Shown here: in pieces, positions 1 through 64,000 of the stretch | How positions within the stretch are numbered: the first letter of the stretch is position 1 | Layout of the letters: each line of letters begins with the position of its first letter | NCBI GenBank assembly: GCA_965214705.1 | Contig: CBDCCI010000002.1 | Coordinates: 928,001-992,000 of the forward strand | Length of the DNA stretch: 64,000 nt | Reading direction: 5' to 3' | DNA from: Alphaproteobacteria bacterium | Lineage (GTDB): Bacteria; Pseudomonadota; Alphaproteobacteria; UBA828 | Made by a program: the position numbers and the translations under genes | Notes under the pieces: model-generated | What the model was told of the DNA's origin: nothing | Seen by the model: the letters and a program-made list of their open reading frames with translations, nothing else | Databases searched by the model: none

Positions 1-41
1 CGCCGCCATCGACGGCCGAGGCGTGGCTCGGAAGACTCGTC

Positions 42-668
42 TCAGCCGGCGGGCTCGCCCCCGTAGAGCCACGGCTGGGCGGCCTTCTGCGTCGCCTCGA
101 AGGCGTCGATCTCGGCGGCCTTGGCCATGGTGATGCCAATGTCGTCGAGCCCGTTCAGCAGCCGGTGCTTGCGGAAGGGCTCGATCTCGAAGCCGACGGT
201 CTCGCCGTTCGAGCGCGTGACGGTCTGCGCCTCCAGATCGACCGTCATCCGGCAGGTCTGGGAATTGCTGGCGTCGTCCATCAGCAGGTTCGCGTCGTCT
301 TCCGGCAGCGGGATCAGCAGGATCCCGTTCTTGACGCAGTTGTTGAAGAAGATGTCGGCGAAGCTCGGCGCGATCACGCAACGAATGCCGAAATCCTCCA
401 GCGCCCAGGGGGCGTGCTCGCGGCTGGAGCCGCAGCCGAAGTTCTGGCCCGCGATCAGGATCTGGGCCCCGCGCCAGGGTTCGCGGTTGAGGACGAAGTC
501 CGGAAGCTCCTTGTCCTCCATGTCGTAGCGGAAATCGTGGAAGAGGCCTTTGCCGAGTCCGGCGCGGCTGATCGCGGTGAGGTACTGCTTGGGAATCAGC
601 TGGTCGGTGTCGACGTTGATCATCGGCAGCGCCGCCGCCGGGCCGGAGAGGGTGGTGAATGTCCGCAT
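42..668 (-). CDS. leuD: 3-isopropylmalate dehydratase small subunit
   Basis: [13 protein letters not shown] and [15 protein letters not shown] motifs; follows leuC. Confidence 0.97.
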
Positions 669-680
669 GACGGGCCCTCC

Positions 681-2099
<1,419 letters not shown>

Positions 2100-2151
2100 C
2101 GGTGTCCTCCCGCGGCGATGGCCGGCGTGCTCAGTCCTCGGACGCGGCGGT

Positions 2152-2547
2152 CTACTCCGCCTTGGCGGTGACCTTCTTCGCGCCGCGGTCGTCGCGCTTC
2201 TCCCGGATGCGCGCCGACTTGCCGCGCCGGCCGCGCAGGTAATAGAGCTTGGCACGGCGCACCGCCCCCCGCTTCACCACCTCGATCTGCGCGATGCGCG
2301 GCGAGTGCAGCGGGAAGACCCGCTCCACCCCCTCGCCGTAGGAAATCTTGCGGACGGTGAAGGAGGAGTTGAGGCTGCGGTTGCGCCGGGCGATGCAGAC
2401 GCCCTCGAACACCTGCACCCGCTCGCGCGAGCCTTCCACCACCTTGACGTGCACGCGGAGGGTGTCGCCGGGGCCAAAGGTCGGAACCTCCCGCTCTTCC
2501 TGGAGCTTCTCCACGGCCTCGGCATTCAACTGCTCGATCATGTTCAC
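2152..2547 (-). CDS. rplS: 50S ribosomal protein L19
   Basis: [27 protein letters not shown]; conserved rpsP-rimM-trmD-rplS order. Confidence 0.98.
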
Positions 2548-2574
2548 GGCACTATCCTCGCGATCTCAGGCGCG

Positions 2575-3312
2575 TTATCGACGCGCCTGGTGGCGCGCCC
2601 ACAGGTCGGCGCGCCGCGTTCTGGTCACATGTTCCGCCTGGGCACGGCGCCAAGCGTCGATGGCGGCGTGATCGCCGGAAAGAAGCACCTCCGGCACCGC
2701 ACGGCCTTCGAAAAGGCGGGGGCGGGTGTACTGCGGATACTCCAGCAGGTCGTCCTCAAAACTCTCCTCGACCAGCGAGGAGGGTCGGCCGACCACGCCG
2801 GGCAGCAGGCGCACGCAGGCGTCGATCACCGCCATTGCCGCGATCTCCCCGCCCGACAGGACGTAGTCGCCGACGCTGAGCTCGGCAACGCCTCGGCCTT
2901 CCAACACACGCTCGTCGACTCCTTCGAAACGGCCGCAAATCAGCATCACGCCGGGGCCGACCGCCAATTCCTTCACCTGCTCCTGGGTCAGCGGGGCACC
3001 GCGCGGCGAGAGCAGGAAGCGCGGGGCGCCACCCTCTGCCGGCCCAACCGAATCGATGGCCGCTGCCAGGACATCGGGGCGCATGACCATACCCACCCCG
3101 CCGCCGAACGGGTGATCGTCGACGGTGCCGTGTTTATCGCGCGCAAAGCGGCGGATGTCCACCGTTTCCAGCCGCCAGAGGCCGGAATCGAGGCCGCGGC
3201 CGGCGAGCGTCGCGCCGAGCGGCCCGGGAAAGACCTCGGGATAGAGGGTGAGCACGTGGACGCTCCAGGGCCGGGCACCCGATTGCCCGCTTTCGCGCCG
3301 GTCCGCCGTCAC
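2575..3312 (-). CDS. trmD: tRNA (guanine-N1)-methyltransferase
   Basis: [45 protein letters not shown]. Confidence 0.97.
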
Positions 3313-3887
3313 GGCCCTTCCTCCGGGGCGGCAACGACCATGCGGCCGGCCTCGATGTCGATGGCCGGCACGTGCTCCCGCGTGAAGGGGACGAGGGTAG
3401 AGGGCCCGTCGGGCGGCTGAATCTCGACGATGGGTCCGGCGCCGTGGTCGTGAACGGCGCTCACGCGACCCAAGGCGGTGCCATCTTCGCTTTCCGCCCG
3501 GAGGCCGAGGAGATCGACGTGGTAGTACTCCTCGCCCTCGGTCGGCGGCAGCGCCGCCCGCGGGACGTAGAGGTCCGTGCCGCGCAACGCCTCTGCCGCG
3601 TCGCGGTCGTCAATGCCCTCGACGCGGGCGAGCACGAGGCCCTTCACGTGCCCCGTCACCGTGACCGTGAGGCGCCGGGTGCCGGCCTCGTTGCTGAGCG
3701 CGCCGTAAGCGGTGAGGTCGTCCGGATTCGCCGTATGGCTCTTGATGCGCACGATGCCGCGCACACCGTGGGCGCCCACGATGCGCCCGAGACAGACCGT
3801 CTCCGCCCGCCGCGCCGCAGCCTCCCCAGGGGCAGCAGCCGCGGCGGGTGCGGCCTCAGCCCTCGGCCTTCTCTTCGCCCTCGCCAT
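3309..3887 (-). CDS. rimM: 16S rRNA processing protein RimM
   Basis: [25 protein letters not shown] barrel; start taken at ATG 3887 (uncertain), overlapping rpsP end. Confidence 0.92.
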
Positions 3888-4440
3888 CGTCTGTACCGGC
3901 CTCCTCGGAGGGAGCCTCTTCGGCGGCGGCGTCCTCGGTAGGCGCGGCTTCCTCAGCAGGTGCCTCTTCGGCAGCGACCTCCTCCGGAGCAGCCTCTTCG
4001 GCGGTTTCTTCGGAGGGAGCCTCTTCGGCAGCAGCTTCCTCAGGAGGGGCCTCCTCGGCGACGGATTCCGGGGGAGTCTCTGCTTTGGCCTCGGCCGCCG
4101 CCTTGGCCTTCTCGGCGCGTGCCGCCTGGCGCTCCAGGGCCTTCGCCCTGGGCTGGCCCTTCTGCGGGTTGTTGCGCTGCGCCGGCATCGGGATGATCTC
4201 GGCGGCGCCGAGGAATCGCGCCACGCGATCCGAGGGCAGAGCGCCGACGCCGAGCCAGTGGCGAATGCGCTCCTCGTTAAGGCGCACGCGCTCGGGATGG
4301 TCCTTGGGCAGCATCGGGTCGTAGGTCCCGAGCCTTTCCAGGAAGCGGCCATCGCGCGGGCTACGGGTGTCGGCCACGACCACGCGGTAGAACGGGCGCT
4401 TCTTGGCGCCGGCGCGGGACAGGCGAATTTTCAGTGACAT
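3856..4440 (-). CDS. rpsP: 30S ribosomal protein S16 with long acidic Ala/Glu/Pro C-terminal tail
   Basis: [42 protein letters not shown]. Confidence 0.97.
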
Positions 4441-4473
4441 GCTTTCTCCAGTCTTCTTGTGGGCTGCGTGTAA

Positions 4474-5829
4474 TCAGCGGGGCGGCATGATGCCGGGCAT
4501 CCCGGCCCGCATCAGGCCCTTCTCGCCCAGCTTGCCGGCCCGCTTCATCATGACGTTCATCTGCTTCACTTGCTTGAGCAGGCGGTTGATGTCCTGCACG
4601 GTGGTGCCCGAGCCGCCCGCGATGCGCCGCTTGCGCGAGCTGTTGAGCAGCTTGGGGTTGCTCCGCTCGGCCGGTGTCATCGAATCGATGATCGCCTGCT
4701 GGCGGTCGAGCATCTTGATGTCGACATTGGCGTCGGCGAGCTGGCGCTTGACCTTGCCCACCCCCGGCAGCATGCCGAGCAGGCCCTCCATGCCGCCCAT
4801 CTTGCGGACCTGCTGAATTTGCTTGGAGAGGTCGTTGAGGTCGAAGCCGCCCTTCTTGGCCTTGCGGACCAGGCGCTCGGCCTCGTCCTGCTCGATCGTC
4901 TCCTGCGCCCGCTCGACCAGCGAGACCACGTCGCCCATGCCGAGGATGCGCGACGCGATCCGGTCCGGGTGGAAGGGCTCGATGGCGTCGAGCTTCTCGC
5001 CGACGCCGATCAGCTTGATCGGGCAGCCGGTGACCGCGCGCATGCTGAGCGCGGCACCGCCCCGTCCGTCGCCATCGACGCGGGTCAGCGCGATGCCAGT
5101 TAGGCCGATGCGCTCGTGGAAGGCGCTGGCGACGTTGACCGCGTCCTGGCCGGTCAGCGCGTCGGCGACCAGCAGGGTCTCCGCCGGCACCGTCACGTCG
5201 CGGACCGCCGCGCATTCGGCCATCAGCTCCTCGTCCACGTGGAGCCGGCCGGCGGTATCCAGCAGGACCACGTCGTGGCCCTCCTGCGCGGCGGACTTCA
5301 TGGCGCGCCGCGCGATCCCGACCGCGCGCTCGCCGGGGATCACCGGCAGCACATCAACCTCGGCCTGCACAGCGAGCGTCGCGAGCTGCTCCATGGCCGC
5401 AGGCCGGCTGGTGTCGAGCGAGGCCATCAGCACGCGCTTCTTGTGGCTCACGCGCAGGAAGAGGCCGAGCTTGGCCGTCGTGGTGGTCTTGCCCGAGCCC
5501 TGCAGGCCCACCATGAGGACGGCGGCAGGCGGCGTGGCCGCAGCGATACCGATCTCGGCTGTCTCGCCGCCCAGCATCTCGATCAGGTGATCGTTCACGA
5601 TCTTGATCACCTGCTGGCCCGGCGCCACGCTCTTCAGCACGTCGGCGCCGATCGCCTTCTCGCTGACGGCCGTGACGAAGTCCTTGACCACGGGGAGCGC
5701 GACATCGGCTTCGAGCAGGGCGATCCGCACGTCGCGGAGCGCGGCGCTCACGTCCGCCTCGCTCAGCGCGCCGCGCCGCGTCAGCGTCTCGAAGACCCCG
5801 TTGAGCCTGCCGGACAGACTATCGAACAC
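4474..5829 (-). CDS. ffh: Signal recognition particle protein Ffh
   Basis: GLQGSGKTTT, DTAGR, RILGMGDV, Met-rich M domain; GTG start at 5829. Confidence 0.97.
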   Translation of the reverse strand: MFDSLSGRLNGVFETLTRRGALSEADVSAALRDVRIALLEADVALPVVKDFVTAVSEKAIGADVLKSVAPGQQVIKIVNDHLIEMLGGETAEIGIAAATPPAAVLMVGLQGSGKTTTTAKLGLFLRVSHKKRVLMASLDTSRPAAMEQLATLAVQAEVDVLPVIPGERAVGIARRAMKSAAQEGHDVVLLDTAGRLHVDEELMAECAAVRDVTVPAETLLVADALTGQDAVNVASAFHERIGLTGIALTRVDGDGRGGAALSMRAVTGCPIKLIGVGEKLDAIEPFHPDRIASRILGMGDVVSLVERAQETIEQDEAERLVRKAKKGGFDLNDLSKQIQQVRKMGGMEGLLGMLPGVGKVKRQLADANVDIKMLDRQQAIIDSMTPAERSNPKLLNSSRKRRIAGGSGTTVQDINRLLKQVKQMNVMMKRAGKLGEKGLMRAGMPGIMPPR

Positions 5830-5849
5830 GCCGTTCTCCCGCCCCAACG

Positions 5850-5906
5850 GTCGGCGCGCCGGCGCGCGACACTCGCGGACCGACGTCCCTCCTCGAAGGG
5901 TGGCCT
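5850..5906 (-). ncRNA. Probable alphaproteobacterial ffh leader RNA
   Basis: 5' UTR of ffh reads CCACCCTTCGAGGAGGGACGTCGGTCCGCGAGTGTCGCGCGCCGGCGCG on the minus strand, resembling from memory the ffh-leader motif of Alphaproteobacteria; boundaries approximate. Confidence 0.5.
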
Positions 5907-5963
5907 GTTACAACCTCTCGAAACGCGCGGACCCTAAGCCCGCGCTCGCACCGGGTCAAGGCG

Positions 5964-6839
5964 CTACGCTGGCCCGGACCAACCGCGAACCTCGACGCTC
6001 TCGTTGTCGGTCGCGCTCGGATTCCATGTCACCGGCGCGCCCAGCGGCGAGTCAGCGGAGTCCGCTCGTCCGCGGGTCACGCGATCAAAGACCTCAAAGT
6101 AGTTCGGATGCTCCGTGCCTGCCAAGCGGTCCCACCAGGTAAAATAGAGGCCGTAATTCGACCCTCTGGAGCTGTGATGAAGGTCGTGATGTGTGTTCGT
6201 GGTCAAGACACCGAGCACCGCATGCGCCGGCACGCCCCGCGGAAACAGCTCGAAGCCGCTGTGACCGATGACGTTGCGGACGATCATGTGAAGCATGAAC
6301 AGATAAATGACCGCGACGTGCAGCGGCAGAACGAATATCAGGATTGTCAGGAACATCGCCTGAATCACGGCTTCCAGAGGCGCAAAGGCGTAGGCCGCCC
6401 AGGGCGACGGGCTGTGCGATTCGTGATGCAGCCGGTGGAACCGCTCGAACAGGAGCGGATGGTGCATCAGGCGGTGTGTCCAATAGAAATAGGCATCGTG
6501 GAGCACGACGGTTACCGCCAGACTGAAGAGGCCGTAGAGCCAGCCGTAATCCGCGAAGTCCGTGTAAATCAGCGTCCAGCCGTTCGCCATCGAGACGTAG
6601 ATGAAGACGCCGTTGAGCGCGAAGATGAACGCCGTGAAAAGCGAATAGAGCACCTCGCGCCGGATCGCGTGGGACGGGGCGAAGCCGGGCTGGATCTTGC
6701 GCCTGCGGAAGGGATTGCCCTTCCAGACCCAGAGAGCGAGAAACGCGACGCTCGCCGGAACGACGATGAGCAGAACGTGCACACCGAGAATCGTGGGCCA
6801 CACCGGCCAGGCCGCGATCAGATCGTCGAAAGCGGCCAT
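5964..6839 (-). CDS. Sterol desaturase / fatty acid hydroxylase family membrane protein
   Basis: His boxes YWTHRLMHH, HRLHH, HHDLHH and NYGLYFTWWDRLAGT; TM segments. Confidence 0.9.
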   Translation of the reverse strand: MAAFDDLIAAWPVWPTILGVHVLLIVVPASVAFLALWVWKGNPFRRRKIQPGFAPSHAIRREVLYSLFTAFIFALNGVFIYVSMANGWTLIYTDFADYGWLYGLFSLAVTVVLHDAYFYWTHRLMHHPLLFERFHRLHHESHSPSPWAAYAFAPLEAVIQAMFLTILIFVLPLHVAVIYLFMLHMIVRNVIGHSGFELFPRGVPAHAVLGVLTTNTHHDLHHSSRGSNYGLYFTWWDRLAGTEHPNYFEVFDRVTRGRADSADSPLGAPVTWNPSATDNESVEVRGWSGPA

Positions 6840-6992
6840 GGCTGTCCTGCTTCTTGGGGTCTGGGAACCGCATCGTGGGCGGTGCGGGCGGCGGACGTGC
6901 CTTCCCCGGTGATGAGGTTGGCCAGCGGAACCTTAGCCTACGAGGCGACGGTTAGCCATGCGCCGACGACGAGGGCGACGCACCAGACTGCT

Positions 6993-7853
6993 TCACGCGC
7001 ACAGGAAGAGGCGGCCGACCTCGGGGTCTTCGAGCAGGGCGTCGCCGGGGCCGGCCATGGCAAGCCGGCCGGAGACGAGGACGTAGCCGATATCGGCGAA
7101 CTCCAGCCCCTTCTTGGCGTTCTGCTCGACCATCACGATGGTCTTGCCGTCGCGGCGCTGCAGGTCCTCCAGAATCTCGAACACCTGATCGATGAAGCGG
7201 GGCTCGAGCCCGATGGAGGGCTCGTCCACCAGTAGCACCTTGGGCTCCATGATGAGCGCGCGCGAGATTTCCAGCAGGCGGCGCTCGCCGCCGGAGAGCA
7301 CGCCGGCCCTGCGGTGACGGCGCTGGGCCAGCCTCTCGTAGCGGTCGAACACACGCTCGGCCGCCTGTTTTGCCGCACCGCGCCGGTGGAGCAGGAAGCC
7401 CCCCATCAGCAGGTTCTCCTCCACCGTCATGTTGGGGAAGACGGAGTTGTCCTGCAGCACGTAAGCGACGCCGGCGTCGGCGAGGCGACGGCTGGAGGCG
7501 AGGCGGGTGACGTCCTTCAAGCCCACCTGGATGCTGCCGGCCATCACGTCGGAGAAGCCGAAGATGGCATGGAGCACGGTGGACTTGCCGGCGCCGTTGG
7601 GTCCGATGAGGCAGAGCGACTGGCCCCGGCCGGCCACGAGGTCGATGCCGTGGAGGATCTCCATGCGGCCGTAGCCCGCGCTCAGGCCCCGGATGTCGAC
7701 GGCGGGCTCGCCCTGGCAGAGCGCCTCCAGGTCATCCCGCGATGGCCCTTCGCCCGCGAGCTCGCGCGCGACCTCCTCCACGGCGTCCACCGAGAGCGCG
7801 GTCTCGAAGTCCATCGGCACGTCGGTGCCGGTGCCGGGCGGCGTCGCGGCCAT
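6993..7853 (-). CDS. Branched-chain amino acid-type ABC ATPase (LivF-like)
   Basis: GPNGAGKST, LSGGE, LLVDEPSIGL, VEQN. Confidence 0.93.
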   Translation of the reverse strand: MAATPPGTGTDVPMDFETALSVDAVEEVARELAGEGPSRDDLEALCQGEPAVDIRGLSAGYGRMEILHGIDLVAGRGQSLCLIGPNGAGKSTVLHAIFGFSDVMAGSIQVGLKDVTRLASSRRLADAGVAYVLQDNSVFPNMTVEENLLMGGFLLHRRGAAKQAAERVFDRYERLAQRRHRRAGVLSGGERRLLEISRALIMEPKVLLVDEPSIGLEPRFIDQVFEILEDLQRRDGKTIVMVEQNAKKGLEFADIGYVLVSGRLAMAGPGDALLEDPEVGRLFLCA

Positions 7854-8596
7854 CAGCGCGCCCCCAGGTAGGCGTCGATCACGCGCTGATCGTTGCGCAG
7901 CGCCTCGGGCGGACCGCTGGCGAGCAGCCGGCCGTGGGCCAGGCAGTGGATGTGCTCGGCCAGGCTCATGATGACGCGCATGTTGTGCTCGATGACGAAG
8001 AGCGTGACGCCGAACTCCCGGTTGGCGCGCTGCAGCCGCTCGATCACGCCGTTGATCAGCGTCGGGTTGATGCCGGCCGTCGGCTCGTCCAGCAGCAGCA
8101 TGCGCGGGCGCACCATCAGCGCCATCGCGAGCTCCAGCAGCTTGCGCTGGCCGAAGGAGAGCTCGCCCGCCATCAGGTGGCGCTTGCCGTAAAGGCCGCA
8201 GAAGGCGAGCAGCGCCTCCGCCCGCTCGCGGGTCTCGGCGGAGACCGGCCGCATCAGCCGGAACAGCCCGTGCCCCGCCTCGACATCGCTGATTGCCATG
8301 TTCTGCAGGCCGGTCATCCGCACGAAGACATGGGTCTGCTGGAAGGTGCGGATCAGCCCGAGGCGCGCGATCTCGGCCGTGCGCAGGCGCGTGATCTCGC
8401 GCCCCTCGAAGCGGATCGAGCCGCCGTCCACCGGGTGATAGCCGACGATCGAGTTGAATAGCGTCGACTTGCCCGAGCCGTTCGGCCCGATCAGGCCGAT
8501 CACTCGACCCTCCGGCACCTCCAGCGAGATATCCTCGTTGGCGGTGATGCCGCCGAAATGCTTGGTGGCGCCCTGGATCGTGAGCTGCGCGCTCAT
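7853..8596 (-). CDS. Branched-chain amino acid-type ABC ATPase (LivG-like)
   Basis: Start MSAQLTIQ at 8596; GPNGSGKST, LSFGQ, LLLDEP, IEHNM, AYLG. Confidence 0.93.
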   Translation of the reverse strand: MSAQLTIQGATKHFGGITANEDISLEVPEGRVIGLIGPNGSGKSTLFNSIVGYHPVDGGSIRFEGREITRLRTAEIARLGLIRTFQQTHVFVRMTGLQNMAISDVEAGHGLFRLMRPVSAETRERAEALLAFCGLYGKRHLMAGELSFGQRKLLELAMALMVRPRMLLLDEPTAGINPTLINGVIERLQRANREFGVTLFVIEHNMRVIMSLAEHIHCLAHGRLLASGPPEALRNDQRVIDAYLGAR

Positions 8597-9567
8597 GCCC
8601 GCTCGCTCCCCTGCTCGCGGGGCTCGTGGCGCTCGGGCCAGCGGGTCCGCGCCCAGCCGAGGATGCCTTGCGGGAAGAACACCACGATGGCGACGATGAT
8701 CACGCCGAGCGCCACGCGCTGCCAGCCGAGCAGGTGGGTCCAGAGCAGTTCCTGGGTGATGTGGAAGATGACGGCGCCGAGCACCGGGCCCCAGAGCGTG
8801 CCTTTGCCGCCCAGGATCGCCATCAGCACCATCCAGACGCCGAAGGTGGCGCCGGCGAAGGCGGTATCGCGCGGGTCGACGAAGCCCAGCATGTTGCCCA
8901 TGGCGCCGCCCACGAGCCCCAGCACGAAGGCCGCCATGGTCCAGGCCGTGACCTTGTAGACCCCCGTGTGGAGCCCCATGGCCTCGGCCTTGTCCTCGTT
9001 GTCGCGGATGGCGTTGAGGGCAAGCGCGAAGCGGGTGCGATAGAGCATGGCGAGCGCCGCGAAGACGAGCGCCGCGAGGCCGAAGTAGAGATAGGCGAAG
9101 AAGAGGTTTGCGGTTGCCGGCGGTGCCGGGAAGAGTGGTGGCGAGAGCCCGGAGCCCGCGCCCAGGTAGTCCCATCCGCCCGCGATCTCGCCGGCCGCGA
9201 TGCCGCGCCCGAGCGTCGCGATGGCGAAGTAGTGGCCCCGCATGCGCAGAATCATCGAGCCCAGCAGCACGGCAAGCGCGGCGGCGATCCCCGCGCCTAC
9301 CACCATGCCGAGCACGAGGCCGGGGAAGTAGTCGAGCCCCACGTCCCGCTGCACGACGACCGAGGCGTACATGCCGACGCCGAAGAAGAGGATGTTGCCG
9401 AAGCTGTTGTAGCCGGTCTGGCCGCCGGTGATGTCCCAGGTCTGGGCCATGATGACGAGCGCCCAGAGCATCGCGATCTGCGCCCGGTAGTCGGGGATCA
9501 CGAAGGGGAGCGCCACACCCGCAGCGGCGACGGCCAGCATGAGCAGCGGCTGGCGGCGGAGCGTCAC
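8593..9567 (-). CDS. ABC permease (LivM-like)
   Basis: GQTGYNSFG, GHYFAIATL, ILGGKGTLWGP, FFPQGI; GTG start at 9567. Confidence 0.9.
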   Translation of the reverse strand: MTLRRQPLLMLAVAAAGVALPFVIPDYRAQIAMLWALVIMAQTWDITGGQTGYNSFGNILFFGVGMYASVVVQRDVGLDYFPGLVLGMVVGAGIAAALAVLLGSMILRMRGHYFAIATLGRGIAAGEIAGGWDYLGAGSGLSPPLFPAPPATANLFFAYLYFGLAALVFAALAMLYRTRFALALNAIRDNEDKAEAMGLHTGVYKVTAWTMAAFVLGLVGGAMGNMLGFVDPRDTAFAGATFGVWMVLMAILGGKGTLWGPVLGAVIFHITQELLWTHLLGWQRVALGVIIVAIVVFFPQGILGWARTRWPERHEPREQGSERA

Positions 9568-10466
9568 TTGAGGAACTGCCTGCGCCGTTGCAGCAAGGAA
9601 CTGCGGATGACGAGGATCACCACCAGCAGGATGAAGACGAAGGCCACCTGGTACTGCACGCCCAGGATGAAGCCGGCGAAGTTCTCCGCCGCGCCGAGGC
9701 CGAGGCCCGCCACAATCACGCCCGGCAGATTGCCGAGCCCTGCCACGATCACGATCATGAAGGAGCGCACGGTGTAAGGCAGCCCGATGTAGGGGTGCAC
9801 CGAGTAAGCCATCACCACCAGCGCGCCGGCGGCGCCGCAGAGCGCGGCGTTGATGCCGTAAGTGGCGGCGAAGACGCGGTTGGTGTCGATGCCGAGAATG
9901 CGGGCGGCGCGAGGGTTCTGCGCAGTGGCCCGGATTGCCTGGCCGATCCGGCTCTTCTTGAGGAAGAGGATCAGCACGCCACCGATGACGATAGCGCCGC
10001 CGCAGGCTGCGGCCTTCATCTGCGAGACCGTCACCGTGTAGTCGAGCAGGAACCACGTGCCGAGGCCCGACTGGGCCGTCCTGACGTCGCCGCCCCAGAT
10101 CTGGTTCATCAGCTGCTGCAGCAGGATGGAGAGCCCGAACGTGGCGAGCAGCGAGATGAACATGTCGCGGTCCGCCACGCGCCGGATCACGCCGTAGTAA
10201 AGACCGGTGCCGATGACGTAGAGCACGATTGCCGCCACGGGAATGCCCCAGAGCGGGCTCACGCCCCAGAGCGTGAGCTGGTAGGCGATGAAGCCGCCCA
10301 GCATCACCAACTCGCCCTGGACGACGTTGATGACGTTCATCACGCCCCAGACCAGCGCCATGCCGTAGGCGGCGACGGCGAAGATGGCGCCGATCATCAG
10401 CCCGTCCAGCAACAGTTGGAGGATGAGGAACGGCGCGTCCCCCAGGAGTGCGACGTTTGCTGCCAT
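9564..10466 (-). CDS. ABC permease (LivH-like)
   Basis: LVWGVMNVINVVQGE, GQAIRATAQN, AGLGNLPG. Confidence 0.92.
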   Translation of the reverse strand: MAANVALLGDAPFLILQLLLDGLMIGAIFAVAAYGMALVWGVMNVINVVQGELVMLGGFIAYQLTLWGVSPLWGIPVAAIVLYVIGTGLYYGVIRRVADRDMFISLLATFGLSILLQQLMNQIWGGDVRTAQSGLGTWFLLDYTVTVSQMKAAACGGAIVIGGVLILFLKKSRIGQAIRATAQNPRAARILGIDTNRVFAATYGINAALCGAAGALVVMAYSVHPYIGLPYTVRSFMIVIVAGLGNLPGVIVAGLGLGAAENFAGFILGVQYQVAFVFILLVVILVIRSSLLQRRRQFLK

Positions 10467-10549
10467 GTCTATCCGGCCGGGGTGGGTCTAACGGCCGTGA
10501 GAGCTAGCGGATCAGGCCTCCGCACACCAGAGATGCGTGCGGGCTGCGC

Positions 10550-11788
10550 TTACCGCTCGGCCCACGGCGGCGTCGGATGACGGACCTCCGAGGCAGCCCA
10601 CCTGGTCGGCGCGACCACGATATAGGCGCCGTCCTGAATCTGGTAGAGCACCATGGGCTTCGCGATGTTCTTGCCGGTCTCGTCGAACTTGATGTTGCCA
10701 TAGAAGGTCTGCATCTCTGTCCCGGCGAGCGCGTCGCGCACCGCGTCCTTGTCGAAGCCGCCGGCGCGCTCGAAGGCGTCCGCGAAGACAATCACCGCGG
10801 CAGAGGATTCCGCGGCCTGATAAGGCGGCGCGTAGCCGTATTCGGCCTCGAAGGTCGCGGCATAATCGCCCGCCGAGCCGAAGACATCGTCGCGGTAGGA
10901 GAGCGTCGGCGCCCACTGGCTCGCACAAAGCGTGTACTCGGACGCTGCGCCGAACTTGCCGATCACGTCGGCGCTGTCGCAGTGGGTGATCGCCAGCATC
11001 GGCACGTCGACCCGCATCTCCTCCACCTGCCGGATGGCGAGCGCCGCGCCCTTCGAGTGGCCCGAGACCACGAGGATGTCGGGCTTTAGCGCCTTCGTCT
11101 TGGCGAGCGTCGCCGCCATGTCGTTGAGCTCGGGCGGCAATTGATCGTCGATCACGACCTGGATGCCGAGCCCCGCCGCATCGGCGAGCACGCCCGCACG
11201 GATGTCCTGGCTGAAGGGGTCGTTCTCGAAGGCGCCTGCGAGCTTCAGCGTGGCCGGGTCGCGCCCCTCGCGCTCAGCAAGCTCGGCCGCCAGCGCGACC
11301 GCACTCGCGAGGTACTGCTCGGTGGTGGAGAGCACCGCGAACAGGTAGCGGTAGCCCTTGTTGAAGAGCTGGAGCGAGGCGCCGTTGGCCTCCACCATGG
11401 GCACACCGTACTGCTCGGTGACCGGCGCGATGGCCTTGGTGAGCCCGGAGCTGTAGGGGCCCAGCATGAACTCAACGCCGTCCTGATTGATCAGCCGCTC
11501 GGCGAGTTGCGCGCCGCGTGCGGGCGTCGATTCGTCGTCGTAGTAGATGACCTCCAGGCGGTAGGTCTGGTCGCCCACAGTGATGCCACCGGCGTCGTTG
11601 ATGGTCTTGACGGCCAGGTCGTAGCCCCGCTGGGTGTGCTCGCCGGCGGTGGTGTACTTCCCTGTCAGCGACACGGCGGCGCCGAGGTAGACGGTGTCGC
11701 CTTCCACCTTCGCCAGTGCCTCACCCGCGGCGAGAACGCTCAGGCCGAGCGCTGCAATGCCGGCGATGCCGGCCCATGCCTTCACCAT
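10550..11788 (-). CDS. Amino acid ABC substrate-binding protein (LivK/PBP1 family)
   Basis: Signal peptide MVKAWAGIAG...ALA; YDDES, LGPYSSG, TFYGNIKFDETG. Confidence 0.9.
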   Translation of the reverse strand: MVKAWAGIAGIAALGLSVLAAGEALAKVEGDTVYLGAAVSLTGKYTTAGEHTQRGYDLAVKTINDAGGITVGDQTYRLEVIYYDDESTPARGAQLAERLINQDGVEFMLGPYSSGLTKAIAPVTEQYGVPMVEANGASLQLFNKGYRYLFAVLSTTEQYLASAVALAAELAEREGRDPATLKLAGAFENDPFSQDIRAGVLADAAGLGIQVVIDDQLPPELNDMAATLAKTKALKPDILVVSGHSKGAALAIRQVEEMRVDVPMLAITHCDSADVIGKFGAASEYTLCASQWAPTLSYRDDVFGSAGDYAATFEAEYGYAPPYQAAESSAAVIVFADAFERAGGFDKDAVRDALAGTEMQTFYGNIKFDETGKNIAKPMVLYQIQDGAYIVVAPTRWAASEVRHPTPPWAER

Positions 11789-11874
11789 GACGACCCTCCA
11801 ATTGAGACTGCCGCCGCTTTCGTCAATCGTGGCGAAGGCCGGCGACGCTGTCCACCGTGTGCAGGAATGCCCAA

Positions 11875-12678
11875 TCAGAATTCGTGACGCACGGAGAGAC
11901 GAAGTCCGTGGCTTCGCAAATGGGCCTCGCTCGCGGCCTGATCGAGCAGGAGCGGCTCCCTGCTCCCGTCGCGCCACAAAACCCGGCCGCCGCCCGTGGC
12001 GGTCTCGGCGGCACTGAGGTCGCTATACCTCCACGCCAGGTCCAGCGTCGTGCTCTCGCTCAGCGCCGTCGCGACGCCCGCCGTCACCATCCAGGCGAAA
12101 CCCGACCGGCGCACACCCGGCACGATCGTCGTCGTCGCCGGGAACATCATTCGCGTCTCGCCTGCCCGGACCCGGGCGGCACCGACGCCGGCTCCCACGA
12201 AGGGGGCGAACGGTCCGAGCGTCGGCAAGCCCAGCGCCGGGAGGTCTGCGTAGGCGGCAACCATCCCCGACACGACGGAGAGGTCGACCGAGACAGACTG
12301 CCGCAACTCGGAGTCCAGATAGTTGGCTCGTCCGCTGAAGGTGAGGCTTGGGCGGTATTCGATCAGAGCCTCGATTCTCAGAGCTGAAGCGACGGCGGCG
12401 CCGATCCCGACTTCGAGGGCGGCCACCGTGCCGAAATTCCCCACCGAACGATACGGTGCTCCGTCGGGGGCCGGGCCGCAGCCGTACAGCGGGACCGGCG
12501 CCTCGATCTCGCAGTTCTTGTCGCGGAACACGGTCTCTGTCGGGCGCTCGAATCCGATCCCCGCTCGCAGATAGAGGTCCTCGGCCGCTGCGGTTTTCGC
12601 GCTCACCGCCGCCGCAAGCACAACCAAAGCGGCAGCGAGGCAGTGCCGGGCGCTCTGCCCTCTTCTCGGTTGCGGCAT
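11875..12678 (-). CDS. Outer-membrane beta-barrel protein (opacity/OmpW-like)
   Basis: Signal-like N-terminus, PFVGAGVGAARV, FAWMVTAGV, LDLAWRY, C-terminal Phe; start uncertain. Confidence 0.75.
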   Translation of the reverse strand: MPQPRRGQSARHCLAAALVVLAAAVSAKTAAAEDLYLRAGIGFERPTETVFRDKNCEIEAPVPLYGCGPAPDGAPYRSVGNFGTVAALEVGIGAAVASALRIEALIEYRPSLTFSGRANYLDSELRQSVSVDLSVVSGMVAAYADLPALGLPTLGPFAPFVGAGVGAARVRAGETRMMFPATTTIVPGVRRSGFAWMVTAGVATALSESTTLDLAWRYSDLSAAETATGGGRVLWRDGSREPLLLDQAASEAHLRSHGLRLSVRHEF

Positions 12679-12716
12679 GTTGGAGGCGGGATGGCGCGAC
12701 CCGGTCGGGCCTCTCC

Positions 12717-13862
12717 CTACCATTGCGGCCGTGCCTCGATCGGCCAAATGTCCACCAGCGTGTCGCCGCGCACGCAGTGGTAGACGTCGTAGAGCAGGAG
12801 CGTCTGGTAGCAGTGCGGCGCCATGCATTCCAGCGCGTCGCCAACCTGCGGCAGGCTCTCGCCCTCCGGCACGGTGAGGCGGCCCATGTCGTCGCCGACC
12901 AGCTCGTAGAGGGAGTCCGGGTGCGCGCCCTGGGCGACGCGGGGCGGGAACTCCTCGCGCTGTAGCTCCTTGATCCCGGCGTCGGTGACGGCGAACTCGT
13001 CCCGCGCGCTGATCACCGTGGTGCGGACGAAGAGCGAGGTCTCGAAGGGATGCGGGTTATCGGGCTCGAAGGGGGTATCGGCGTAGTTCACGTCCATGAA
13101 GATGTAGCTTCCGGCCTGGCACTCGGTGAAGAGACCATTGGCCGCATCAATGGCATAGGTGCCGGTACCGCCGCCGGAGACGATCTCCGGCGCCAGGCCG
13201 GCCTCCGTGAGGCGTCCGCAAAGCTCGGCCAGCGGCGCGGTGCAGCGCTCCTGCTCGGCGCGGCGGGCGTCAAGGTCGGGCTCGCGCTGGAAGGAGCCGT
13301 TGTAGCCCTGCACGCCCGCGTAGACCGCGCCCTCGGTCTCGGCGATGTGGCGTGCGAGCGCCAACGCATCGTCCACCGCGACGAGGCCGGTGCGCCGGCC
13401 ACCCACCTCGAAGTCCACCAGCATGCGGAGCGGCTTGCCGGCTTCCAAAGCGGCCGCGACCAGCCGGTCCACCACTGCGGCATCGTCCACGGCGACGAGC
13501 AGTCCTTCGGCACGGGCGTTGAGCCGGGCGAGGCGGGCGATCTTGGGCTCGGTCACGACCTGGGAGAAGAGCAGCACACCCGGAATCCCGGCATCGGCCA
13601 TGATCTCGGCCTCGGCCAGCGTCGCGCAGCACTGGCCGAGCGCGCCGGCCTCGATCTGGCGCCTGGCGACCTCCACCGACTTGTGGATTTTGGCGACGGG
13701 CCGGACCCCGTGGCCGGCCTTGCCCAGGTAGTCGGCAAGATAGGCGATGTTGCGCTCCAGCCGGTCGAGATCGAGCACCAGCGCCGGCGTCGACAGCGCC
13801 GTGCGCGAGCCCTGCTGGCCGATGAGCGGTTCGTTGGGGCCGAGCTTTCCGATAGCGCCCAT
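12717..13862 (-). CDS. Fold-type III PLP enzyme, DSD1 / D-threonine aldolase family
   Basis: TPALVLDLD, RPVAKIHKS (PLP Lys), SGGGTGT, AGSYIFMD, PHC. Confidence 0.88.
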   Translation of the reverse strand: MGAIGKLGPNEPLIGQQGSRTALSTPALVLDLDRLERNIAYLADYLGKAGHGVRPVAKIHKSVEVARRQIEAGALGQCCATLAEAEIMADAGIPGVLLFSQVVTEPKIARLARLNARAEGLLVAVDDAAVVDRLVAAALEAGKPLRMLVDFEVGGRRTGLVAVDDALALARHIAETEGAVYAGVQGYNGSFQREPDLDARRAEQERCTAPLAELCGRLTEAGLAPEIVSGGGTGTYAIDAANGLFTECQAGSYIFMDVNYADTPFEPDNPHPFETSLFVRTTVISARDEFAVTDAGIKELQREEFPPRVAQGAHPDSLYELVGDDMGRLTVPEGESLPQVGDALECMAPHCYQTLLLYDVYHCVRGDTLVDIWPIEARPQW

Positions 13863-13951
13863 GACTCTTCCTCGTTCTCAGTTGGCTGACACTCGCCCCA
13901 GCGCGGAGCGAGCATAGCGATTGTTAAGGTTTCGTCAGACGAATTCCCGGC

Positions 13952-13981
13952 TTGACGAGCCGATGCCCGGACCCATATCGT
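13952..13981 (+). promoter_or_regulatory. Putative sigma70 promoter for NYN leader
   Basis: TTGACG (13952-57), 18 nt spacer, TATCGT (13976-81). Confidence 0.55.
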
Positions 13982-14033
13982 AGCGACCTTCTATGGACCC
14001 CATCGTTCCCTTGGGCACGGTGGGTATTGAATG

Positions 14034-14059
14034 GGGCCGGCACAAGCCGGCCCTTTTTT
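14034..14059 (+). terminator. Intrinsic terminator in the leader, 13 nt before the NYN start codon
   Basis: GGGCCGGC-ACAA-GCCGGCCC perfect 8-bp GC stem followed by TTTTTT. Confidence 0.8.
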
Positions 14060-14072
14060 CCAAGGGGCGTCG

Positions 14073-14633
14073 ATGTCAGTTACGGCGGTCTTCATCGACG
14101 GCGGTTACCTCGACAAGGTCCTGTACCACGATCACGGCAACCAGCGTATCGACTACGCCCGTCTCGTCGACGCCATGACGGGAGAAGGCGAACTGTTGCG
14201 CGCCTACTACTACCATTGCCTGCCGTATCAAGGGAGCCCGCCCACCGAGGAAGAGAAGCGTCGCTACGCGGCCAAACACCGCTTCATCACCGCTCTCCTT
14301 CATCTGCCTCGGTTCGACGTGCGGTTGGGCAAACTCGCGTACAGAGGGCAGGACGAACGTGGCAGGCCGATCTTTCAACAAAAGCGGGTCGATCTCATGC
14401 TCGGGGTCGATATGGCTCTCCTCGCCGGCAAGGGCCGCATTGCTAGGGTTGCGTTGCTAGCTGGAGACAGCGATTTCACGCCGGCGATCGAAGCCGTCAA
14501 ACGCGAAGGGGTTCTCACCACTCTCTGGCATGGCAGTCGTTCCGATCAGACGGCGCCCAGCCGCGAGCTGTTGGAGATATGCGATGAACGCCACGAGCTT
14601 ACTGCCGAGCTCATTGGATCGATACGGCGTTGA
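14073..14633 (+). CDS. NYN domain (LabA/DUF88, PIN-like) ribonuclease
   Basis: VFIDGGYL, QQKRVDLMLGVD, LAGDSDF acidic catalytic motifs; SD AAGGGG before ATG 14073. Confidence 0.9.
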   Translation: MSVTAVFIDGGYLDKVLYHDHGNQRIDYARLVDAMTGEGELLRAYYYHCLPYQGSPPTEEEKRRYAAKHRFITALLHLPRFDVRLGKLAYRGQDERGRPIFQQKRVDLMLGVDMALLAGKGRIARVALLAGDSDFTPAIEAVKREGVLTTLWHGSRSDQTAPSRELLEICDERHELTAELIGSIRR

Positions 14634-14706
14634 ACTTACGTGCGGCACTGAGCGTCACCTCTAGTGCGGCCGGGCGCCGAACAATAGAGGCAGCCAGCTA
14701 GGGAGA

Positions 14707-15249
14707 ATGGACATGGCGGACGGAAAACGTGGCCCGACGGCTCCGGCGGAGGGACCGGCGCGGGCGCTCGATCACGTCGGCATTTCGGTGCCTGATATCG
14801 ACGCGGCCGTCGCTTGGTATCGCGACATCCTTGGCTGCTACGTGCTGATGGAGCCCGTGGAGGGCTACGCCGACGGCAGCTATTTCGGGCAGATCGTCGC
14901 CGACATCTACGGTGCGGACTTTCAGGGGATGAAAATCGCCCACCTGGCGACGGCCGACGGGGTCGGCATCGAGCTCTTCCAGTTTGTCGCCAACGAGCGG
15001 CAGGAGAACAACTTCGCCTACTGGAAGGACGGCATCTATCACATTTGCATCCTCGACCCCGACATCGAGGGCCTGGTGAAACGGATCGACGAAAGCGGCG
15101 GGCGCCAGCGCAGCAAGGTCTGGAAGCTCTGGCCCGACAAGCCCTACAGGATCTGCTATTGCGAAGACCCTTGGGGCACCATCATCGAGGTCAGCTCCCA
15201 CCCCTACGTCATGGCCTGGTCCAACTTCATCCCGCGGCACGGGGACTGA
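14707..15249 (+). CDS. VOC / lactoylglutathione lyase family protein
   Basis: DHVGISVPDIDAAVAWY, GIELFQF, YCEDPWGTIIEV. Confidence 0.88.
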   Translation: MDMADGKRGPTAPAEGPARALDHVGISVPDIDAAVAWYRDILGCYVLMEPVEGYADGSYFGQIVADIYGADFQGMKIAHLATADGVGIELFQFVANERQENNFAYWKDGIYHICILDPDIEGLVKRIDESGGRQRSKVWKLWPDKPYRICYCEDPWGTIIEVSSHPYVMAWSNFIPRHGD

Positions 15250-15298
15250 CCGACTGGTCCCGGCCTCGGTGGCGGCCAAGCACCGTGGCCAGCAGACG

Positions 15299-16462
15299 AT
15301 GACGGTCTCTCGACTGCGCGACATCCCCGGCATCGGCGTCGACCGCATGGGCGATGCGGCGGACGCCGCGCGCGATCCCGACATGCTTCGGCTGGAGAAC
15401 CTGGATACCGACATCCCGCCGCCCCAGGCCGCCATAGAGGCCACCCGCGCTGCTGCAGCCCGCGACGACGCCAACAGCTACCTGCCCTTCCTGGGCACGG
15501 ACGAACTCAGGCAAGCGGTGGTGGCGCGGCTCGAGGCTGACACGGGCATCGCCTACGACTGGCGGGCGCAGTGCGTGATCTCGGCGGGCGGGCTTTCCGG
15601 CATCCTCAACGCACTCCTCGCCATGCTGGAGCCCGGTGACGAGGTCATCATCAGCGACCCGGCTTACGCGGGCCTCATCAACCGCATCCGCCTCGCCGGC
15701 GGGGTGACCCGCCTGGTGCCGCTCAGAGTGGTGGAGGGCGGCTGGCGGCTCGATCTGGAGGCGCTGGCCGAGGCCGTGAGCGCAAAGACCAGGGTCGTGC
15801 TGACCATGAGCCCGTCGATGCCGAGCGGCATCGTCCACACGGCCGAAGAGTGGCAGGCGATCGCCGCTGTCGTGCAGCAGACCGGCGCCTGGCTCCTGCA
15901 CGACGCGGCGATGGAGCGGCTTCTGTTCGGCTCGGCGCCGGCCCTGCACCCGGCCCGGCTACCGGCGCTTGCCGAGAGGACCGTGACAGTCGGCAGCGTC
16001 TCCAAGGAATACCGGATGATCGGCTGGCGCGTGGGTTGGATCGCAGGCCCCGAAGAGATCATGCGGGACATCGGGCTGGTCGGCCTGACCAACGTGGTCT
16101 GCCAGGTCGGCATCGCCATGCCGGGGGCCGCGGCGGCGCTCACTGCGGACGACGACGGCATCGCCGCAGCGGTTGCCGAATTGCAGGCGAGGCGGGACGT
16201 CATTCTCAAGGAGCTGTCGGACCTGCCCGTGGTCCGGCCGGACGGCGGCTGGTCGCTCCTGATCGACACGGTGGCCCTTGGCATGAGCCCTGCCGACGCG
16301 TCGCAACGCCTGTTCGAGACGGGCAAGATCGCCGCGACCCCGATGACCGGCTGGGGTAGCGAGGAGATTGCCGGCCGCTACCTGCGCTTCGTCTTCGCCA
16401 ACGAGCCGTGCGAACGCCTCATCGGCCTGCGTGAGCGTGTTCGCACCGCGTGGTCGCTCTGA
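15299..16462 (+). CDS. Class I/II PLP-dependent aminotransferase
   Basis: GSVSKEYRMIGWRVGW, YLRFVF. Confidence 0.9.
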   Translation: MTVSRLRDIPGIGVDRMGDAADAARDPDMLRLENLDTDIPPPQAAIEATRAAAARDDANSYLPFLGTDELRQAVVARLEADTGIAYDWRAQCVISAGGLSGILNALLAMLEPGDEVIISDPAYAGLINRIRLAGGVTRLVPLRVVEGGWRLDLEALAEAVSAKTRVVLTMSPSMPSGIVHTAEEWQAIAAVVQQTGAWLLHDAAMERLLFGSAPALHPARLPALAERTVTVGSVSKEYRMIGWRVGWIAGPEEIMRDIGLVGLTNVVCQVGIAMPGAAAALTADDDGIAAAVAELQARRDVILKELSDLPVVRPDGGWSLLIDTVALGMSPADASQRLFETGKIAATPMTGWGSEEIAGRYLRFVFANEPCERLIGLRERVRTAWSL

Positions 16463-16584
16463 GGCGAGAGCCACTCACCGCCTCCGGCCCGCACGCATAA
16501 CGGACTCGCACCCGCTAGTCCCTGCGATATACTCCGCCCCCGGATTCTGCCTCCCGCCCCGCAATCACCGAGACGCGCCCGGCG

Positions 16585-16866
16585 ATGAACGCGTTGGCCG
16601 ACCTCATCCACGCCGTCTTCTCGATCTACATCTATCTGCTGATCGCATCGGCGGTGTTCAGCTGGCTGGTGGTGTTCAACGTCATCAACACGAGCAACCG
16701 CTTCGTGTTCACGCTGCTGAGCTTCCTCCACCGCATCACCGAGCCGCCGCTCCGGCCAATCCGGCGCATCATTCCCAACCTTGGCGGCATCGACATATCG
16801 CCGGTCATTTTGATTCTGATCCTCTACTTCCTCCGCGATCTCATTGTGAGCAATATCGTTCCATGA
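16585..16866 (+). CDS. YggT family membrane protein
   Basis: SWLVVFNVIN, TEPPLRPIRRIIPNLGGIDISP; typical position before folD. Confidence 0.92.
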   Translation: MNALADLIHAVFSIYIYLLIASAVFSWLVVFNVINTSNRFVFTLLSFLHRITEPPLRPIRRIIPNLGGIDISPVILILILYFLRDLIVSNIVP

Positions 16867-16936
16867 GTCGTCCGAGCCCGGCGCGCCCCTGCGCCTGCCG
16901 GGTCGGATAGCGTCCAGCCCCTGACGAGGAACACCC

Positions 16937-17818
16937 ATGAGCGACGCAGTTATCATCGACGGCAAGGCATTCGCGGCCGATATCCGGGCCGAGGTCGGGC
17001 GCAAGGCGGCGCTCCTGAAGGAGAGCCACGGCCTCGTGCCGGGGCTCTCGGTCGTGCTGGTGGGCGACGACCCCGCGAGCCACGTCTACGTCCGCAACAA
17101 GGGCAAGGCGACCGTCGCCGCTGGCATGGACTCGCAGGAGTACCGGCTGCCCGATACCGCGAGCCATCAGGAGGTGCTGGAAACGGTCGAGCGGCTGAAC
17201 GCCGACGACTCCGTGCACGGCATCCTGGTGCAGCTTCCGTTGCCGGATCAGGTCGACTCGAACGCGATCATCAATGCCATCGACCCCGACAAGGACGTGG
17301 ACGGCTTCCACACCACCAACGTGGGCCGGCTCACCACCGGGCAGGACAGCCTGGTGCCCTGCACGCCACTCGGTTGCATGCTCATGCTGCGTCACTTCGT
17401 GGGCGAGCTGAAGGGCATGCGGGCGATGATCGTCGGCCGCTCCAACATCGTCGGCAAGCCGATGGCGTCTCTGCTGCTGCGCGAGCACTGCACCGTGACC
17501 GTCGGCCACTCGCGCACCCAGGACCTGCCGGGCGAGTGTCGGCGTGCCGATGTCCTCATCGCCGCCGTGGGGCGGGCCGAGATGATCCGGGGCGACTGGG
17601 TCAAGCCCGGCGCTGCGGTCATCGACGTCGGCATCAACCGTGTGCCGGCGGGTGAGAAAACCCGATTGGTGGGCGACGTCTGCTTCGAGGAGGCGGTGGA
17701 GAACGCCGGCTGGATCACGCCGGTGCCGGGCGGCGTCGGGCCCATGACCATCGCGTGCCTGCTCAAGAACACGCTGACCGCCGCCTGCCGCCGTCACGGG
17801 ATCGAAGAGCCGGAGTAA
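16937..17818 (+). CDS. folD: Methylenetetrahydrofolate dehydrogenase/cyclohydrolase
   Basis: [39 protein letters not shown]. Confidence 0.97.
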
Positions 17819-17871
17819 GGTGCCAACACGCTGCTGCGCCCGACGCCGGTTTCCCCGCGTCCACAATCGTC

Positions 17872-17901
17872 TTGCTACATCAATCAAAATGTCAATATAA
17901 T
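17872..17901 (+). promoter_or_regulatory. Putative sigma70 promoter of xre-res operon
   Basis: TTGCTA (17872-77), 18 nt, TATAAT (17896-901) in an AT-rich patch. Confidence 0.65.
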
Positions 17902-18007
17902 ACGCAATAAGAAACGCTATATCTGTGTCGGGAGGGAAGGCGCCCTCGTAGCGAGCGTCACGTGGCGGACACTGCGGTTAACGGTACACCACGTAGGTAG
18001 GCGGACG

Positions 18008-18370
18008 ATGGCAGGAGCAAAGGCAGCAGCCGTGAGCGGTGCAATCGCGAAGCGATTGGGATCGATCTCCGCCAAGGGCGCGATGCGGCATGTCGAGGTT
18101 GCCAACCTGCTTGGGACCAGACCTGAGACGGTGTCGCGCTGGAACCAGGGCCGCGCCTATCCGCACGCGAGAACCGAGAAAACCCTTCTGGAGCTTGAGT
18201 ATATCGTCGACCAGCTATCAGACTTCTACGAGCCCAACGAGGCTCGTCAGTGGATGTTTGCGCCGCAAAGGCTCTTGCGCGGGCGGTCGCCGGCAGAGCT
18301 GATCCAGGCCGGGCGAATCGATGACGTACGACGGTTGGTCAACCAGCTCCGCGACGGTGTGTACGTCTAG
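18008..18370 (+). CDS. Xre/MbcA/ParS-type antitoxin (HTH + DUF2384-like C-terminus)
   Basis: HTH VEVANLLGTRPETVSRW; WMFAPQRLLRGRSPAELI; directly upstream of RES gene. Confidence 0.85.
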   Translation: MAGAKAAAVSGAIAKRLGSISAKGAMRHVEVANLLGTRPETVSRWNQGRAYPHARTEKTLLELEYIVDQLSDFYEPNEARQWMFAPQRLLRGRSPAELIQAGRIDDVRRLVNQLRDGVYV

Positions 18371-18389
18371 GCGGTATTGATTTTCCACC

Positions 18390-18950
18390 ATGATCCACGA
18401 TCCGGATCTTCTGGATCGCCTGAGCGCATTTCACCCGGAACGTTTCGAGGGTGAGGTATTCCGGGCAACACGCACAAATGCGGATCCGATTGCCGCATCC
18501 ATCAGCGGCGGTCGGTGGGCGCCGCCGCCTGACGGCAATGTCGGGCACTCCGTTCTCTACACCAGTCTCGAACGCGATGGGGCGATCGCCGAGGTAGCCT
18601 CGTTTCTGGCGGAACTGACGCCGATCCCAGGCCCCCGCCCGATCAGCGTAACGCGCCTGGCCGTCTCGACATCGCACACGCTGCAGCTTGTGAGGACCGA
18701 TCTCGCTACGCTCGGGGTGGACTTGGCTCGCTACGGGGAGCGCGACTACGGTCGAACGCAGAAGATCGGCGCGGCTCTTGTCTTTCTCGGTCTCGACGGT
18801 CTCATTGCTCCTTCGGCCCGCTGGCCCTGCGACAACCTGATGATATTCGGAGACAACCACGCGTTGGCAGAGACCCTCGAGCCGGTTGGGAGGGGCAGGG
18901 TCGAGTGGCGAGAGTGGGCAGAGGCCCACGGTATTCTCTCAGACACGTGA
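18390..18950 (+). CDS. RES domain toxin (NAD+ phosphorylase-like)
   Basis: GGRW, LYTSLERDGAIAEV, GLIAPSAR...NLMIF: R, E, S residues of the RES family. Confidence 0.85.
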   Translation: MIHDPDLLDRLSAFHPERFEGEVFRATRTNADPIAASISGGRWAPPPDGNVGHSVLYTSLERDGAIAEVASFLAELTPIPGPRPISVTRLAVSTSHTLQLVRTDLATLGVDLARYGERDYGRTQKIGAALVFLGLDGLIAPSARWPCDNLMIFGDNHALAETLEPVGRGRVEWREWAEAHGILSDT

Positions 18951-19068
18951 GGCGCGACAGTAGAGACCCCTGGCGGTCTGGGAGACTGTGCGTTCTGCCT
19001 GAGCACAACTCTCCAACAAGCAACCGAGCCGCTGCCGCCTCGCCGTCGAGCGGGAGCGGAGTGGGGAG

Positions 19069-20272
<1,204 letters not shown>

Positions 20273-20280
<8 letters not shown>

Positions 20281-20650
20281 CGTCTCGTCTCCTTACCAGC
20301 CGGCGGGTGATCCCGCGGCTCCTCCGGCGCGCCGTCTCGCTCGGCCGCGTGGCTCGTCTGAAGCGGCCCGTGAAGCGTTCGGGCTCCGGCGGATCGTAGC
20401 CCGGCGTATCGGGGAGCGGGCGCGGGTTGTCGATCGACGGCCACGGCACGAACGCGAAGACCCAGATCATGACCACGGGTACGCCGATCAGGAGGCCCAG
20501 TCCAACCGAGACCGGCGGGATAAACAGGCCCAGGATGGGGAGCAGCATGAGGTAGGCCCACCAGGGGTTGCGCCCGGCCTTGTTGAAGATGCGCCAGAAC
20601 ATCCAGAGCATGATGACCGTGACCGCGAGGTATTGGAGGACGCCGACCAC
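20273..20650 (-). CDS. Small membrane protein, unknown function
   Basis: Hydrophobic segments with [13 protein letters not shown] and FAFVPWP; basic tail; overlaps argG start. Confidence 0.7.
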
Positions 20651-20653
20651 GGT

Positions 20654-20845
20654 TCAGCGCTTCCCGTAGGGATCGCTCGGCCAGATCATGAAGGCTAGCA
20701 GCGCGAGCAGGATTAGCGGCCCGACCAGGGGCACGAACACCACGAGCGAGAGCGGCCAGCGCAGGCCCGCACGCCGACAGATGCGCAGAGCCGGATAGAG
20801 GAGTATGGCCCCGAGCGCGAGGCCGACGACGATTTGGACAGGCAC
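20654..20845 (-). CDS. 63-aa membrane protein, apparent paralog of the downstream ORF
   Basis: LRICRRAGLRWPL and LAFMIWP; two to three hydrophobic segments. Confidence 0.65.
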   Translation of the reverse strand: MPVQIVVGLALGAILLYPALRICRRAGLRWPLSLVVFVPLVGPLILLALLAFMIWPSDPYGKR

Positions 20846-20917
20846 GGCCGCCGCGCGGTTGCGGTCGTTCAGGCGGGATGGGCGCGTTCGGCGCGCTGCG
20901 TCGTCCGCGCCCCCCGC

Positions 20918-22327
20918 TCAGACCGAATAGTACATCTCGTACTCGATGGGGTGCGGGGCCATGAGGAAGGCCGTCTGCTCCTCGCGCTTGAGTTCGAGAT
21001 AGCCGTCGATCAGGTCGTCGGTGAAGACGTCGCCCTTCTTCAGGAAGTCGCGGTCGGCATCGAGCGAGTCGAGCGCCTGGCCCAGGTTGCCACACACCGT
21101 CGGCACGTCCTTCAGCTCCTCCGGCGGCAGGTCGTAGAGGTTCTTGTCCATCGCGTCGCCCGGATGGATCTTGTTTTCGATGCCGTCGATCCCCGCCATC
21201 AGCATCGCGGCGAAGGACAAATAGGGATTCGCCGAGGGATCGGGGAAGCGCACCTCCACCCGCTTGCCGTTCGGGCTCGCCGCGTAGGGGATGCGGCAGG
21301 AGGCGGAGCGGTTGCGCGCCGAGTAGGCGAGCAGCACCGGCGCCTCGTAGCCCGGCACGAGCCGCTTGTAGCTGTTCGTCGACGGGTTGGTGAAGGCGTT
21401 GATCGCCCGTGCGTGACGGATCACGCCGCCGATGTAGTAGAGCGCCATATCCGAGAGATCGGCGTAGCCCGAGCCCGCGAACAGCGGTCTGCCGTCCTTC
21501 CAGATCGACTGGTGCACGTGCATGCCGGAGCCGTTGTCGCCGACGATTGGCTTCGGCATGTAGGTCGCGCTCTTGCCGTAGCTGTGGGCAGTCATATGCA
21601 CCACGTACTTCTGGATCTGCAGTTGGTCGGCCGCCGAGAGCAGCGTGCCGAACTCGACCCCGAGTTCGTTCTGGCTGGGCGCCACCTCGTGGTGGTGCTT
21701 CTCCACCTTGACGCCCATGCCGGCGAGGTGGGTGACCATCTCAGCTCGCATGTCGTTCATCGAATCGACCGGCGGCACCGGCACGTAGCCGCCCTTGGTC
21801 GGCGGGCGGTGGCCATAGTTGCCCTCTTCGTAGGCGCGGCCCGTGTTGTAGGGACCTTCCTCCTGGTCGAGCATGTAATAGGTCTCGTTCATCGAGACCT
21901 TGAAGCGCACGTCGTCGAAGACGAAGAACTCAGCTTCCGGCCCGAAATAGGCCGTGTCGCCAAGACCGGAATAAGCGAGGTAGATCTCCGCCTTCTTGGC
22001 CACGCTGCGCGGGCAGCGGTCATAGGCTTGGCCGGTCGACGGCTCGATCACGTCGCAGGTCAGGATCATCTGCGGCAGCGCCGAGAACGGGTCCATCACG
22101 GCGCTCGCCGGATCCGGCATGAGCACCATGTCGGACTGGTGAATCTCCTTCCAGCCGGCGATCGAGGAGCCGTCAAACATGATCCCGTCTGTGAGCATGT
22201 CCTCGTCGACCGTGCGGACCGCCTGGGTCATGTGTTGCCACTTGCCGCGCGGGTCGGTGAACCGGAAGTCCACGAACTGGACTTCGTTCTTCTCGATCAT
22301 CTCCAAGACGCTGTCGACATCACTCAT
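20918..22327 (-). CDS. glnA: Glutamine synthetase type I
   Basis: [37 protein letters not shown], adenylylation site NLYDLP. Confidence 0.98.
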
Positions 22328-22393
22328 CGTATTGCTCCATCACCCGCTCGGTCTGTCCTCATGGCGCCTGCATCCGGCAGCGCGCTGGCGCGC

Positions 22394-22741
<348 letters not shown>

Positions 22742-22883
22742 CTAAGCGGGCCAGGCCGGCACGGTCTCTAGCCCGGAGTTCTCTCCCTGTCGGCGCCGCA
22801 TGATAGCGCAGGTCCGGTTCCGCGCAGCCTCCTTTGGTGGCATCATGCGCGGCCTTTAGGTTAGGTGGGACAGGGAGGCGCAC

Positions 22884-24065
22884 GTGCAGATCGCCGAGCG
22901 CATGGGGCGGCTCGGGACCGAGACCGCCTTCGACGTATTGGCCCGCGCGGGCGCCTTGCAGGCAGCCGGGCGCAGCATCATCAATCTCGGGATCGGCCAG
23001 CCTGATTTCCGCACCCCCGACCATATCGTCGAGGCGGGCCGCAAGGCGCTGACGGACGGCCACCACGGTTACACCCCGGCGAACGGCATCCCTGCGCTGC
23101 GCGAGGCGGTGGTCGCCGACATCGCCACGTACCGCCGCTGCGAGGTCGATCCCGACAACGTCGTGGTGGTGCCGGGCGGCAAGGTCACGATGTTCTTCGC
23201 TGCGCTGATGTTCGGCGAAGAGGGGGCCGAGATCCTCTATCCCAATCCGGGCTTCCCCATCTACGAGTCCGCGATCAAGTTCTCCGGCGCGACGCCGGTG
23301 CCGATTCCGCTCTACGAGGAAACCGGCTTCTCCTTCGATGCCGAGGAGGTGCTGGCCAAGATCACGCCCCGCACCCGGCTCGTCATGCTCAACAGCCCGG
23401 CCAACCCGACCGGCGGCGTGGTTCCGCGCGAAACCTTCGACCGGCTCGCCGAGGGGCTCGAGGCCCATCCCCACGTCGCGATCATGAGCGACGAAATCTA
23501 CAGCCGCCTGCTCTACGAAGGCCGCGAGCATGTCACGATGCTGGACTATCCGGCGCTGCGCGACCGCGTGATCGTGCTCGACGGCTGGAGCAAGACCTAT
23601 GCGATGACCGGCTGGCGCATCGGCTACGGGGTGTGGCCCGCACCGCTCGCGGCGCACGCCACGCGGCTCGCGATCAACTGCAACTCCTGCGTCAACGCGC
23701 CAACCCAGCACGCGGCGCTGGCGGCGCTCACCGGCCCGCAGGAGTCAGTCGACATCATGCGCAAAACCTTCGACGAGCGGCGGAAGCTCATCGTCCCCGC
23801 CCTCAACCGGATCGAGGGCATCACCTGCGTCGATTCCGCCGGCGCCTTCTACGCCATGCCCAACATCACCGGCACCGGTCTCGATGCGCGCACGCTGCAG
23901 GACGGACTGCTGGAGGAGGCCGGCGTCGCCACCATCGCCGGCACCAGCTTCGGCGCCTACGGCGAGGGCTACCTCCGCCTCTCCTACGCCGCGAGCACGG
24001 AGGAGATCGAGGAATCCGTCGCCCGCATCGAGGCTTGGCTCGCGGCGCGCGCAGCCGCGGCGTGA
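22884..24065 (+). CDS. Class I PLP aminotransferase (aspartate aminotransferase-like)
   Basis: NSPANPTG, SDEIY, SKTYAMTGWRIG, YLRLSYA. Confidence 0.92.
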   Translation: MQIAERMGRLGTETAFDVLARAGALQAAGRSIINLGIGQPDFRTPDHIVEAGRKALTDGHHGYTPANGIPALREAVVADIATYRRCEVDPDNVVVVPGGKVTMFFAALMFGEEGAEILYPNPGFPIYESAIKFSGATPVPIPLYEETGFSFDAEEVLAKITPRTRLVMLNSPANPTGGVVPRETFDRLAEGLEAHPHVAIMSDEIYSRLLYEGREHVTMLDYPALRDRVIVLDGWSKTYAMTGWRIGYGVWPAPLAAHATRLAINCNSCVNAPTQHAALAALTGPQESVDIMRKTFDERRKLIVPALNRIEGITCVDSAGAFYAMPNITGTGLDARTLQDGLLEEAGVATIAGTSFGAYGEGYLRLSYAASTEEIEESVARIEAWLAARAAAA

Positions 24066-24141
24066 AGGGGCCAGCGCGCTCGCCCGTGCGCGCGGCGAAG
24101 GTCGATCACATTTGGGGCCGGTCGTGGTAGGAACGGGAGTG

Positions 24142-24218
24142 GCGCCCGTAGCTCAGCCGGATAGAGCACGAGCCTTCTAAGCTTGGGGTCGCAGGTTCGA
24201 GTCCTGCCGGGCGCGCCA
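24142..24218 (+). tRNA. tRNA-Arg(TCT)
   Basis: 77-nt cloverleaf: acceptor GCGCCCG/CGGGCGC, anticodon arm CGAGC-CTTCTAA-GCTTG, T-loop GGTTCGAGTCC, encoded CCA. Confidence 0.97.
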
Positions 24219-24230
24219 TGCCTCCACCGA

Positions 24231-24353
24231 ACGCGCTAGGGAACCTCTGATTTATCAGGGGTTCCCGTGGCACAGGGATGTGCCACCATTTTCGGTGGCT
24301 ATAAGTCACTGAAAATGTGAGCAAAGCGGAAAGCGCGCTTCCGCCTTGCGCGT
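24231..24353. repeat. Cluster of four inverted repeats downstream of tRNA-Arg
   Basis: Stems 24239-66, 24267-86, 24287-317 (abutting) and 24321-49. Confidence 0.75.
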
Positions 24354-24411
24354 CTGAGAAATGCAGGAGGCACTTATTCAGACCTTCCCTAGAGATCAAG
24401 GGCAGCCACCG

Positions 24412-24717
24412 ATGGCCAAGAGACACCCGTCCCTAGTGCCGGTGCATCCGGGAGAGATTCTGCGGGAGGACGTTCTGCCGGCGCTTGGCATGACCAGGAC
24501 GGCCGTTGCCGGCGCCCTCGGAATCTCCCGGCAGACCCTCTACGACATCCTCAACGAGAAGCAGCCGGTCACGGCCGAGATGGCGGTTCGTTTCGGCAAG
24601 CTGTTCGGCAATGGCGCGGCCTTTTGGCTCAACCTGCAGCGGGCCCACGACCTGGCAATCGCGGAGCGCACGGTCGACGTGTCCGGAATACCGACACTCG
24701 AAACACGGGCCGGCTGA
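24412..24717 (+). CDS. higA: HigA-family antitoxin (HTH), no adjacent toxin
   Basis: PVHPGEILREDVL, VTAEMAVRFGKLFGNGAAFWLNLQ. Confidence 0.9.
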   Translation: MAKRHPSLVPVHPGEILREDVLPALGMTRTAVAGALGISRQTLYDILNEKQPVTAEMAVRFGKLFGNGAAFWLNLQRAHDLAIAERTVDVSGIPTLETRAG

Positions 24718-24963
24718 GCGAATGATCCCCGCTCAAGAATGAAACGCGGCTGACGCTTCGTCCCGACTGTCGGCACCCGCCGCCCCGTGCCGCGCTTGTG
24801 CCGCGAGCCTCAGGGCCGCATACTTCCCGCTGAGCCATAAGGCGTGGAGAGGTGCTGCTCCGACGCGACGGGCGGCGCCGACGGGCGCCCTGCTCGTCGG
24901 CTCCTTCCCCGATCGCAACGCGTGCGGTGCAGCGCGAACGTCATAACGGGGAGGAGCAAGCTT

Positions 24964-26256
24964 ATGGCGGATCTCAAGAAGACAGAAATTTCCAGGCGGT
25001 CCGTACTCAAGGGCTCGGCAGCGGCCGCCGGCGTGGCGGCCGGCGCAAGCCTCGGCGGTTTCCCGACGGTCTGGTCGCAGGACATCAAGGACATCGAGAT
25101 CAGTATGATCGGCACGGCAGTGACGATCTCCAGCACCTACGAGGCGATGGCCGAAGAGGCGCTGGGCTTCCAGTTCAACATGTCGGCGGTCGATCTCAAC
25201 ACCATCGGCCAGCGCGCCCTCACGCAGCCGAGATCGGCCGACCTGTTCGAGCCGGATCTCGAGCAGTTCCCGCAGATCTTCCCGTCCGGCAACATGCAGG
25301 CGATCGACATCACCAAGCTGGAGCATTTCGATCAGCTGCTCGGGATCTACAAGAAGAGCGGCACGATCCATGCCGACGCCTGGTACGGGGACGGCATGAA
25401 CCCGTCGCGCTACTGTTGGACCTCGGCCATCGACGGCAGAGACTTCGTCGAGCCGGAATCCAGCCAATGGATGACCATCGTGCCCGGCACCTTCAACGCC
25501 GATACCCTCGGCGCGCAGCCCGAAAAAATCGGCCGCCCGATCGAGACCTGGGCCGAGTTCGTCAACCCCGAGTTCAGCGGCAGGACGGCGCTGCAGAACT
25601 TCCCCGGCATCGGCATCATGGATATCGCCATGGCGCTCCAGGCCAACGGGGAGATCGAGTACGGCGACAAGGGCAACATGACGGTCGATGAGATCAACTA
25701 CACCTTCGACCGGCTGATCCAACTCAAGAAGGACGGGCACTTCCGCGCCTTCTGGAGCACCTTCAACGATTCGGTCAATCTGATGACCTCCGGCGAGGTG
25801 GTGCTGCAGTCCATGTGGTCGCCGGCGGTAGCGGCGGTGCGCGCACGCGGCGTGCCCTGCATCTACCTCGACCTCAAGGAAGGCTACCGGGCCTGGGCGC
25901 TCGGCGCGATGATCCCGCGCCACGTCGAGGGCAAGAAGCTCGGCGCCCTCTACGACTACTTCAACTGGTACCACTCGGGCCCGGCCGGGGCCTACTTCTC
26001 CAAGCAGGGCTACTACATGTGCACGCCCGAGAACTCGCGCGGCTTCATGGAGCCCTGGGAGTGGGATTACTGGTACGAGGGCAAGCCGGCGGAAGGCGAG
26101 GTCAAGGACCCGTTCGGCAACGTCATGGAGCAGCCCGGCCACGTCCGCGACGGCGGCTCGTTCGCGAACCGCATGGGCCGGGTCGCCGTGTGGAACTCGA
26201 TCATGGACGAGAACATCCTCGTCGTGAAACGCTGGAACGAGTTCCAGACCGCTTAA
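24964..26256 (+). CDS. Tat-exported ABC solute-binding protein (PotD/PotF-like)
   Basis: Twin-arginine ISRRSVLKG; SGEVVLQSMWSPAV, KEGYRAW. Confidence 0.85.
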   Translation: MADLKKTEISRRSVLKGSAAAAGVAAGASLGGFPTVWSQDIKDIEISMIGTAVTISSTYEAMAEEALGFQFNMSAVDLNTIGQRALTQPRSADLFEPDLEQFPQIFPSGNMQAIDITKLEHFDQLLGIYKKSGTIHADAWYGDGMNPSRYCWTSAIDGRDFVEPESSQWMTIVPGTFNADTLGAQPEKIGRPIETWAEFVNPEFSGRTALQNFPGIGIMDIAMALQANGEIEYGDKGNMTVDEINYTFDRLIQLKKDGHFRAFWSTFNDSVNLMTSGEVVLQSMWSPAVAAVRARGVPCIYLDLKEGYRAWALGAMIPRHVEGKKLGALYDYFNWYHSGPAGAYFSKQGYYMCTPENSRGFMEPWEWDYWYEGKPAEGEVKDPFGNVMEQPGHVRDGGSFANRMGRVAVWNSIMDENILVVKRWNEFQTA

Positions 26257-26274
26257 TCAACGCTGTCATGGTTG

Positions 26275-26300
26275 CTGCGGCGCCTCACGGGGCGCCGCAG
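26275..26300. terminator. Hairpin between convergent genes
   Basis: CTGCGGCGCC-TCACGG-GGCGCCGCAG 10-bp stem. Confidence 0.6.
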
Positions 26301-26312
26301 TTGCTTAAACCG

Positions 26313-27050
26313 CTATACGTGTTCACCGCCGTTGACGTGCAACTCGCCGCCGGTGATGTAGGCGGCGGTGTCCGAGCAGAGGAAATAGATCGCGGACGCC
26401 ACCTCCGAGGGCTTGCCGAGGCGCGCCATCGGAATGGCCGGCAGCAGGTCGTTGGCCTGGGGCGAGAGGATGGGCGTGTCGATCTCGCCCGGCGCGATGG
26501 CGTTGACGCGGATGCCGAGCGGGCCGAAGTCCGCTGCCATCTCGCGGGTGAGCGCAGCGAGCGCCGCCTTAGAGGTCGAATAGGCGCTGCCGGCGAAGCG
26601 GTGAACCCGGCCGCCCGCGATCGAGGTCACGTTGACGACGCTGCCCTGGCCGCGCTTTAGCTCATCGAAGAGGCCCCGCGCCAGCGCCAGCGGCGCGTAG
26701 AAGTTGACTTGAAAGACCTCGCGCCAGAGGTCGAGGTCGGTGCTCAGGCTGTCGAGCCGGATGCCGTCCTCGCCCTTGGGCGAGATGCCCGCGTTGTTCA
26801 CCAGCGCGGCGAGCGGCGCACCGCCCAAGCGCCCGCGCATCTCCTCGATGCCGCGCGCGACGTCATCCGGGTCGGCCAGGTCGATCCTGATGTGGTCTTC
26901 GGGCCCGGCCTCCCACGGGCAATCCTCCGAGAAGGCCCGGCGCGAGGCGGTGATGACCCGCCAGCCCGCCGCGCTGAAGCGCTTGACCGTCGCGTGCCCG
27001 ATCCCCTGACTCGCGCCGGTGAGGATCAGGGTCCTCCGTTCGTCCGCCAT
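26313..27050 (-). CDS. SDR oxidoreductase (FixR-like)
   Basis: TGASQGIG, NNAGIS, YSTSK, NAIAPGEIDT. Confidence 0.9.
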   Translation of the reverse strand: MADERRTLILTGASQGIGHATVKRFSAAGWRVITASRRAFSEDCPWEAGPEDHIRIDLADPDDVARGIEEMRGRLGGAPLAALVNNAGISPKGEDGIRLDSLSTDLDLWREVFQVNFYAPLALARGLFDELKRGQGSVVNVTSIAGGRVHRFAGSAYSTSKAALAALTREMAADFGPLGIRVNAIAPGEIDTPILSPQANDLLPAIPMARLGKPSEVASAIYFLCSDTAAYITGGELHVNGGEHV

Positions 27051-27061
27051 GGCCGTGCTCC

Positions 27062-27841
27062 CTATCCGTCGCCCTCCACCGGCATGGTGTAGTTGAGACG
27101 CATGCGCCCCCCATCGGCGTAGATTACCTGTCCTGTGACGTATGAGGAATCGTCGCTTGCGAGGAAGACCGCGATGCCCGCGATCTCCTCCGGCTGGCCG
27201 ACACGGCCCATGGGAGTGCGGGAGAGCACCCGCCGCCGCGCCGCCTCGTCGGTGAGCAGCGAGCCCGAGAGCTCGGTGAGGATCGTGCCCGGGCCAATTG
27301 CGTTCACGCGGATGCCTTTGGGCGCGAGCGCCAGCGACATGACTGAGGTGAGCTGGTTGACCCCGCCCTTGCTGACCACGTAGGCCGCGATCGTATCGAT
27401 CGCCATGACGCCGTTAACCGACGACATGTTGATGATGCTGCCGGAGCCTGCCTCCACCATCGCCCGCGCCGCCGCCTGGCCCACCAGGAAGTAGCCCCGC
27501 AGGTTGACGCGGAGCACGCGGTCGAAGTCTTCCTCGGTCACGTCGAGGAAATCCGCGATGGTGAAGATGCCGGCGTTGTTCACCAGCACGTCGATGCGGC
27601 TGTGGCGCGAGACCGTCTCCTCGATCAAGGCGCGCGCCTGCGGGCCCTCGCCGGTATCGCAGGCGACGAAGGCGGCGCTGGCGCCGGTATCGCGGATCGA
27701 CTGGGCCGTCACCTCGCCCTGCTCTTCCAGGATGTCGGCGATGACCACCGCCGCACCCTCGGCGGCGAAGCGCCGGGCGCAGGCGGCGCCGATGCCGCGG
27801 GCAGCCCCGGTCACCACCGCGATCTTGCCTTCGAGCCTCAT
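27062..27841 (-). CDS. SDR oxidoreductase
   Basis: Start MRLEGKIAVVTGAARGIG at 27841; NNAG, YVVSK. Confidence 0.92.
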   Translation of the reverse strand: MRLEGKIAVVTGAARGIGAACARRFAAEGAAVVIADILEEQGEVTAQSIRDTGASAAFVACDTGEGPQARALIEETVSRHSRIDVLVNNAGIFTIADFLDVTEEDFDRVLRVNLRGYFLVGQAAARAMVEAGSGSIINMSSVNGVMAIDTIAAYVVSKGGVNQLTSVMSLALAPKGIRVNAIGPGTILTELSGSLLTDEAARRRVLSRTPMGRVGQPEEIAGIAVFLASDDSSYVTGQVIYADGGRMRLNYTMPVEGDG

Positions 27842-28422
27842 TCCGCCTCCGCCCCCGGCCGGAACAGGTTGACGATGTGGCGGGCGATCTCCTCGGCCGT
27901 GTCCTCGCCCGGCCTGTACCACGTGATCGACCAGGCCATGGCGCCGATCAACGCCAGCCGAAAATACTTGCGGCTCGTGCCCTCCGGCAGCGGCAGGTCG
28001 TCGATCAGCGTGCGAAAGACATTCTCGTAGTCGTGGCGCTCTTCGATCATGCGCGCGCGGAGCTTCGGCGAATGCCGGCGCGGGAACTCGGTGGCGATGA
28101 CCGAGCCGTAGTCCTTGCTCTGGTGCAGGGTCTCGACGTGGGCGGCGCAGGCGGCTTCCAGCCTGCCCCAGGGGTCGTCCGCGGTCTCGATGGCGGCCAG
28201 CACACGCTCCTTGATTCGCTGGATACCGGCGGCATGGACCGCCGCCAGCAGGTCTTCCTTGGAGGCGAAGTGGTAGTACATCGAGCCGGGCAGGATGCCG
28301 GCCGCGGCGGCAATATCGCGGACCGAGGTGGCGCTGTAGCCGGACCGAGCGAACTCCACCGCCGCCGCGTCGAGGATGCGGCCCCGGCGATTGTCCCTGC
28401 GCTTCCCGTCGGTTTCCGCCAC
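27838..28422 (-). CDS. TetR family regulator
   Basis: GYSATSVRDIAAAAGILPGSMYYHFASKEDLL. Confidence 0.93.
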   Translation of the reverse strand: MAETDGKRRDNRRGRILDAAAVEFARSGYSATSVRDIAAAAGILPGSMYYHFASKEDLLAAVHAAGIQRIKERVLAAIETADDPWGRLEAACAAHVETLHQSKDYGSVIATEFPRRHSPKLRARMIEERHDYENVFRTLIDDLPLPEGTSRKYFRLALIGAMAWSITWYRPGEDTAEEIARHIVNLFRPGAEAE

Positions 28423-28633
28423 TGCCTGGGATCATTCCGGACTCGGCGGGTTTGGGCAAGCGTTTGTTTGATTGGGCGGATTGGCGCGCTTTGGTAATTG
28501 TTCCGCCAAGCCATGGATATTCCCAAGGGCGAACGGGGCGTAGAGCGGCGGCTGTAGGAGCCCATCGGTCGTTTGCACTCTACAGCTTCACCATCGGGAC
28601 AAACGATTCCGCGGTCTGGTGTGTCTGTCGCTT

Positions 28634-29647
28634 CTATCTAACTCCGAAGTGCAGAGCGGCGCGGCTGGGAACCGCGATCCCTTCTCGTTTTGCCATGGAG
28701 AGGACAATTCTTGCGCATAATTTGACCGCATTTTGCCCGAGCTCGTGCAATTCAGACTCCTCCAAGTGGACACCCCGGTGCTCGCTTCCTGTTCGTGAAC
28801 GGTCGTGGAACAGTCGGCTGCGTCTTGCGTACAGATCTTCCCATTCTCCCCACACGTCCGACAGATCATTTTCGGCGAGCAGTCTCCTTATCCTTTGGCG
28901 AATGCTCTCCTGCCTCACCTGACGAATTGCTTTAATGACTTGTGCGGCGTCTCCTAACTCACCGTGAGACCGCTCAACCCACGCTGCCGCGCCCTCGATG
29001 AGTTTCTGTTGCCTGTCAGACCATGGGGGATCATTCGCCAAGCCTTCGATCGTAGAGACCGCCAGCACCACTTTGGCGATCGGCTCCTGGTTCATCTCAG
29101 CGAGATTCATCACGCGAATGGCCCGCCGGATCGACGGTGATCCGTTGCGGGTCACTTTGCCTTGCGGCATTGTTTCCTCGAGAGCTTCGATGAAATCGCC
29201 CGCGTTCGGCCGCGCCCGCCCGCTCGCGCGCGCACGAAAGAACACTGTGTTCTCGTCGTCCGGCAGGACCACGATCCCGTGCACATCGGGACCGAGGCGC
29301 ATATCGGGATTCAGGCGTCGGCCGCTGCTGAGGATATCTGGGTTGAACCATGACTTCGTGCGGTCGTCCCCGGGGTCGCCTGCGTCCACGCCGACCTTGG
29401 CGCACAGCCCAGCCAGGTGCGCTGCCCGTCGTAGTTCTTCACCAAACCCCCTTGCCTGATCCTCGGATTCGAAACCCCGACACCCCATGATCAACCAAGA
29501 TGCATCCCGCAACGGCTGCGACTGTTTTTCTGGCTCGATTGTGATCGTCCTGCCGGCGAGAGACGCCTCTAAGGCACTCTCTGTCGTTGCCAGCAACTTA
29601 CCGACCTGGAACTTCAGCCACAGGCGATATTCGGTTGCCTCTGCCAC
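28634..29647 (-). CDS. Hypothetical protein with C-terminal HEPN (ApeA-like) motif
   Basis: LYARRSRLFH (RxxxxH) preceded by AVSTIEGL; AT-richer codons; GTG start at 29647 inferred. Confidence 0.65.
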   Translation of the reverse strand: MAEATEYRLWLKFQVGKLLATTESALEASLAGRTITIEPEKQSQPLRDASWLIMGCRGFESEDQARGFGEELRRAAHLAGLCAKVGVDAGDPGDDRTKSWFNPDILSSGRRLNPDMRLGPDVHGIVVLPDDENTVFFRARASGRARPNAGDFIEALEETMPQGKVTRNGSPSIRRAIRVMNLAEMNQEPIAKVVLAVSTIEGLANDPPWSDRQQKLIEGAAAWVERSHGELGDAAQVIKAIRQVRQESIRQRIRRLLAENDLSDVWGEWEDLYARRSRLFHDRSRTGSEHRGVHLEESELHELGQNAVKLCARIVLSMAKREGIAVPSRAALHFGVR

Positions 29648-29955
29648 CAAAAAATCCCCCTGAGCAGTCGACTCTGGAACGCAGCACTTTCTGCGGTATC
29701 TCATGTCCACGTCAGCGTATCCATTCCTGAACACAGTGTTTCGTTGCACTCTGCCGCCTGCGCTCCTTGAGATCTGCGCGTGACCCGACGTATCCACCTC
29801 CTGACGGAACGGATTGACGCTTTGCGCGCCCGCCGATTGTCGCCACGGTTGAAGGTGGCTACCATCGTCGGCGTTGCGCTGGGCAAGGAGGCCGGCGCCC
29901 GGCCGCGCCGCGTCCGGCACGGACGGCAGGATGCACCGACACAGGGAGGCTATCG

Positions 29956-31197
29956 ATGAGCAAAGTGAATCGTCGCACGTTCCTGAAGGCGGCCGGAATC
30001 GGTGGCGCAGCAATAGCTGCAGCGCCGACCGTGATCGTGAAGCCCGCGCGCGCCGACACCATCAGGGTCGGCGGGCTGCACGACCGCACCGGCGTGATCG
30101 GCATCTACGGCAACGAGATGGCCGACGCGCTCGTGTTCGCGGTGGAAGAGATCAACGCGGCCGGCGGCGTGCTGGGCCAGCAGCTCGAACTCATCGAGTA
30201 CGACGCCCAGTCGACCATGGCCAACTACTCGCAGTATGCGCAGCGGCTGGCGACGAGCGACCAGGTCGACGTCGTCTTCGGCGGCATCACCAGCGCGTCG
30301 CGCGAGTCGATCCGCCCGGTCTTCGACCGCTTCCGCAAGCTCTACTTCTACAGCACCTTCTACGAGGGCGGCGTCTGCGACCGCACAGTATTCTGCAACG
30401 CCGAGACGCCGGCGCAGATCAACGGCCCGCTGCTCAAGTACGCGATGGATAAGTTCGGCGCGAAGACCGTCTACACCATCGCCGCCGACTATATCTACGG
30501 GCAGATCACCGCCGACTGGATCAAGAAGTACGCCAAGGATTTTGGGGGCGAGGTGATTGCCGAAGAGTTCTTCCCGCTCGATGTCGGCGACTTCGCATCG
30601 ACCATCACCAAGATCCAGCAGGCCGATCCCGACCTGGTGGTCTCGGCGCTCGTGGGCGGCAACCACATCGGCTTCTACCGGCAGTGGCCGGCGGCGGGGA
30701 TGCAGGACAAGATCCCGGTGGCATCCACCGTGTTCGGGCCGTGGGAGAACGCCTTCGTCTCGGCCGCTGAGTCCGAGGGCATCATGTGCTCCTACCACTA
30801 CTTCCAGAGCATCGACTCGCCGGCCAACGCGGCCTTCCTGGAGAAGTGGCGCGGCCGCTACGGCGAAGATGCCCAGGAGATCGGCACCCTCGCCATCTGC
30901 ACCTACAACTCGGTCAACATGTGGAAGAAGGCGGTCGAGCAGGCCGAAACCATCGACCGCATGGCGGTGATCGAGGCGCTGGAGACCGGGATCTCGGTCG
31001 AGGGGCCGGGCGGCACGGTGACGATGGATCCGCCGACCCACCACACCATCATGAGCGCGGCGATTGCCGAGCTCAATGGCGGCCAATTCAACATCGTCGA
31101 GGTGGCCGAGAACCGGACGCCGGACGATACCGCCACGGTCTGCGACCTGATCGCCAATCCGAATCAGGCGACCCAGTACCGGATCGAGGTCGACTGA
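29956..31197 (+). CDS. Urea/amide ABC substrate-binding protein (UrtA/AmiC-like)
   Basis: Tat NRRTFLK; GGITSASRESIRP, YEGG, DYIYGQI. Confidence 0.88.
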   Translation: MSKVNRRTFLKAAGIGGAAIAAAPTVIVKPARADTIRVGGLHDRTGVIGIYGNEMADALVFAVEEINAAGGVLGQQLELIEYDAQSTMANYSQYAQRLATSDQVDVVFGGITSASRESIRPVFDRFRKLYFYSTFYEGGVCDRTVFCNAETPAQINGPLLKYAMDKFGAKTVYTIAADYIYGQITADWIKKYAKDFGGEVIAEEFFPLDVGDFASTITKIQQADPDLVVSALVGGNHIGFYRQWPAAGMQDKIPVASTVFGPWENAFVSAAESEGIMCSYHYFQSIDSPANAAFLEKWRGRYGEDAQEIGTLAICTYNSVNMWKKAVEQAETIDRMAVIEALETGISVEGPGGTVTMDPPTHHTIMSAAIAELNGGQFNIVEVAENRTPDDTATVCDLIANPNQATQYRIEVD

Positions 31198-31223
31198 CCT
31201 CTTTCTAGTCGTCGTTACCGATC

Positions 31224-32090
31224 ATGGACCTCGCCGGCATCATCGCCGTCCAGATCGGCTACACCGTGGCCAGCCTCGCGCTCATCAGCGCGGGGCTGGC
31301 TGTCATTTTCGGCATGATGCGGGTCATCAACCTGGCCCACGGCGAGTTCCTGATGCTGGGCGCCTACGCGGTCGTGGTCTCGACCAAGGCCGGCATCAAC
31401 TTCTGGGTCTCGATGCTGGTGATCGCGCCGCTCTTCGTCGGCATCGTCGGCGTCATCGTCGAGCGCTTCGTCGTCCGCTTCCTCTACGGCCGCATGATGG
31501 ACACCCTGATTGCGACCTGGGGGCTCTCGCTGCTCTTTATCGGCATCATCACGACCATCTTCGGCAATGCGACCGAGAGCGTGGTCTCGCCGCTCGGCAG
31601 CTTCGAGATTGGCGAGTTCGTCGAGAGCCAGTACCGGCTGTTCATTATCTTCCTCGGCGTGCTCGTGATCGCGGTGATCTTCGTCGTGCTGCGCTATTCG
31701 CGCGCAGGCCTCATCGCCCGCGGCACCATGCAAAACGCCGACATGGCGGCCGTGCTCGGCATCAGTCCGCAGCATGTCTACACCATCACCTTCGGTGTGG
31801 GCGCCGCGCTCACCGGGCTCGCGGGCGCAGCACTCGCGCCGGTGACCGGCCTGCTGCCCACAATGGGCGCGGCCTTCATCGCCAAGGCCTTCATCACCGT
31901 GATCGGGGGCGGCGAGGCCATCGTGACCGGCACCTCGTCCGCGTCGGCGTTCTTCGGCACCGTGAACCAGGTCACCACCTTCCTCTGGACGCCGGTGATG
32001 GGCGACGTTGCGCTGCTCATCGCCGCGGTCATCCTGCTCAGGCTGCTGCCGCAGGGCATCACAGGCCGGTTCTTCCGCCGATGGCTCTGA
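31224..32090 (+). CDS. ABC permease (UrtB-like)
   Basis: GLAVIFGMMRVINLAHGEFLMLGAY, TLIATWGLSL. Confidence 0.88.
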   Translation: MDLAGIIAVQIGYTVASLALISAGLAVIFGMMRVINLAHGEFLMLGAYAVVVSTKAGINFWVSMLVIAPLFVGIVGVIVERFVVRFLYGRMMDTLIATWGLSLLFIGIITTIFGNATESVVSPLGSFEIGEFVESQYRLFIIFLGVLVIAVIFVVLRYSRAGLIARGTMQNADMAAVLGISPQHVYTITFGVGAALTGLAGAALAPVTGLLPTMGAAFIAKAFITVIGGGEAIVTGTSSASAFFGTVNQVTTFLWTPVMGDVALLIAAVILLRLLPQGITGRFFRRWL

Positions 32091-33130
32091 ACCTCAGTCT
32101 CAACTCCGACGGGCTCACGGTGGGGCGGCTTTCGCCGACGCTCACCGGGCCGATCGCGGCCGTCGCGATCATTGCGCTGGTCATCGGCATTCTGCCGCTG
32201 GTGATCTCCGACATCTTCATCCTGCTGCAGCTCACGCTCTTCATGGCCTACGGCATCCTCGCCATGAGCCTCGGCTGGGTCTGGGGCTACGGCGGCATCT
32301 TCAGCTTCGGTCAGGCCGCGTTCTATGGCCTCGGCGGTTACACCTACGCCGTGGTCTCCATCAACATGGGAGGCAGCACCACCGCGCTCTTCGCGGGCGT
32401 CGCCGTGCCCGCGGCCTTCGCGCTCTTCCTCGGCTACTTCATGTTCTACGGCCGCATCAGCACGGTCTACGTGGCGGTCATCACCCTCGTCGTGTCGCTG
32501 ATCTTCTACAAGTTCCTGGGCCACACGGCGGGTTACGAATACACCATCGGCACCGCCCATCTCGGCGGCTTTAACGGCATGCCCGCGCTTCCCCCCATCA
32601 ACACGCCGGGCAATCCCATGAGCATCATCTGGCCCGAGGACATGTTCGTCATCACCGGGATCTGCCTGCTGCTGGTGTATGTCGGCCTGCGATGCGCCAT
32701 GCATTCCAGCTTCGGCCGCGCGGTCGCGGCGATGCGGGAGAACGAACTCCGGGCCGAGCTGCTCGGCTACGACACGCGGCTCTACAAGATGGCCGTCTTC
32801 GGGATCGGCGGCGCCGTGGCCGGCCTCGCGGGCGTGCTCTACGCCAACTGGAACTCCTACGTGAGCCCCACCGTGTTCGACCTGGGCTTCAGCGCGCAGA
32901 TCATCATCTGGGTGGTGGTCGGCGGACTCGGCACCCTGGTGGGGCCGCTGGTGGGCGCCATGGCTTTGGGCTTCGTCACCATCGAGCTCGGCACGCAGCA
33001 GACCGTGGACGTCAACCTGATCCTCGGCGTCATCCTCGTGGTCTTTGTGCTGGCGGTGCCGGAGGGCGTCACCGCCCAGGCCCGTGCCCTCTATGGCCGC
33101 CTGATGGACCGGGTCCAGGCCAGGGCCTGA
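32081..33130 (+). CDS. ABC permease (UrtC-like)
   Basis: WGYGGIFSFGQAAFYGLGGY, RENELRAELLGYD, VGGLGTLVGP. Confidence 0.88.
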   Translation: MALNLSLNSDGLTVGRLSPTLTGPIAAVAIIALVIGILPLVISDIFILLQLTLFMAYGILAMSLGWVWGYGGIFSFGQAAFYGLGGYTYAVVSINMGGSTTALFAGVAVPAAFALFLGYFMFYGRISTVYVAVITLVVSLIFYKFLGHTAGYEYTIGTAHLGGFNGMPALPPINTPGNPMSIIWPEDMFVITGICLLLVYVGLRCAMHSSFGRAVAAMRENELRAELLGYDTRLYKMAVFGIGGAVAGLAGVLYANWNSYVSPTVFDLGFSAQIIIWVVVGGLGTLVGPLVGAMALGFVTIELGTQQTVDVNLILGVILVVFVLAVPEGVTAQARALYGRLMDRVQARA

Positions 33131-33136
33131 GTAGCT

Positions 33137-34129
33137 CTATTCTGCCGCCTGCGTGGCGGGGCCGGCCTCCAGCCGGGCGATGGCGCGGGCATAGACGCCG
33201 GGGTCCACGTTGCCGCCCGAGAGGATCAGCCCGACCTTCTTCCCGGCCATCGCTTCCCGCTCCTGCATCAGCGCCGCGAGCGGGGATGCGCCCGCTCCCT
33301 CGGCGAGGTTGTGCGTGTCGGCGTGATAGGCGGCGATGGCGTCCAGCATCTGGTCGTCGGAGACGCTGACGATGCGCGCACAGCCGGCGAGGATCAGGTC
33401 GAGGCCCTGGGGCGAAGGCTCGCGGGTCGCGATGCCGTCGCCCACCACGGTCGTGGCCCGGTTGATCGAGACCGGCCGCCTTGCCTCGTAGCTGAGCGCG
33501 TAGCAGTTGGCGCCTTCGGCGACCACGCCGATGATCTCGGTCTTGAGTCCGAGCGCATCGCGCACTCCCATCAGCCCGCAGATGCCGGAGCCGAGCCCCA
33601 CCGGCACGTAGACCGCGTCGAGATCGGGCGCCGCGGTGAAGAGCTCCAGCGCATAGGTGCCGACGCCCCGGATGAGGCGCTCGTCGAAGGAGGGGACCAT
33701 GACCAGGTTCCGCTCGGCCGCGAGCGCCTGGGCGTGCTCGTAGGCGGCCTCGAAGTCGGCGCCGTGCACCACCAGCTCGCCGCCAAAGGCGCGCATCGCC
33801 GCGTTCTTGCCTGCCGCGTTGCCCTCCGGCACCACCAGCGTCGCGGCGAGGCCGAGGCGGGTCGCGGCGTAGGCGATGCTCTGGCCGTGATTGCCCCTGG
33901 TGGCGGCGATGACGCCGGCGACCGGACCGTGCCGGCGTAGATCGTCCATGTAGACGAGGCCGCCCCGCACCTTGAAGGCGCAGATCGGGGTGTGGTTCTC
34001 GTGCTTGACCCAGACCTCGGCCCCGGTGCGCTCGGCCAGCAGCGGCCACGGGATTTGCGGCGTGGGGTCGAGGGTCTCGTGGACGAAGGCGGCGGCCTCT
34101 TGGAATTCGGCCAGCGTGGGCAGGCGCAT
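33137..34129 (-). CDS. Threonine/serine dehydratase family PLP enzyme
   Basis: KHENHTPICAFKVRGG, ATRGNHGQS, PVGLGSG, LSGGN. Confidence 0.9.
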   Translation of the reverse strand: MRLPTLAEFQEAAAFVHETLDPTPQIPWPLLAERTGAEVWVKHENHTPICAFKVRGGLVYMDDLRRHGPVAGVIAATRGNHGQSIAYAATRLGLAATLVVPEGNAAGKNAAMRAFGGELVVHGADFEAAYEHAQALAAERNLVMVPSFDERLIRGVGTYALELFTAAPDLDAVYVPVGLGSGICGLMGVRDALGLKTEIIGVVAEGANCYALSYEARRPVSINRATTVVGDGIATREPSPQGLDLILAGCARIVSVSDDQMLDAIAAYHADTHNLAEGAGASPLAALMQEREAMAGKKVGLILSGGNVDPGVYARAIARLEAGPATQAAE

Positions 34130-34382
34130 GGCGGTGCTCCCCTGGGTCGGTGGCGGCGCACTATAGCAGGCGCGCACGACCTTTCAGGCGTGCGCGACGG
34201 CAGGTGCGCGACAGCGGGTGCGCGATCCTGTCGGGATGGCAGGCCCCGGCCACCGCCCTGCATCGCGTTCCCCCGCCTCATCCTGGCCCTCTCCGATCGC
34301 CGGGCCGGAGAGCTGCCGCGGCCGGGTTCTGTGGCCGGCCCCGTGCTTGCAGGCTATTGTTCCTACGGGAGACAGGGAAGGT

Positions 34383-34727
34383 ATGGCGATGGAGGTGACC
34401 AGCGAAAGGCGGGACGGTGTCCTGTGGTTCTCCGTGAGCGGGCGCATCACTATCCTCAATGCCGCGCAGTTCGAGGAGACGGTCGCAGACGCTATCGAGG
34501 ATGGCGACCGGGCGGTGATTATCGACCTTGAGAACCTGGTCTACATCAGCAGTGCGGGCCTTTACGCCGTCCTCAGGGTCGCAAAGAGCTTGTGGCAACG
34601 CGATGCGGCATTCGCCCTATGCGCACTGTCGGATTCCGTCCATCTGGTTTTCGAGAGAGTAGGGTTCGCCAAAATTATGGCAATCCGTTCGACCAGGGCC
34701 GAGGCACTGGCATCTCTCGAAGGCTGA
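34383..34727 (+). CDS. STAS domain anti-sigma-factor antagonist
   Basis: IIDLENLVYISSAGL with phosphorylatable Ser. Confidence 0.88.
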   Translation: MAMEVTSERRDGVLWFSVSGRITILNAAQFEETVADAIEDGDRAVIIDLENLVYISSAGLYAVLRVAKSLWQRDAAFALCALSDSVHLVFERVGFAKIMAIRSTRAEALASLEG

Positions 34728-34875
34728 ATCAGCAGCCCGGCCCCGTCTCGCGCGGCTCCGAGGGAGGCACCGCCGCGCCCCAATTTGCCGCGCCCGCGAC
34801 CCTTCGGGCGCGGGCGATTGGTTGCATCGCGGATAGCGGCCTGTACCTTGGCGGAGCCATTTAGCGAGAGGGGCG

Positions 34876-36480
34876 ATGGAGGTTCTGCGCTCGACGGTCG
34901 ATCCGGCCTCGGACAAGTTCAGGAGCAACGAGGCGGCCATGCGGGCGCTGGTGGACGACCTCGCCACGCGCCACGCGCGGGTGCTGGAGGGCGGCCCTCC
35001 CCAGGCCCGCGAGCGGCACCGGGAGCGGGGCAAGATGCTACTGCGCGAACGGGTGACGGCGCTGATCGACCAGGGCTCGCCCTTCCTGGAGCTCTCGGCG
35101 CTGGCGGCGGACGGGCTCTACGGCACGGATGTTCCGGCCGCCGGCATCATCACCGGGATCGGGCGCATCGAGGGGCGCGAGTGCGTCGTGATCGCCAACG
35201 ACGCGACGGTGAAGGGCGGCACCTACTACCCGATGACCGTCAAGAAGCACATCCGCGCCCAGGAGATCGCCGAGGAGAACCGGCTGCCCTGCGTCTATCT
35301 GGTGGATTCCGGCGGCGCCAACCTGCCGCACCAGGACGAGGTGTTCCCCGACCGCGAGCACTTCGGGCGCATCTTCTACAACCAGGCGCGCATGTCGGCG
35401 AAGGGCATCGCGCAAGTCGCCGTGGTGATGGGGTCGTGCACGGCGGGCGGGGCCTACGTGCCGGCGATGTCCGACGAGACCGTCATCGTCAAGGAGCAGG
35501 GCACGATCTTCCTGGGCGGCCCGCCCCTGGTGAAGGCCGCGACCGGAGAGGAGGTGAGCGCCGAGGAGCTGGGCGGCGCCGACGTGCACACGCGGCTTTC
35601 GGGCGTTGCCGACCACATGGCGGCGGACGACGCCGACGCGATCCGCCGGGCGCGGGCCATCGTCGCTCGGCTGGATGCCACGCCGCCGGGGGCACCGCCC
35701 GCACCAGCGGCCGAGCCTGCCTACGACCCCGCCGAGATCTACGGCGTCGTGCCGCAATCGCTGCGCACCATGTTCAACGTGCGCGAGGTGATCGCGCGCA
35801 TCGCGGACGGCAGCGCCTTCGACGAGTTCAAGGCCCGCTACGGCGCCACCCTGGTGACCGGCTTCGCGCACATCGGCGGGCACCTTGTCGGCATCCTCGC
35901 CAACAACGGCATCCTCTTCTCGGAATCCTCGCTCAAGGGCGCGCACTTCATCGAGCTCTGCTGCCAGCGCGGCATCCCGCTGCTGTTCCTGCAGAACATC
36001 GTGGGCTTCATGGTGGGCAAGCGCTACGAGCAAGGCGGCATCGCCAAGGACGGGGCCAAGCTGGTCACCGCGGTCTCGTGCGCGGCCGTGCCCAAGCTCA
36101 CGGTCATCATCGGCGGCAGCTACGGCGCCGGGAACTACGGCATGTGCGGGCGCGCCTTCGGGCCGCGCTTCCTCTGGATGTGGCCCAATGCGCGCATCTC
36201 GGTGATGGGGGGCGAGCAGGCGGCGAGCGTGCTCGCCCGTATTCGGCGTGACCGGATCGAGGCCGGCGGCGACGAATGGAGCGAGGACGAGGAGGCCGCG
36301 TTCAAGGCGCCGATCCTCTCGCAGTACGAGGAGCAGGGGAATCCCTACTACGCCGCAGCCCGGCTCTGGCACGACGGGGTGATCGACCCGGCCGAGACGC
36401 GGCAGGTGCTGGCGCGCGCTCTCGGCATCGTCGCGGGCGGGCCGGCCGAGGCCACGCGCTTCGGCGTCTTCAGGATGTAG
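34876..36480 (+). CDS. mccB: 3-methylcrotonyl-CoA carboxylase beta subunit (carboxyltransferase)
   Basis: [46 protein letters not shown] end. Confidence 0.9.
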
Positions 36481-36496
36481 CGGGGGGCGCAGGGCC

Positions 36497-37282
36497 ATGG
36501 CCGACGATACCGTGCTGGTCGGATTCGAGGGCGCCGTCGCCACGGTCACGCTCAACCGACCCAAAGCGCACAACGCCTTCGACGACGCGCTGGTCGCCCT
36601 GCTCACGAGCACGCTGGAGGGGCTGGGCGCGCGTTACGACGTGCGCGTGGTCGTCCTCACCGGGCGCGGCAAGTCCTTCAGTGCCGGCGCCGACCTGGCG
36701 TACATGAAGCGGGCCGCGGGCTTCTCGGAGGCGGAAAACATTGTCGACGCCCGCGCGGTCGCACGCCTCCTCATGGTGCTGGGCGGCCTGCCCAAGCCCA
36801 CGGTGGCGCTGGTGCAGGGGCCGGCCTACGGCGGCGGCGTCGGCCTGGTCAGCGCCTGCGATATCGCCATCTCGGCGGAGGGCGCATCGTTCGCATTGAC
36901 CGAGGTGCGCCTCGGGCTGATTCCCGCCGTGATCAGCCCGTTCGTGGTCCGCGCCATCGGCGACTCCTGGAGCCGGCGCTACATGCTCACGGGCGAGCGC
37001 TTCGATGCTGAGACCGCGCTCCGGATCGGGCTGGTGCACGAGGTGGTGCCCGCCAAGGCACTCGAAGAGCGCGGCGCGGAGATAGTTCAGACCCTCCTGC
37101 GATGTTCGCCCGACGCGCAACGCCGGGCGAAGTCGCTGATCGACGCGGTCTCGGGCCGGCCGATCGACGATGCTCTGGCCGACGATGTCGCGCGCCGCAT
37201 CGCCTCCGCCCGGGCCTCGGAGGACGGGAAGGAGGGGATCGCCGCTTTCCTGGAGAAGCGGCCGCCCAGGTGGTGGGACTGA
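36497..37282 (+). CDS. Enoyl-CoA hydratase family, probably methylglutaconyl-CoA hydratase (LiuC-like)
   Basis: FSAGADL, GGGVGLVSACD, TEVRLGLIPAVISP; follows mccB. Confidence 0.85.
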   Translation: MADDTVLVGFEGAVATVTLNRPKAHNAFDDALVALLTSTLEGLGARYDVRVVVLTGRGKSFSAGADLAYMKRAAGFSEAENIVDARAVARLLMVLGGLPKPTVALVQGPAYGGGVGLVSACDIAISAEGASFALTEVRLGLIPAVISPFVVRAIGDSWSRRYMLTGERFDAETALRIGLVHEVVPAKALEERGAEIVQTLLRCSPDAQRRAKSLIDAVSGRPIDDALADDVARRIASARASEDGKEGIAAFLEKRPPRWWD

Positions 37283-37331
37283 ACCTGCAAGAGCCAGATT
37301 CCGCGCGCGTCAGGCTTCGCGGACGCGCGAC

Positions 37332-37763
37332 GTGGCGCTGCACCTGCTGAAGCTCGCCGTCGGTATCGACGGGGTGGACCATCTGCGTGCGGTCCAGGCG
37401 GCGCGGCTTGAGCGGCTCGGCCGGCTGATTCACGTCACCCGCTTCACGCCGCGCCGGGCCGAGGAAATCCTGGCGGGCGGTTCGATGTACTGGGTCGTCA
37501 GGCACCGCATCCGCGTGCGCCAGCGCATCCTGCGCTTCGACCGGCACGAGACCAAGGCGGGCGGCAAGCCCAAGTGCGCGATCGTGCTCGATCCCGAGCT
37601 GATCGCCACCGACCCGGTGCACCGGCGCCCGCACCAGGGCTGGCGCTATCTGGAGGGCACCGCTGCACCACGCGACCTCGGCCCGGTGGGAACGGTCGAG
37701 ATACCCGAGGACGCCTTCCCGCCGGACATGGCGGCCGAACTCCGCGCCCTCGGTCTTCTCTGA
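37332..37763 (+). CDS. DUF1489 family protein
   Basis: LHLLKLAVG, GGSMYWV, QGWRYL, ELRALGLL; GTG start. Confidence 0.85.
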   Translation: MALHLLKLAVGIDGVDHLRAVQAARLERLGRLIHVTRFTPRRAEEILAGGSMYWVVRHRIRVRQRILRFDRHETKAGGKPKCAIVLDPELIATDPVHRRPHQGWRYLEGTAAPRDLGPVGTVEIPEDAFPPDMAAELRALGLL

Positions 37764-37820
37764 GCGCGGCCGGCGCGGGCCGTGCTAAGCTGGCGCGGAA
37801 GAGAGACGGAGGATGCGGTC

Positions 37821-38444
37821 ATGAGCGGGGCTGACTGGCACATCAAGGGCGACTACTTCGAGACCTGCAGCTGCGACTACCTCTGCCCCTGTATCTTCAC
37901 CAACATGACCGCGATGCCGACCGACGGCGTCTGCGAGGTCGCGATCGTGCTGGACATCGCGGAGGGGCACTACGGCGACACCCGCCTCGACGGCGTGGCC
38001 TTCGTCACCGCGGCGATGGTGGCCGGCCCGATGGGCGACGGCAACTGGACCGTGGGCCTGATCATCGACGAGGGGGCGAGCGACGCACAGGTGGACGCCA
38101 TCGGCCGCATCTGCTCTGGCGACGAGGGCGGTCCGATGGCGCTGATGGCGCCGCTCATCGGCACCTTCGCCGGCGTGGCGCGGGCGCCGATCAAGATCGA
38201 GCGGCGGAAGATGGGCTTCTCGATCACCGCCGGCGACCTGCTCAGCCACGGGGCCGAGGGCGTGCCCAGCCTGCCCGATCCCTCCGAGACCATCATGATC
38301 GACAACACCGGGCACCCCGCCAACAAACGCCTGCACCTCGCCGTCGGGACCCACAGCCACCTGAACGTCTTCGGCATCGAGTGGAACGACGCGGCGGGCG
38401 GCCACAACGGCCACTACGCCCCGTTCGACTGGCGTCCGAACTAG
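37821..38444 (+). CDS. DUF1326 family protein
   Basis: WHIKGDYFETCSCDYLCPC Cys motif. Confidence 0.85.
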   Translation: MSGADWHIKGDYFETCSCDYLCPCIFTNMTAMPTDGVCEVAIVLDIAEGHYGDTRLDGVAFVTAAMVAGPMGDGNWTVGLIIDEGASDAQVDAIGRICSGDEGGPMALMAPLIGTFAGVARAPIKIERRKMGFSITAGDLLSHGAEGVPSLPDPSETIMIDNTGHPANKRLHLAVGTHSHLNVFGIEWNDAAGGHNGHYAPFDWRPN

Positions 38445-38619
38445 CCCGCAATTCTCACCAAGGTCATGGACAGCGCCGCCCTTCGGGTCGCGCCCAGGCG
38501 CCCGCCCGCGTCGTCGCGGGCCTCAACCGTAGTCCCCGCTACGCTTTTCGGCCCGCTCCTGGCGGATCAAACGCCTGGGTGCGACGCAGGCCGTGACCTT
38601 GGTGAGAATTGCGGGCTGG
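38441..38619. mobile_element. Palindromic MITE-like element (~180 bp)
   Basis: 29-bp terminal inverted repeats (38441-69 vs 38591-619, 2 mismatches) with nested internal stems. Confidence 0.8.
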
Positions 38620-39321
38620 CCGTCGGACCGTAAGTCGGTCCCGAATTTTGGTGCCGCGGCCCGGTCATCGACGGCCGGGCCCGAACGCCCTGGCGCGGGC
38701 GTGACTGAGGCAGACATCATTGTCGTGGGCGCCGGGTCGGCAGGCTGCGTGCTTGCCGCGAGGCTTACCGAGCGGCCAGACCTCCGCGTTCTCTTGCTGG
38801 AGGCGGGCGGAGAACCCGAGAACCCCGACATCTCCGATCCTGCCGCCTGGCCAATTCTACAAGGCTCCGAGATCGACTGGAATTTCGAGACCGTGCCGCA
38901 GCACTCCATGGCAGGACGCGCACATCCCTGGCCGCGCGGGCGCGTGGTGGGCGGGACGAGCGCGATGAATGCCATGGGTCATGTGCGCGGCCACCCCAGA
39001 GACTTCGACAAGTGGGCCGAGGCCGGCGCTACGGGATGGAACTGGGCCGCGCTGCAGCCCTACTTCACTCGTTCGGAAACCTCGCCCTTCGCCCCCGAAG
39101 AGGGTTATGGCGGAGGGGGTCCCGTGCGACTTTGCCAGCCCGCCAGACCGCACCCGCTCACCCGTGCTCACTGCTCGGCCGGAAGGGAGCTCGGGCTCCA
39201 TCCCATCCGCGACCACAACGGGCGGGACCTGGCGGGACCGACGCTCAATACGCTCACGATTGTGGATGGTCGGCGGCAGAGTGTGGCCGATGCCTACTTG
39301 AGCCAGACCGTTCGCGCGAGA

Positions 39322-41481
39322 CCCAAGTTGGCACTTTTTCCGACCAGCCGAGCCTGTTCGAGCCAGTTTTGCGGCGCTGAACCACTAGATGTTGGGGTTG
39401 GAGGACACCTGAGACCCACATTTGCCATTCGTGGTCCTGGAAGCCAATTGTGGGGCCAGGACTTTGGAGTTGAGTCGATATCCCTCTTGCCAGATGCCGC
39501 GAACGCCGTGTATGCGAAACAGGCATCGCAGAAACGGCGCCGCCATGTACATCAAGGCAACCAGGACACACACCGACAAGGCCGGCCAGCCGGTCCGAAG
39601 CCATCGCCTCGTGCTCGCCCAGCGCGTCGGCGACAAGGTGCGCCACAGGACGCTGCTCAATCTCGGCACCGACTATCCGGTGCCGCGCGAGAAGTGGAAG
39701 GCCGTCACCGAACTCGCCGAGGCGCTGCTTCACGGCAAGCCGCCGCTGTTCGAGGGCGAGGCGGATGTGCGGGCCGCAGCCGAGGACATCGTCGCCAAGC
39801 TCAGGGCCAGGGGGTTCCGCGTCGAGGCGATGCAGGAAGAGGCGCGCAAGCCCGACATCGCCACCGTCGACCTCGATACCCTGGAGCACGAGAACCCGCG
39901 CACGGTCGGCTGCGAGCGCCTGTGCCTCAAGGCCCTCGACGCCCTCGGCTTCGCCGAAATCCTCCACGGCCTCGACATCAAGGGCCGCGACGGGCGCATC
40001 GCCAGCGCGCTGATCGTCGCCAGGATGGTCCATCCCGCCAGCGAGCGTGATACCAGCCGCTGGCTCCGCCACGACAGCGCGGCCGCCGAGCTCCTGGGCC
40101 TGGAGGGCGACCGCAAGGCGCTGCGGCGCAAGACGCTCTACCGCATCGGCGACCTGCTCTGGCGCCACCGCGCCGCCATCCAGCGGGAGCTGTTCAACCG
40201 TGAGCGCGCACTGCTCGACCTGCCCGAGACGATCGCCTTCTACGATCTCACCAACGTCCACTACCACGGCCACACGGGCGGCGAGCTTCCCAGGTTCGGG
40301 CGCTCCAAGCAGAAGCGCGACGACTGTCCCCTCATCACGCTGGCGCTGGCGCTCGACGGCGCGGGCTTCCCGCGCAGTTGCGAGATCCTGCCGGGCAACG
40401 TGAGCGAGCCGGGCACGCTGCACGAGGCGCTGGCGCGGCTCGAGGCGGTGTGCGGCGGCACGGCGCCGAAGCCCACGGTGGTCATGGACGCGGGCATCGC
40501 CACCGAGAAAAACATCGCGTGGCTGGGCGAGCAGGGCTACGACTGGATCGCGGTCAGCCGCGGTGCCAGGCCTGCGCCGCCCGAGGGCGGACCCGAGGCC
40601 CTGCTGATCACCAGCGCGCGCCACGAGGTGCGGGCCTGGCGGCTTGCCAGCGAGGACGGCGAGGCGCGGCTCTACGTCGTCAGCGAGGGCAAGAAGAAGG
40701 CCGAGAACGCGATCATCGGCCTGAGGCGGAACCGCTTCGAGGCGGCGCTGGAAAGGCTCCACGGCGGCCTCCCGGTCAAGGGCCGCCTCAAGCGCTACGA
40801 CAAGGTGCTGGAGAGCATAGGCCGCCTCAAGCAGCGCTTCTCCGCCGTCGCCAGGCACTACGAGATCACGGTCGAGAGGGCGAAAACCGGCCCCAATGCC
40901 ACCGCCGTGCGCTTCAAGCGCAGGCCGCGATACGACGAGGCCGATGAGGGCGCCGGTGCCTATGTGCTGCGCACCAGCCACGTCGACTGGGACATCGAGA
41001 CGGTCCTGCGGACGTACTGGCGGATCACGGATATCGAGGCGACATTCCGGAGCCTGAAATCCGAGCTCGGCCTTCGCCCGATCTGGCACCAGCTCGACCG
41101 GCGCATCGCGGCCCACCTGCTGATCGCCGTGCTGGCCTACCACGCCGTGCATCTGATCCGTACCCGGCTGGCCGCGCGCGGCATCCACAAGTGCTGGGCG
41201 TCGATCCGCGAGAGCATGCGGACCTGGGTGCGGATCACCACGCGCCTGCGCCAGACCGACGGCACCTTGATCGTCAACCGCCAGGACACGCGCCCGGCCG
41301 CCGAGGTTGCCGCAATCTCCTCGGCGGCGGGCGTGGACCCCGCCATCCACCGCACGAGGACCCGTCTGATGAGCTGACAGAATCTCACAAAATGTGGGGC
41401 CATGTTGGAATCGACCGAGAAAAATATCGCGTTGAATCAAACCAATAGGGAACACAGGCAGCGGAAAAGTGCCAACTTGGG
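39322..41481 (+). mobile_element. Insertion sequence, IS1634 family, 2160 bp
   Basis: IRL CCCAAGTTGGCACTTTTTCCG, IRR CGGAAAAGTGCCAACTTGGG; flanking GAGA duplicated (39318-21, 41482-85). Confidence 0.93.
39545..41377 (+). CDS. IS1634-family DDE transposase
   Basis: FYDLTN, FGRSKQKR, VVMDAGI, YWRITDIEATFRSLKSELGLRPIWH. Confidence 0.92.
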   Translation: MYIKATRTHTDKAGQPVRSHRLVLAQRVGDKVRHRTLLNLGTDYPVPREKWKAVTELAEALLHGKPPLFEGEADVRAAAEDIVAKLRARGFRVEAMQEEARKPDIATVDLDTLEHENPRTVGCERLCLKALDALGFAEILHGLDIKGRDGRIASALIVARMVHPASERDTSRWLRHDSAAAELLGLEGDRKALRRKTLYRIGDLLWRHRAAIQRELFNRERALLDLPETIAFYDLTNVHYHGHTGGELPRFGRSKQKRDDCPLITLALALDGAGFPRSCEILPGNVSEPGTLHEALARLEAVCGGTAPKPTVVMDAGIATEKNIAWLGEQGYDWIAVSRGARPAPPEGGPEALLITSARHEVRAWRLASEDGEARLYVVSEGKKKAENAIIGLRRNRFEAALERLHGGLPVKGRLKRYDKVLESIGRLKQRFSAVARHYEITVERAKTGPNATAVRFKRRPRYDEADEGAGAYVLRTSHVDWDIETVLRTYWRITDIEATFRSLKSELGLRPIWHQLDRRIAAHLLIAVLAYHAVHLIRTRLAARGIHKCWASIRESMRTWVRITTRLRQTDGTLIVNRQDTRPAAEVAAISSAAGVDPAIHRTRTRLMS

Positions 41482-42572
41482 GAGAGCGAACCTTGATCTG
41501 CGCTCAGGCCTGCTCGTCGACCGGTTGGCCTTCGACGACAGCGGACGCGCAATTGGGGTCCACGCACTGGTGGGCGGCACGAGCCACCGCCTCGATGCCC
41601 GGCGCGCCGTTGTTCTGGCCGCCGGGGTCATCGGAACGCCTGCGATCCTGATGCGATCCGGTCTGGGCCCCGGCGCCCGGCTGGCGGCACTCGGCGTTGG
41701 CCTTCGGCGCGACATGCCCGACGTCGGGCAAAACCTGCAGGACCACCTGCTTGCCGCGGGCAATGTTTATCGCGCCCGCAGGCCGATTCCGCCGACCACG
41801 ACGCAACATTCGGAGGCGCTCACCTACATCCACGCACGTGGGCAGGTTCCCCAAGACGCGCCCGACCTAGTGGTGGCGTGCGTCACGCTCCCCGTGGTCT
41901 CCGAAGCGCTTGCGGGCAGGATTCGCGTGCCCGCCCCCGGTGAGGGATACACCTTGATGTTCGGCATCACGCACCCGCGCAGCCGGGGTCACCTGACCAT
42001 CGCCTCCGCAGACCCGCAGGCGAAGCCGGTCATCGATCCCGCCTATCTCACCGCAGCGGAGGACCGCTCGCTATTCCTCGAAGCGCTCGACTGGGCGCGG
42101 CGGCTGGGCGCAGCTGACGCCTACGCGCCGTGGTGCGGCGAAGAACTATTGCCGCAGCCCAGCGATCTCGCGAGCCAGGATGCGCGATCGGCATTCATCG
42201 AGCGCGCCGCCTTCACGCATCACCATCCGATCGGAACGTGCAGGATGGGAACGGACCCTGATGCCGTTGTCCGCCCCGACCTTTCAGCCGCAGGCGTACC
42301 GGGGCTCTATATCGTTGACGGCTCTGTCCTTCCGAGCCTGACGACGGGCCCGGTCAACGCGGCTATCGTCGCGGTCGCGGAACGGGCCAGCGATCTTCTT
42401 TCCGCCCGTTGACCGGACCCGCGGGGAGCCTGAGCGGAGAACACGGAGACTCTTGCCCGTCAAGCGGCGGCCGGTCCCGGCTCCTTCGCGGCGCCCGCCA
42501 CCGCCGCCCGCGTGACACGGTTGGCGTTCTCTATAGACTTCGCCCCGCTACGGCGCAGCGGGAAGGACGGCG

Positions 42573-43496
42573 ATGAAGGCGGCCTATTTCGAGCAGCATG
42601 GCGGACCCGAGGTCATCCGCTACGGCGACCTGCCGGACCCGCAAGCCGGGCCGGGCGAGATCGTCGTCGACATCCACGCCGCCAGCGTCAACGGCGCGGA
42701 CTGCAAGGTGCTGTCAGGCCAATACAGCTCGATCACCGACTTTCCCTATGTACTCGGGCGCGATTTTTCGGGCGTAGTCGCATCGCTCGGAGGCGGCGTC
42801 GACGAGTGCGCGCCGGGCGCTCCGGTGTTCGGCGTCTGCGAGGTGGGACAGGAAGGAACCTACGCCGAGAAGATCGCGATGAAGGCGGCGTTGGTCGCGC
42901 CGAAGCCGGACAGTCTGTCCCACGTGGATGCCGCAGCGCTTGCGCTGATCGGCCTGACGGCGGTGGTCTCGATCGAGGACACGCTGGCCCTGCAACCGGG
43001 CGAAAAAATCCTGATCCAGGGCGGGGCCGGCGGGGTCGCCGGATTCGGCATCCAGCTTGCCAAGCACATCGGTGCCCATGTCATCGCCACGTGCAGCGCC
43101 CGTAACGTCCACTATGTGCGTGGCCTCGGCGCGGACGAGGTGATCGACTACAACGCGCGGGACTTTGCGGAAGCGGTCTCGGACTGCGATGCCGTGTTCG
43201 AGACCGTGGGCGGCGACGTGGCGCAGCGCTCCTTTGCCGTGTTGCGGCCTGGAGGCCGCGCGGCGTTCATCGCCTCGGGCCCGACCGCGCCGCAGCCCGC
43301 GCGTGGCGACGTGACCGCGCTCCGCCCGCGCGTCGGGCGCGACCGGACGCATCTGCTGCGCATCCTCGAGCTGGTCGAGATAGGCGCCGTCCGGATGCCC
43401 GAGATTCGTACCTTCCCGCTCGCAGATGCCGCTTCCGCGCTCGCCACCAGCGCGTCCCGCCACCTCAGGGGCAAGCTCGTCCTGAGCATTCGCTGA
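42573..43496 (+). CDS. NADP-dependent quinone oxidoreductase (MDR family)
   Basis: AASVN, LGRDFSGVV, IQGGAGGVA, RGKLVL. Confidence 0.9.
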   Translation: MKAAYFEQHGGPEVIRYGDLPDPQAGPGEIVVDIHAASVNGADCKVLSGQYSSITDFPYVLGRDFSGVVASLGGGVDECAPGAPVFGVCEVGQEGTYAEKIAMKAALVAPKPDSLSHVDAAALALIGLTAVVSIEDTLALQPGEKILIQGGAGGVAGFGIQLAKHIGAHVIATCSARNVHYVRGLGADEVIDYNARDFAEAVSDCDAVFETVGGDVAQRSFAVLRPGGRAAFIASGPTAPQPARGDVTALRPRVGRDRTHLLRILELVEIGAVRMPEIRTFPLADAASALATSASRHLRGKLVLSIR

Positions 43497-43512
43497 TGCC
43501 CTGATCCGGACG

Positions 43513-44241
43513 TCACTCGCGATCGCGCCGCCAGGCCTCGAAGGCGGCAAGAGTCGCCTCGTTCGGCGGATAGGTGCCGGGCACGGGCGCGCCGTCCCGG
43601 ATGCGTTCCAGGATGAACTCCTCGATTTGTTCCTGCTCGCCGGCAGCGCGGGCCACCTCGTCGGCGACCCCGCGCGGAATGACGCACGCACCGTCCGGAT
43701 CGCCGACCAGCACATCGCCGGGGAACACCGCGACGCCGCCGCAGGCAATCGGATCCTGCACGGCGGCGGCGAAATGGGCGGCCAGGCTGGCGGGGGCGGC
43801 GCTGCCAGTGCAAAAGGTCGGGAACGCGATGGCTGCGACCGCCGCCGCGTCGCGCATCGGGCCGTCGGTCACGAACGCCGCGACCCCGCGTACCATGAGC
43901 CGGGTGATCAGGATGTCTCCGAGCATCCCCGCACGCTGCTCTCCCCGGCTGTCGCAAACCAGCACCCGGCCCGGCGGGCAGGCCTCGATGGCCTTGCGCT
44001 GGGGATATTCCGGATCGGCCAGTACCTCCGGCGTGCTGAGGTCCTCGCGCATGGGAATGGTGCGCAGCGTGTAGGCCTCCGCCGCAAAGCGGGCGTGCTG
44101 TGGATTGAGCGGGCGGGCACCCTGGATGAAGGTGTGGCGCAGGCCGCGCTTGAGCAGCTGCATGGTGACCGTAGCGACGCTCACGGCGCGCAATCGCTCG
44201 AGGGTGTCGTCGGCCAGCGGCTTGTCTGATGTCGGCGGCAT
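43513..44241 (-). CDS. RraA / HMG-aldolase-like protein
   Basis: AGMLGDIL, TDGPMRD, CGGVAVFPGDVLVGDPDG. Confidence 0.88.
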   Translation of the reverse strand: MPPTSDKPLADDTLERLRAVSVATVTMQLLKRGLRHTFIQGARPLNPQHARFAAEAYTLRTIPMREDLSTPEVLADPEYPQRKAIEACPPGRVLVCDSRGEQRAGMLGDILITRLMVRGVAAFVTDGPMRDAAAVAAIAFPTFCTGSAAPASLAAHFAAAVQDPIACGGVAVFPGDVLVGDPDGACVIPRGVADEVARAAGEQEQIEEFILERIRDGAPVPGTYPPNEATLAAFEAWRRDRE

Positions 44242-44361
44242 TCGTTGGCCTTTCCTCCCTAAGCTTGCGACCGGGGATTTCCCTTGTTGAGCGCCCGATT
44301 GCAGTGGATGATGAGATCGTGCCCTCCAGCGTGCTGTCAACTCGGCTTGGAGAACACGGCG

Positions 44362-44790
44362 ATGCCCCTGGAAAATCTCAACCACGTGCTTGTGCTGACC
44401 GGGGATCTAGAGGCGACGCGGGACTTCTATGTCGATGTCCTGGGCCTTGAGGACGGCTACCGGCCGCCCTTCCCGTTCGACGGGCATTGGATCTACCTGG
44501 GCGACCGCGCGGTGGTCCATGTGGCCGAGAACAGGGACTATCTCGAAAAGCGCGATCGCGTGCAGGGCGGCTCGGCGGACAACGCCACCGGCTCGATCGA
44601 TCACATCGCCTTCGAGGCCACCGGGCTCAAGGCCATGATCGCGAGGCTGGAGAACCGCGGCATCGCTGCACACCATCGCAAGGTACCGGACCTCGACCTG
44701 CACCAGGTCTTCGTCCACGACCCGAACGGTGTTCGCATCGAATTGAACTACCCCGCAATTGAAGGAGCGGAGGTGGAGCTATCCAGCTAG
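44362..44790 (+). CDS. VOC/glyoxalase family protein
   Basis: LNHV, RPPFPFDGHW, IDHIAF, DPNGVRIELNY. Confidence 0.88.
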   Translation: MPLENLNHVLVLTGDLEATRDFYVDVLGLEDGYRPPFPFDGHWIYLGDRAVVHVAENRDYLEKRDRVQGGSADNATGSIDHIAFEATGLKAMIARLENRGIAAHHRKVPDLDLHQVFVHDPNGVRIELNYPAIEGAEVELSS

Positions 44791-44965
44791 GTCGGCCCGG
44801 TAATCATGGTCTCGAGACACGACCGGCTACAGCCGCTTCGGCCGTCCGGAGTGAGTGGATCGGACTTGTGACGAGTGTACAGGTGGAAGAACAGGGGAGG
44901 CGCTTATGAAAAGGAAACCAGCACTCTGTACCCTTCGCACATGGTGGAAAAAGGGAGATCGAACC

Positions 44966-45982
44966 ATGACACTACGACGTAAACTGCTTGCAGCGGCCTT
45001 TGTCGCGATTCTTGCGGTGCCGGGAGTCGCCAAGGCCGAAGACAATTACCATCTCACATATCATGCAGCCTTCGGCATAGCGGCGCTCAACGAGGCGTCC
45101 CGCGTGTGGATGGACGAAATCGAGGCCCGCACCGATGGAAGGGTGACATTCACCCGGCTCTTCGGTGGGGCGCTCGGCAAGTTTGCAGGACAGCCAGACG
45201 GTCTCAGGGCGCGTTCGTTCGACGTCGGGCAGCTCTCGGCCGTGTACAATCCCGGTCTCTACCCGCGCGCGACGACGACAGTCATAACGTTTCTGACCGA
45301 CAACGCAGAGGCGCACAATCTGGCGTCACACGAGTTCTTCAATACGCCGGAAGTCCAAGCAGAATTCGATGCGCTCAACCAGAAATTCATGTTCGTCGGT
45401 CAGTGGGCCAGGATCGAGATGCTGTCGTATGAACACTACAATACCATGGAGGAGCTCAGCCAAGCCAAGATTCGCGCTCACGGTGGCGCAGGCGATGCAC
45501 TTGAGGCAGCCGGCATCGCGGGCTACGCGATCCCTTGGGGTGAGCTTCCGGCAGCGGCGGAGAGAAGGGTTGTCGACGCCGCCATCATGGGCGCTCCGGC
45601 AGCAGCATACGACTTCGGATTCGGCGACATCTTCGAATACTGGTACGCGTATATGCCGTTCTACTACTTCCCCATGACGCTGGTCATGAACAAGGAGGCC
45701 TGGGAAGAGCTGCCGGCAGATATCCAGCAGATCATCGAAGAGCTCAACGAGGAAATGGTTCCCCGAGCCCAGGCGCTGACCGTATTGCGGGACGGGGAGG
45801 CCGAAGCAAAACTGACGGAAGAGCTCGGTGTAAAGAAGGTCAGGTTCGGCGAACGCGACAAACTGGAAGCAGCCGCAGCCGGCGCCAGGGAAAACTGGAA
45901 GGCGGAAATGGCTGAAAAGGGGATCGACGGCGAAGCTCTCCTCGAGAAATACTTCGAGCTGCTGAAGAAGCACGGCGGATAA
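44966..45982 (+). CDS. TRAP transporter substrate-binding protein (DctP family)
   Basis: Signal peptide; IEARTDGRV, MNKEAWEELPADIQ; upstream of small and large TRAP permeases. Confidence 0.87.
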   Translation: MTLRRKLLAAAFVAILAVPGVAKAEDNYHLTYHAAFGIAALNEASRVWMDEIEARTDGRVTFTRLFGGALGKFAGQPDGLRARSFDVGQLSAVYNPGLYPRATTTVITFLTDNAEAHNLASHEFFNTPEVQAEFDALNQKFMFVGQWARIEMLSYEHYNTMEELSQAKIRAHGGAGDALEAAGIAGYAIPWGELPAAAERRVVDAAIMGAPAAAYDFGFGDIFEYWYAYMPFYYFPMTLVMNKEAWEELPADIQQIIEELNEEMVPRAQALTVLRDGEAEAKLTEELGVKKVRFGERDKLEAAAAGARENWKAEMAEKGIDGEALLEKYFELLKKHGG

Positions 45983-46037
45983 CCGAGAGAAGCGGACGTC
46001 GGCTTCACAGGCTGAGTAGCATGTCGTTCAATACGTG

Positions 46038-46094
46038 TGGGAGGCATTCGGCTCTGGGGCGAGACGAATCCCCGTCGAGTGCTTCCCATTTTTT
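46038..46094 (+). terminator. Stem-loop with T-tract between dctP and dctQ
   Basis: TGGGAGGCATTCGGC / GTCGAGTGCTTCCCA 15-bp stem with G-U pairs, then TTTTTT. Confidence 0.6.
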
Positions 46095-46195
46095 CCGAGT
46101 AGAAACCGCAAGTTCGGGGCCGCGAATGGTCGACCGATCGAAGATCTTCGTGACTGGGCCACGTCTGCGGCCGCACGGATCGACAAGAAGAAGCT

Positions 46196-46738
46196 ATGGG
46201 TTCTAGCTTGAAAAGAGTGCTATTGAGTGTCCAGAGGCACATCGAGGACATACTAACTTATGTCTCGGCTGCGGCCGTTGCAGCCATGATGGTAATCACC
46301 GTCGCTGACGTGATAGTCCGATACCTCACGCCCACGAATGTGCCAGGATCGTACGAATACGTTAGTCTATTGTTCGTATTGGTTATTTACCTCGGCCTAG
46401 CGTATGCACAGCGCGAGAATTCTCATATCGCGATCGACGCGCTTTATAGCAGGTTACCAAGACGCTACCGGAAATTGCTTCAGCTGTTTCAGCTGGGTGT
46501 TTTTTTGGTCTTTGCCGCGGCATTGACCTGGTATACTGCGTCCGTAACCTGGGATAACTATGTCTTTGGGGATACGATTTTAGGGGCAATTTCAGTCGTA
46601 ACGTGGCCGTCACGACTGACGATTTCGATAGGCTTTCTGTTCCTGTCGTTTCGCTTCCTGATTCAGCTGTTGAATTTGATAATTCTAGACAAGCTCATCG
46701 AAGAAGAGGCGCCGACTACGCTCGTCGAAGAATCTTGA
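46196..46738 (+). CDS. TRAP small permease (DctQ family)
   Basis: Four TM segments; DVIVRY, SHIAID. Confidence 0.85.
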   Translation: MGSSLKRVLLSVQRHIEDILTYVSAAAVAAMMVITVADVIVRYLTPTNVPGSYEYVSLLFVLVIYLGLAYAQRENSHIAIDALYSRLPRRYRKLLQLFQLGVFLVFAAALTWYTASVTWDNYVFGDTILGAISVVTWPSRLTISIGFLFLSFRFLIQLLNLIILDKLIEEEAPTTLVEES

Positions 46739-48039
46739 TCGATCCAATCACCCCAATTCTCATCATCGCAGGAGTCGCGGCTCTCCTGGCACTAAGGGTG
46801 CCGGTCGGATTTACGTTGCTCTTCATGGGTGCAATCGGTTTCGCATCCAGCCGCGGTCTCGATTCAACCCTGAACACGCTTGGCGGGCGCCTCTTCGATA
46901 TCGGTTCGGGCTACTCGTTGAGTGCCGTACCGCTGTTCCTGCTGATGGGCCACATGGCCATCGCGTCCAGGGTGACGGAAGACATGTTCGGCGCCGCGCG
47001 CGCATGGGTCGGGCATTTGAGAGGCAGTCTGGTGCTGGCAACAACCTTTGCCGCCACCGGATTTGCCGCATGCTCGGGCTCGACGACGTCCACGACCGCG
47101 GTCTTCGGTCGGGTCGCTCTACCGGAAATGCTCAAGAACAACGTCGATCGTCGGCTCGCCGCGGGATGCATCGCGACCGTGGGCACGCTCGCAGGCATGA
47201 TCCCTCCCAGCGTCGTTCTGATCGTCTTCGGCATCATCGCGCGGGAATCCATCCCGCGGCTCTTTATCGCCGGTATCGTCCCCGGACTTCTCACCGCCTT
47301 CTGTTTCTCCGTAATGATCTACGTACGCGTGCTCCGCAATCCCAAGCTAGCGCCTCCATTGCCGCCAGCCCCGAGGTCCGAAAAACTTCGCTCTCTCAAG
47401 GACGTCTGGGCTGCTCTGCTGCTGGCCGTCGTGGTGGTTGGCGGCATCTATGCAGGCATTTTCACGCCGACTGAAGCTGGCGCCATGGGAGCGGGAGGGG
47501 CATTCCTCATCGCGCTTTTCAGGGGGCGTTTGAGCTTCCAGGTCCTTCGGTCCGTTTTCACCGAAACGGCAAAAACGACCTCCGTGATCTTCATTATCCT
47601 GGTCGGCGCTCTGATCTTTACGTCCTACCTCGCCGTCAGTGGAACATCCTCGGCGATTACCGAAGGCATCGTCGGCATGGATGTGCACCCACGGGTGCTA
47701 TTGCTGTTGTATCTGCTTCTCATGCTCGTGCTGGGTCTCTTCATCGACCCGATCTCGGTCATGTTCCTGACGGTGCCGATCTTCCTGCCGCCCCTGGCAA
47801 GGCTCGGCATGGATCCGATCTGGATCGGCGTTCTCGTCACCAAGTCGCTCGAAATAGGCTTGATCACACCGCCCGTTGGGCTGAACGCATTCGTTCTAAA
47901 GAGCGTGTCTCCCGGCTTTAATTTCAAGGAAATTTACCATGGAATCTGGTGGTTCCTGCAGGTCGAACTCATCGTGCTGGGGATCATATTCGCGTTCCCG
48001 GAGCTGGCTCTGTGGCTTCCGAATCTGATGTATCGGTGA
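46735..48039 (+). CDS. TRAP large permease (DctM family)
   Basis: AVPLFLLMG, GTLAGMIPPS, FTPTEAGA, GLITPPVGLN; TTG start overlapping dctQ stop. Confidence 0.92.
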   Translation: MIDPITPILIIAGVAALLALRVPVGFTLLFMGAIGFASSRGLDSTLNTLGGRLFDIGSGYSLSAVPLFLLMGHMAIASRVTEDMFGAARAWVGHLRGSLVLATTFAATGFAACSGSTTSTTAVFGRVALPEMLKNNVDRRLAAGCIATVGTLAGMIPPSVVLIVFGIIARESIPRLFIAGIVPGLLTAFCFSVMIYVRVLRNPKLAPPLPPAPRSEKLRSLKDVWAALLLAVVVVGGIYAGIFTPTEAGAMGAGGAFLIALFRGRLSFQVLRSVFTETAKTTSVIFIILVGALIFTSYLAVSGTSSAITEGIVGMDVHPRVLLLLYLLLMLVLGLFIDPISVMFLTVPIFLPPLARLGMDPIWIGVLVTKSLEIGLITPPVGLNAFVLKSVSPGFNFKEIYHGIWWFLQVELIVLGIIFAFPELALWLPNLMYR

Positions 48040-48131
48040 ACGGCGAGCCCAGCGAGCGCCGGGCGCCTCAGAGAGCAGATCAAGGGCTGGAGACGATAAG
48101 CGAGCGTTGTCGTATCGTCTCGGGCTGAAAG

Positions 48132-48593
48132 TCAGGGTCTCGTCACGTTCCAGGTCGCGTTAATCTTCGTGCCGGCCTGGGTGAGGATGACCGTCACCGG
48201 GCAACGCTTCTCCAGGTCTTCGCGGAGCCGCGCGATCTCGGCGTCCGAGGCCGACGTGGTGATGTTCATCGTGAGATCGATTCCCGGGAACGGGAGAGCT
48301 GTCGGCGTCGTGTTGCGGATCCCGTCGGTGTCGAAGGTAGCGTCGAGGGACATGGAAAGGTCGTCGATCTTGATTTCCATCTCGTCGGCGATCAGGTGCG
48401 AAATGACGTTGAGGCAGGCGAGGAAGGAGGAGAGCATCGTCTCCAGCGGTGTGGCGCCGCTGTCGGTCCCGCCGCGTATCTCCGGCTCGTCGATGATCAC
48501 GGTGTGCTGGCGTGTGCTGGCTTCGAGCCGGCAGCGGCTGGTGGCCTTGGCGTCGATGACGAAGTGATGGGTGGGCGGCAGGTCGAATGTCAC
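48132..48593 (-). CDS. OsmC family protein
   Basis: IIDEPEIRGGTDSGATPLE..AC and RCPV cysteines; GTG start after GGGAGGA. Confidence 0.87.
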   Translation of the reverse strand: MTFDLPPTHHFVIDAKATSRCRLEASTRQHTVIIDEPEIRGGTDSGATPLETMLSSFLACLNVISHLIADEMEIKIDDLSMSLDATFDTDGIRNTTPTALPFPGIDLTMNITTSASDAEIARLREDLEKRCPVTVILTQAGTKINATWNVTRP

Positions 48594-48702
48594 GGGGTCC
48601 TCCCATAAGTCACGGCATGGTTGCCGAGTTCCGGGCCATGTCACCACGACGCGCCCGGTTCGGACAAGGGGTGGCCTGGGCCGATCAGGTCGCGTACGTC
48701 GG

Positions 48703-49416
48703 CTAAGGCGCGCAGGCCTCGATCAGCGAGCGGAAGATACGGGCATCGCCGGGGTCGATCGCGTATTCCGGGTGCCACTGCACGCCGATGAACCAGCGGT
48801 GCGCCGGGTCCTCGATACCCTCGATCACGCCATCGGGCGCGAGCGCGTTGACGACGAAGCCGGGGGCCGCCTCGGCGACGGCCTGGTGATGTGCGCTGTT
48901 CACCTGCATGGCCTCGCTGCCGACGATGGTCCTGAGCACGCTGCCGGCCGCCAGCGAGATCGCGTGGCCCGCCTCGGTGCGGGGGTTGGGCTGCTCGTGG
49001 GCCAAGGCATCGGGCACCGCGTCCGGAATGTGCTGGATGAGGCTGCCGCCGAGCGCCACGTTCATCAGCTGCTGACCGCCGCAGATGCCGAGGGAGGGCA
49101 CCGCGCGCGCGTGCGCGGCACGGGTGATGGCAAGCTCGAAGGCGGTGCGCCGGTCCTTGGTGGTGACGGTCTCGTGGCGAGAGGTGGCGCCGAAGAGGGC
49201 GGGGTCCACGTCGAAGGCGCCGCCAGTGACGATCAGGCCGTCCACCGTCTCCAGATAGCGCTCCGTGAGCTCCGGCTCGTGCGGCAACGCAATCGGAATG
49301 CCGCCCGCCGCCGCGACCGCGGTGCAGTAGTTCTCGCGGATCGCGTACCAGGGCTCGCCCGAATAGCCGCCGGGCGGCTCGGAATCGAGGGTGAGGCCGA
49401 TGACGGGCTGCGCCAT
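48703..49416 (-). CDS. Peptidase C26 / gamma-glutamyl-GABA hydrolase family
   Basis: LGICGGQQ, VNSAHHQAV, GVQWHPE. Confidence 0.9.
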   Translation of the reverse strand: MAQPVIGLTLDSEPPGGYSGEPWYAIRENYCTAVAAAGGIPIALPHEPELTERYLETVDGLIVTGGAFDVDPALFGATSRHETVTTKDRRTAFELAITRAAHARAVPSLGICGGQQLMNVALGGSLIQHIPDAVPDALAHEQPNPRTEAGHAISLAAGSVLRTIVGSEAMQVNSAHHQAVAEAAPGFVVNALAPDGVIEGIEDPAHRWFIGVQWHPEYAIDPGDARIFRSLIEACAP

Positions 49417-49528
49417 CGGCGGACTGTATGAGTGCCGCGGGTCCGCCGCAACCGAGTGACACCGGCCTGCGCCAGTGCCGTCAACGCGACCCCTTGACCC
49501 GCCGAAGGACCGGCTGGACCCTGCGGCC

Positions 49529-49987
49529 ATGCCAAATAAACAGCCTTCCCCGATGGACTTCGCCATCGCCGAGGCCGAGGCGGCACGCGACCGGGGCGAG
49601 GTGCCGGTGGGCGCGGTGGTGGTCGACGGACGCACCGGGGCGGTGCTGGCGCGGGCCGGCAACGAGGTCGAAGCGGCGCACGACCCGACGGCGCATGCGG
49701 AGATGCTGGCCATCCGTGCCGCCGCAAAGGAGCGGGGCAGCGCGCGCCTCCCGGATTGCGACATCTACGTCACGCTGGAGCCCTGCGCGATGTGCGCGCA
49801 GGCGATCGCATTTGCCCGGTTGCGCCGGCTTTACTTCGGCGCCGCCGACCCCAAGGGCGGCGGGGTGGAGCATGGCGCCCGCATCTTTCAGCAGCCCACC
49901 TGCCACCATCGGCCCGAGGTCATCGGCGGCATACAGGAGAGCCGCGCCGCTGCCTTGATTCGCGAATTCTTCGAGGCCCGCCGGTAG
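49529..49987 (+). CDS. tadA: tRNA adenosine deaminase
   Basis: GEVPVGAV, HAEML, TLEPCAMC. Confidence 0.9.
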   Translation: MPNKQPSPMDFAIAEAEAARDRGEVPVGAVVVDGRTGAVLARAGNEVEAAHDPTAHAEMLAIRAAAKERGSARLPDCDIYVTLEPCAMCAQAIAFARLRRLYFGAADPKGGGVEHGARIFQQPTCHHRPEVIGGIQESRAAALIREFFEARR

Positions 49988-50068
49988 AGAAAGCCCGTCA
50001 ATTGCCGCCGTTGCCGGGCGGGTGCCCAAACTCTATAAGGGCCAGCCTTACAGCACGGGGGAGAACCC

Positions 50069-50491
50069 ATGGCGACCCAGCGCACCCTTTCGATCATCAA
50101 GCCCGATGCCACCCGCCGCAACCTCACGGGTGCCATCAACAAGCGCTTCGAGGAGTCCGGGCTTTCCATCGTCGCCCAGCGCCGAGTCAGGCTGACGGAG
50201 GCTCAGGCGCGCGCCTTCTATGCGGTCCACGAGGAGCGGTCCTTCTACAACGATCTCTGCGCCTACATGACCTCGGGCCCCGTGGTGGTTCAGGTGCTGC
50301 AAGGTGAGAACGCGGTCGAGGCCAATCGGACGATCATGGGCGCGACCAACCCGGCCAACGCCGACGACGGCACCATCCGCAAGGACTTCGGCGAGTCGGT
50401 GGAGGCCAACTCCGTGCACGGCTCGGATTCGCCGGAGAACGCGGCCATCGAGATTGCATTCTTCTTCGCGGAGACCGATATCGTCGGCTAA
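50069..50491 (+). CDS. ndk: Nucleoside diphosphate kinase
   Basis: [23 protein letters not shown]. Confidence 0.98.
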
Positions 50492-50570
50492 GGTGGCGGC
50501 ATCTGTGCGCGCGGGCCTGCGTGGTATAGTGCGGGCCGGCACGCGCGGCGGACGCGGGGTGTGATGAGCG

Positions 50571-50897
50571 ATGTCGGATCAACGGACAGGCGGTCGGCCC
50601 GGCGACGATTCATCGGTCATCACCAAGTCGCGCAGCGAGACCAAGAAGCCCTCGATGTACAAGGTCTTGCTGCTGAATGACGACTACACGCCAATGGAGT
50701 TCGTGGTCATCGTGCTGATGCGGTTCTTCGGGATGGACGAGCAGCGGGCGACGACAATCATGCTCCACGTGCACAGGCGGGGTGTCGGGGTCTGCGGCGT
50801 CTACTCCTACGAGGTCGCCGAGACCAAGGTGAAGCAGGTCTGCGAATTCGCGCGGCGTAACGAGCATCCGCTACAGTGCACGATGGAAAAGGAGTAG
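50571..50897 (+). CDS. clpS: ClpS adaptor
   Basis: [24 protein letters not shown]. Confidence 0.97.
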
Positions 50898-50904
50898 CGA
50901 ACGC

Positions 50905-53247
<2,343 letters not shown>

Positions 53248-53265
53248 CCGACTGCACTCGGCGCG

Positions 53266-54390
53266 GTGCCCATCCCCTTCCTCACCGGGTTGAGGGTCCT
53301 CGACCTCAGCCAGTACATCCCTGGGCCGTACGGGAGCCTGATCCTCGCCGACCTCGGCGCGGAGGTGATCAAGGTCGAGCCGCCCGGCGGCGAGCCGATG
53401 CGGGGCGTCGGGCCCAAGGACGAGGCCGGCGTCTCGGTCTGGTACCGGATGGTGAACGGCGGCAAGACCGTGGTCGAGATCGACCTGAAGTCGGCGGACG
53501 GCAAGCGCGACTTCCGCGCCCTGGTGGAGCGCTCGGACGCCTTTCTCGAATCCTACCGGCCGGGCGTGCTCGACCGCCTCGGCTTCGGCCACGAGGCGCT
53601 GCACGGGATGAACCCCGGCATCGTCTCCTGCTCGCTCTCCGGCTGGGGGCTTGAGGGGCCCTATCGGCTGCGGGGCGGGCACGACATCAACTACATGGGG
53701 CTGATGGGCGGGCTTGAGCGCTCCGGCGTGCCCGAGCGGCCGATCGTCGCCTTCCCTCCCACCGCCGATTTCGCGAGCGGGATGCAGGCCGCGCTCAGCA
53801 TCATGGGCGGGCTGCTCGGCCGCAGTCGGAACGCGGAAGGACGCGGCGCGACCATCGACGTTAGCATCGCCGAGACCGTGCTGCCCTGGCAGGTGTGGGC
53901 GCTCAACGGGCTCTTCCACACGGAGTGGGACGCCGCGCGCGGCGCGCAGTTTCCGAACGGCGGTGCCGCCTTCTACAACATCTACGAGACCCTCGACGGC
54001 CGTTTCATCACCTTGGGCGCGCTCGAAGACAAGTTCTGGGCCAACTTCTGCACCGCCTGTGACCGGCCCGAGTGGATCGGGCGCCAGTGGGAACCCCGCC
54101 CGCAGGAATCGCTGATCGGCGAGGTCGCCGCTTTCGTCAAGGCGCGGACGCTCGATGAGATGAACGCGCTAATGGCGGGCGTCGACTGTTGCTACGAGCC
54201 GGTGCATCGGCTGGAGGACGTGCCGGAGCACCCGCAGATCAAGGCGCGGCAGATGCTGCGCCGGCACGACGACCCGACGCCGGCCTACGAGATTCTCTTC
54301 CCCGGCTGGATCGACGGCGAACCCCCGCCGCCGCGTGCGCCCGTGGATTACATGAGCGCGCCGGACGTGCTCGCCCGCTGGCGGGCCTGA
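53266..54390 (+). CDS. Family III CoA transferase (CaiB/BaiF)
   Basis: [30 protein letters not shown]. Confidence 0.92.
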
Positions 54391-54407
54391 ACGCGAGCGG
54401 TGCGGCC

Positions 54408-54695
54408 ATGAGCATCGACAAGGACACCGTGGTGCGGATCGCGCGCCTCTCGCGCATCGCGATGGAGGAGGACGCGCTGGAGCCCATGGCGGAGGAGCTG
54501 AACGGCATCCTCGCCTGGGTCGAGCAGTTGGGCGAGGTCGATACCGAGGGCGTCGAGCCGATGACCGGCGCCATCGCCGCCACGCTGCCGCAACGTGACG
54601 ACGACGCGGAAACGGGGACCGCCACCGACGATCTGCTGGCCAACGCGCCGGAGGCCGACGACGGCTTCTTCGTCGTACCCAAGGTGGTCGAGTGA
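54408..54695 (+). CDS. gatC: Asp/Glu-tRNA amidotransferase subunit C
   Basis: [27 protein letters not shown]. Confidence 0.95.
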
Positions 54696-56179
54696 GCGCG
54701 CTGACCCGGCTCACCATCGCCGATGCCCGCGCCGGGCTGACTGCGCGCGACTTCTCGGCGCGCGAGCTGGCGGACGCGCATATCGCGGCGGTCGAGGGCG
54801 CGCGCGACCTCAACGCCTTCGTCGCCGAGACCTTCGACACCGCGCGCGCCGATGCCGACGCCTCCGATAAGCGCCTCGCGGCGGGCGCGGGGCGGCTGCT
54901 GGAAGGCATCCCGCTCGCGGTCAAGGACCTCTTCTGTACGCGCGGGGTGCGCAGCCAGGCCTGCTCGAACATTCTCGACGGCTTCGCGCCGCCCTACGAA
55001 TCCACCGTCACCGCCAATCTCTGGGCCGCGGGCGCGCTCATGCTGGGCAAGACCAACATGGACGAGTTCGCCATGGGCTCGGCCAACGTGACCAGCGCCG
55101 ACGGCCCGGTGATCAACCCCTGGCGCCGGCGGGGCGACGACAAGCCGCTGGTGCCGGGCGGCAGCTCCGGCGGCTCGGCGGCGGCGGTGGCCGCAGGTCT
55201 CTGCCTCGGCGCCACCGGGACCGATACCGGCGGCTCGATCCGCCAGCCGGGGGCCTTCTGCGGCATCGTCGGCATGAAGCCGACGTATGGGCGCTGCTCC
55301 CGCTGGGGCATGATCGCCTTCGCCTCCTCGCTCGACCAGGCCGGGCCGCTCGCGCGGACGGTCGAGGACGCGGCCCTCATGCTGCAGGCGATGGCCGGCC
55401 ACGACCCCAAGGATTCCACCTCCATCGACCGCCCGGTGCCCGACTACGCGGCGAGCCTCACCGGCGACGTGCGCGACCTCACCATCGGCGTGCCGTCGGA
55501 GTACCGGATGGAGGGCATGCCGGCGGAGATCGAGGCGCTCTGGGCGGAAGGCGTGCGCTGGTTCCGCGATGCGGGCGCGAAGGTGGTCGACATCTCGTTG
55601 CCGCTCACCAGGTATGCGCTGCCCACGTACTACATCGTGGCGCCGGCGGAGGCGTCGTCCAACCTCGCGCGCTACGACGGGGTGCGCTACGGGCTCCGCG
55701 TCGAGGGCGACGACCCGACCGAGATGTACGCGAAGACGCGCGCGGCGGGCTTCGGGCGCGAGGTCCGGCGGCGCATCCTGATCGGCACCTACGTGCTGTC
55801 TGCCGGCTACTACGACGCCTACTACCTGAAGGCGCAGAAGGTGCGGACCCTGATCGCGCGCGATTTCGAGAGCGCGTTCGAGACCGTGGACGCGGTGCTG
55901 ACGCCGACCGCGCCCTTCGCCGCCTTCGCCATCGGCGAGAAGATGGACGATCCCATCGCCATGTACCTGAACGACGTTTTCACGGTGCCGGCGAGTCTCG
56001 CGGGGCTGCCCGCGATCTCGGTGCCGGCCGGGCTCACGGGCGACGGGCTGCCGCTCGGCCTCCACCTGATCGCGCGGCCCTTCGATGAGCCGACGCTGTT
56101 CCGCGCCGCAGGCGTGCTGGAGAGCGCGGCCGGTTTCAGCCACCGCCCCGACCGGAGCGGGGCCGGAGGTGCGGCGTGA
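54692..56179 (+). CDS. gatA: Asp/Glu-tRNA amidotransferase subunit A
   Basis: [37 protein letters not shown]. Confidence 0.97.
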
Positions 56180-57639
56180 GCGCGGGCGGCTACCGGATCA
56201 GGGGCCGCGACGGCGAGTGGGAGATCGCGGTCGGGCTGGAGGTCCACGCCCAGGTGATCTCGGAGGCCAAGCTGTTCTCCACCGCGCCCACCGCCTTCGG
56301 CGCGGAGCCCAATACGCAGGTCTCTCTGGTCGATGCCGCGATGCCCGGCATGCTGCCGGTGATCAACGGGCATTGCGTGGCGCAGGCGGTGCGCACCGGG
56401 CTCGCGCTGGAGGCCGAGATCAACCTGACATCGGTGTTCGACCGCAAGAACTACTTCTATCCCGACCTGCCACCCGGCTATCAAATCTCGCAGTACTCGC
56501 GGCCCATCGTGGGCGAGGGCCGGGTCGTGATCGACCTGGAGGACGGGTCGCAGCGGACCATCGGCATCACCCGGCTGCACCTGGAGATGGACGCCGGCAA
56601 GAGCATCCACGACCGCCGCGCGGACGCCACCTGCGTGGACCTCAACCGCGCCGGCGTCGCGCTGATGGAGATCGTCTCCGAGCCCGACATCAGGAGCCCG
56701 GAGGAAGCCGGCCTCTACCTGCGCAAGCTGCGCTCGATCCTGCGCTACATCGGCACCTGCGACGGCAACATGGAGCAGGGCTCTCTGCGCGCCGACGTCA
56801 ACGTCTCGGTGCGCCGGCCGGGCGAAGAGCTGGGCACGCGCTGCGAAGTCAAGAACCTGAACTCGGTCCGCTTCGTGATGAAGGCGATCGAGGTGGAGGC
56901 CCGCCGCCAGGTCGCAGTGCGCGAAGACGGCGGCACCATCGAGCTCGAGACCCGCCTGTTCGATGCCGAGCGGGGCGAGACCCGCTCCATGCGCTCCAAG
57001 GAGGAGGCCCACGACTACCGCTACTTCCCCGATCCCGACCTTTTGCCGCTCACCCTCGACCCCGAGTGGGTGGAGGCCGAGCGCGCCCGCCTGCCCGAGC
57101 TGCCCGACGCGAGGAAGGCGCGCTTCACGGCCGACTACGGTCTCTCCGCCTACGACGCCGGCGTGCTCGTGGCGGAGCGAGAGATCGCCGAGTATTTCGA
57201 GGCGGTTGCGGCGGGGCGCGACGGCAAGCAGGCTGCGAACTGGGTCACCGGCACGCTCTTCGGCGCGCTCAACCGGGCCGGCATCGGGATCGAGCAGAGC
57301 CCGGTCTCGGCGGCGGCCCTCGGCGCGCTGATCGACCGGGTGGCGGACGGCACGGTCTCCAACCGCGCGGCCAAGGACGTGTTCGAGGCCATGGTCTCGA
57401 CAGGGAAGGACGCCGACACCATCATCGAAGAGCAGGGGCTCAGGCAGGTGAGCGACGAGGGCGCGATCGCGGCGCTGGTGGACCAGGCGATCGCCGAGAA
57501 CCCCGACAAGGTGGCCGACTATCGCGGCGGCAAGACGAAGCTCATGGGCTGGTTCGTCGGCCAGGTGATGAAGGCGTCTGGCGGCAAGGCCAACCCGAAG
57601 GCGGTGAACGAGACGCTGCGGGCCAAGCTCGAGGGCTGA
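56176..57639 (+). CDS. gatB: Asp/Glu-tRNA amidotransferase subunit B
   Basis: [29 protein letters not shown]. Confidence 0.97.
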
Positions 57640-57739
57640 GCGCGCGGCGCGGGCCGAAGGCGTGGCCCCGGTAATGCTGTAGACTCCGGCGCGGCCTCCG
57701 CGCGAGGGCCGGCCCCGCTGCCGGAGCAGGAGCTGACCG

Positions 57740-58654
57740 ATGTTTCTGCCGCTCAGGGACGACAACCCGGTCAACCGGATCGGCTTCCAGTTCGTGACGG
57801 TGGGGCTGATCGCCGCCTGCACCATCATCTGGGCCGTCCAGTGGCTGGGCGGGGATCAGTTCGATGCCGAGCTGATCTTCCGCCTCGGCATGATCCCGGT
57901 GACGGTGCTCGGCGAGCTCCGGCGCGAGCCCGACATGGTGACCGTGACCCCCTGGCTCACCATCGTCACCTCCATGTTCCTGCACGGGGGCTTCATGCAC
58001 CTGTTCGGCAACATGCTCTATCTCTGGATTTTCGGGGACAACGTGGAAGACGCGATGGGCCATTGGCGCTTCGCGATCTTCTATCTGGTCTGCGGCGCGG
58101 TAGCGGCCCTCACCCACGCCGCCGTGGAGCCCGCTTCGCAGGTTCCCACCATCGGGGCGAGCGGCGCGGTCTCGGGCGTGCTCGGCGCCTACTTCATGCT
58201 TCACCCGAAGCGAGGGGTCTGGATTCTGGTCTTCTTCATGCCGATCCGCTTTCCCGCCTGGGGCGTGCTCGGGCTCTGGATCGGCTATCAGGTGTTCAAC
58301 GCGCTGGTCGCGGGCCCGGCCGGAGGCGGCGTCGCCTGGTACGCCCATATCGGCGGCTTCGCCGCTGGCGCGTTGCTGGTGGTGCCGCTGCGCAAGCGCG
58401 GCGTGCCGCTCTTCGACCGCGGTTACGTGCGGCACCGGAGGCGGACGGCATACCGGCCGCCACCTGAGGCCGAGACCCCCGGAGCGGGGCCGTGGGAGGA
58501 GCCGCCCACGGATCCGACCGTCAATCCAGAAGCCGACGGCGACGCACCGTGGCAGGAGCCGCCCCGCAACCGGCCCAACGGCGGCGGCGGGCCGGACCAC
58601 CGCAGCGGTCCCTGGGGGCGGCGGCCCCGGGGCCCCTGGTCGCGGAGGGACTGA
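57740..58654 (+). CDS. Rhomboid intramembrane serine protease
   Basis: MFLHGGFMHLFGNM, GASG, AHIGG; Pro/Gly/Trp-rich tail. Confidence 0.92.
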   Translation: MFLPLRDDNPVNRIGFQFVTVGLIAACTIIWAVQWLGGDQFDAELIFRLGMIPVTVLGELRREPDMVTVTPWLTIVTSMFLHGGFMHLFGNMLYLWIFGDNVEDAMGHWRFAIFYLVCGAVAALTHAAVEPASQVPTIGASGAVSGVLGAYFMLHPKRGVWILVFFMPIRFPAWGVLGLWIGYQVFNALVAGPAGGGVAWYAHIGGFAAGALLVVPLRKRGVPLFDRGYVRHRRRTAYRPPPEAETPGAGPWEEPPTDPTVNPEADGDAPWQEPPRNRPNGGGGPDHRSGPWGRRPRGPWSRRD

Positions 58655-58657
58655 GCC

Positions 58658-58864
58658 ATCGGCAACGAACGAAAGAGCGACTACTTCGCCGACCGCATCC
58701 GCGCCGAGCTTGCGTTCGCGCGCTCACGCGGCGCCCGCGATCCGGAGGCGCTGGCGGAGCACCTCAACGCCCGCGGCTTCCTCACCCGCGACGGCCGGCG
58801 CTGGACCGCCGCCGATGTCGAGGCCGCAACCCGCCGACCGCCCAAACCGAAGCCGGAGTCTTAA
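58658..58864 (+). CDS. Small protein with recombinase-type DNA-binding motif (not in ORF track)
   Basis: Manual translation IGNERKSDYFADRIRAELAFARSRGARDPEALAEHLNARGFLTRDGRRWTAADVEAATRRPPKPKPES*; GGAGG at 58644-48, ATC as only plausible start. Confidence 0.55.
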   Translation: MGNERKSDYFADRIRAELAFARSRGARDPEALAEHLNARGFLTRDGRRWTAADVEAATRRPPKPKPES

Positions 58865-58869
58865 CCGGA

Positions 58870-60573
58870 TTACTCAGCGGCCTCGGCGGCGTGGCCGTAG
58901 CTCTCGGCGGCGGCGGACGGCGAGACGAAGCCTTCGCGCACGTCTTCGTCAACCATTTCTTGCGGCCGCTCCGTCACCGGACCGTAGCCCCCGCCGCCGC
59001 CCGAGAGCAGGCGGACCCGGTCGCCCCGGCGGACAGAAACGTTGCCGAACTTGCTGGGCGAGACCTTGCCGTGACCCTCGCAGACGTCCTTCCAGGCGTT
59101 CTCGTTCGCCTTCTTGATGAGCAGCGCGGCCGATCCCCCGGAACCGCCGCCGAGCAGGCCCCACGGGGCCTTCCGGTGGCGGTCGCCCATGTAGCTGAGG
59201 ATGATTTCGTCGGCCGTGCATTCCAGCGTCTTGGTCGAGCCGAGGCCGCCCCGGTACTTGCCGGCACCGCCCGAATCCTCGGTCAGCGAGAGGTTCTCGA
59301 CGAGCCAGGGGTAGCGGCTCTCGTAGACCTCGACCGGGACGGTGCGGCAGTTGCCGTTGATGCAGTTGCAGGTGTCGTTGCCGTCGGCGAAGGGGCGCCC
59401 GCCCCAGCCCGCGACCATGAAGTCGTAGCAGACATAAAACTCGTCGTTCTCGGGGTCGTGGCCGCCGAAGAGGAAGTTGCCGTGGGTGCCGGCGTCGGTG
59501 GCGAACGCGCGCTCCGGCAGGCAGCGGGACATCGCCCCGATCACCGTGAAGCAGATGCGGACGTGGGTCTCCGTGTTGCCGCCCACCTCCGGCGCCGGGT
59601 AGTCCACGTTGACCACGGTCGCCGGCCGCGCGAGCACGCGGATCGGCCGGTAGCAGCCCGCGTTGCGCGGGATCGACGGATCGGTCAGATGCAGCATGGC
59701 GTTGTAGGTGGCGGAGCAGGTGACGCCGAGGGTCGCGTTGATCGCGCCCTTCGCTTGGGCATCGCTGCGGCGCCAATCTGCGATGATCTCGTCGCCCTGC
59801 ACCACCATGTCGACGGCAATCTTGTAGGGCCGGGCGTCGATCCCGTCGTCCTCCATGTAGTCCTCGAAGGAGTACTGGCCGTCGGGGATCGCCGCGATCT
59901 CGGCCCGCATCCGGGCTTCGGAGTAGTCCATGAGGTCGGCGACGGTCTGCTGGAAGAGCGGCACGCCGTACTTCCGGATCAGCGCGGCCATGCGCTCGGC
60001 GCCGAGCTCGCAGGCGCTGATCATGGCCCGATAGTCGCCGTAGTTGTAGCGAGGGGTGCGGACGTTCGCGAGCAATAGCTTCCAGACCTCGTCCACGTCC
60101 TTTCCCTGCTTTTTGATCTTGACCGGGGGCACGCGCAGCCCCTCGTGGAAGATCTCCGTGGCTTCGCTGGCGAAGCCGCCCGGCACCATGCCGCCGACCT
60201 CGGCGACATGTCCGATCGCCGCCGCATAGCCCATGAATTTGCCGTCGACGAAAATGGGCGTGAAGAAGGTGTGCTCCGGCGTGTGCAGCCCGCCCCGGTA
60301 CGGGTCGTTGTGCATGATGACGTCGCCCTCGTGCACCGGCTCGTTCGCCATCTCGCGGATGCAGGTCTTGATCAGGAGAGACATGCCGCCGATCTGCGCC
60401 GGGCAGTAGTCGGCGACCGCGATCATGTCGCCGTTGGCGTCGGCAATGGCGCAGCTGAAGTCGAGCGATTCGTTGAAGATCGTCGAATATGACGTCTTCA
60501 TCATGGTGATCCCCATCTCCCGGCAGATGGAGAGCATCGTCGATTCGACGATGTTCATCGTGACGACATCCAT
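58870..60573 (-). CDS. Hydantoinase B / oxoprolinase family protein
   Basis: STIFNESLDFSCA, NDPYRGGLH, EGLRVPP, DSGGAGKYRGG, GGGGGYG. Confidence 0.92.
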   Translation of the reverse strand: MDVVTMNIVESTMLSICREMGITMMKTSYSTIFNESLDFSCAIADANGDMIAVADYCPAQIGGMSLLIKTCIREMANEPVHEGDVIMHNDPYRGGLHTPEHTFFTPIFVDGKFMGYAAAIGHVAEVGGMVPGGFASEATEIFHEGLRVPPVKIKKQGKDVDEVWKLLLANVRTPRYNYGDYRAMISACELGAERMAALIRKYGVPLFQQTVADLMDYSEARMRAEIAAIPDGQYSFEDYMEDDGIDARPYKIAVDMVVQGDEIIADWRRSDAQAKGAINATLGVTCSATYNAMLHLTDPSIPRNAGCYRPIRVLARPATVVNVDYPAPEVGGNTETHVRICFTVIGAMSRCLPERAFATDAGTHGNFLFGGHDPENDEFYVCYDFMVAGWGGRPFADGNDTCNCINGNCRTVPVEVYESRYPWLVENLSLTEDSGGAGKYRGGLGSTKTLECTADEIILSYMGDRHRKAPWGLLGGGSGGSAALLIKKANENAWKDVCEGHGKVSPSKFGNVSVRRGDRVRLLSGGGGGYGPVTERPQEMVDEDVREGFVSPSAAAESYGHAAEAAE

Positions 60574-60722
60574 GGCTCCCTCCTCGGTCCCGCGCCTATT
60601 CTAGCGGGCGCTGATCGCGGCGCCCAAGAGCGGGAGTTCCGCCAACAAGTGTGCGGCCTATACAGCGCCGTGGCCCGCGGGGCATGCTGGGCGAAGAATT
60701 CGTCATCGCGGCGGGGGAGTCG

Positions 60723-60974
60723 ATGAACGACCGCCACCTGAGCGCCGACGAGGTGGCCCGGTTCCAGGACGACGGCTACCTGCATAAGCCGGCGCTCTTC
60801 GATGCCGAGGAGGTCGCGCTGATGCGCCAGGCGCTCGCGAACGACGCGGGCATCGCCGACCAGCGCAACACCATGGCGATGCACGACGCCGACGGCAGCG
60901 TTACCACGACCGTGCTGTGGACCGACCCCGGCGACGACCTGTTCGGGGCGATCGCGCGCGAAGTATCTGTGTGA
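60723..60974 (+). pseudogene. Truncated phytanoyl-CoA dioxygenase (PhyH) family N-terminal fragment
   Basis: LSADEVARFQDDGYL..LFDAEEV typical N-terminus; stops after 83 aa, before the HxD iron motif. Confidence 0.65.
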
Positions 60975-61052
60975 AGTCGCGGCGAAATTGGGTACTCAAG
61001 GCCGTGACCGGGCCAGTGTGATGGAATACGAGAGGCAACAGGGATAGTTCCG

Positions 61053-62747
61053 ATGCCGCAAAGCGCACGAAAGGCCGCCGCGGCAGGCAACATGGATGCC
61101 TCTTCCGATACTCCGAAGGAGAAAGACCGGCTGCGGTTCGTGATTTGCGGCGCCGCGGACGGAGGCAAATCGACCCTGCTCGACCGTCTGTTGGACGAGG
61201 CGCGGGCCGTGTTCGAGGACGGCCCGCGGGCGGATCAGGGACCGGGCATCGCCACCGACGTCGCCTGGCGCCAATTCGACACAGATAAGCGCAAGTTCAT
61301 GGCAGCGGCCCCGCCCGGTCACGAGCAGTACGCGTGCAACGTGGCGATGGGCGCTGCGTCGGCGGACCTGGCGGTCATCCTGGTGGACGCGCGCACGGGC
61401 ATTCCGACCCAGACCCGGTTCCACAGCCAAATCGTCGCCCTCATGGGCGTGCGGCAGATTGTTCTCGCGGTCAACAAGATGGACCTGGCCGGCTGCGCAC
61501 AGCCGGTCTTCGAGGCCATCGCGGAGGAATACGCGGCCTTCGCCCATGAACTCGGGATCGAGAACGTCCATGCGATCCCGCTTTCCGCCTTGACCGGCGA
61601 GAACGTGCGCGCGGGCGGGAGTGCCATGCCCTGGTATGCCGGCCCGACGCTCATGGAGGCGCTGGAAGATGCGGACTCGGGAAGCGACCTCGCGGGCGGT
61701 CCCTTTCGCCTGCCGGTGCAGCGGGTGGACCGCCTCGATCCCGACTCGCGCGCACTTGGCGGCACCATCGCCTCGGGGCGCGGCGATGTCATTGCCGACC
61801 CGATCCGGCCGCCGACCGCCGCCGACCAGTTTGCCGCCCATCTGCTCTGGCTGGACAAATCCGCGATGCTGCCTGGACGGACCTACGCCATCCGGATCGG
61901 CACCGCGTCGGCGACGGCACAAATCACCGACCTGGTCCACAGGGTGGACGTGGACACGCTGAGGCACCTCGCGGCGAAGACGCTCGAGCGCGACGAGGTC
62001 GGCTATTGCAAGCTCGCACTCGACCAACGGGTAGCCTTCGACCCCCATACCGAGAACCGCCGCACCGGCGCTTTCGTACTGATCGACAAGTTCACCGGTG
62101 CCACGGCCGGTATCGGCGTCATCCACTTCCCGCTGCGCCGCGCCACCAATGTCGTCTGGCAGCCCTCGAAGATCGACCGGGCGGCGCGGGCGCATGCCAA
62201 GGGCCAGATGCCCCGTTTGCTGTGGATTACGGGCCTGCCGGCCGCGGGGAAATCGACGGTCGCCGACCGGCTGGAGCAGAAACTGCACGCTGCCGGCGTC
62301 CACACCTATCTGCTGGATGGCGACAATGTGCGGCATGGCCTGAACCGTGATCTCGGCTTCACCGAGCAAGACCGCGTGGAGAACGTCCGGCGCGTTGCCG
62401 AGGTCGCGAAACTGATGGTGGACGCGGGACTTGTCGTCATCGTCTCCATGATCTCGCCGTTCAGATCCGAACGTCGGATGGCGCGGGACCTTGTGAGCGA
62501 AGGCGAGTTTGTCGAGATCTTCGTCAATACGCCGCTTGCAGTTTGCGAGTCGCGCGACCCGAAGGGGCTCTACAAGAGGGCGCGCGCGGCTGAGCTCATC
62601 AACTTCACCGGTATCGATTCGCCCTATGAGCCCCCCGAGGCCGCCGAGATTATCCTGAAGGGCGCGGAAGAGGACCCCGACACCCTTGCAGACCGGGTCG
62701 TCGACTACCTGAACGTCAGTCGGAACATTGCGCCCGACGCATCCTGA
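61053..62747 (+). CDS. Adenylyl-sulfate kinase fused to a degenerate CysN GTPase-like domain (CysNC/NodQ derivative)
   Basis: C-terminal [36 protein letters not shown]; N-terminal CysN-like region with altered G motifs and deletions. Confidence 0.88.
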
Positions 62748-62858
62748 GGGGCCGCCACGCATGGCAGCCCCTACGGATAGGTATACGCACAACTGTTGCC
62801 CGCCTCTTGGTCATAGGCGTATACAGGGCCGGCCACGGGCCACGCGCCAGGGGTGGCA

Positions 62859-63293
62859 ATGTCAGACCAGCGAATTGCCATTGCTTCCGACCACGCAGGC
62901 GTCAGCCTCAAGGCGGTGCTGCGCGCCGACCTGGAAGCTGCGGGACGCGAGATCGTCGACTTGGGGCCCGACGGCGACGGCCCGGTCGACTATCCCGACT
63001 ATGCGCAGGCGCTGGCGAGTGAAATCGAGAGCGGACGTGCCGACCGGGGCGTCCTGATCTGCGGGAGCGGCATCGGCATGAGCATCGCAGTCAACCGCAG
63101 CCGTGCGGTGCGCGGCGCGCTCTGCCACGATGCAGACGAGGCGCGGCTCGCGCGCGCTCACAACGACGCCAACGTTCTCGCGCTGGGGGCGCGGCGCGTG
63201 TCGGAGGAGACAGCGCGCCGCTGCCTGCAGGCGTTCCTGGACACCGAATTCGAGGGCGGCCGCCACCAAGCGCGCGTCGCCAAGCTCTCCTGA
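62859..63293 (+). CDS. rpiB: Ribose-5-phosphate isomerase B
   Basis: [32 protein letters not shown]. Confidence 0.96.
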
Positions 63294-63316
63294 GCGAACG
63301 AGAAAGGAAAACGACC

Positions 63317-64000
63317 TTGGCTGCTTCCACGCGCCCCGAGAGCGGGGCCGGGACTTCGTTCTTCACCAGCGGACTGCAGGAGGCCGATGCGGCGGTGTAC
63401 GCGGCGGTCTCCGGCGAGGTCGAGCGCCTGCAGACCACCATCGAGCTGATCGCGTCGGAGAATATCGTGAGCCGCGCGGTGCTGGAGGCGCAGGGCTCGG
63501 TGCTCACCAACAAGTATGCCGAGGGCTATCCCGGCCGGCGCTACTACGGCGGCTGCGAGAACGTCGATATCGGCGAGAGCCTGGCCATCGAGCGCGCGAT
63601 CGCGATCTTCGGCTGCGGCTTCGCCAACGTGCAGCCCCATTCCGGCGCGCAGGCCAACCAGGCGGCCTTTCTCGCGACGCTGGAGCCCGGCGACGCCTTT
63701 CTCGGTCTCTCGCTCGCAGCCGGCGGGCACCTCACCCACGGGGCGCCGCCCAATCTCTCCGGCAAGTGGTTCAGGGCGATCCAGTACGGCGTGGGCCGCG
63801 AGGACGGCCTGATCGATTTCGACGAGGTGGCGGCGCTGGCGGAGGCCGAGAAGCCCAAGCTGATCCTCGCAGGCGGCTCGGCTTATCCCCGCATCATCGA
63901 CTTCGCGCGCTTCCGCAAGATCGCGGATGCGGTGGATGCGGTCTTCATGGTGGACATGGCCCATTTCGCAGGGCTGGTCGCCGCCGGGATCCATCCGAGC
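63317..64000 (+). CDS. glyA: Serine hydroxymethyltransferase (runs off window end)
   Basis: Manual translation [53 protein letters not shown]; TTG start inferred. Confidence 0.96.

Follow-up and report, generated by a model that had tools for sequence, protein, structure and literature searches.

The locus lies in a window of 64,000 nucleotides, the whole stretch of DNA analysed (contig CBDCCI010000002.1, positions 928,001 to 992,000, from an alphaproteobacterium), and comprises a putative promoter, a short structured RNA, an intrinsic terminator and a gene for an NYN-domain ribonuclease, all on the forward strand. A sequence-only reading had listed the promoter, the hairpin, the terminator and two further base pairings, and all of them were found in the sequence at the positions given there. 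The features, in window positions, are as follows.

13952..13957, forward strand: -35 box TTGACG of the small-RNA promoter, from the promoter scan
13976..13981, forward strand: -10 box TATCGT, from the promoter scan, the exact hexamer being uncertain
13988..14059, forward strand: predicted small RNA or leader transcript of ~72 nt, its start placed from the promoter and its end at the terminator U-tract
13993..13994, forward strand: invariant 5′ AU, 4 nt 5′ of the stem (columns 5-6 of alignment A2)
13999..14024, forward strand: conserved hairpin (R1 covariance model match at 13989-14029, 42.2 bits)
14031..14032, forward strand: second conserved AU, 7 nt 3′ of the stem, from position statistics over the instances
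14033..14059, forward strand: intrinsic terminator, from the terminator scan (stem 14033-14054, T-run to 14059)
14062..14067, forward strand: Shine-Dalgarno sequence AAGGGG, 5 nt 5′ of the ATG, read from the sequence
14073..14633, forward strand: gene for an NYN-domain ribonuclease of 186 aa (Pfam NYN, PF01936)

The two promoter boxes are separated by an 18 nt spacer and agree with the consensus at 9 of 12 positions, and TTGACG-N18-TATCGT is the sole promoter-like site between 13400 and 15400, where shuffled sequences are expected to give 0.4 ± 0.6. The hairpin is formed by the arms CCCATCGT (13999-14006) and ACGGTGGG (14017-14024), which include one G-U pair, and is composed of a 7-bp variable outer stem, a fixed G-UUC/A core and a short apical stem-loop. 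The terminator has a stem of nine pairs, eight of them G-C, and a 4-nt loop, and its T-run ends 13 nt before the ATG at 14073. Since one terminator-like site was observed in 2 kb against 0.8 ± 1.0 in shuffles, the window scan alone matches chance, and the weight of the terminator comes from its conservation in homologues. The predicted fold of 13986-14080 has an energy of -41.7 kcal/mol (z -2.04), and 5 of 200 shuffles were equally stable. No tandem repeat was found in 13860-14100, and direct repeats were limited to a single 12-nt pair attributable to chance.

The encoded protein matched PF01936 over residues 4-172 with 57.1 bits, against a cutoff of 24.2 (E 3.9e-15), and its N-terminus aligned with those of the homologues from residue 1. 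Among 35 homologues, D9, D107, D113 and D132 were invariant and D134 was at least 90% conserved, which bears out the earlier remark that the catalytic Asp motifs are intact. The structure model had a pLDDT of 95.3, and the best solved-structure matches were 2qip (E 2.5e-8) and the MARF1 NYN domain (E 1.5e-4), the matched NYN domains being 2qip, 5yaa and 6fdl. From its conserved residues and its modelled fold, the nuclease looks active. With an identity of 50-76% across phyla and the signature motifs YYYHCLPYQ and QQKRVD, the alignments define a distinct, highly conserved 186-aa NYN subfamily; this conservation is unusually high for a toxin and could mean a housekeeping RNA-processing role. The window protein shares its domain family and fold with the LabA-like NYN proteins (PF01936, NYN.COG1432, 2qip). 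In a 2017 survey of the PIN superfamily, that group (NYN.COG1432) appears as a family of thousands of members with function unknown, and the part of the survey drawn on here mentions no RNA partner for it (PMC5499597). NCBIfam held no model for the subfamily, no sequence relative of the protein was found in the PDB, and PADLOC returned a weak generic NYN match only. Separately, a frameshift in G020 corresponds to a 1-nt loss in a G-run; it may be an assembly error and was not counted as toxin decay.

Conservation upstream of homologous NYN genes, which the sequence-only reading had put forward as the check on its proposal, was assessed over 80 loci. The motif was carried by 59 of these, from many phyla, in a tally by the author that counts model matches together with weaker or by-eye instances, and an R1 match at E<0.01 on the gene's strand, 75-135 nt 5′ of NYN, was obtained in 47 of the 80; many of the loci are mutually related, so such counts overstate independence. 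Within the genus, the promoter, hairpin and terminator were nearly invariant in four genomes with unrelated upstream DNA, the -35 box being unchanged in all four genomes with an NYN orthologue though the DNA 5′ of it differs, and the terminator loop changed with the stem retained. Among distinct loci, TTGAC was located 38-46 nt 5′ of the invariant AU in 40 of 50, the window value of 41 nt being the commonest, and a -10-like box was visible at the equivalent place in other loci. Both the A and the U of the 5′ AU were present in all 50 distinct instances, and an AU starting at +5 to +7 past the stem was found on the 3′ side in 45 of 50, against 14.4 ± 3.1 in shuffled sequences (maximum 27 in 2000 shuffles). 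In 36 of 46 loci a strict script detected a perfect-stem terminator in the interval from hairpin to NYN, ending 17-51 nt 5′ of the start codon, and the other 10 carried terminator-like hairpins with mismatches or long loops that were identified by eye. Boxes of the GGAG or GGGG type occupied the Shine-Dalgarno place in most loci.

The hairpin measured 10-11 bp across loci. With the seed hairpins chosen by a script requiring perfect 7-bp arms and alignment A3 fitted to the covariance model, both-side changes were observed at 6 of the 11 stem pairs, and the covariation score was 0.515 vs 0.172 in shuffles, none of 500 shuffles being as high. Paired cells amounted to 92%, compared with 35-53% when the partner was slid, and RNAalifold independently predicted the same helix. 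G-U pairs were common, reaching 17 of 61 at one pair, and their frequency fits an RNA that is read on the strand of the NYN gene. Once homologues are compared, the hairpin, the terminator and the position of the promoter are conserved far beyond chance; by this comparison the hairpin belongs to an undescribed structured RNA family with clear covariation, and the covariance matches across phyla establish the promoter-RNA-terminator unit as a real conserved partner of NYN.

The same tally left 21 of the 80 loci without the motif. Fourteen Longimicrobiaceae loci had a different G+C-rich leader and terminator in its place, and a 43%-identical homologue had a plain promoter. Searches of the locus and of the whole genome gave no credible copy for L083 and L084, both from Firmicutes; the sole match at E<0.01 elsewhere in the genomes fell within a coding region and was on the opposite strand. 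The lack of the motif at some loci counts against an indispensable antitoxin.

Where the motif was present, its linkage to NYN was close. The window's own genome of 7.9 Mb contained one R1 match. Close NYN orthologues were found in 4 of 21 genus genomes, and among 41 relatives R1 matches of at least 42 bits occurred only in the four orthologue-bearing genomes. In the genomes of five other loci a single R1 match stood beside NYN in four, and none was found in the fifth (Anoxybacillus). A strong match was thus single and NYN-adjacent in all eight genomes having one, on which ground a repetitive or mobile DNA element was rejected, and 150 other genomes of the class gave no R1 match at E 1e-4. No protein-coding neighbour was conserved across the loci, the largest neighbour cluster comprising six loci, in agreement with the earlier remark that no protein antitoxin is adjacent. 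Signs of an accessory element were also seen: the module has a GC content of 60-61% vs ~70% in its flanks, and the flanking DNA differs within the genus. Some loci adjoin restriction-modification, integrase, AbiU2-HEPN, IS or Uma2 genes, and ordinary housekeeping genes make up half of the contexts examined. Four relatives were found on IMG/VR contigs; the annotated plasmid and phage collections yielded only generic NYN relatives of at most 34% identity.

Several identities for the RNA were considered and rejected. In Rfam 15, no family reached its gathering score in the window, the best being BjrC174 (RF02355) with 30.1 bits vs 45, and nothing overlapped the motif at E up to 1 in ten other loci. 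BjrC174 is a Bradyrhizobiaceae small RNA whose likeness to the window is limited to this sub-threshold match (13923-14057), which aligns a 25-nt stretch 5′ of the -35 box and the terminator and leaves the hairpin in an unaligned gap; even the genomes of the genus do not share the 5′ stretch that it matches, and a publication naming BjrC174 brought no further information on the motif. A leader peptide was rejected: over 50 instances the nucleotide after the AU is G 32 times, A 11 times and C 7 times, so that no start codon is conserved there, and a peptide is also disfavoured by stem changes that are compensatory at the RNA level. Pairing of the two AUs to close the hairpin appeared as GAAU/AUUC in the L085 fold, and by eye the neighbouring bases elsewhere were without covariation. 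CsrA-type GGA loops and tRNA T-arm mimicry, suggested by GUUC...GGAU, were neither of them consistent across the two hairpin classes. The literature linking NYN proteins to riboswitches, to toxin-antitoxin systems (type III included), to RNA antitoxins or to Rfam, and that on PF01936 and the COG1432/LabA-like/DUF88 group, contained nothing on the RNA motif, as judged from titles and abstracts outside subscription journals.

The sequence-only reading had further proposed a switch, with a pseudoknot occluding the ribosome-binding site and an antiterminator breaking the terminator. The complementarity is real in the window: CCCTTGG (14008-14014) pairs perfectly with CCAAGGG (14060-14066), a 7-nt run with a z of -3.25 vs shuffled Shine-Dalgarno regions, and CCCCAT (13998-14003) can pair with ATGGGG (14031-14036) at -13.7 kcal/mol (z -2.07). 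Across loci neither is conserved. Of 47 loci, only the window had a pairing of at least 6 nt between the loop and the Shine-Dalgarno region, and the run fell to 5 nt in a genome with a 99% identical NYN protein. The antiterminator, taken from the 5′ arm to the terminator, was not conserved over 36 loci (mean z -0.63); its z was below -1.64 in seven of them, of which four (L001, L025, L003 and L028) come from the window's genus, the window included. On average its duplex (-8.8 kcal/mol) was much weaker than the hairpin (-15.2) and the terminator (-20.4), both of which it would need to displace and which are separated by a gap of 6-22 nt. The switch was accordingly rejected, and what stands of the original reading is the conserved RNA-NYN pair with its type III-like layout.

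The RNA unit can occupy either side of the gene. It was 5′ of NYN in 53 of the 59 motif-carrying loci, and 3′ of NYN in six Firmicutes loci (L063, L064, L066, L067, L085 and L103) and also in the viral contigs L128 and L129. The downstream units had their own promoter of the TTGACA-N17-TATAAT type and their own terminator, and no plausible same-strand gene was judged to follow in the four Firmicutes loci for which ORFs were listed. The NYN gene of L064 is followed by a terminator of its own, ahead of the promoter of the unit, and in L085 and L103 no terminator lies between the NYN stop codon and the unit. The separate promoters and the NYN terminator of L064 imply that the RNA is made independently of the mRNA.

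Type III toxin-antitoxin loci are organised as a single promoter, an RNA gene, a Rho-independent terminator and then the protein gene, according to the part of the literature consulted (PMC5086642), and the layout that the sequence-only reading had compared with them does match: in the window a promoter is followed by a small non-coding RNA, a Rho-independent terminator and a ribonuclease gene. The likeness extends to an RNA expected in excess over the protein, to the lack of a protein antitoxin, to the patchy distribution and to the two tandem hairpins ahead of the terminator, found only in L058, L060 and L062, which echo antitoxin repeat arrays. The differences are an NYN (PIN-like) fold instead of the ToxN-type fold, normally a single AU-flanked hairpin instead of a tandem array of short direct repeats, and, in Firmicutes, an RNA 3′ of the gene with its own promoter. 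With an NYN fold and a window RNA without tandem repeats, the module is outside ToxIN, CptIN and TenpIN.

The small RNA is probably the cognate ligand of NYN, judging from the comparative sequence evidence. In the mechanism that we favour, a sigma-70-type promoter would start transcription a few nt 5′ of the invariant AU, and the resulting RNA of ~72 nt, with one AU-flanked hairpin, would end at the strong intrinsic terminator. The interval from terminator to gene, in the window as in most phyla, could hold a promoter barely or not at all, so that NYN would be made only from transcripts reading through the terminator and the RNA would be in excess. The AU-flanked hairpin may be bound by NYN, possibly with trimming at the AU sites, and would keep the nuclease in check in the manner of a type III antitoxin or of an autoregulatory decoy. 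To this reading as a whole, a two-part module with the small RNA in excess, NYN supplied by read-through and the RNA as a ligand acting as a type III-like antitoxin or autoregulatory decoy, we give an even chance.

Stem-loops with an autoregulatory role are known in nuclease mRNAs, namely in the E. coli rne and rnc leaders and in the 3′UTR stem-loop of Regnase-1, which is itself a PIN-like nuclease. The NYN module resembles them in having, on the transcript of the nuclease gene, a conserved stem-loop open to recognition by the enzyme, and differs in the full terminator after the stem-loop and in that the stem-loop can be a separate unit 3′ of the gene. The hairpin may be a purely autoregulatory target, which NYN would recognise and cut or bind in its own mRNA, in the 5′ leader in most phyla and the 3′ UTR in Firmicutes, thereby setting its own level with no antitoxin or trans role for the RNA. 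Such a role would suit the upstream layout, which puts the hairpin in every NYN read-through transcript, as well as L085 and L103, where the NYN mRNA could end at the terminator of the unit, and the fixed helical core G-UUC/A, which resembles a protein recognition site; the high protein conservation also suits a non-toxic enzyme. We nevertheless consider it unlikely, because the Firmicutes and viral copies have their own near-consensus promoter and because a strong terminator before the gene would give far more free RNA than mRNA, which simple feedback does not need.

NYN could also mature a small RNA, or accompany it as its protein partner, where the RNA has a function of its own elsewhere and the two form a ribonucleoprotein directed at another cellular target, with the terminator only setting their ratio. 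The strict one-to-one linkage with no other partner, the occurrence of the unit on either side of the gene, the two conserved AUs as possible processing sites and the strong purifying selection on the protein are consistent with this, but the variable parts of the RNA are confined to the stem, and the short single-stranded flanks show no conservation beyond the AU, which leaves no obvious target-pairing region. The patchy, low-GC and context-variable spread is likewise unlike core RNA processing, and we regard a role of the RNA elsewhere as quite improbable.

A small riboswitch aptamer or a protein-independent attenuator, acting on NYN through the terminator, would account for the order of covarying element, terminator and gene (36 of 46 loci by the strict script) and for the conserved unpaired nucleotides, namely both AUs and, within the stem, a U-C/U-G position. 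It is very improbable given the absence of a conserved antiterminator and of any match to an Rfam riboswitch family, and the position of the unit after NYN in the six Firmicutes loci and two viral contigs fits poorly with a riboswitch or with an attenuator acting in cis. An ordinary leader, in which a stable hairpin and a leaky terminator keep nuclease expression low by constitutive attenuation without specific RNA-protein recognition, agrees with the prediction that both hairpins form together, but it deserves hardly any credence in view of the cross-phylum sequence conservation of both AUs and the G-UUC/A core, the compensatory changes and the independent transcription units 3′ of the gene.

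The module might represent a new, phylum-spanning class of RNA-protein toxin-antitoxin or anti-phage systems, type III-like in operation but assembled from other parts, in which the single AU-flanked hairpin would hold NYN inactive and the nuclease would be released once the short-lived RNA is no longer made; we propose this tentatively and think it doubtful. At the level of the family, one NYN subfamily of the function-unknown LabA-like group gains a concrete conserved RNA partner. If the RNA does not restrain the nuclease, Rfam would still gain a new family of structured RNA, and the motif would give access to the substrates of NYN enzymes; if it does, the type III principle would no longer be confined to the three ToxN-like families and would take in a second nuclease fold and a non-repetitive RNA.

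The intergenic region before the NYN gene holds the RNA unit, and the promoter, hairpin and terminator described in the sequence-only reading all lie in it, as follows.

Features of the NYN module in the window
12717-13862, minus strand: PLP-enzyme gene with Ala_racemase_N and D-ser_dehydrat domains
13863-14072: intergenic region holding the RNA unit, between the PLP-enzyme gene and the NYN gene
13952-13981: promoter TTGACG-N18-TATCGT
13999-14024: hairpin
14033-14059: intrinsic terminator, 13 nt before the ATG
14073-14633, plus strand: NYN-domain gene, 186 aa

Folding of the intergenic stretch slightly beat that of shuffled sequences (z -2.04), tandem repeats were not found in the window RNA region, and the Rfam check proposed earlier returned, in Rfam 15, only a sub-threshold BjrC174 match that skips the hairpin. 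A perfect 13-nt palindrome, TTCGTCAGACGAA (13931-13943), falls in the stretch giving this match, within the divergent promoter region and immediately 5′ of the -35 box; as it is not kept in the genus genomes G003 or G020, it probably belongs to the regulation of the neighbouring gene. An 8-nt perfect inverted repeat, CCGGCTTG (13947-13954, -35 region) and CAAGCCGG (14043-14050, terminator loop and 3′ arm), is probably fortuitous, as relatives differ in the terminator loop. Separately, 3.4 kb downstream, the gene at 18008-18370 encodes an Xre/MbcA/ParS-type antitoxin domain and the adjacent one at 18390-18950 a RES-domain protein; together they look like a type II toxin-antitoxin pair.

The best 80 of 200 NYN relatives were retained from a scan with one genome per species; their loci (49-99% identity) span Alpha-, Beta- and Gammaproteobacteria, Acidobacteriota, Gemmatimonadota, Chloroflexota, Nitrospinota, Planctomycetota, Binatia, Armatimonadota, Firmicutes and others. 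The suggested search for a conserved, covarying structure upstream of homologues was borne out in many phyla: the printed upstream regions carry a like hairpin with differing stem sequences and compensatory changes. In a MAFFT alignment of 32 seed hairpins, picked by a script demanding perfect 7-bp arms, 6 of 11 pairs changed on both sides, and the covariation score was 0.515 vs 0.172 for shuffled alignments, a score that 0 of 500 shuffles reached. When the 3′ partner was shifted 1-3 columns, pairing fell from 92%, a percentage inflated by the perfect-arm seed choice, to 35-53%, and RNAalifold gave the identical helix unprompted. A covariance model of the AU-flanked hairpin, R1, to which the alignment A3 was fitted and whose E-values are rough, was searched over 100 loci (518 kb); at E<0.01, 47 of the 80 had a match in the gene's orientation, 75-135 nt ahead of the NYN start as taken from tblastn. 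The tally reached 59/80, many of these loci being mutual relatives, on adding weaker instances (L061, L065, L070), those found with filters off (L073, L101) or by eye (L064, L082), and the other downstream loci. An Rfam scan of ten loci at E up to 1 placed no family over the motif.

The anatomy of the unit was highly regular. Of 50 distinct instances, 40 had TTGAC 38-46 nt 5′ of the invariant AU (background, 0.91 per kb), a spacing that puts the predicted transcription start 2-6 nt before the AU. After 4 nt follow a 7-bp stem of free sequence and a fixed core consisting of G, a U-A pair whose A is invariant, a U opposite C, G or U, and a C-G pair; beyond it lies a short apical stem, often with a UNCG-type loop. 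A second AU begins 5-7 nt past the stem in 45/50 instances, vs 14.4 ± 3.1 when shuffled. By the strict script (terminator and promoter scripts being simple pattern rules), 36 of 46 loci had a terminator 6-22 nt further on, its end 17-51 nt from the start codon, a gap that in most of these is too short, or nearly so, for NYN to have its own promoter; in printouts of the other 10, hairpins resembling terminators, with mismatches or long loops, were read by eye. Since G-U pairs are frequent, the structure works only on the gene's strand, as RNA. Two such hairpins stand in tandem before the terminator in L058, L060 and L062, the second scoring 12.4 bits in L062 (filters off) and not reported by R1 in the other two.

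Within the genus, 4 of the 21 genomes searched, the window's own included, carry a close NYN orthologue.

Genus genomes with an NYN orthologue
G000: the window's own genome
G006: 99% identity
G003: 87% identity
G020: 92% identity

From the -35 box on, promoter, hairpin and terminator stem are nearly invariant among the four and better kept than the coding sequence; the terminator loop differs, the DNA 5′ of the -35 box is unrelated among G000/G006, G003 and G020, and G003 has a different downstream neighbour. GC is 60-61% in the module vs ~70% in the flanks. Across window 13800-15300, which covers the module and the next, glyoxalase-family gene, it is 60-65%, with ~70% on either side, consistent with acquired DNA. 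In G020 (loci L004/L028), a 1-nt deletion in an NYN G-run (~nt 1935 of L004), which may be an assembly error, splits the frame; the RNA unit there is intact (44.6 bits).

R1 matched once in the window's own 7.9-Mb genome. Among 41 relatives, scores of at least 42 bits were confined to the four orthologue-bearing genomes, and six others gave hits of 23-24 bits only. In 150 further genomes of the class, with just 43 candidates scored in each, R1 had no match at E 1e-4. Exactly one match, beside NYN, was present in four of five genomes reached via other loci; the fifth, Anoxybacillus, was missed in the genome search and reached E 0.0046 once filters were turned off. No protein-coding neighbour was common to the loci, the largest neighbouring-ORF cluster covering 6, which agrees with the earlier remark that no protein antitoxin is adjacent. 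The contexts of 14 loci were mixed, with a restriction-modification methylase fragment, integrase, AbiU2-HEPN, IS transposase, Uma2 and HIRAN, and also housekeeping-type neighbours (prfB, amidase, YmdB, Mqo). The Binatia locus L052, with the module between an AbiU2-type HEPN protein and a HATPase_c_3 protein (1767-2744, 3573-5147), has a defence-island-like context. In L026, an Rfam DUF3800-IX RNA (3936-4007; 46.6 bits, cutoff 36.8) lies ~380 nt downstream of NYN and adjoins a tRNA (4116-4188); in L056 (Caulobacter vibrioides OR37), a 6S RNA gene (3723-3884) follows NYN by ~160 nt, then a YmdB-like gene.

The unit occurs on either side of the gene. R1 matched 3′ of NYN in the Firmicutes loci L063, L066, L067, L085 and L103, and L064 reads likewise by eye, with the NYN gene's own terminator preceding the unit. 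These Firmicutes units carry their own TTGACA-N17-TATAAT-type promoter and terminator, and no plausible same-strand gene was judged to follow in four such loci with ORFs listed. Four NYN relatives lie on IMG/VR contigs. In L127 the unit precedes the gene and has a large apical insert, and in L128 and L129 an AU-hairpin-AU-terminator unit follows the gene and carries a promoter of its own; R1 missed these units, which were read by eye. Fourteen Longimicrobiaceae loci (L069, L077, L079, L080, L087, L089, L091-L095, L097, L098, L104) lack the hairpin; their leader, ~160 nt before NYN, comprises a conserved promoter, a G+C-rich structured stretch and a terminator conserved even in its stem sequence (CCCGCCG/CGGCGGG), and may represent another RNA class for this protein family. 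No recognisable unit was present in the printed loci L068, L074-L076 and L099, nor the motif in L083 and L084, in whose genomes the sole R1 hit at E<0.01 was inside a coding region on the opposite strand. In one AT-rich genome, the promoter of a 43%-identical homologue is a plain one.

The 186-aa protein belongs to Pfam NYN, with no NCBIfam model and no sequence relative in the PDB. D9, D107, D113 and D132-S133 are invariant in 35 homologues, the catalytic Asp motifs being intact as reported, and YYYHCLPYQ and QQKRVD are common to them. The AlphaFold model (pLDDT 95.3) best matches 2qip, then MARF1 NYN domains; with its invariant acidic residues and this fold, the protein looks like an active PIN-like nuclease. 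In the available portion of the 2017 PIN-superfamily survey, the LabA-like NYN group is of unknown function and an RNA partner goes unmentioned (PMC5499597).

The proposed switch did not hold across loci, although both alternative pairings are present in the window sequence. Loop/Shine-Dalgarno complementarity, 7 nt in the window, was at least 6 nt in no other of the 47 loci and, the window included, at least 5 nt in four (mean z -0.53); it shrinks to 5 nt in the genome with a 99%-identical NYN protein. The antiterminator pairing of the 5′ arm with the terminator had a mean z of -0.63 over 36 loci, falling below -1.64 in seven, of which L001, L025, L003 and L028 are the window or its own genus. 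Its duplex averages -8.8 kcal/mol, the hairpin -15.2 and the terminator -20.4. Given this weaker duplex and the non-conserved pairings, hairpin and terminator should form together, and we see no conserved switch.

Beyond these sequence-level facts, what follows is inferred. The unit would be transcribed from its well-placed promoter as a separate, strongly terminated RNA, linked one-to-one with the nuclease gene, and NYN would usually rely on read-through. Such an RNA, found on either side of the gene, would fit action on the protein and not on the gene. Pure autoregulation is an unlikely, if the strongest, alternative. The conserved helical core and two flanking AUs resemble a protein recognition surface, possibly with cut sites, which favours an RNA ligand; a ribonucleoprotein with another target seems rather improbable. 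A riboswitch is very doubtful, and a non-specific leader, set beside this conserved core, is the least credible reading.

In the available text of PMC5086642, type III toxin-antitoxin loci are defined by a promoter, repeat RNA, terminator and toxin, with three ToxN-like toxin families. The type III-like character proposed in the sequence-only reading stands as to the promoter-RNA-terminator-nuclease layout and falls as to the repeat array and toxin family, the NYN module having a single-unit RNA and an NYN fold; it is thus not a type III member, though it may work alike. No description of the hairpin RNA was found in the literature at listing and abstract level, matching the earlier view that the pairing is not one recognised as characterised. 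The reading we favour, at about even odds, is that the RNA is a ligand restraining the NYN nuclease, most likely as a type III antitoxin would, a more specific form that we propose only tentatively.
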